The notes below the pieces were generated by a model. The model searched no databases. It had not been told where the DNA came from and saw only the letters and a list, made by a program, of their open reading frames with translations. A program made the position numbers and the translations under genes. Positions 1 to 64,000 of a DNA stretch of 64,000 nucleotides are shown piece after piece (position 1 is the stretch's first letter; each line of letters begins with the position of its first letter). The stretch is from positions 18,228,001 to 18,292,000 of the forward strand of contig OZ024752.1 of assembly GCA_964016885.1 (NCBI GenBank), written 5' to 3'. This DNA comes from Eledone cirrhosa. Its lineage: Eukaryota.

Positions 1-370
1 GGTCTCACTGCCATGCAACATTGCTGTTCGTATGCAGGCATCATACAACCTACCTTTCATTTTTAGGGAGAACCCTTTAGCGGCTAATAGTGGTATAAGC
101 TCTCTGAACTTTTTCCATCCAGTTCTGATTCTAGCTACTGTACATTCGGAGCACCCTCCTCCACTGCTGATTTTGTCACCCAGGTAACGGAAGCTGTCCA
201 CTATTTCAATAGAACCCTCTGCACAATTGAAAGAGCTAGTATTTTGTGGGCACTTGCTGCTACTTAATGCACCAGAGCACCGGCCACATGTAAAATCTGT
301 GTTCTTAGTTAGCTTACCTGTGATCCCACTACATCTTTTATGCACCCATACTTTGCATTTGGGACATAAA
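1..370 (-). mobile_element. RTE-clade LINE (family A) internal fragment, 5'-truncated, runs off window start
   Basis: Near-identical to 9098-9432 and 57389-57752; minus strand encodes CPKCKVWVHKRC...[10 protein letters not shown]...MLHGSET. Confidence 0.9.
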
Positions 371-384
371 ACGTTATAGCTATG

Positions 385-599
385 TATCTATCTAAAAAGA
401 AAGACTAAGAATTATAGAGAGAGATCGCTAAATCGCCTAATGCCGTCCCTAGGGCATTGAAAATCTGAAATTGTTTTTGCTTTAAACACTTGTACGACTA
501 TAAGTATTACATGTGTAAAGTTTGAAAAATATCGGTTGGGTGGTTCTCGAGTTTTAGGGAGTCAGACAGACAAACATTCTTTATTTTAGATATATAGAT
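385..599 (-). mobile_element. Probable non-autonomous Helitron-derived element
   Basis: Minus strand begins ATCTATATATCTAAA followed by a TCTG microsatellite, as in Helitron-derived non-autonomous elements; boundaries approximate. Confidence 0.4.
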
Positions 600-708
600 A
601 ATATATGGTATTCCAACCATGGCTATCTATCCTCTTTTTTAATGATGCTGCAGCCGTGACTATCTGCCATCTTTTTCAACTGACCATTAAGTGTTCCAAC
701 TCTGGCTT

Positions 709-990
709 GTGGAGATGCGTGACCTAGTGGTAAGGGTGTTGGGCTTATGATCATAATGTTGTGGGTTCGATTCCTGGGCTAGGTTGCGTGTTGTGTTCTT
801 GAGCACAACACTTCATTTCACATTGCTCCAGTATACTTAGCTGTAACTGAGTACCAGCAATAGCTGAGAGTTTGACCCTGCGATGGACTGACGTCTTGTC
901 TAGGGGTGAATCTTCTACTCTCAGTTGCTTCATGCCATGAAACCGGGATAAGCACTGGCCTAACAAGCCTTCTGGCTTAAAACAGACTTT
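709..990 (+). mobile_element. tRNA-derived SINE
   Basis: A-box-like TGACCTAGTGG, B-box GGTTCGATTCC, central GTTCTTGAGCACAACACTTCATTTCAC shared with 3766 and 33153 copies, downstream CCCTGCGATGGACTG motif. Confidence 0.8.
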
Positions 991-1456
991 AGAACCTTGA
1001 TCATCCACTAGAATTCCAGTGATTCTAGTTCTAAAAAACGACAGGGAATTATAATTATGTGTTGCTACAATTAAAAAGAGTAACATGAAATAATGGTTGG
1101 GAACCTAAAACTTCCATAGTTGTATAGAAATAACTGTTAAGAGTCTGTTACAGTCTATATTATTGTCTATCGTTTTTAGTTTAATATTTATCCTATCCAT
1201 AACCAAAAAAACATCTCTGATCTTCAGACCCCCATGATGGCATCAGGGATCAGGTTTTATCTGATTCACTTTCAATCAACTCTACTGATTTTCTCTCTCA
1301 CACTGTTCTATGCATTGATCTAAACAAATGTTTTCTACAATTTCTACTAAATCATAGGATGTTAAGAGTTAATTTCCCTGACATGCTGTTATAGAAACCA
1401 TTTTTTTCCCAATAAAATGTTTTTCTCAATTGCTTTCATCTTCCTTTCTTAATTAG

Positions 1457-1537
1457 GATATGGGAACAATTGTTATTGGAAAGGTGGAATCTGGCAGTTT
1501 ATCAAAGAATCAAACACTATGCCTCATGCCTAACAAA
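1457..1537 (+). CDS. GSPT1: eRF3 / GSPT1 exon (DMGTIVIGKVESGSLSKNQTLCLMPNK)
   Basis: AG|...|GTAAGT boundaries, 81 nt phase 0-0; peptide matches eRF3 domain II. Confidence 0.95.
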
Positions 1538-1800
1538 GTAAGTATCAATTATCTCTTAACTGTTGAATTTCAAAGTATTTATAACAATTTTTGCCAGGAT
1601 TTGCAACTGGTAGATAGTATCAGCAATTGAAAGACTATTGGAAACATTGTTTCTTTGGTCCAAATTGACTCACTTGGTAAGTGAATGAGGTCTGGGATCT
1701 TGTTGGTTGAACTCTATAACAATTAATGTTGTTGTTGAAATGTTACCCTTTACTTTGGCTCTTCGTTTTGTGTGTTTGAATGATTAAGTAGGTTTTAGAT

Positions 1801-1908
1801 CAATCACAGGCAAACTGCGGCCCGTTTGAAATGACACGCCTAATTTCAAAAATGCCTTGAATTTTTTAGTAGTGCGATCCACTGCTTGAAAAGGGTTGCT
1901 CATGCCTG
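1801..1908. mobile_element. hAT (Buster/Charlie-like) MITE
   Basis: 8-bp TSD TTTTAGAT at 1793-1800 and 1909-1916; Charlie-like ends GGCAAACTGCGGCCC / AAAAGGGTTGCTCATGCCTG. Confidence 0.7.
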
Positions 1909-2381
1909 TTTTAGATTTTGGTTTATGACATAATTCTTTTACAGAAAGCTGTGCTGACTAGAACATTGTCATGGTACCATTTAACCCTTTCATGATCAGA
2001 TTTCTAATGGAAAGTGCTGCCTTTGGTTGTCAGATAATTTGGAAGGTTTTAGTTATATTGGGCTGGCATGGGTAATTGCTGGCCTTGTGCCAAAAGTAGA
2101 AACAATTATTAGGCTGGTGTTTGGAACATAATCTTATGTAAGAAACTTTTTAAGTTATGATGAAAGGTTTTTATGAAACATCCAAACCATGTTCCTAATG
2201 TTATTTTCAGAAACATTTACAGCTGTTTATTTGAATGTGTTGAAAATTAAATGCATAAATTGTATTTTAATGGAACATTCTAATCATGAATTTCTTTTTA
2301 ATACACCATTTAGTGTTCAGTGCTATTCCAATGAAATGAGATAGATTTGAGATGTAAAAATTCAATATTTTGTAATTTAAG

Positions 2382-2483
2382 GTTCAAGTTAAGATTATGC
2401 AGTTATGGTCGGATGATATTGAAACTGATGCCACTAGTGCTGGAGAAAATGTCAAAATTAAGCTCCAAGGAGTTGAAGAAGAG
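2382..2483 (+). CDS. GSPT1: eRF3 / GSPT1 exon (VQVKIMQLWSDDIETDATSAGENVKIKLQGVEEE)
   Basis: AG|...|GTAAC, 102 nt, in frame with flanking exons; SDD.E....GEN.KI.L.G.EEE motif. Confidence 0.95.
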
Positions 2484-2676
2484 GTAACAATTTTTACTTG
2501 TCATATTTTCATTTCATCATATCAACATCATTGTTTTTATGGCAACGTTTCTACGTTTCTATATTGGCTTGCCTTGCCTTCGGTAGTTTACCTTTTTTTT
2601 TTTTTTTTTAATGACTAAAATAACTCTTACAAAATGTAGCTGTTTTAGTTTCAATGCACTGACTCAGAACACCCAT

Positions 2677-2990
2677 TGCTAGACAAGTACTTCTTTTCTT
2701 TGCCCACTTATTCCTGAGAGGGTCCTGGAGGCAGAGTCCTCAAACATTCCCTCCTCCAACTGATCTAGCTGGATCCCCAAGTGTGACCAGCCAAGCTCAT
2801 GGATGTTATCCAGCCATCTTGCTCGGGGTCTACCTCTAGGTCTCCTGCCAGTTGGTTTCACTCATAAAATCTGTCCAGAGCTTCTGTCCTGAGACATTCT
2901 AACCACATGCCTATAGTATTGGAGCTGTGGTCTCTCAATTCAGAGAAGCAGCAGCTCTACCTGGAATGACTCTGATCTCCAAGATACGTA
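2677..2990 (-). mobile_element. Degenerate RTE LINE 3' fragment (distinct family)
   Basis: Translation PTGRRPRGRPRARWLDNI is a typical RTE ORF C-terminus. Confidence 0.75.
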
Positions 2991-3286
2991 CTTAGAAAGT
3001 TATAAACTATTAGTTTTTAGCTTGCATTTCAGGGTTAGTTGAAAAAGCTTGTTTTTTATATAAATTGTTTATGCAAACTATGAGCTATATTGAGCTGTAA
3101 CCTATTTTTCTTTATATATGGAAACTAGTGAGAAAAGATAAGCTATAAACTGTTCAAATGAATTCATACTTTGCGTGTTTGGCCTGACAATATGGCAGGA
3201 AATAAAGTTTAAGATTTACTTAAAAGGTTTAATGATGTGCAAAAAATATGCTTTCATTTTTATATTGTCTATTTTCTTTTCTTTAG

Positions 3287-3358
3287 GATGTCTCTCCAGG
3301 TTTTGTGATATGTTCTCCAGATAATGTGTGTCATACAGGGAAAACATTTGATGCTCAG
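3287..3358 (+). CDS. GSPT1: eRF3 / GSPT1 exon (DVSPGFVICSPDNVCHTGKTFDAQ)
   Basis: Polypyrimidine-AG and CAG|GTAAAT, 72 nt in frame. Confidence 0.95.
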
Positions 3359-3377
3359 GTAAATGATTTTTTTTTAA

Positions 3378-3551
3378 CCCCTTTAGCATTTACATTATTC
3401 TATATATAATGTATTTTCATGGTAAAGGTTTTAGCTCACATAATATCTGAGGGATTTTGAGAACAATACCTTAACATCACTACGAGTTGCCAGTTATGGC
3501 TGGTTTAAACAGAAAGAGATGAGAGAATTCTGGCCAGTATAAATGCTAGTG
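3378..3551. mobile_element. piggyBac-type MITE (same family as 47813-48030)
   Basis: TTAA|CCCCTTTAGCATTTA left end, degenerate TAAATGCTAGTG|TTAA right end. Confidence 0.7.
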
Positions 3552-3720
3552 TTAATTTGTGATGATGCAATTTTATTGTTCAAAATTTGTAGTTTAAATA
3601 AATGGAGCATTTTTCTACAGTTGGATTTCTTGTAGAATTGTATTTGTCTTTTCTGAATTCTGAAAATGTTCACAATAATCTATCCACTTGTAAAGATGGT
3701 ATGAACATTTGAATTAACTA

Positions 3721-3765
<45 letters not shown>

Positions 3766-3767
<2 letters not shown>

Positions 3768-4098
3768 AGGCACATGGCTTACTGGTTAGAGCATTGGCCT
3801 TGCAATCGAAAGGTTGTGAGTTCAATTCTCAGACCGGGTGATGTGTTGTTTCCTTGAGCAAAGACACTTTATTTCACATTGCTCCAGTTTACTCACCCGT
3901 AAAAATGAGATGATAGGACTGGGGTCCATATCATTCCACTGCAAAGGGGTCGTGGAGGTACCACAGCAAAAAAGCACCCAGTACTCACTGTAAATGAGGT
4001 TGGTGTTAGGAAGGGCATCCAGCTGTAGAAATCAAGCCAGAATCAGTTCCTGTCCCACCCTTGCAAGCAGGGAAAAAGCGGACGTAAAATGAAAAATA

Positions 4099-4100
<2 letters not shown>
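3766..4100 (+). mobile_element. tRNA-derived SINE with CORE-like centre and RTE-derived 3' tail
   Basis: A/B box head, CCTTGAGCAAAGACACTT centre, GGTTGGTGTTAGGAAGGGCATCC RTE-UTR motif and terminal hairpin; flanked by TA arrays. Confidence 0.8.
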
Positions 4101-4131
<31 letters not shown>

Positions 4132-4204
4132 TTTTCTCTTAAATCATTAAAAAGATATTAAACGTCAGATTTAAATGTATCTTTTCTCTGTTTTTATTTA
4201 ACAG

Positions 4205-4294
4205 ATTGTCATCTTAGAACACAAATCTATAATTTGTGCTGGTTACAGTGCTATTCTTCATATCCATGCTTGTGCAGAAGAAATAACAATTAAA
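4205..4294 (+). CDS. GSPT1: eRF3 / GSPT1 exon (IVILEHKSIICAGYSAILHIHACAEEITIK)
   Basis: ACAG|...|GTAAGT, 90 nt in frame; EHKSIIC.GY...LHIH motif of eRF3 domain III. Confidence 0.95.
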
Positions 4295-4428
4295 GTAAGT
4301 TGGTTTTTGTTTTTGACATTCATTTTACTTACAGAAATAAATTCTTGTTCAACATAAAGGATCAATAACAGGTTAATTTGGTTTTTCAATTGGGTTGCAA
4401 CTTGATTCTCTTTTTGTCCTTAACTCTA

Positions 4429-4628
4429 NNNNNNNNNNNNNNNNNNNNNNNNNNNNNNNNNNNNNNNNNNNNNNNNNNNNNNNNNNNNNNNNNNNNNNNN
4501 NNNNNNNNNNNNNNNNNNNNNNNNNNNNNNNNNNNNNNNNNNNNNNNNNNNNNNNNNNNNNNNNNNNNNNNNNNNNNNNNNNNNNNNNNNNNNNNNNNNN
4601 NNNNNNNNNNNNNNNNNNNNNNNNNNNN
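4429..4628. other. Assembly gap (200 N)
   Basis: Run of N. Confidence 1.
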
Positions 4629-5529
<901 letters not shown>

Positions 5530-6902
5530 TGTTATACTTTGGGAGGGTCATGTTGCCAATAAGAAACACACGCACCAGTTGCTTTCACTTCAATTTAATT
5601 TATTAAATATTTATAAATTTACAAATTTATAAATTTCTGGTTGGTTGGTTGGTTCCACAACCAGATAGTTGTTTATATATATATAGTCATAGTTCTTTCG
5701 TCACACACTTTGTGACCTCTTCAGTGACTGGGGATTTCTTTCTTCGTTTCTGTGCGTTTCCTTTCTTCTATCCTACGCCATTTTGTTTGTGTGTGGGTTG
5801 CGTGCTCAGTTTGTGCATGCGCCACATCCGGGTGTCTGTGTGTGTTTGTGTTCATTTTTCTATTTTTTCTATTTATATTTTTTTATTTGTTTGTTTATTT
5901 ATTTATTTATTGTTGGTTGGTTGTTTGTTCTATGTGTGTGTGTGTTTTCAATTGTAGTTGTTTGTTCGATGTGTGTGTGTGTTTTCATTTTGTCCTTAAT
6001 TGTAAGTTGTGATGTTGCTGTTCCACTCATATTTTCTATTTAATTTAATTTTGGTTTTAATTCTTTTATGCTTACTGCCTCTGTAATTTGCCTAAACATT
6101 GCGTCTTTCTTGTGTGTGGATTTTATTTTTATTTCTATGCTCTCTAATTTACCCCTGTGTTCTATCTTAGCATGTTGGTAGAGCACAGATGATTCTTTAT
6201 TATCTTGGAGGTCTCGCCAGTGTTCATTTATTCGTTCCCCTATACTACGAGCTGTCTCACCTATGTACACTACATTTTTGTTTCTACATTGTCCTTCAGT
6301 ACATCTGATGCTATATACTACATTTCTAGTTTTACAGTTAATATGGGGGCTTATTTTACAGGTTATACATTTCTTATCTATACATGAGGGTCTTTGGAAC
6401 GGGTATGTCTTGCTAATAAGTGTTTTTACGGAGGTACCAGGTCTTTCTACTATCTTAATATTGAGATTATGTTTCTTTAGGGCCCTTCTAAATTTGTAGG
6501 CTAGTTCGCCTCTTAGGGGTTGTATTGATGAACATTACACTCTGGTATTTATTGCTATCATACCATGAGTTTATTCTATTGGCCTTGTTCTTAGTTCTTT
6601 CTATTCTATTCCAAAATTTGCTCCTATACAAGGGGCAGGTCCCCATTTATGTCATTATTTACCATTTTTTCCCATTTGGTTCTGGCTCCTTTATACACTC
6701 TGATTCTATCTCTCTGATTGTAGCCAGAGAACTGCATACGGTGGATGAAGTGTTGTATGTGTCTCTCTAGTTCTTCGGGGTTGCACATGCGGGACACATT
6801 TCTCATCACCCGTACCAAATCCGCAATCAGTATGTTGATTTTGGTATGGTCCGAAATGGCCGAGTTTCGGTGGATCAGATGTTTGGAAGTCATGGGTTTG
6901 GC
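5530..6902 (-). mobile_element. Penelope-like element, 5'-truncated (RT thumb, Cys-rich linker, GIY-YIG endonuclease)
   Basis: Minus translation ...CIDKKCITC...NCKTRNVVYSIRC...VVYIGETARSIGERINEH...RQITEAVSIKELKPKLN; frameshifted; hammerhead in the 3' UTR. Confidence 0.85.
5685..5729 (-). ncRNA. Minimal type I hammerhead ribozyme motif
   Basis: Minus: AGTCA-CTGAAGA-G-GTCACA(aagtg)TGTGAC-GAAA-GAAC-TA-TGACT; stems I and II pair, minimal stem III. Confidence 0.8.
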
Positions 6903-10420
<3,518 letters not shown>

Positions 10421-10514
10421 GTATATGTATATATATATTGTATATATATGTATATGTATATATATATGTATATATATATTGTATATATATGTATATCTAT
10501 ATATATATTGTATA

Positions 10515-10546
<32 letters not shown>

Positions 10547-10575
10547 CATATATACATATATATATATACATATAC

Positions 10576-10621
<46 letters not shown>

Positions 10622-10643
10622 ATACATATATATACATATATAC

Positions 10644-10676
<33 letters not shown>

Positions 10677-10689
10677 CATATATATATAC

Positions 10690-10740
<51 letters not shown>

Positions 10741-11030
10741 CCTATATATATACATATATATACATATATATATATATACAATATATATATACAATATATA
10801 TATACATATATATATACATATACATATATATATATACAATACATATATACATATATATATATATACATATATATATATACAATATATATATATACATATA
10901 TGTATATACATATATATATATATATATATACAATATATATATACATATATATACATATATATATATACAATATATATATACATATATACATATATATATA
11001 TACATATATATATATACAATATATATATAC

Positions 11031-11101
<71 letters not shown>

Positions 11102-11117
11102 CACAATATATATATGC

Positions 11118-11148
<31 letters not shown>

Positions 11149-11246
11149 ATATATATGCATATATATATATATATATATACAATATATATATGCATATATA
11201 TATATATATATATATGCATATATATATGCATATATATATATATATA

Positions 11247-11288
<42 letters not shown>

Positions 11289-11353
11289 TATATATATTGT
11301 ATATATATATATGTATATATATATTGTATATATATATATGTATATATATATTG

Positions 11354-11384
<31 letters not shown>

Positions 11385-11386
11385 TG

Positions 11387-11417
<31 letters not shown>

Positions 11418-11486
11418 TGTATATATATATATATATATTGTATATATATATATGTATATATATATTGTATATATATGTATATATAT

Positions 11487-11529
<43 letters not shown>

Positions 11530-11531
11530 TG

Positions 11532-11566
<35 letters not shown>

Positions 11567-11581
11567 TGTATATATATATTG

Positions 11582-11614
<33 letters not shown>

Positions 11615-11699
11615 TGTATATATATATATGTATATATATATTGTATATATATATATATGTATATATATATTGTATATATATATATGTATATATATATTG

Positions 11700-11730
<31 letters not shown>

Positions 11731-11732
11731 TG

Positions 11733-11763
<31 letters not shown>

Positions 11764-11765
11764 TG

Positions 11766-11796
<31 letters not shown>

Positions 11797-11862
11797 TGTA
11801 TATATGTATATATATATATATGTATGTATATATATATATATGTGTATGTATATATATATATG

Positions 11863-11909
<47 letters not shown>

Positions 11910-11988
11910 ATATATATATGTATATATGTATATATATATATATATATGTATGTATATATACATATGTATATATATATGTATATATATT
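10421..11988. repeat. Quasi-palindromic compound TA array
   Basis: ACAT/ACAAT units, then TGCA units, then ATTGT/ATGT units. Confidence 0.9.
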
Positions 11989-11989
11989 G

Positions 11990-13790
11990 ATAATAATAAA
12001 ATTGAAGACTAAAATCCAAAGAGGGCTCGATAAGGAAAATATATATCAGATATATAAGAACCGAAGAGCAAATATTTATTAAAATAACAGATTAAAGTTT
12101 AAGCAAAGAATCGCTGCTTTCACCCTTAACGGGATCTTCTGAAACTAACAAAGTCAATCTGTAAACACAGAACTGGATATTTCAAAAAACGTTGCAACCG
12201 GAGGAAGACAGGAAGACGATACCTTGGTTCATGGTGACGTTCGCTGGCAAAGAACGGGAAAAAACGAATAATACCTCATTAATAGGAGCGGTGAAAAACA
12301 TTTACGCGCAAAGACAGAACCACGTTTATGGTATAAAAGAGGTCGTAGACTAATGTTCTCTAAGTGGTGCATAGAGACGTTCTCTGGCAATGAATGAAAA
12401 AACAAAGATAATAAGTTATATGTGGAGCGTGGAGAACAATAGCACGCAAAGACAAAACCACGTAAATGGTATAGCAGAAGTTGTAGACTAAAATTCTAAC
12501 TAGGAGACCGTATGAATCTCCGCTACAGAGTTAAGAACAAAGTAAATAAATACAATACAAAAGTAATAGAAACAAATAAATACATACACGCAAACAGATA
12601 CGTACATACACTAGCATACGCAAAACCTTACCAAACAAAACCACGCACATATAAATATGTGTATGTGTGTACGCTTGTGTACAAATAAATAAATAATTAT
12701 ATAAACGTATATAAGTAAATAAATACGTATATAACAAGCGCACACACATACCTACAAATAAATACACGAAGGTTCGGAGACGTAAGTCAACTGAAACAAG
12801 AAGTACACATATACACACACCCACCATACGTACGAACCTGCATACTCACGCAAACGCAAAACTCCCATATACACATAACCAAACCCTAAATACCAGAATA
12901 TGTAAAAATTACGTACGAGAAGGTATACATATCTTCACAAAACATGCGGGTAATATATACTTACCTATGCAAATAAGTAAAGGAATAAACAAAACATATA
13001 CTTAGCTCCCACATCAAGACGTAAAATATCCACGTATAGATCATGCTATCCGTTAGGGTATAACGTGGGGCTGTAATACAGGAAAGTTTTGTGCAATTTA
13101 TGTTTACAAGCCGAAATTGCCTCAGATTTTTTGTTTAAGATGTGGTCTGTGGCGTAGAGTATTTCCAGGGCCTCAGTGGCGCAGAGGTCACATGGTCTTT
13201 TATTTCTGTTATATGATCTAGCCCTAGCTAGGATCTCCCAGTGTAACTTATATTGGGTGTGGTTGTCTTTTAGACTCCAGATATAAGCTGAAAGTGACGT
13301 CATATTCCTTCTTAGAGGGTAACGAAAAGAATGGGTATGCATGTAAAGACGCTGCTTGAAACTATTGGCGGTTAACCCTATGTAGGCCCTACGGGACGTG
13401 GGTGTTACAACCTTACATTTGTAGACAATGTTACTAGAGAGGCATTTCCCGGATAGGGGACAATCAGCCCGATTCCTACAATTACAGTTAGTACTAACTA
13501 CAGGGTTGCACGTGTTCCTACGGCTAGGTCGTTTAGCTAAATTTGAAGCTGTGATGTTATGTGCAAGGTTAGGAGTCGTAGAGTAAGAAATTTTAATAGT
13601 ATTTCTATTAAAAATTTTACTATATTTATGTGTAGGGGGGAAATGCTTCGTAATAAGGGAAAGAAAGATCTTAGCTAATGGTGTGGCCACCTCCATATTA
13701 TATGGTGGGTTAAACCAACAAATGCGACGGGATCTATTTCTTCTAGGTCTATTCCCGTACTCTGTATATGCTACCTTATATATTGTATAT
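11990..13790 (-). mobile_element. Penelope-like element (Naiad-like GIY-YIG), 5'-truncated, with long 3' UTR
   Basis: WFNPPYN...KHFP...KIFNRNTIKISYS...CNCR...CPL...NIVYKC...AYIGLT...CDLC...CKH; hammerhead-like motif at the 3' end; clade assignment from recalled motifs. Confidence 0.85.
12096..12146 (-). ncRNA. Variant type I hammerhead motif (CAGAAGA core)
   Basis: Minus: AGTTT-CAGAAGA-T-CCC(gttaa)GGG-T-GAA-AGCA(gcgattctt)TGCT-T-AAACT. Confidence 0.7.
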
Positions 13791-13853
13791 ATATATATAT
13801 GTATATATATGTATATATATATTGTATATATATATATGTATATACATATATTG

Positions 13854-14518
13854 TGTCGGATTTGTTTATCGTAAATTCGTGAGCTGATTTTCCGATACTC
13901 GATTATTCTATTATATTTAGCTCTAGACATAGCTATTGACCAGTTAACTTTATTGTTCATTTTTTGTCGATTCTATTGAATGATGAATAGCTCCTGTTTA
14001 TTTTAACATGTCTATCGAGCACTCTTATTCGATATGTGTTTTCCACATTACCGATAATTTTTCGCGAATATAGAGGTTGTCTCCCTTGCTGAACTCCATG
14101 TGCGTTCTAGCTAAAGATAACTTCTTTATTCGTTGGACATAACCCGTTGATAAAGTTGTTCCGGTCCATTCGCTCCCTAGAAGTCTTATATATTTTTATG
14201 TGGGCTGATAGGGAGCGGATTAAGGAATTGCAGAAACCCAAGAAGCTAGATTTACCACCTTTCTAGTGGGTCCGGGTAAGTTTTTTACACTCATATAGAT
14301 TATTGATTTATTGATATTTTATTTGAGTGACCCGAATCTTCCTGGTCGTTCTTTTTCGGCTGCATGGGTGATTTTAGGCATAATCTTTGTGTGTTGGTAT
14401 TTTAACGATAGTTATAGCTCTGATTTATCTGAATCATTGAGCCCTCTGCCACTCATGTCGGATTTGTTTATCGTAAATTCGTGAGCTGATTTTCCGATAC
14501 TCGATTATTCTATTATAT
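13854..14518. repeat. 602-bp unit with a 63-bp terminal direct repeat, embedded in TA arrays
   Basis: 13854-13916 = 14456-14518. Confidence 0.8.
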
Positions 14519-14519
14519 A

Positions 14520-14551
<32 letters not shown>

Positions 14552-14562
14552 CAATATATATA

Positions 14563-14612
<50 letters not shown>

Positions 14613-14623
14613 CAATATATATA

Positions 14624-14669
<46 letters not shown>

Positions 14670-14676
14670 ATATATA

Positions 14677-14712
<36 letters not shown>

Positions 14713-14719
14713 ATATATA

Positions 14720-14802
<83 letters not shown>

Positions 14803-14881
14803 ATATATATGTATATATATATATATATATATACAATATATATATGCATATATAAATATATATATATACACATATATATAC

Positions 14882-14956
<75 letters not shown>

Positions 14957-14988
14957 TATATACATATACATATATATATATACATATA

Positions 14989-15910
14989 TCATCATCATCA
15001 TCAACGTTTAACGTCCGTGTTCCACGCTTGCATGGGTTTGGACGGGGGTAGTCCCACTTGAGGCAAGAGTGATTGTCTTGCTCGCATAGGACTGTCTGGC
15101 AGGTTTTCTACAGTTGGATGCCCTTCCTAACACCAACCACATTTACAGTGTGGGTCTGGGAGGTTTTTACCGTGTTGCCTACACGGCCACATTACAGCGT
15201 GGACTGTGTGTTTTTTTGTCGTGACACCTACACGATCTCATTTGTTTCGGCCTCGATGGCGCGGCACCAACATAACTTTACATAGAACGGGGTGGTGTGG
15301 ATCGGGTGGGGGTGGTGGTGGTGGGACGGGGTGTATTTTGTTAGAGATGCCTACTGGCTGGAGTAGGTTTTACTATATATTTAGGTAAGGCGGGTCTTCT
15401 CTGTTACTGAGTACCGCCAAAGGTCTCGGTCCAGTGACATTGTCTTGGAGAGGTGTAAGTGTGTGATGTCGGAGTTTATCAGCTCGTCCCAGGTTTTTCT
15501 AGGTCTGCCTATTCCGTGACTACCGTCTATCTTTATTGCCCTGCACTTTGTTATACAGCTATCGACTTTCATGCGCATCACGTGTCCATACCAACGTAGC
15601 CTTCTCTCGAGTAAACAACATCTGATCCCTCTTATCTCTAATTTTTTCCTTAGTTCGTTTATGCTTTGCCGTTCACGTATATTACTGTTACACATCCAGC
15701 GGAGCATGCAAGCTTCGTTCCTCTCTAGTCTGCGTATATCCTCTGCACACAATGCCCAGGTCTCACTGCCATGCAGCATTGCTGTTCGTATGCAGGCATC
15801 GTACAACCTGCCTTTCATTTTTAGTGAGAACCCTTTAGCAGCTAATAGTGGTATAAGCTCTCTGAACTTTTCCCAACCAGTTCTGACTCTAGCTACAGTA
15901 CTTTCAGAGC
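14989..15910 (-). mobile_element. RTE-A LINE 3' part, 5'-truncated
   Basis: ORF C-terminus ...SVTEKTRLT*, 3' UTR, (GAT)n tail; nearly identical to 20557-21479. Confidence 0.95.
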
Positions 15911-15982
15911 ACATATATATATATACATATATATATATACATATATATATATACATATATATATATACATATATATATATAC

Positions 15983-16029
<47 letters not shown>

Positions 16030-16041
16030 CATATATATATA

Positions 16042-16493
16042 CAACCGCGGAGTGGGGAGGCCCAAGATGACTTGGGATGAGGTGATAAAAGCCGACCTTA
16101 CCCAACTACACCTCTCAAAGTCAATGACACACGACCGTGACTTCTGGCGTCACGCAGTAATACAGGGTACCCGACCTCCCATGGGTACATGCTGAAGCAT
16201 ATAAACAATATGCCCCCCCCCCCCACGCAAGGTGGTCGTGGAGGTGCCACGGCAAAAAAGCACCCAGCCCACACTGTAAAGTGGACGTGTAGGTGCCACG
16301 AAAAAGCACCCAGCACTCACTGTAAATGAGGTTGGTGTTAGGAAGGGCATCCAGCTGTAGAAATCAAGCCAGATCAGTTCCTGTATGAGCAAGGCATGGT
16401 CAGCCGACCAGACACTGCCCACAACAGGACAACCCGTCTAACCCATGCTAGCGTGGAAGAACGGACGTAAAACGGTGATGATGATGATGATGA
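16042..16493 (+). mobile_element. RTE family B 3' fragment
   Basis: Encodes [17 protein letters not shown]; UTR modules, terminal hairpin, (GAT)n tail; homologous to 58077-58620. Confidence 0.85.
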
Positions 16494-37800: not shown

Positions 37801-39894
37801 ACTAATAGTTATGTTAGTTGTTCTCAGTATAATGTTGCTATCTACTATATTATAGTACTAATAGTTATGTTAGTACTCAGTATAATCTTGCTATCTACTA
37901 TATTATAGTACTAATATTTATGTTTGTACTCAGTATAATGTTGCTATCTACTATATTATAGTACTAATAGTTATGTTAGTTGTTCTCAGTATAATGTTGC
38001 TATCTACTATATTATAGTACTAATATTTATGTTTGTACTCAGTATAATGTTGCTATCTACTATATTATAGTACTAATATTTATGTTTGTACTCAGTATAA
38101 TGTTGCTATCTACTATATTATAGTACTAATAGTTATGTTAGTTGTTCTCAGTATAATGTTGCTATCTACTATATTATAGTACTAATAGTTATGTTAGTTG
38201 TTCTCAGTATAATGTTGCTATCTACTATATTATTGTACTAATAGTTATGTTAGTTGTTCTCAGTATAATGTTGCTATCTACTATATTATAGTACTAATAG
38301 TTATGTTAGCTGTTCTCAGTATAATGTTGCTATCTACTATATTATACTACTAATATTTATGTTAGTACTCAGTATAATGTTACTATCTATTATATTATAG
38401 TACTAATAGTTATGTTAGTTGTTCTCAGTATAATGTTACTATCTACTATATTATAGTACTAATAGTTATGTTAGTTGTTCTCAGTATAATGTTGCTATCT
38501 ACTATATTATAGTACTAATAGTTATGTTAGTTGTTCTCAGTATAATGTTGCTATCTACTATATTATAGTACTAATAGTTATGTTAGTTGTTCTCAGTATA
38601 ATGTTGCTATCTACTATATTATAGTACTAATAGTTATGTTAGTTGTTCTCAGTATAATGTTGCTATCTACTATATTATAGTACTAATAGTTATGTTAGCT
38701 GTTCTCAGTATAATGTTACTATCTACTATATTATAGTACTAATAGTTATGTTAGTTGTTCTCAGTATAATGTTGCTATCTACTATATTATAGTACTAATA
38801 GTTATGTTAGTTGTTCTCAGTATAATGTTGCTATCTATTATATTATAGTACTAATAGTTATGTTAGCTGTTCTCAGTATAATGTTGCTATCTACTATATT
38901 ATAGTACTAATAGTTATGTTAGTTCTCAGTATAATGTTGCTATCTACTATATTATAGTACTAATAGTTATGTTAGTTGTTCTCAGTATAATGTTGCTATC
39001 TACTATATTATAGTACTAATAGTTATGTTAGTTGTTCTCAGTATAATGTTGCTATCTACTATATTATAGTACTAATAGTTATGTTAGTTGTTCTCAGTAT
39101 AATGTTGCTATCTACTATATTATAGTACTAATAGTTATGTTAGTTGTTCTCAGTATAATGTTACTATCTATTATATTATAGTACTAATAGTTATGTTAGT
39201 TGTTCTCAGTATAATGTTACTATCTATTATATTATAGTACTAATAGTTATGTTAGTTGTTCTCAGTATAATGTTACTATCTATTATATTATAGTACTAAT
39301 AGTTATGTTAGTTGTTCTCAGTATAATGTTGCTATCTACTATATTATAGTACTAATAGTTATGTTAGCTGTTCTCAGTATAATGTTACTATCTATTATAT
39401 TATAGTACTAATAGTTATGTTAGTTGTTCTCAGTATAATGTTACTATCTATTATATTATAGTACTAATAGTTACGTTAGTTGTTCTCAGTATAATGTTAC
39501 TATCTATTATATTATAGTACTAATAGTTATGTTAGTTGTTCTCAGTATAATGTTGCTATCTACTGTATTATAGTACTAATAGTTATGTTAGCTGTTCTCA
39601 GTATAATGTTACTATCTATTATATTATAGTACTAATAGTTATGTTAGTACTCAGTATAATGTTACTATCTACTATATTATAGTACTAATAGTTATATTAG
39701 TACTCAGTATAATGTTGCTATCTACTATATTATAGTACTAATAGTTATGTTAGTTGTTCTCAGTATAATGTTGCTATCTACTATATTATAGTACTAATAG
39801 TTATGTTAGTACTCAGTATAATGTTACTATCTACTATATTATAGTACTAATAGTTATGTTAGTTGTTCTCAGTATAATGTTGCTATCTACTATA
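34805..39894. repeat. 56-bp minisatellite (~90 copies; 53-bp variants), seed copies at 33830-33945
   Basis: Unit TAGTACTAATAGTTATGTTAGTTGTTCTCAGTATAATGTTGCTATCTACTATATTA. Confidence 0.95.
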
Positions 39895-39919
39895 TTTACT
39901 TCTCCATATATTTTAATAG

Positions 39920-40022
39920 CCATCAAAAATATTTACAGCTGCTATATGGACATTCCATTTTGGTTATGACAATTATGGTTGGCCAAGTATGGAACGTGCA
40001 GAAAAAGTTCTTAAAGAAACTC
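39920..40022 (+). CDS. CWH43: CWH43 exon (PSKIFTAAIWTFHFGYDNYGWPSMERAEKVLKET)
   Basis: TAG|...|GTAAGT, 103 nt; AAIW.F.FGYDN.GW.S.ER motif. Confidence 0.95.
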
Positions 40023-40067
40023 GTAAGTAGATATGTCAACATTTCAAGACATTCCATCCGTTTCAGT

Positions 40068-42465
40068 TTATAATTGACCACATTATCATAACATTTGATA
40101 CTTTATAATTGACCACAATATCATAACATTTGATACTTTATAATTGATCACAATATCACAACATTTGATACTTTATAATTGACCACATTATCATAACATT
40201 TGATACTTTATAATTGACCACAATATCATAACATTTGATACTTTATAATTGACCACAATATCATAACATTTGATACTTTATAATTGATCACAATATCACA
40301 ACATTTGATACTTTATAATTGACCACATTATCATAACATTTGATACTTTATAATTGACCACAATATCATAACATTTGATACTTTATAATTGACCACAATA
40401 TCATAACATTTGATACTTTATAATTGATCACAATATCACAACATTTGATACTTTATAATTGACCACATTATCATAACATTTGATACTTTATAATTGACCA
40501 CAATATCATAACATTTGATACTTTATAATTGACCACAATATCATAACATTTGATACTTTATAATTGATCACAATATCATAACATTTGATACTTTATAATT
40601 GATCACAATATCACAACATTTGATACTTTATAATTGACCACAATATCATAACATTTGATACTTTATAATTGACCACAATATCGTAACATTTGATACTTTA
40701 TAATTGACCACAATATCGTAACATTTGATACTTTATAATTGACCACAATATCGTAACATTTGATACTTTATAATTGACCACAATATCGTAACATTTGATA
40801 CTTTATAATTGACCACAATATCATAACATTTGATACTTTATAATTGACCACAATATCATAACATTTGATACTTTATAATTGACCACAATATCATAACATT
40901 TGATACTTTATAATTGACCACAATATCATAACATTTTATACATTATAATTGACCACAATATCATAACATTTGATACTTTATAATTGACCACAATATCGTA
41001 ACATTTGATACTTTATAATTGACCACAATATCGTAACATTTGATACTTTATAATTGACCACAATATCATAACATTTTATACTTTATAATTGACTACAATA
41101 TCATAACATTTGATACTTTATACTTGACCACAATATCATAACATTTGATACTTTATAATTGACCACAATATCGTAACATTTGATACTTTATAATTGACCA
41201 CAATATCGTAACATTTGATACTTTATAATTGACCACAATATCATAACATTTTATACTTTATAATTGACTACAATATCATAACATTTGATACTTTATACTT
41301 GACCACAATATCATAACATGTTATACTTTATAATTGACCACAATATCATAACATTTGATACTTTATAATTGACCACAATATCATAACATTTGATACTTTA
41401 TACTTGACCACAATATCATAACATTTTATACTTTATAATTGACCACAATATCATAACATTTGATTCTTTATAATTGACCACAATATCATAACATTTGATA
41501 CTTTATAATTGACCACAATATCATAACATTTTATACTTTACACTTGACCACAATATCATAACATTTGATACTTTATAATTGACCACAATATCATAACATT
41601 TGATACTTTATAATTGACCACAATATCATAACATTTGATACTTTATACTTGACCACAATATCATAACATTTGATACTTTATAATTGACCACAATATCATA
41701 ACATTTGATACTTTATAATTGACCACAATATCATAACATTTGATACTTTACACTTGACCACAATATCATAACATTTTATGCTTTATAATTGACCACAATA
41801 TCATAACATTTGATACTTTATACTTGACCATAATATCATAACATTTTATACTTTATAATTGATCACAATATCATAACATTTTATACTTTATAATTGCCCA
41901 CAATATCATAACATTTGATACTTTATAATTGACCACAATATCATAACATTTTATACTTTATAATTGACCCCAATATCATAACATTTGATATTTTATAATT
42001 GACCACAATATCATAACATTTTATACTTTATAATTGACCACAATATCATAACATTTTATACTTTATAATTGACCACAATATCATAACATTTTATACTTTA
42101 TAATTGACCACAATATCATAACATTTTATACTTTACACTTGACCACAATATCATAACATTTTATACTTTATAATTGACCACAATATCATAACCTTTTATA
42201 CTTTATAATTGACCACAATATCATAACATTTGATACTTTATAATTGACCACGATATCATAACATTTGATACTTTATAATTGACCACAATATCATTACATT
42301 TTATACTTTATAATTGACCCCAATATCAGAACATTTGATATTTTATAATTGACCACAATATCATAACATTTTATACTTTATAATTGACCACAATATCATA
42401 ACATTTTATACTTTATAATTGACCACAATATCATAACATTTTATACTTTATAATTGACCACAATA
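40068..42465. repeat. 35-bp minisatellite (~68 copies)
   Basis: Unit TTATAATTGACCACAATATCATAACATTTGATACT. Confidence 0.95.
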
Positions 42466-43547
42466 AGGGTTAATTGACTTTCCCCTTCCTCCAGATTGTT
42501 AGCCTTTTGCTTAAATCAGAAGCCATTAATCTATAATCTTCTCTCTTAAACAAAATGTGTATATATATATATATATATATAAACAATAAATGGTGGAGAA
42601 GGCAAAAAAGTTTAAATCCAAACTTTAAATCTTACACAGTGTTTCATCTATACAATAACGAGTAACAGTTCACCCATATATTTGTGCGTGTACGCATGCA
42701 TATACATTGTTGTTAATGGCATTAGTATAGAATCTTCATATCTCTTCTTTTTATATATATATATATATATATATCTATATATATGTGTGTGTAGCAGTTA
42801 AATGTTATTCTTTGATGGATGTTTGATGAAAAGAATAATACCAGGATTGTGATGTTGACAATGTTCATTTTACAATAACAATATGTGACAGAATTTATCG
42901 CTACATTAACTTGCTGGCTAGCTACTTCGAGCTAGCGTGCATGCATGTATCAATACGATGATACAATATAAGTGGTTCAACAGGAAGACGCAAGAATAGA
43001 TAAAACACAGATGTAAACAGTATAATCGAACCTGAGTGTATGTGTGTATATTCTTAGAATACGTTATTCGTCTCAAGGACTGCTACTTCATGTCTGGCTG
43101 TAGTCTGTGTCCGAGAAGGTGAAAGCCAGTAAAGCCAAGAGATAGAAAGATAGTGTGAAAAGTCTGCTAGATTGTTAACCTTAACACGGACTGCTTGCTT
43201 CGGTCTCTGCTGTTAGATTTTCCAAGTCCTTGTATTTATAATAACCCTATAGTTAGAAGAATGTGTATATGGGTTGATTTATGGGCAGCCATCTGTGTTT
43301 CCTCTGTCTACAAGCTGGGGTCACAGGTCAAGTGGTATGTAAGTTTATCATACTTATTTCTTGACAGGGCGATCGTGGGAAACTCCCGATAACGGGTGGT
43401 CTCAGAAGTGAGGAACCTCAGATTCGGTTTTGAATCTTCACCGGTAAAGCATAGGAGTATTCCGTTATATATGTAATATATATTCCCTGAGTTCTGTGAT
43501 AATGCTATAAATACTCCTAATCTCTTTCTTTCTGTGTTTTCTTATAG

Positions 43548-43683
43548 GTGCTGATTTTATTACCTTATTAGAAAGTGATGCTTCAAAGCCATTTCTGGGA
43601 AATAATGATTTAGGCATGTGGTTTGGTCAAAAACTTGGAATGTATGTTGATTTCGGCCCAGCTACCAAGAAGCATACTTGGGG
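43548..43683 (+). CDS. CWH43: CWH43 exon ([45 protein letters not shown])
   Basis: AG/GT boundaries, 136 nt, phases match neighbouring exons; conserved LESD and DFGP...HTWG. Confidence 0.97.
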
Positions 43684-43853
43684 GTAGGTTTACTGATCGG
43701 TTTGTATTTTAGTATAAACCTTTTCATTGATAGAACTTCTCTATTTCTCATGCACATCTATTTTATTCATCTTCTCTCTTACTCTTCTCTCTCCATCATC
43801 ATCATCTTCATCACCTCCACTTTTCTATACAAAGACCAAAATCTGAAACTCAT

Positions 43854-43904
43854 AGTTTCAGATGATCCCACTTAAGGTGAAAGCAGAAATTTTGAGCTTA
43901 AACT
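43854..43904 (+). ncRNA. Variant type I hammerhead motif (CAGATGA core)
   Basis: AGTTT-CAGATGA-T-CC(cacttaa)GG-T-GAA-AGC(agaaattttga)GCT-T-AAACT; homologous to 12096-12146. Confidence 0.6.
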
Positions 43905-43909
43905 TTTAA

Positions 43910-44487
43910 TCTATAATATAATAAAGGGAGGAGTGCGGGACAGCGTCCATTTTATATTTTTTTATCCCATTAGTAAAATAAAATAAGTTGGATTACTTTG
44001 AATAAATATTGAATGAATATTATGTAATTTATCTACCAAATTTCGTAGCTCTTGATTAAACATAAATATTTTTATAAAGTATTGCTTATTTTAAGATTCA
44101 CTTCTTTAAAATTTTCAAATGTCAATGCTTCTGGTCAGCGTCCGTTATATTATAACACTTATTACATTGCTTATATAAACGTTTGTATATTTGCATTGTT
44201 ATGAGGTTTATATTTAGGTTGCTAATTTTCTCATTTTTCGTTTTCATAACATTTTAGTTTATTATATATGCAGTTTATATATAATATTGTCTTTTTAAAT
44301 GTATCATGGATTACTTTACTGATTACAGAAGACTGTAACACAGTCTTTGTTCAATTTCTGTGCATATTGTCAATTACGATTTTATTTGACGTATCATATC
44401 TACATGCATGTATATTTGCTTATAATATCAATATGCACACTACACATGCTAGCAGAAAACCACCCCAAGGGGGGGTTTTTATGCTAG
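43910..44487 (+). mobile_element. Non-autonomous Helitron
   Basis: A|TC 5' end (TCTATAATATAATAAA), subterminal hairpin AAAACCACCC..GGGGGGTTTT, CTAG|T 3' end. Confidence 0.75.
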
Positions 44488-44547
44488 TCTGTACTAATAA
44501 TATATATATATATGTGTGTGTGTATGTGTGTATATATATATATATAC

Positions 44548-47114
44548 ACTGGGGTACATGGTGGGCACGGTTACGGCTCAAGAAATGAAGGAGTTAGACT
44601 TCTTGAATTTTGTGATGCAGGTGCACTGACTGTTTGCAACACTAACTTCCAGGAATCTGCCAACCACCTAATAACCTACAAATCAGGCCAGCACATAAGC
44701 CAGATTGACTTCTTACTAGTTAGGCAGCGGGACAGGCAGATAGTGTCAAATACCAAGGCATACCCTAGGGAAGAATGTACCCCATGGCATAGGTTAGTCG
44801 TTGGTGATATCTCAGTGGGCAAGAGACGGAGTGGGACATGCGGGAGGATTTGGAGAAGAAGGGTCTGGAAGCTGAAAGACCTTTCACTAAAATAAAAATT
44901 TAGGAGGGCCCTTCAGAATGTGAATGGTGAAAAAGAAGACGATTTAGAGTTGTATGACATAGATGATGGCTGGAGTTTCTTGCGTGACAGCTTGCTGCGG
45001 GCTGCTGATGAAACTTGTGGCTGGGGAGGAGCTTCAGCCAGACAGAGAGTGACCTGGTGGTGGAATAGCACAGTAGATAGGGCCATTAGAGACAAAGGAC
45101 TAACATGTAATGCTTGGAAAAAGGGTGGGTGCAGAGAAGGATATACAGCCGCTAAGAGAGAAGCTAGTCGTCAGGTGTACTGAGCACGCAGGGAGGCTGA
45201 GAGTAGGAGGTTTGCCAATGTTCTGCGATGGGAGGATCGGAGACGTGCGGTGTTCCACATTGCAAGGCAGTGTGTCAGTGCAAATCAGGATGTTGTTGGA
45301 GATAAATGTGTCTGGAATGATGCTGGTGTACTTGGTGTCACGAATGATCAGAAAAAGGAGGCCTGGAAATGTCATTATGAGAGACTGATGAATGTGGAGA
45401 ACGAATGGGAGAGAGAAATTACCCTCAGTAGATCCAACAGAAGGACCAGCTATTGAGATTGACGAATATAGGGTCCAAGAGGCGATTAAGGAAATGAAAA
45501 ATGGTAAGGCTACTGGACTGTTGGGGATAGTTGCTGGGATGCTGGGGGCATCGGGGGACGTAGGCACTAAACTGGTTGCATGCATCATCAATCAGGCTAT
45601 ATATGGTGGTGTCATACCCAAAGACTGGTGCAGCAGTATTCTCATAAATTGCTACAAAGGTAAAGGGGATGCTCTGGAGAGGAGCAAATATAGGGGCATA
45701 AAACTGATGGATCAGGTCATGAAAGTGGCAGAAAGGATATTAGAGCAATTAATTAGAGAAAGGGTCAAACTAGATGAGGTGCAGTTTGGTTTTGTGCCTG
45801 GGAAAAGTACAACAGATACCCTCTTGTTGGTGAGACAATTGCAAGAGAGGTTCTTGGAGAAGAATAAGCCATTATACTTAGCTTTTGTTGACCTAGAGAA
45901 GGTCTTTGATAGGGTACCCCAATCTGTCATCTGGTGGTCCCTAAGGAAACTAGGTGTTGAGGAATGACTTTTGAGGACACTGCAAACTTTGTACAGAGGT
46001 GCTGTCAGTAAAGTGAGAGTAGGAATGGAGTTTAGTGAGGAGTTCCAGATGCAGGTAGGAGTACCTCAGGGTTCGGTTCTCAGCCCGCTCTTGTTCATTA
46101 TAGTCCTCCAAGCCATAACAGAGGAGTTTAAGACTGGCTACCCATGGGAACTTCTCTATGCTGACTATCTAGTTCTTATAGCAGAATCAGTAGAGGAGTT
46201 AGAGAATAAATTCTGGCTATGGAAACAGCAGTTGGAAGCAAGAGGACTGAGAGTGAACCTAGCTAAGACAAAAGTGTTGATGAGTAGAAAAGGGGACAAA
46301 ACTCTGATTCCGTCAGGGAAATGGCCATGTTTGATACACAGAAAGGGAACTGGCATAAATTCTATAAAATGTACACAATGTAGATCTTGGGTACACAAGA
46401 GATGAAGTGGGATAGCAGGCAAACTAACAGGTAGGGAGAAATACGTATACAGTAGAAGTCGCATTGATAGACACATTTTTCAAATGCAGGTGGGTGCTAT
46501 AGAAGTGGTTGATAGCTTTCGGTACCTAGGTGATCAGATTAGCATGGGAGTGGGGGGGGGGTCCGAGGCCATAGTATCTAGAATAAGGACGGGTTGGAAG
46601 AAGTTTAGGGAGCTGCTTCCTCTGCTGATGAAGAAGGCTTTCTCCCTGCGTACGAAAGGCCGGTTATATGCTGCCTGTGTGAGGAGCCTGATGCTGTATG
46701 GTAGTGAGACATGGGCAGCAACTGCAAAGGATATGCGACGACTGGAGAGAAATGAGGCAAGCATGCTCCGTTGGATGTGCAGTGAACGACCCAGCATGAA
46801 TGTGTTGAGAGAGAAACTGTGTCTGAGAAGGATAGAATGTAGTGTGCGAGAGAGGAGACTGCGGTGGTATGGACATGTGATGCACATGGAGGATGACTGC
46901 TGGGTGAAGAAGTGCCAAGAAATGCCAGTTGAAGGAAGACGTGGTGAGGTAGACCACGAAAAACTTGGGCGGAGTTGGTGAGAGCAGACCACAGATCGCT
47001 GAAGCTCACGGAGGAGATGACAAAGGACCGTGACAAGTGGAGAGATGCTGTGCTGAATAGGACCCGTCCCACCCTTGCAAGCAGGGAAGAGCGGACGTAA
47101 AATGATGATGATGA
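44548..47114 (+). mobile_element. Degenerate RTE family C LINE (EN C-half + RT)
   Basis: GVHGGHGYGSRNEGVRLLEF...QIDFLL; QFGF, AFVDLEK, GVPQGSVLSP, LYAD; many stops; (GAT)n tail. Confidence 0.93.
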
Positions 47115-47149
47115 TATATATATATATATATGTATGTGTGTGTATATAT

Positions 47150-47395
47150 AAAGTGGTGTGTTGGTGACATGACAAAAAGCACCTGGTCCACCTTGTAAGA
47201 TAGTCATGATGGTGATATGATGTTGGTTGTTTTGGTGCCATGATATAAAGCACCCAGTCTACACTGTAAATGTAGTTGGCATAAGGAAGGACATTCAGCT
47301 GTAGAAATCAAGCCAGAAATAGTTCTGTATGAGCAAGACATGTCTCACAATGGGACAACTCATCTAACTCATGTTAGCGTGAAAAATGGACATTA
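47150..47395 (+). mobile_element. RTE 3' UTR fragment
   Basis: UTR modules, AGGAAGG motif and terminal hairpin. Confidence 0.7.
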
Positions 47396-47500
47396 ACCCT
47401 TTAGCATTTAAACCGACCATATCCAGCCAAAATTCTCTCATCTCTTTCTATTCAAACTGACCATAACCGGCTGCTCATACTTATGTTTTTTTTTTTTCAG

Positions 47501-47565
47501 AAATTTATTTCTTTCCAAGTATCCCATTGTAAAATCTGTTCATCATCTGTTACCGTCTCCTGAAG
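47501..47565 (+). CDS. CWH43: CWH43 exon (NLFLSKYPIVKSVHHLLPSPEG)
   Basis: Poly-T-CAG|...AAG|GTACG, 65 nt; LS.YPIVKS.HHLLPSPEG. Confidence 0.97.
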
Positions 47566-47812
47566 GTACGTCTCCCTAAAACCTACTCATTTTGTGCTGG
47601 GATTTTGAGTATACCTTCACCCTTTTGTGACTATATTTCTAATGAAGGACATTGCTTGTAATTTTCAAATAATTTTTTAAATAATCAAGAATTTAAAGGG
47701 ATTTAGTGATATAAATAATTTTCTTGTTATGTTGGTGTTTGGTGCATAATTTAACAATGTTTGTTGAATAAGATATTGATGGAAAGTTTTTTAATATATA
47801 TTAACACTTTAA

Positions 47813-48030
47813 CCCTTTAGCATTTAAACCAGTTGTAATCGGCCAGAATTCTCTCACCTCTTTCTGTTCAAACTGGCCATAATTGGCTGCTCATACTAAT
47901 ATTAATGTATTTTTCTCAAAATGAATATCAAAATCTCGTAGATTTGATATTATGTTAGATAATTATGTGGGTTAAAGCCTTTACCATGAAAATATGATAG
48001 TAAATATAGAGTAATGTAAATGCTACAGGG
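47813..48030. mobile_element. piggyBac-type MITE nested in an older TTAA MITE (~47620-48085)
   Basis: TTAA|CCCTTTAGCATTTA ... TAAATGCTACAGGG|TTAA; host element homologous to 1981-2200. Confidence 0.8.
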
Positions 48031-48202
48031 TTAAACCAAATAGTTTGGTATCATAGAACCAGGCATGGTTTGGTATTTGAAGGGTTAATCCTTCATACTG
48101 TTTTATTCCTATTTTTCCTTTCTTTAGTGAAGCCCAATTATTGATAATTCTATTCCGTCTTGGATTGGCAAGTGATAAACGAAATGGTTTTATATATTGC
48201 CT

Positions 48203-48283
<81 letters not shown>

Positions 48284-48587
48284 GTGTGTGTGTGTGTGTG
48301 TGTATATACAGATTGTCTGTTAAAGTTTGATATGTTTTATTGTACGTTTATATCATTTGATATATGTATGTGTGTATGTCATTCACTATTTTGTAATAAT
48401 TAAATGCTTGGATTTATTCCTTGAATTTTTCTTTGAGCTTATTCTATCAGTGATAAGATGCATGTTCAAGATTTTCTCAAACATGACATCTATAATTTTA
48501 AATGTAATATATATATATATATATCCATTCATTTTCATTTCATTCATTTCATTTTATGTCCGCTTTTTCCCTGCTTGCATATATATA

Positions 48588-48961
48588 TCATCATCATCAT
48601 CAACGTTTAACGTCCGTGTTCCACGCTTGCATGGGTTTGGACGGGGGTTTTCCCACTTGAGGCAAGAGTGATTGTCTTGCTCGCATAGGACCGTCTGGCA
48701 GGTTTTCTACAGTTGGATGCCCTTCCTAACACCAACCACATTTACAGTGTGGGACTGGGAGGTTTTTACCGTGTTGCCTACACGGCCACATTACAGCGTG
48801 GACTGTGTGTTTTTTTGTCGTGACACCTACACGATCTCATTTGTTTCGGCCTGGATGGTGTGGCACCAACATAACTTTACATAGAAGGGGCGGTGTGGAT
48901 GGGACGGGGGTGTATTTTGTTAGAGATGCCTACTGACTGTAGTAGGTTTTACTATGTATTT

Positions 48962-48963
<2 letters not shown>
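48588..48963 (-). mobile_element. RTE-A 3' UTR-only copy
   Basis: Matches the reverse complement of 21085-21479. Confidence 0.9.
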
Positions 48964-49033
<70 letters not shown>

Positions 49034-49035
49034 AT

Positions 49036-52015
49036 TTAAAAGTTAAACAAGGTTCAATGAATAAATCAAAGAATGAGTTTTACAATAGATAGAAAGCACT
49101 CAACAGATATGCTAAGAAAGGCAGAGTATAAAAATAAAATAGAATATATAGACAATAATAATCCAAATCTTAATCCTGATAAAAATAATAGTAATATGAC
49201 TGGCATATATAAACGAAATTTTAAAAATTATAATTCAAACACCTGTACTGTGAATAAATCGGGGAAAAGAACCAGAACTAAATCAGTTATATGGTCCTCC
49301 CCACCTGCTTCTGTAGCAGTAAGAACACCACTAGCTAATCTATTCTTTAAGGCTTTAGATAATTCCTTCCCTAGTCAACATAAATACTGTTCCATATTTA
49401 ATAGACACACAATTAAGCTTTCTTATTCTACAACTATGAATATGACCCTAAACATCGCTAAACTAAATAGTAAAATTCTAAACCAAAATCAGCATAATGC
49501 TGTTAATAATAGTGTTAATATAAATAATAATAAATCAAAATATAATTGTAGAAATAAACCAGATTGCCCTCTGCAAAATAATTGTCTGGATAGAAATTTG
49601 GTGTATAAATGCACCGTAAAAACAAATAACAACACATACAACTACATAGGGGCAACTTCTTCGACATTTAAATCGAGATTTGCGAATCACAAATGCTCAT
49701 TTTCGAATTTTAATAGGAAGTCTTTGACTTCTTTATCACAACTTATATGGTCATTAAAAGACAAAAATTTAAAATACTCGATTTTTTGGACGAAGCTTTG
49801 TAATAGTAAAATATACTCGAACTCGTCTATATCAACTAACTGCAACCTTTGCACAAAGGAGACCCTATTAATAATTACTAATTTTGAAAACTTAATTAAC
49901 AAAAAAAGTGAATTATTCTCAAACTGCCTTCATAAAGCTTTGTCTACATTCCAAGCCTCGCAAAAAGTCAGGAAAAAACACTAAACAAACAGGCTTTAAT
50001 TTTTGACATCTCTTATCAACTGTTGGACCTAAAACGTTATAACAGTTTATAAAACTTTAATAATACTTTATTTTCTAATCATTTATGATAGAATTAATGT
50101 TAGAATGAAGGATCCTGTTTAGGTATATAAACATATTATTTGGTAACTTGTTCACTTGATAAATATGCACACCTTAGGATTATTTTAGATATTTATAATT
50201 TAGATTCAGATCTTTATTTATCTGTCTCTGTTTTAAATATATAATTTGGATATTTAACTTGTAAGATTACCAGTTATAATTGAACCGTAAATCATTCATG
50301 CATTTATATATCTTACTCATTTTGGGTATGTTCTGGGGACTCAGAAAGTTAGATTTGCACTTATATATTTTTTATATATATCTAGGTATAAATATAATAA
50401 ACCATACTAGTCGACAAATATTGGTCTCTCTCTCTCCACTGAACTGGAGGTAAAACTACAATTATAGCATTACTAATAATGATTATAAGTATTTATTTAT
50501 TAAATGTATATCGTTTCATTAATACCTATAATAATATCTCTATATAGTTGTACAAATATGTTTATCTAGTGTAATAACATACTCGTAGTTACATTTATAA
50601 ATAATTTAGATACTCAAATGACTCTCTATTGTTATAAGTGTTAGTTATTCCCTGGATGTTCGAAATTATATAATGATTATTACTTAATTTAATATAATTT
50701 AATTTATTTTAATTAAATTTAGATTACCTTCGGCTTTTTCAAGTCTTTAGCTCCTCTTTCTATCACATTCGCTGGACATTTTAGAAGTATCTTTTGTCTA
50801 CTATATATTAAAACATTTAAACATTTTAAACTATATTTTTAATATTGGGCATTTTTAAGTTTCGCAAACAATTCATTATTTTTCACTTTTTATTTTTATA
50901 TTTATTTTGTATCTAGCTCTTATCTTTAGGACTCATGTAGTTTTGACTTATATATTTAAGGTATATATCAACTAAATCCTTTTACAATAATTGATATAAA
51001 ACATTAATTTTTAACAATATTTTTTAACAATATTTTCAGTAACTTATTTACTATATTGTATTATTGTATTATGTTATGTATATTTGAAAAATATCACCTT
51101 AAGGCTTTAGACAATATAATCCTTGTATATTTTTTGATTAACACATATATGTAATTTAAAATTCAGACTTCTTTAAGTTTAATTATAAGGCCTGTTGATC
51201 CTTTAGACACTCAAATTGTTAATCATAAATTCTTTAATAATTATTACTGTAATTATTTTATAAATTGTATTATATAAACTGTTGTCAATATTATAAATAA
51301 TTTTGGTAAAGTTTACCTTCATGAGGTTATAAAAACATTATATTTTCTTTCTCGTGTTTGTAAATCCTTTAAATTTGATTTCATAAAATTTGAATTTTAG
51401 AAATTAAACTTGATAGTATACTATAATATTAATACGGATACCTATTAACTTTTAAAACCTAAAATATTATTAATTACTCTGAACTAACTTAAATTAAATA
51501 TTTTGAATATTAACAGTCAACCAAATAAGTTTAGATATATATTGTATATATGGATAATTGTCTATAAACTTGAACATAAATTATTCCCCTTTGTCTCTCT
51601 CTCTCTTTAATCATCTCTCTTTTAACTTTCATGGCACCTACTAACTATATTATCCCGTCAGCTGTTTCTTCCTCTATGCTTTCCTTTCTTTCCTCTTTCT
51701 TCAGTAATTAAAATTTTTTTAACTGTTATATTGATGCCAAGTATTTTTTAAGCTGTCTCACACGCATCCTCTCTATTGTATGTATTATATATTTTTCTCA
51801 TGTTCTCAATATTAAGGTATATAAATATTGAGTTTTGTCATATATTACTCACTACCATGACTGAATCTTAACCATCTAGTATGTCAGGGTATGTCATGCA
51901 TCATCTTATTTTATCTGATGAGGACGTACTGTTGAACTTAACTCAGTACCACCTCTGAAATATGTATAATAAAATATACTTGATCACAAGAATATCTATT
52001 TTGTTAATATTTTGA
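49036..52015 (+). mobile_element. Penelope-like element (Naiad-like GIY-YIG ORF 49073-49984) with ~2-kb AT-rich 3' UTR
   Basis: WSSPP...IFNRHTIKLSYS...NCRNKPDCPL...NLVYKC...NYIGAT...CNLC...CLH; hammerhead near the 3' end. Confidence 0.85.
51907..51976 (+). ncRNA. Minimal type I hammerhead ribozyme motif
   Basis: TATTTTAT-CTGATGA-GGAcGTACTG(loop)CAGTACcaccTCT-GAA-AT(ATGT)AT-A-ATAAAATA. Confidence 0.8.
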
Positions 52016-52445
52016 ATTAATATCTCTCTCTCTCTGATAAATGTGGAAAATTAGGGCATTTTGCAAGATCCCGTTGATCAAAATACGATTGTAAAGAGAG
52101 AGAGAGAGAGAGACAGACGTGATCAATGTGAAGATCAACAGAATGAGATGGTTGGGTCATGTGTTGAGGAAGGATGAAAGTGACTAGGTTGTGAGGAGTG
52201 ATGGAAATAAAAGTGAAAGGAAGTAGAGGAAGAGAGAGACCAAGAAAAACATAGTTTAACATGGTGGAGGAGGAAATGAAAGCTATGGTTCATGGGGATG
52301 CAGATGATAGGACAAATTAGAGAAGTTTGTTATGAGACCCATAAGGTTTTAGCAGTTGGGGTTGTGGGGTGAGCTAAAACAGTTGTTGTTGTTTACATAT
52401 TGCCCTCTATTTTAAACATTTGAAATGAAATATATTATATTGTAG

Positions 52446-52587
52446 GTGAACTAGCCCCTGCTGTTAGTGCCACACTGAATATTAGTGGTACTCTGGTAGA
52501 TTTTGTTGTCACACACATGGGTAACCATCGAGACAATGAAGACAGAAAACAACAAGCCTTGTATCTTTCTAATATTCTTAAATCAAG
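52446..52587 (+). CDS. CWH43: CWH43 exon (ELAPAVSATLNISGTLVDFVVTHMGNHRDNEDRKQQALYLSNILKS)
   Basis: TAG|...AAG|GTGAGT, 142 nt; E.APA...NISG.LVDFVVTH.GNH.D..DRK.QA. Confidence 0.97.
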
Positions 52588-52615
52588 GTGAGTGCAAATT
52601 TTTGTGTAAACTGTT

Positions 52616-52885
52616 CAGAGTCGGACTTTCACCTGCTGAGGCCCTAAACTGTATGAAATTTGAGGCCCTTCTCTATAAAAAATTGGGGTAAACAAATTTA
52701 AAATAATTATTATACATGATTATTATTCATTAATGTTTACAAAATTAGTTACAAAATGTTCCTTTTAACTAACTAATGGATTTATTCCATTTGCTGCATA
52801 AATATATATTTAAAAAATGAGGGCCCCGGGTGGGTGTGTCAGCCTTAGCTATTGCTTATTTAACTTATAGGTAAGTCTAGCGCTG
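52616..52885. mobile_element. hAT-type MITE
   Basis: Degenerate TIRs CAGAGTCGGACTT / AAGTCTAGCGCTG; 8-bp TSD AAACTGTT/GAACTGTT. Confidence 0.65.
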
Positions 52886-52889
52886 GAAC

Positions 52890-55800
52890 TGTTGCAGTTA
52901 AGGAAATGATGCTGTGTTATCTGTGATAGTTGCGAATTAGTATCTTGGTGTCATCGTCTGCTCGTCGTAGCTGTTGTGCTTGATATTAAATGAACTCTCG
53001 GGAGGGGTAAGCCTAACGCAGTCATGGGGGGTCACGACATGAGCAAGAAGGACGCAGCAGCCATCCAAGAAAAGGGCCTCACCAGTCAGCAGAGCAAGGG
53101 AGTACCAGGAATGAGCTGTGTTATTTACCGTTAATAAAAGCTTTCATTAAAGCCCTCTATTATGTGTTGTACATAATAAATGGTGACGAGGATGACAAAT
53201 GGAAAACTTTTGAAACTTAACGACTTGGAAGAAGCCAATGCCTGGCTGATACAATTCAATGCAAAACTATTATGCAGCAACGTTGAAGATGTCAAAAAGA
53301 AGCTAACGTTTCTTTCTGTGGAGTCGAGGCTATAATGAAGCTGAAGGATGTCCTTTTCCCGATAAGTCTTCAGGATGCTACATACCAACAAATAATGGAC
53401 ACGTTACATCAACTAATAAAGCAGAAGGAGAGACTGTTAATTGCAGACAATTATTGGAGTTATAACAACTTGTCAGCAAATCAATCAACGATTTTCTTAG
53501 GATTAATTCTCAAGCTTCCTTTTGTCACTTGAATAGGATGAAAGAAAATCCGGAAGAAATTATGAAGCTCATTTTCATCGCAGTACTATCATCGACAGAG
53601 GTAAAATTGAAAATTTTAGATCAGTTACATTGTAATTCTAAAATGAAATACACTGAAATAGCCACTCTTGCATTCACTATAGAATCTGAAACACTGTTTA
53701 CGAGCAGTCGACAGCTTTCGCCTTCATCAACAAACATAAACAACACAAAAAATAGCAGCAGTCAGGACATTGACAATGAAGCAAAATGTAGAAATTGCGA
53801 GTCTGCACATAAACCGTGTACATGTCCAGCATACAGAAAAAGTTGTGATAAATGTGGAAAATTAGAGCATTTTGCAAGATCCTGTTGATCAAAATACGAT
53901 TGTAAAGTAAACAACATAAACGAGATTTCAAGCGAGGTTGGTTCCATCGACAGTTTTATGCTAAACATAAACAACAATCGTGTAGACAATACGGGTTTCT
54001 GCAAGTAGTTTTATAAACTACAGAAGCATAGATACGGGTGCAGTTTGTTCAATCATCCCATTTTTATTCGCTTCACAGCTAAATATCCCAGTGGAACCAT
54101 GTCACAAATGTTTAACCACTTTTGATGGTTCAGATCTAAAGGTGGTTGGATTGGTCTGAATAAGATTTAAATTCAACGACACCGACAAATCTCCTGGCTT
54201 CATTGTAGTAGACAGCCCCTACAACTTCAGACTGATTGGAAAAGACATTATTAAAGACAGTTCGTTTTGTTTTAACTTAAACATGAACGTGTTCCCAGAA
54301 GTTAAAGGTTTTGTGGCTCATGTTAACTGCTCTGATGAGAGTTATAGCAGGATGAGTTCAGCGAAATGCGTTCGAGTTCATTTAGAAAATGAAGTAAAGG
54401 ATGAGTTACAGAGGTTGGAAATTATGGGCATCATCACACCGTCAGATTACTCTGGAATCAGATATGCCTCGCCTGTGGTCTGGTTGAGAAAGAATGATGG
54501 ATCACTATGTATGTGTGTTGATTATAAGGCTCACTTAAATGTGCATATTGACATCTATTCTTTTCCCTTACCAGCAACCAATACTATTTTCTCCGGTGTC
54601 AAGTGCAAAATTTTTCTCAACACTTGTTTGGCAAATACCTTTGGCAGAGGACGCAAGGTGCATTTGCACTATCAATACAACCAATGGCCTGTACCTGGTT
54701 AACAAACTTTAAATGGGCCTTTAGAATTCAAGAAGTATAGTTCAAAACTGTATGAAGACTCTACTAAAGGGGATCGAAGGAGTCAGGGTATACCAAGACG
54801 ATATCGTTATCTATGCTAATAGCGAAGCAAAGCTAACAAGCAGAGAAAATGTGATAGTTGCAAGGCTAACCAAGGTACAATTCTCTATAAACAAAGACAA
54901 GTCATTCTCCAGAAGAAGAAATTTGACTTTCCTGGGAATGAATTTATCTGAAGAAGGAATTTCTCCATCTCATGAATTGGTGGCAAAACTAAAGGATTTA
55001 CAGGTACCGAAGGAAGATATCGATAAAATATTAGGTTTAACAAACTATTATAGAAGATTTATCCTGGCATATGCTGAAAAGATAGGACCACTCTTAGCAG
55101 CTAGATCTAAAGAGTTCAAGTGGGGTAAAGATAAGGTCTTTGGAACACTTAACACTCATCTTTCGGAAGCTCTAGTTTTACAACCATATTCAATGGTAGA
55201 TGCATCTCACTGTAGATGTATCCTTAATTGCAGTAGCTGAGGTGTTATCTGAGGAGGGACACCCAGTAGCTTTCATAAGCCACATCTTTTCCCAGTCACA
55301 ATGGAATTGGTTGAACATAGAAAGAGAAGTATATGCAGTAGTATGGTGCATGGACAGACTGGCATTTCTGTTTGGAAACTGATCACCAGCTTTTAAAACA
55401 CTCTTCACGAAGGATTTGGATGTATCTCGACGAGCTTCACAGAAAATAGCCAGATGGAGCTTGATTCTCTCACAGTATGATTTTGTCGTAAGGCACATCC
55501 CGGGTAAAAGCATTCCGTATGTCGATGCCCGCTCATGCTTGAGGTATAGTGAAAACAATGACGGCAATATAATTTTCTTTGCTTCGCATTTGGACGAATG
55601 CGACAGTGCGTGGCAGGACAGCGATCCCGTAATGAAAGCATCTGAACATAAATAAATGTGAATGCATTAGACAACAAAATAAAGGAAAGGATTTTACAAC
55701 AGAATTGGGAATCGGTCTCAAATCTAGAACAAGCTTTCGTTAACCTGTGAAAATAGCTTGATATATATCATAAGAATTGTCCATTTATTTCAGCACCTTG

Positions 55801-56020
55801 TAGAGCCTCAGTATTAGCTAAAATATATGACATGCACATGGTCATTCAGCAAACGATTAAGAAGGCACGACTCTGTGTTTGGTGGCGCTGAGATTCACAC
55901 CGATTCTGCAAGGATGCCTAATGATGACGGTGTGGGTCTTTGACAAACGATCATATCAAGTCCGCAAGTTAGACACAACACCGGAGTTATAGAAGGAACA
56001 GAACAATCTTTTGTCAACAA
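52890..56020 (+). mobile_element. Decayed Ty3/Gypsy (Mag-like) LTR retrotransposon, 3'-truncated
   Basis: Putative 5' LTR ~52890-53178; PBS-like TGGTGACGAGGATG at 53181; double CCHC gag knuckle; protease IDTGA; RT YASPVV...VDYK and YQDD; RNase H IERE; many stops. Confidence 0.88.
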
Positions 56021-56034
56021 TATTGGTCGGCGGC

Positions 56035-56372
56035 GGCGGCTTTTCCCTGCTTGCAAGGGTGGGACAGGTCCTATTCAGCACAGCATCTCTCCACTTGTCA
56101 CAGTCCTTCGTCATCTCCACCGTGAGCTTCAGCGATCTAAGGTCTGCTCTCACCACCTCCGCCCATGTTTTTCATGGCCTACCTCTACTGCGTCTTCCTT
56201 CTACTGGGATTTCTTGGCACTTCTTTACCCAGCGGTCATCCTCCATGCGCATCACATGTCCATACCATCTCAGCCTTCTCTCTTGCACACCACAACTTAT
56301 CCCTCTTATACCCAGTTTCTTTCTCAACTCGTCTATGCTCGGTCATTCACGCATATTGACATTGCACATCCA
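56035..56372 (-). mobile_element. RTE family C 3' fragment
   Basis: Homologous to ~46770-47090 (WRDAVLNRTCPTLASRE). Confidence 0.85.
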
Positions 56373-56621
56373 ATGATGATGATGATATATATTATATATG
56401 TGGTCTACCTGGTCATTTAGAGTCCAGTGTGTGGTCTCCCTGGCTAGTTGCAGTCCAGTGTGTGGTCTCCCTGGTCATTTACTGTTTGGAGTGGTGATGG
56501 TTTGGGGTGGTGGTGGTGATGATGGATATAGTAGGAGTGGTGGTTGGGGTGGTGGAGATGGTTATGTATTAGGAGTGGTGGTGGTTATGTAGTGGTGGAG
56601 GCAGTAGTAGTGTGTCTACGT

Positions 56622-57752
56622 ATCATCATCATCATCAGGTTTAGCGTCCGTGTTCCACGCTTGCATGGGTTTGGACGGGGGTTTTCCCACTTGAGGCAAG
56701 AGTGGTTGTCTTGCTCGCATAGGACTGTCTGGCGGGTTTTCTACAGTTGGATGCCCTTCCTAACACCAACCACATTTACAGTGTGGGGTTGGGAGGTTTT
56801 TACCGTGTTGCCTACACGGCCACATTTACAGCGTGGACTGTGTGTTTTTTGTCGTGACACCTACACGATCTCATTTGTTTCGGCCTGGATGTTGTGGGAC
56901 CAACATAACTATACATTGAAAGGGGCGGTGTGGATGGGGTGGAGGTGGTGGGACGGGGGGGGTGTTTTGATAGAGATGCCTACTGACTGTAGTAGGTTTT
57001 TACTTTGTATTTAGGTAAGGCGGGTCTTCTCTATTACTGAGTACCGCCAAAGGTCTCGGTCCAGTGACATTGTCTTGGAGAGGTGTAAGTGTGTGAGGTC
57101 GGAATTTATCAGCTCGTCCCATGTTTTTCTGGGTCTGCCTACTCCGTGGCTACCGTCTATCTTTATTGCCCTGCACTTTGTTATACAACTGTCGTCTTTC
57201 ATGCGCATCACGTGACCGTACCAACGTAGCCTTCTCTCGAGTAAACAACATCTGATCCCTCTTATTTCTAATTTTTTCCTTAGTTCGTTTATGCTTTGCC
57301 GTTCACGTATATTACTATTGCACATCCAGCGGAGCATGCAAGCTTCGTTCCTCTCTAGTCTGCGTATATCCTCTGCACACAATGCCCAGGTCTCACTGCC
57401 ATGCAGCATTGCTGTTCGTATGCAGGCATCGTATAACCTGCCTTTCATTTTTTAGGGAGAACCCTCTAGCGGCTAATAGTGGTATAAGCTCTCTGAACTT
57501 TTTCCATCCAGTTCTGACTCTGGCTACTGTACTTTCAGAGCACCCTCCCCCACTGCTGATTTTGTCACCCAGGTAACGGAAGCTGTCCACTATTTCTATA
57601 GAACCCTCTGCGCAGTTGAAGGAGCTAGTATTTTGTGGGCACTTGCTGCTACTTATTGCACCAGAGCACCGGCCACATGTAAAATCTATGTTCTTAGTTA
57701 GCTTACCTGTGATCCCACTACATCTTTTATGCACCCATACTTTGCATTTGGG
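56622..57752 (-). mobile_element. RTE-A 3' part, 5'-truncated
   Basis: ORF 57011-57448, UTR, (GAT)n tail. Confidence 0.95.
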
Positions 57753-58076
57753 AGTATCTGTGTGGCAATGTGTGTGTGTGTGTGTGTGTGTGCATCTACA
57801 TGTGTGTATGTGAGAGAGAGAGAGAGTCAATCCCTGTCTTAGGCTGGCAGTGAGCCGGAACAAATACGGGATCCACAAGTATTCCCTTCAATATTCTAAC
57901 AACTCCCGTATTACATACTTTGGCACAAATATATTTATCAATAGTATTCTATTAAATTTATCATTTAATTTTTTATAGCTTTTTTTTTAAATTAAAATTT
58001 TTTGTTTCAAGCTAGCTTTATAGTTTCTGTTGTGGAAATTGGTTCATAGTAACCACTGAACTGTGAAATGAGACAG

Positions 58077-58620
58077 TCATCATCATCATCACCGTTTTAC
58101 GTCTGTTCTTCCATGCTAGCATGGGTTAGACGGGTTGTCCTGTTGTGGGCAGTGTCTGGATGGATGGCTGACCTTGTCTTGCTCATACAGGAACTGATTC
58201 TGGCTTGATTTCTACAGCTGGATGCCCTTCCTAACACCAACCTCATTCACAGTGAGTGCTGGGTGCTTTTTTGTGGCGCCTACACGTCCACTTTACAGTG
58301 TGGGCTGGGTGCTGTTTTGTCATGACACCTCCACAACCACTTTACAGTGTGGATTGAGTGCTTTTTTGTCATGACACCTCCACAACCACTTTACAGTGTG
58401 GATTGGGTGCTTTTTTGTCATGACACCTCCACAACCACTTTACAGTGGGAGGGTGTGGGGGCATATTGTCAATATGCTTCAGCTTATACCCATGGGAGGT
58501 CGGGTACTCTGTATTACTGCGTGACGCCGGAGGTCACGGTCGTGTATCATCGCCTTTGATAGGTGTAATTGGGTAAGGTCGGCTTTTATCACCTCATCCC
58601 AGGTCTTCTTGGGTCTCCCC
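58077..58620 (-). mobile_element. RTE family B 3' end with expanded ~49-bp UTR modules
   Basis: Homologous to 16042-16493; repeated CTTTACAGTGTGG...TTTTGTCATGACACCTCCACAACCA. Confidence 0.85.
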
Positions 58621-58717
58621 ACAGTATTATTTACATTTAGGTTCTTGTGTACTGGAGCAAAGAGAAAGCTTCGTCATGAGAATAATTGAGGGCAGGTCTT
58701 CTGTAAAACTGCATAGT

Positions 58718-59042
58718 CATGAGAGGTGTAATTGTAGAAGGTCAGCTTTTAATACCTCATCCCAAGTCTTCCTAGGCCTGCCCACACCATGGCTACCATC
58801 AACTTTGAGCACTCTGCACCTTTTTATACAGCTGTCATCTTTCATACGCATCACATGTCCATACCAACGCAATCTCCTCTCATGCATGCTGCAACTGATC
58901 TCTCTTAAGCCTAATTTCTCATGCAATGTATTTATACTTTGCCAAGCGAGACACGGTCATCCGACCAAACTTGCCTCAAATGGGACAAACCCGTCTAACC
59001 CATGCTAGTGTGGAAGATGGACGTTAAATGATGATATTGATG
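58718..59042. mobile_element. RTE fragment with 5' inversion
   Basis: Minus-strand RT C-terminus (58718-58940) joined to a plus-strand terminal hairpin and tail. Confidence 0.6.
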
Positions 59043-59077
59043 TATATATTATATATTATATATTATATATATATATA

Positions 59078-59424
59078 TCATCATCATCGTTTAACATCCA
59101 TCTTCCACGCTTGCATGGGTTTGGACAGGAATTTTCCCACTTGAGGCAAGATTGGTTGTCTCGCTCGTATAGGACTTCTAGGTTTTCTACAGTTGGATGC
59201 CCTTCCGAACACCAACCACGTTTACAGTGTGGACTGGGAAGTTTTTACCGTGTTACCTACACGGCCACATTACAGCGTGGACTGTGTGTTTTTTTTGTCG
59301 TGACACCTACACGACCTCATTTGTTTCGGACTGGCTGTTGTGGTACCAACATAACTTTACATTGAAAGGAGTGGTGTGGATGGGGTGGGGGTAGTGGGAC
59401 GGGGGTGTATTTTTGTTAGAGGTG

Positions 59425-59427
<3 letters not shown>
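59078..59427 (-). mobile_element. RTE-A 3' UTR copy
   Basis: Homologous to 8344-8690. Confidence 0.85.
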
Positions 59428-59476
<49 letters not shown>

Positions 59477-59566
59477 TTATTGAATTTCTTTCATGTTTTT
59501 TTTAACAAAATTTTAATACAATTTTTTTTTTTTATATTAAAAAGTAAGTGAATTGTTTATTTTCAG

Positions 59567-59716
59567 CCCCAATCCTGCTGTATTTCTTGGTTATGTAACA
59601 TCAGCACCATATGGTCGAGACTATTTCCAGTTCATTGAAGGGGGTGAAATGGAAGACATTGACCCCACAGATCAAGATCGTTGGTGTCAATACATTATGT
59701 ATAAAAAGCTTGTTCG
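59567..59716 (+). CDS. CWH43: CWH43 exon (PNPAVFLGYVTSAPYGRDYFQFIEGGEMEDIDPTDQDRWCQYIMYKKLVR)
   Basis: TTTTCAG|...CG|GTAGG, 150 nt; FLGY.TSAP..RDY...DID.TD.DRWC.YIMY. Confidence 0.97.
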
Positions 59717-60074
59717 GTAGGAGAATCATATATTTTTGGTTATTTCATCACCATCACTGTAAACATCATCATCAACATCATCGTCACCATCACCACCATA
59801 AACATCACCACTATCACCACCATTCCATGCTGGCATGAGTTTGACATCAATGTCCAAGGCAAGACAAGATCAGATAACTATATCTTTCTTATACACACAC
59901 CATATTCTGGCATGCTTTCTATGGCTGGATACCCTTCTTAAAACTAACCATTTCACAGAGTGTACTGAGTGTATTTTATCATGACATCAGCACTAGGATC
60001 ACCTTCGCCTTGCAAGTTACTTCTTCATCAGCACAACAAAATATTTAAAATAAACATTTACATGTGTTATACAG

Positions 60075-60432
60075 AAGACCCGACTTCCCACGGGCACAGG
60101 CCAAAGCTGAAACATATATACAGTATGCACCCCATCCCACCCTCACATACATCTCTCATGAGGACAGGCCAAAACACTGTAAAGTGGTCGTGATGGTGAC
60201 ACAGTAAAAAGCACCCAGCCTACACTGTAAAGTGCTCGTGTAGGTGTCACAGTAAAAAGCACCCAGTATTCACTGCAAATGAGGTTGCCATTAGGAAGGG
60301 CATCCAGCTGTAGAAACCAAGCCAAAATCAGTTCTGTATGTGCAAAACATGGTTACCTGACCTAACATCGCCCAAAACAGGACAACTCGTCTAACCCATG
60401 CCAGCATGGAGAAATGGATGCAAAATGATGAT
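60075..60432 (+). mobile_element. RTE 3' UTR copy
   Basis: UTR modules, AGGAAGGGCATCCAGCTGTAGAAA, terminal hairpin, GAT tail. Confidence 0.8.
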
Positions 60433-60469
60433 TATGTGTTGTAAATTAAAATACTGTTTGCAGAGATCC

Positions 60470-63400
60470 ATCCATATCCAGTTTTGGTCTTTAGGGTGCT
60501 GCAGTTGTCCTGGACTCTGAGGTAGGCAACACCAGGCAATGTCTCACAGCCGCTCTCCATGAATTTCTGTCTAGAGTATCAACATCGGCCAAGTTCCATT
60601 TATATAAATCCCTCTTCACGCACTCCAACCACGCCTTCCTTGGTCTGCCGCGATCTCTAGTGCCAGGGATTGTCAAGTGAGATGTAGAGTTGATGCATGA
60701 CGTGGCTTGCTGTACATGTCCATACCAACGAAGGACAGCGGTGATCTCATCCACCTAATTTGGTGCCACAGATCCACCTAATCATGGTACGATCATTTCG
60801 CCTGAGCTGTTGCAAATCTGAGGCATTTGGAGCCCATGTCTCACCACCATGAAGCATGGCGGAGCCAACATAAGCAGAAAACTCTTTGCCACAAACTTTG
60901 AAAGAGATGAGGCAACAGCTTTCTGAATTTGCCCCATGCAACACAGCAGCGAGAAGCAACAGCATGTTCACAACCTCCTCCAGCACAGATCATGTCATCC
61001 AGGTAGCAGAAAGTGCATTCCATATCGAGTAATGTGCCATCCACATCTCCATGTGTATCAGATTGACCATCCACTGGGCGACACCTACGACAGACGTACT
61101 TTGGATCAGCAACTAGTTTCCCAGTGATACCATTGCACCTCTTATGGACCCATAGCTTGTATTGAGAGAGCATTCGATGGAGTTTGCGTCCACACCACTG
61201 CGACAGACAGCACAGGGGAATTCACCAGAATCTTTGAGAAGGCCAAGATCAATACCAGAGATCAGGAACTTTGTCGTCTTCATATTGACTCGAAGACCTT
61301 TTCTTTCCATGTCAGTTTTCCATGATTACAGTTTGGAGATACACCCCCCCAAGCGAGTCGGCAATGACAGCATACAGCAGCTCCCATGGGACGCCAGTGT
61401 GGAACTCCCATGACAGTGCCTCCAGCACCAGGATGAAGAGGAGTGGACTGAGCACTGATAGACTCCATCTCCCACACCAAATTCTTTGCTATAATGTCCA
61501 TTGACACGAACACGACTCCTGGCGTTTGTGTACATGCCCTGGATGTTACGGACAGCCCACTCCTAGACTTCTCATTGCCAACCAGAGTACTTTCCTTGGC
61601 ACACAGCTTTCTCAAAATCGACAAGTACAAAGAAGAGAGGTTTCTTGGCAGCAATGTACTTCTCTTGAAGTTGGGCGGCAATGAAAATGGCGTCTGTGGT
61701 GCCTCTGCCAGGCACAAAGCTGAATTACATTTCATTGATGTTCACCATCTTGTGAATGTAGGAATCTAACACACACTCAAGCAGCTTCATTACTTGATCG
61801 GTCACGAGAGTTGCCACGCTCGAGGGTCTCCTCTTACCTTTGTAAAGGTACCTTCACCGAAGACTGATTCTGCCAGCTGCCTCACCAACTCAACTTCCTC
61901 CTCACCAGCTGCTTTAAGCATTTCAGCAATGATGCCAGAAGGACCTGCAGCCTTGCCACACTTCATCTTGCTAAGAGCCTTGTGGATCAACTCAGGTGAC
62001 ACACTGGGAGGGAGACCAGGAACTGGAGCCAATTGAGGTCCCTTGGCCAATCAAACTCAACATTTAAGTGCTTTGAATAATGCTCCAGCTATGCCTTCAT
62101 CTTCTCTTCATCACTGAGAGACAACTCACCAGCATCATTTTTGACACACTTTTCGCCAACAACATCCTGGTTAGTGTGGTCCATTTGTTTGGCAAGCTGG
62201 AAGGGGAGATGTCAGCAAACACCTCTTTCTCGGCATCAGACTTGGCCAGTCAGATAACATGCTTGGCAGTTCACTTGGCTTCCAATGTAGGCAGTTTTTG
62301 CTTCCTTAGCCTCTACCACTTTACCTGCTTTCATAAGTGCCTTGTATGCTTTGAACCGTGATCGCTTTTCTTTAATTGCACCTTCGACCCTCTGATTCCA
62401 CCACCAAGTTTCTTTTCTCCACTGGTGGTTCTTGGACATGCCACGTACCTCAGTTGCTGCATCCAGAAGGGATTGTGTCGTTTCCGGCAGGAGAACCAGT
62501 CAATTTAATCTTGAAGGTGTCATGAAATAGGTCAGCCACAGCTGGTGTCTTCAACTTCCAAGTAAATGAACATTGAAGTCACAAACCACTAGTTGGTGCT
62601 GTTGGATGCATTTCTCAGGCGGGATGACTTTGACGTTGCTGACTGCTTTCCTGAAACTCTTTCGGAACAAGATGTAATCTATCTGGGTCCTATGGTTGCC
62701 GGAACTGAAAGTGACGAGATATGAGTCTCTTTTCTTGAACAATGTGTTACCAACAAGGAGGTCATTGGCAAAAGCAAATTCTAGAATTCTCTCTCCTTCT
62801 GCGTTATGGGCCCCGAAGCTGTACCCGCCATGCACATCCTTGTATGCACCATTTACAGCACCAACATGACCATTCCAATCACCCAACACAAAGCGGGTTT
62901 CAGAGACTTTGATGACAGTGCTTAGCAACTGGTCAAAGAAGCACTGTTTTGCAGCGTCAGAGAGACCAGACTGAGGAGCGTAAATAGAAAGGAAGGTGAA
63001 AACAACCGTGCCAATGACTAGCTTTAGCAGCAGGATCCTGTTTGAGATGTGCTGGACTTCAAAGACCTTATCCACCCAGTGCTCAGCTAACAGCATGTCT
63101 GCACCACCTTGGCCTTCCTTGTTTCCACACCAGTAAAACTTGTAGCGTGAGTTCCTGCCTTTTATGAAGCGAGTTTGGTTAGGTGTCACACCACCAGCCC
63201 ATCTGTGCTCTTGTATACCACAAAGCTCAACTTTCCATCTCGATAATGTCTCCACCACTTTGCTATCTTGCTTCTTGACTGAGCCAACATTCCATGTGGC
63301 CACCCTGAACTTGGTTGTGTGCTTGCTTGATTCGCCTTGATGGTCTGACCCTGCCACCCGCGAGGAGGCCAAGCCGGAGATGCTACCGGCACTTCTAGTA

Positions 63401-63670
63401 TGACTGCTGGCACCACCTATCACAGATACAGTAGAAAGACTTGCCATAATACTGAAGCAGGGTTTTTAATGGGGTGGCTGCTCTGCCTATCCCACAACTC
63501 AGAACTTTCAGCATCTGAGACTCTGCCGTTCCCACACTCCGGCTGTGTGCCTGCACGTTGTCCCTGCAAAAGGGTTATCTGTCCAGCCACAGTGGCAACT
63601 TTGCTAGAACACCAGTCAGTCGATGACTGTCACATGAAGCCTACTGCCAGCCAGGTTGAAGCAGCTCGTA
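60470..63670 (-). mobile_element. Degenerate near full-length RTE family D LINE
   Basis: APE ORF 62551-63447 (VATWNV, GIQEHRW, SIYAPQ, GDWNGH, TQIDYIL); fragmented RT downstream. Confidence 0.9.
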
Positions 63671-63675
63671 ACCCT

Positions 63676-64000
63676 GAGAAGGGGGCACCATCATCGACTT
63701 CAGCTGCCAAATCAGAGCTTCACCGTTGAGAAGGGGGCACCATCATCGACTTCAGCTGCCAAACCAGAGCTTCACCATTGAGAAGGGGGCACCATCATAG
63801 ACTTCAGCTACCAAACCAGAGCTTCACCATTGAGAAGGGAGCACCATCATCCACTTCAGCTGCCAAACCAGAGCTTCACCATTGAGAAGGGGGCACCATC
63901 ATCCACTTCAGCTGCCAAACCAGAGCTTCACCATTGAGAAGGGGGCACCATCATCCACTTCAGCTGCCAAACCAGAGCTTCACCATTGAGAAGGGGGCAC
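63676..64000. repeat. 52-bp minisatellite (>6 copies, runs off window)
   Basis: Unit GAGAAGGGGGCACCATCATCCACTTCAGCTGCCAAACCAGAGCTTCACCATT. Confidence 0.95.

Follow-up and report, generated by a model that had tools for sequence, protein, structure and literature searches.

A hammerhead-shaped motif with A4 as its family norm in a Penelope-like element of Eledone cirrhosa

On the minus strand of a 64,000-nt stretch of the Eledone cirrhosa genome (contig OZ024752.1, positions 18,228,001 to 18,292,000; "the window" below means this whole stretch), a short motif can be drawn as a type I hammerhead whose core has A in place of U4. The locus raises the question of whether such a core is a decayed ribozyme or the norm of the family that carries it, and of whether it is likely to cut. 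The original prediction, made from the letters of the window, had described the stems, the CAGAAGA core, a U-U mismatch and a CUU site, and both the sequence and the coordinates that it gave were right (Table 1). Against the hammerhead consensus, the core letters of the motif at 12146-12096 differ in the change of U4 to A, and every other position matches. The A15.1-U16.1 pair and an NUH site (CUU) are both present, and the pair at 10.1-11.1, which is usually G-C, is absent and replaced by U-U.

Table 1. Positions in the window of the host element, the two motifs and their parts.
Feature	Position	Strand	Basis or remark
Hydra-clade Penelope-like element copy, 5'-truncated, (TA)n-flanked	11991..13780	-	collinear, 92-97%, with most of 29 other endonuclease-anchored loci
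C-terminal ORF part: CxCx5C linker and GIY-YIG-type endonuclease with CxxC, CxH	13046..13780	-	similarity to P0004
Tail and preferred 3' end (12072); in tandem copies the tail opens the 5' UTR that leads to the ATG	11991..12072	-	fragment ends, tandem junctions
GT-AG intron, 721 nt, in 3' UTR/pLTR	12964-12244	-	exact exon junction in genome; ends 98 nt upstream of hammerhead
Hammerhead-shaped motif, type I, young subfamily	12096..12146	-	sequence, family counts, per-position table
Stem I, 5 bp	12146-12142/12100-12096	-	sequence
Core C3 A4 G5 A6 A7 G8 A9	12141-12135 (A4 at 12140)	-	sequence
U10.1; U11.1	12134; 12122	-	U-U mismatch at base of stem II
Stem II CCC/GGG, loop of 5 nt	between U10.1 and U11.1	-	sequence
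G12 A13 A14, then stem III AGCA/UGCU with 9-nt loop, then U17 and stem I		-	sequence
CUU site; predicted cut 12101/12100	12103-12101	-	sequence
A15.1-U16.1 pair	12118/12102	-	sequence and per-position table
Second motif: decayed older-subfamily member (N7 = U, CUUA-type loop 2)	43854..43904	+	no ORF beside
Fold-back junction immediately upstream of copy 2: short inverted stub plus 3-nt spacer	43841..43853	+	sequence

By its motifs and domain order, the host is a Hydra-clade Penelope-like element (PLE). The ORF piece at 13780-13046 found no Pfam match on its own and is 43% identical to residues 476-711 of a 717-aa reverse transcriptase (RT) plus endonuclease protein, P0004; another locus (L017) matches residues 202-702 of P0004 in one stretch, with the RT upstream and the endonuclease C-terminal. 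The endonuclease region has a CNCRNRADC linker, CDLC and CKH, and one C alone lies between the IVY and YIG motifs, so there is no CCHH finger. RT motifs at three loci (L023, L285, L290) read RWR, with R for the K of RWK, and DKT; longer copies have YRDD, and one stop-broken copy has SYRDD. The ends of the element adjoin (TA)n in the window and at many other loci. Craig et al. (2021, PMC8557442) list as diagnostic of the Hydra clade RWK and DKT, a CxCx5C linker, CxxC and CxH around a conserved E and N, the lack of a CCHH finger, and (TA)n targets. The first label, Naiad-like, is wrong, given the C-terminal endonuclease and the motifs of the Hydra clade: Naiads have an N-terminal endonuclease and DKA, whereas the A4 family has the RT followed by a C-terminal endonuclease, and DKT, although the two share (TA)n insertion, tandem and inverted structure, and a very high copy number (PMC8557442). 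The label may have come from a separate repeat inserted in the (TA)n tract at 13854-14520, which has a 66-nt direct repeat at its ends and 40 scored relatives at 94-100%; among 19 other loci fetched, no Hydra-type RT or endonuclease match belonged to this repeat. An initial assignment of the element to the Neptune clade was dropped, and the family is not Hydra-1_Obim, from which its motif and protein start differ.

At four loci (L290, L317, L318, L034), tandem junctions show the 3' UTR followed by the motif, the preferred end, a 5' UTR stretch of about 130 nt and then the ATG. Some 900 nt separate the endonuclease stop from the motif, and some 160 nt the motif from the ATG of the following unit; the unit length is about 3.2 kb as the sum of its parts, and copies read straight through the motif. 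By place and shape this is a hammerhead-like motif near the 3' end, as in the Hydra clade, but one that A4 makes non-canonical.

The window holds a second such motif at 43854-43904 (+), and the statement that it carries the same two deviations and the same stem I was confirmed: stem I, A4 and U-U are identical to copy 1. Overall the two are 79.7% identical, across 74 nt only. It had been said to differ in its loops alone; it corresponds, rather, to the old-subfamily copies at L295, L297 and L300 minus one stem II pair and one stem III pair. Judged from these letters, copy 2 is the decayed remnant of an older-subfamily member, belongs to the same lineage as copy 1 and is not a second family, and it does not serve as the independent support for which it had been taken. 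A structure-filtered scan of the 64-kb window returned five candidates, namely the two A4 motifs, canonical motifs at 51915 (+) and 5724 (-), and one weak match. The canonical CUGAUGA hammerhead at 51915 belongs to a second Hydra-type element (49061-52020, +), whose 3' UTR runs to about 2 kb, and the small one at 5724 lies downstream of a GIY-YIG remnant (6040-6534, -; Pfam PF01541). A degraded hammerhead-like stretch at about 43095-43140 (+), with a short CC/GG stem followed by UGAAAGC, stands 750 nt before copy 2, and a tandem array with a unit of about 30 bp occupies about 40090-42460. Endonuclease and RT fragments at 8719-10392, 17773-21087, 45392-46981 and 62551-63465 are presumably of RTE-type LINEs.

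The organism's own genome (3.0 Gb) was searched with patterns having a CAG or a CTG core, and with reversed patterns as controls. We found 23,596 CAGANGA matches, 109 CUGANGA matches and none for the reversed controls, so the motif is not a product of chance. Samples anchored in the flanks, which avoid selecting on the core letters, gave the same picture. The young type had 16,407 matches, and among 100 listed we read A4 in 100, U10.1 in 97 and U11.1 in 99; a script check of 30 of these listed copies found A4 in all 30. The older type had 60 matches, with A in 57, C in two, a deletion in one and U in none (30 of them checked by script). The family consensus is thus CAGANGA and not CUGANGA, and the view that the variant core is a family trait was borne out: A4 is the state of both the young and the old subfamilies, a norm and not decay. 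Old copies lie 7.5-12.5% from their own subfamily majority and young copies 1.6%, which argues that A4 persisted through several waves. In contigs of runs X1 and X4-X6, none of the differences listed falls at 12140, 12134 or 12122; organisms B and C differ so little from the window that they were not counted as independent species. A metagenome pattern scan gave 118 stretches in 4 of 64 parts, none of them like the A4 family on inspection, and these were taken as chance.

A looser CTG pattern yielded 1,118 further CUGANGA matches. Inspection of 20 showed that in 19 the motif adjoins its own inverted copy, with the centre falling exactly on position 4 of the near-palindrome TTC-W-GAA in 16 cases; these further matches are mostly fold-back junctions rather than a canonical lineage. 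A canonical (U4) sub-lineage inside the family was accordingly rejected, since CUGANGA matches are few, the old copies have no U4, and the matches to the looser pattern are mostly fold-back junctions. About 1,000 such head-to-head junctions lie at or near core position 4 (the equivalent of 12140 in the window; L371-L390), roughly four times the ends per base estimated near the predicted cut, a ratio that is rough as the patterns differ. A 3-bp micro-palindrome may drive them.

How much of this motif is new? The U-U mismatch is a described natural variant (Perreault 2011, PMC3088659, section 8), is found in the axolotl HHR_Amex2 (PMC7229834), and occurs in 14 of the 26 Hydra-clade rows published in File S2 of Craig et al. 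2021 (PMC8557442), none of which departs from U4. Natural core variants in PMC3088659 comprise U3-A8, A6C, U15.1-A16.1, U10.1-U11.1 and the viroid U4C, all of which were assayed there; U4A is not named in the text of section 8 or in the 11 supplementary text files. More widely, no description of U4A was found in the literature searched, which excluded Lunse et al. (2017), cited in the review PMC6765202 for small hammerhead variants in PLEs, as well as paper figures, so that absence from print is not established. The claim of an undescribed variant therefore holds for U4A, which is the only distinctive feature and at this position probably undescribed, and fails for U-U; apart from U4A this is a known motif in a known clade.

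Comparison with published systems places the motif more closely. With the Hydra-clade hammerheads (closest Hydra-1_aJap, Hydra-2_aJap and Penelope-16_HM) it shares type I topology, a place 3' of the ORF, a short stem I, a stem III of 3-4 bp, and (TA)n; the 26 rows all have a GUH site and a loop III of 1-3 nt in addition to U4, whereas the A4 family has CUU and a 9-nt loop III (PMC8557442). As in the variants of Perreault 2011, one conserved core base is changed in an otherwise complete motif with U-U at the base of stem II (PMC3088659). The minimal PLE hammerheads of Cervera and De la Pena 2014 have in common with it the pLTR location, the tandem arrangement and a presumed role in processing precursor RNA, but have U4 in all 56 motifs listed, little or no helix III and mostly G10.1-C11.1 (PMC4209133). 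The own genome also holds a family that combines U4 and U-U with a CC/GG stem II; it has 2,828 exact matches, and all 100 of those listed carry U4. Sixteen multi-copy hammerhead-like clusters were recovered from 1.0 Mb of fetched loci: one is the A4 family, 12 are all or mostly U4, one is split between C4 and U4, one is a sporadic A4 pair and one is an implausible pair. An apparent second A4 family (L328, L344) proved sporadic, with U4 in 100 of 100 listed among 582 matches. Because the other hammerhead families are mostly U4, A4 is probably a derived state of its lineage. A sister Hydra family (L421, about 2955-3070; endonuclease 50% identical) appears by eye to combine U4 with a U3-A8 core, its stem II being long and its loop III 9 nt.

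The variant had also been expected to escape standard descriptors. A descriptor with a fixed CUGANGA misses it by construction; an Rfam miss due to A4 was not demonstrated. Local Rfam scans reported no hammerhead for the A4 motif, for a natural U4 copy (L032) or for the canonical Hydra motif at 51915, so the miss is not attributable to A4, and a whole-window scan, swamped by microsatellite matches, had no hammerhead among the 150 of 266 matches listed.

Constraint was measured from the majority bases of 30 young against 30 pooled old copies, with search anchors excluded from the flanks and one CpG-type difference set aside. None of the 36 stem and core positions differ, compared with 3 of the 15 positions in N7 and the loops (p = 0.022) and 47 of 233 flank positions (p = 0.0008). 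N7 is the sole core position at which the subfamily majorities differ, and is U in 8 of the 30 old copies. At the rate of change seen in the flanks, the 12 unpaired core positions alone would remain unchanged with p ~0.07, so that most of the signal comes from the helices. Stem covariation, whose absence the original prediction had named beforehand as counting against it, was not found: there are no double changes at the 12 stem pairs in the 60 copies. A four-subfamily comparison (0/36, 9/17, 36/85) was set aside in favour of the young-versus-pooled-old one because it is partly circular, the old groups having been labelled by loop 2.

That the minus strand "folds as" a hammerhead was too strong a wording. 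All 12 pairs of the three helices can form and are unchanged between the subfamily majorities, but they are not the predicted minimum-energy fold of the 51-nt motif, which is a different structure at -8.8 kcal/mol compared with -4.8 kcal/mol for the hammerhead. The three helices occur together in about 1% of the predicted ensemble (z ~0 against shuffles), and restoring U4 or G10.1-C11.1 in silico raises this share to 3-5% only; nearest-neighbour models leave out core tertiary contacts. The isolated motif prefers a UUUCA/UGAAA hairpin that buries G12 and is as conserved between the subfamilies as the hammerhead. Since UUUCA pairs with UGAAA, A4 is joined to U11.1, the other odd base, with p = 0.70 in the isolated 51 nt, 0.39 with 20 nt of flank, and <0.01 with 40 or 80 nt. 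Two copies are predicted to pair with each other via stem III.

G8 and G12 are catalytic in known hammerheads, and CUU is a slow cleavage site. On balance we lean towards reading the motif as the pseudo-LTR hammerhead of a Hydra-clade PLE whose lineage fixed U4 to A, probably slowed, still cutting and under selection. On this reading G8, G12 and the three helices would still be under selection, and A4, U-U, the CUU site and the competing hairpin would together make cleavage slow. Slow cutting at both pLTRs, perhaps aided by dimer formation or proteins, could then release some unit-length, possibly circular, RNA, and would leave much of the template uncut or re-ligated across the site. Position and shape match the published Hydra hammerheads (PMC8557442), PLE hammerheads are slow in vitro (PMC4209133), and tolerance has a precedent: a viroid with the natural U4C change stays infectious, and cleavage is higher with U-U than with other mispairs (PMC3088659). 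Counting against cutting, a full pairwise scan of a type III hammerhead found all single and double mutants of the CUGA turn low except a C3-G8 swap (PMC9901934); the missing compensatory change, the small ensemble share, and the departure of loop III and CUU from the 26 Hydra rows also weigh against this reading.

The ends of copies bear on a possible, if doubtful, alternative, that cutting has been lost, the helices or the competing hairpin being kept as a structural signal (for RT/endonuclease or RNA stability) and A4 being a tolerated loss. Among 65 fragments, 32 have their 3' end at the 12072 site and 18 at the 11991 site, both downstream of the predicted cut, which suggests that templates span the site uncut or re-ligated. 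At the cut itself we counted 582 matches with non-U at position 17 and 511 at 16.1, of which 14/30 and 15/30 lacked an upstream motif; a canonical U4 control family gave 185 versus 155, with 12/30 lacking it in each case. Copies have no preferential start at the cut site in either family, and 2 of 65 5' ends in the cleaner set fall at the core start (an earlier 5'-end histogram was set aside as biased by junction-selected loci). Reading through the site, as most copies do, would fit a motif that is dead, but since the canonical U4 family equally lacks ends there, neither read-through nor the footprint discriminates. Loss of cutting would also agree with the low, unrescued U4 mutants (PMC9901934), with the predicted dominance of the hairpin in the isolated motif, and with the spread of Naiads without canonical hammerheads (PMC8557442). 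A weak point against it (p ~0.3) is that G5, A6, G8, A9 and U10.1 are unpaired in the hairpin and yet unchanged, while N7 changed.

The long fixation of A4 in a highly successful family, and an unusually long loop III whose UUCU is complementary to A4-G5-A6-A7, might instead point to full activity, A4 being compensated by a new contact such as one with loop III or U11.1. We consider this unlikely: loop III has no covariation with N7 (12110 is U in 30/30 old copies, N7 in 8), 12108 and 12107 vary among old copies, U-U occurs without A4 in many families, and the type III scan found no pairwise rescue (PMC9901934). Efficient cutting with A4, whether through the long loop III or through a switch between the A4-U11.1 hairpin and the active fold, seems similarly improbable; if true, it would mean a regulated or re-wired core, beyond the reach of mutational scans, in more than 20,000 copies.

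A further explanation for A4 is selection for a splice acceptor (UUUCAG) that would serve the pLTR intron. At and just before the core there are indeed a pyrimidine tract and AG, and a Penelope intron of D. virilis ends at helix I (PMC4209133). The exact spliced junction, from the 12965 donor to the 12244 acceptor, has 209 genomic matches, the joint at the donor having first been seen in run X3, and these copies indicate that spliced RNA was retrotransposed. No genomic copy joins this donor, the only one considered, to either AG of the motif, and 29 of 30 junction loci inspected continue through the unspliced hammerhead, which makes such selection very improbable. The sequence around the acceptor is duplicated as an imperfect direct repeat of 135 nt (12497-12365 versus 12359-12225).

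The role of the hammerhead in PLEs has been called unclear (Craig et al., PMC8557442). The A4 family offers a natural test case, being present in more than 20,000 copies despite a core change that mutagenesis predicts to be harmful, while the genome's other families keep U4. Either outcome would be useful but incremental, the motif standing one letter apart from a known class. Should the A4 motif prove to cut, the consensus and the search descriptors for hammerheads ought to admit A4; should it not, a very successful PLE can do without cleavage.
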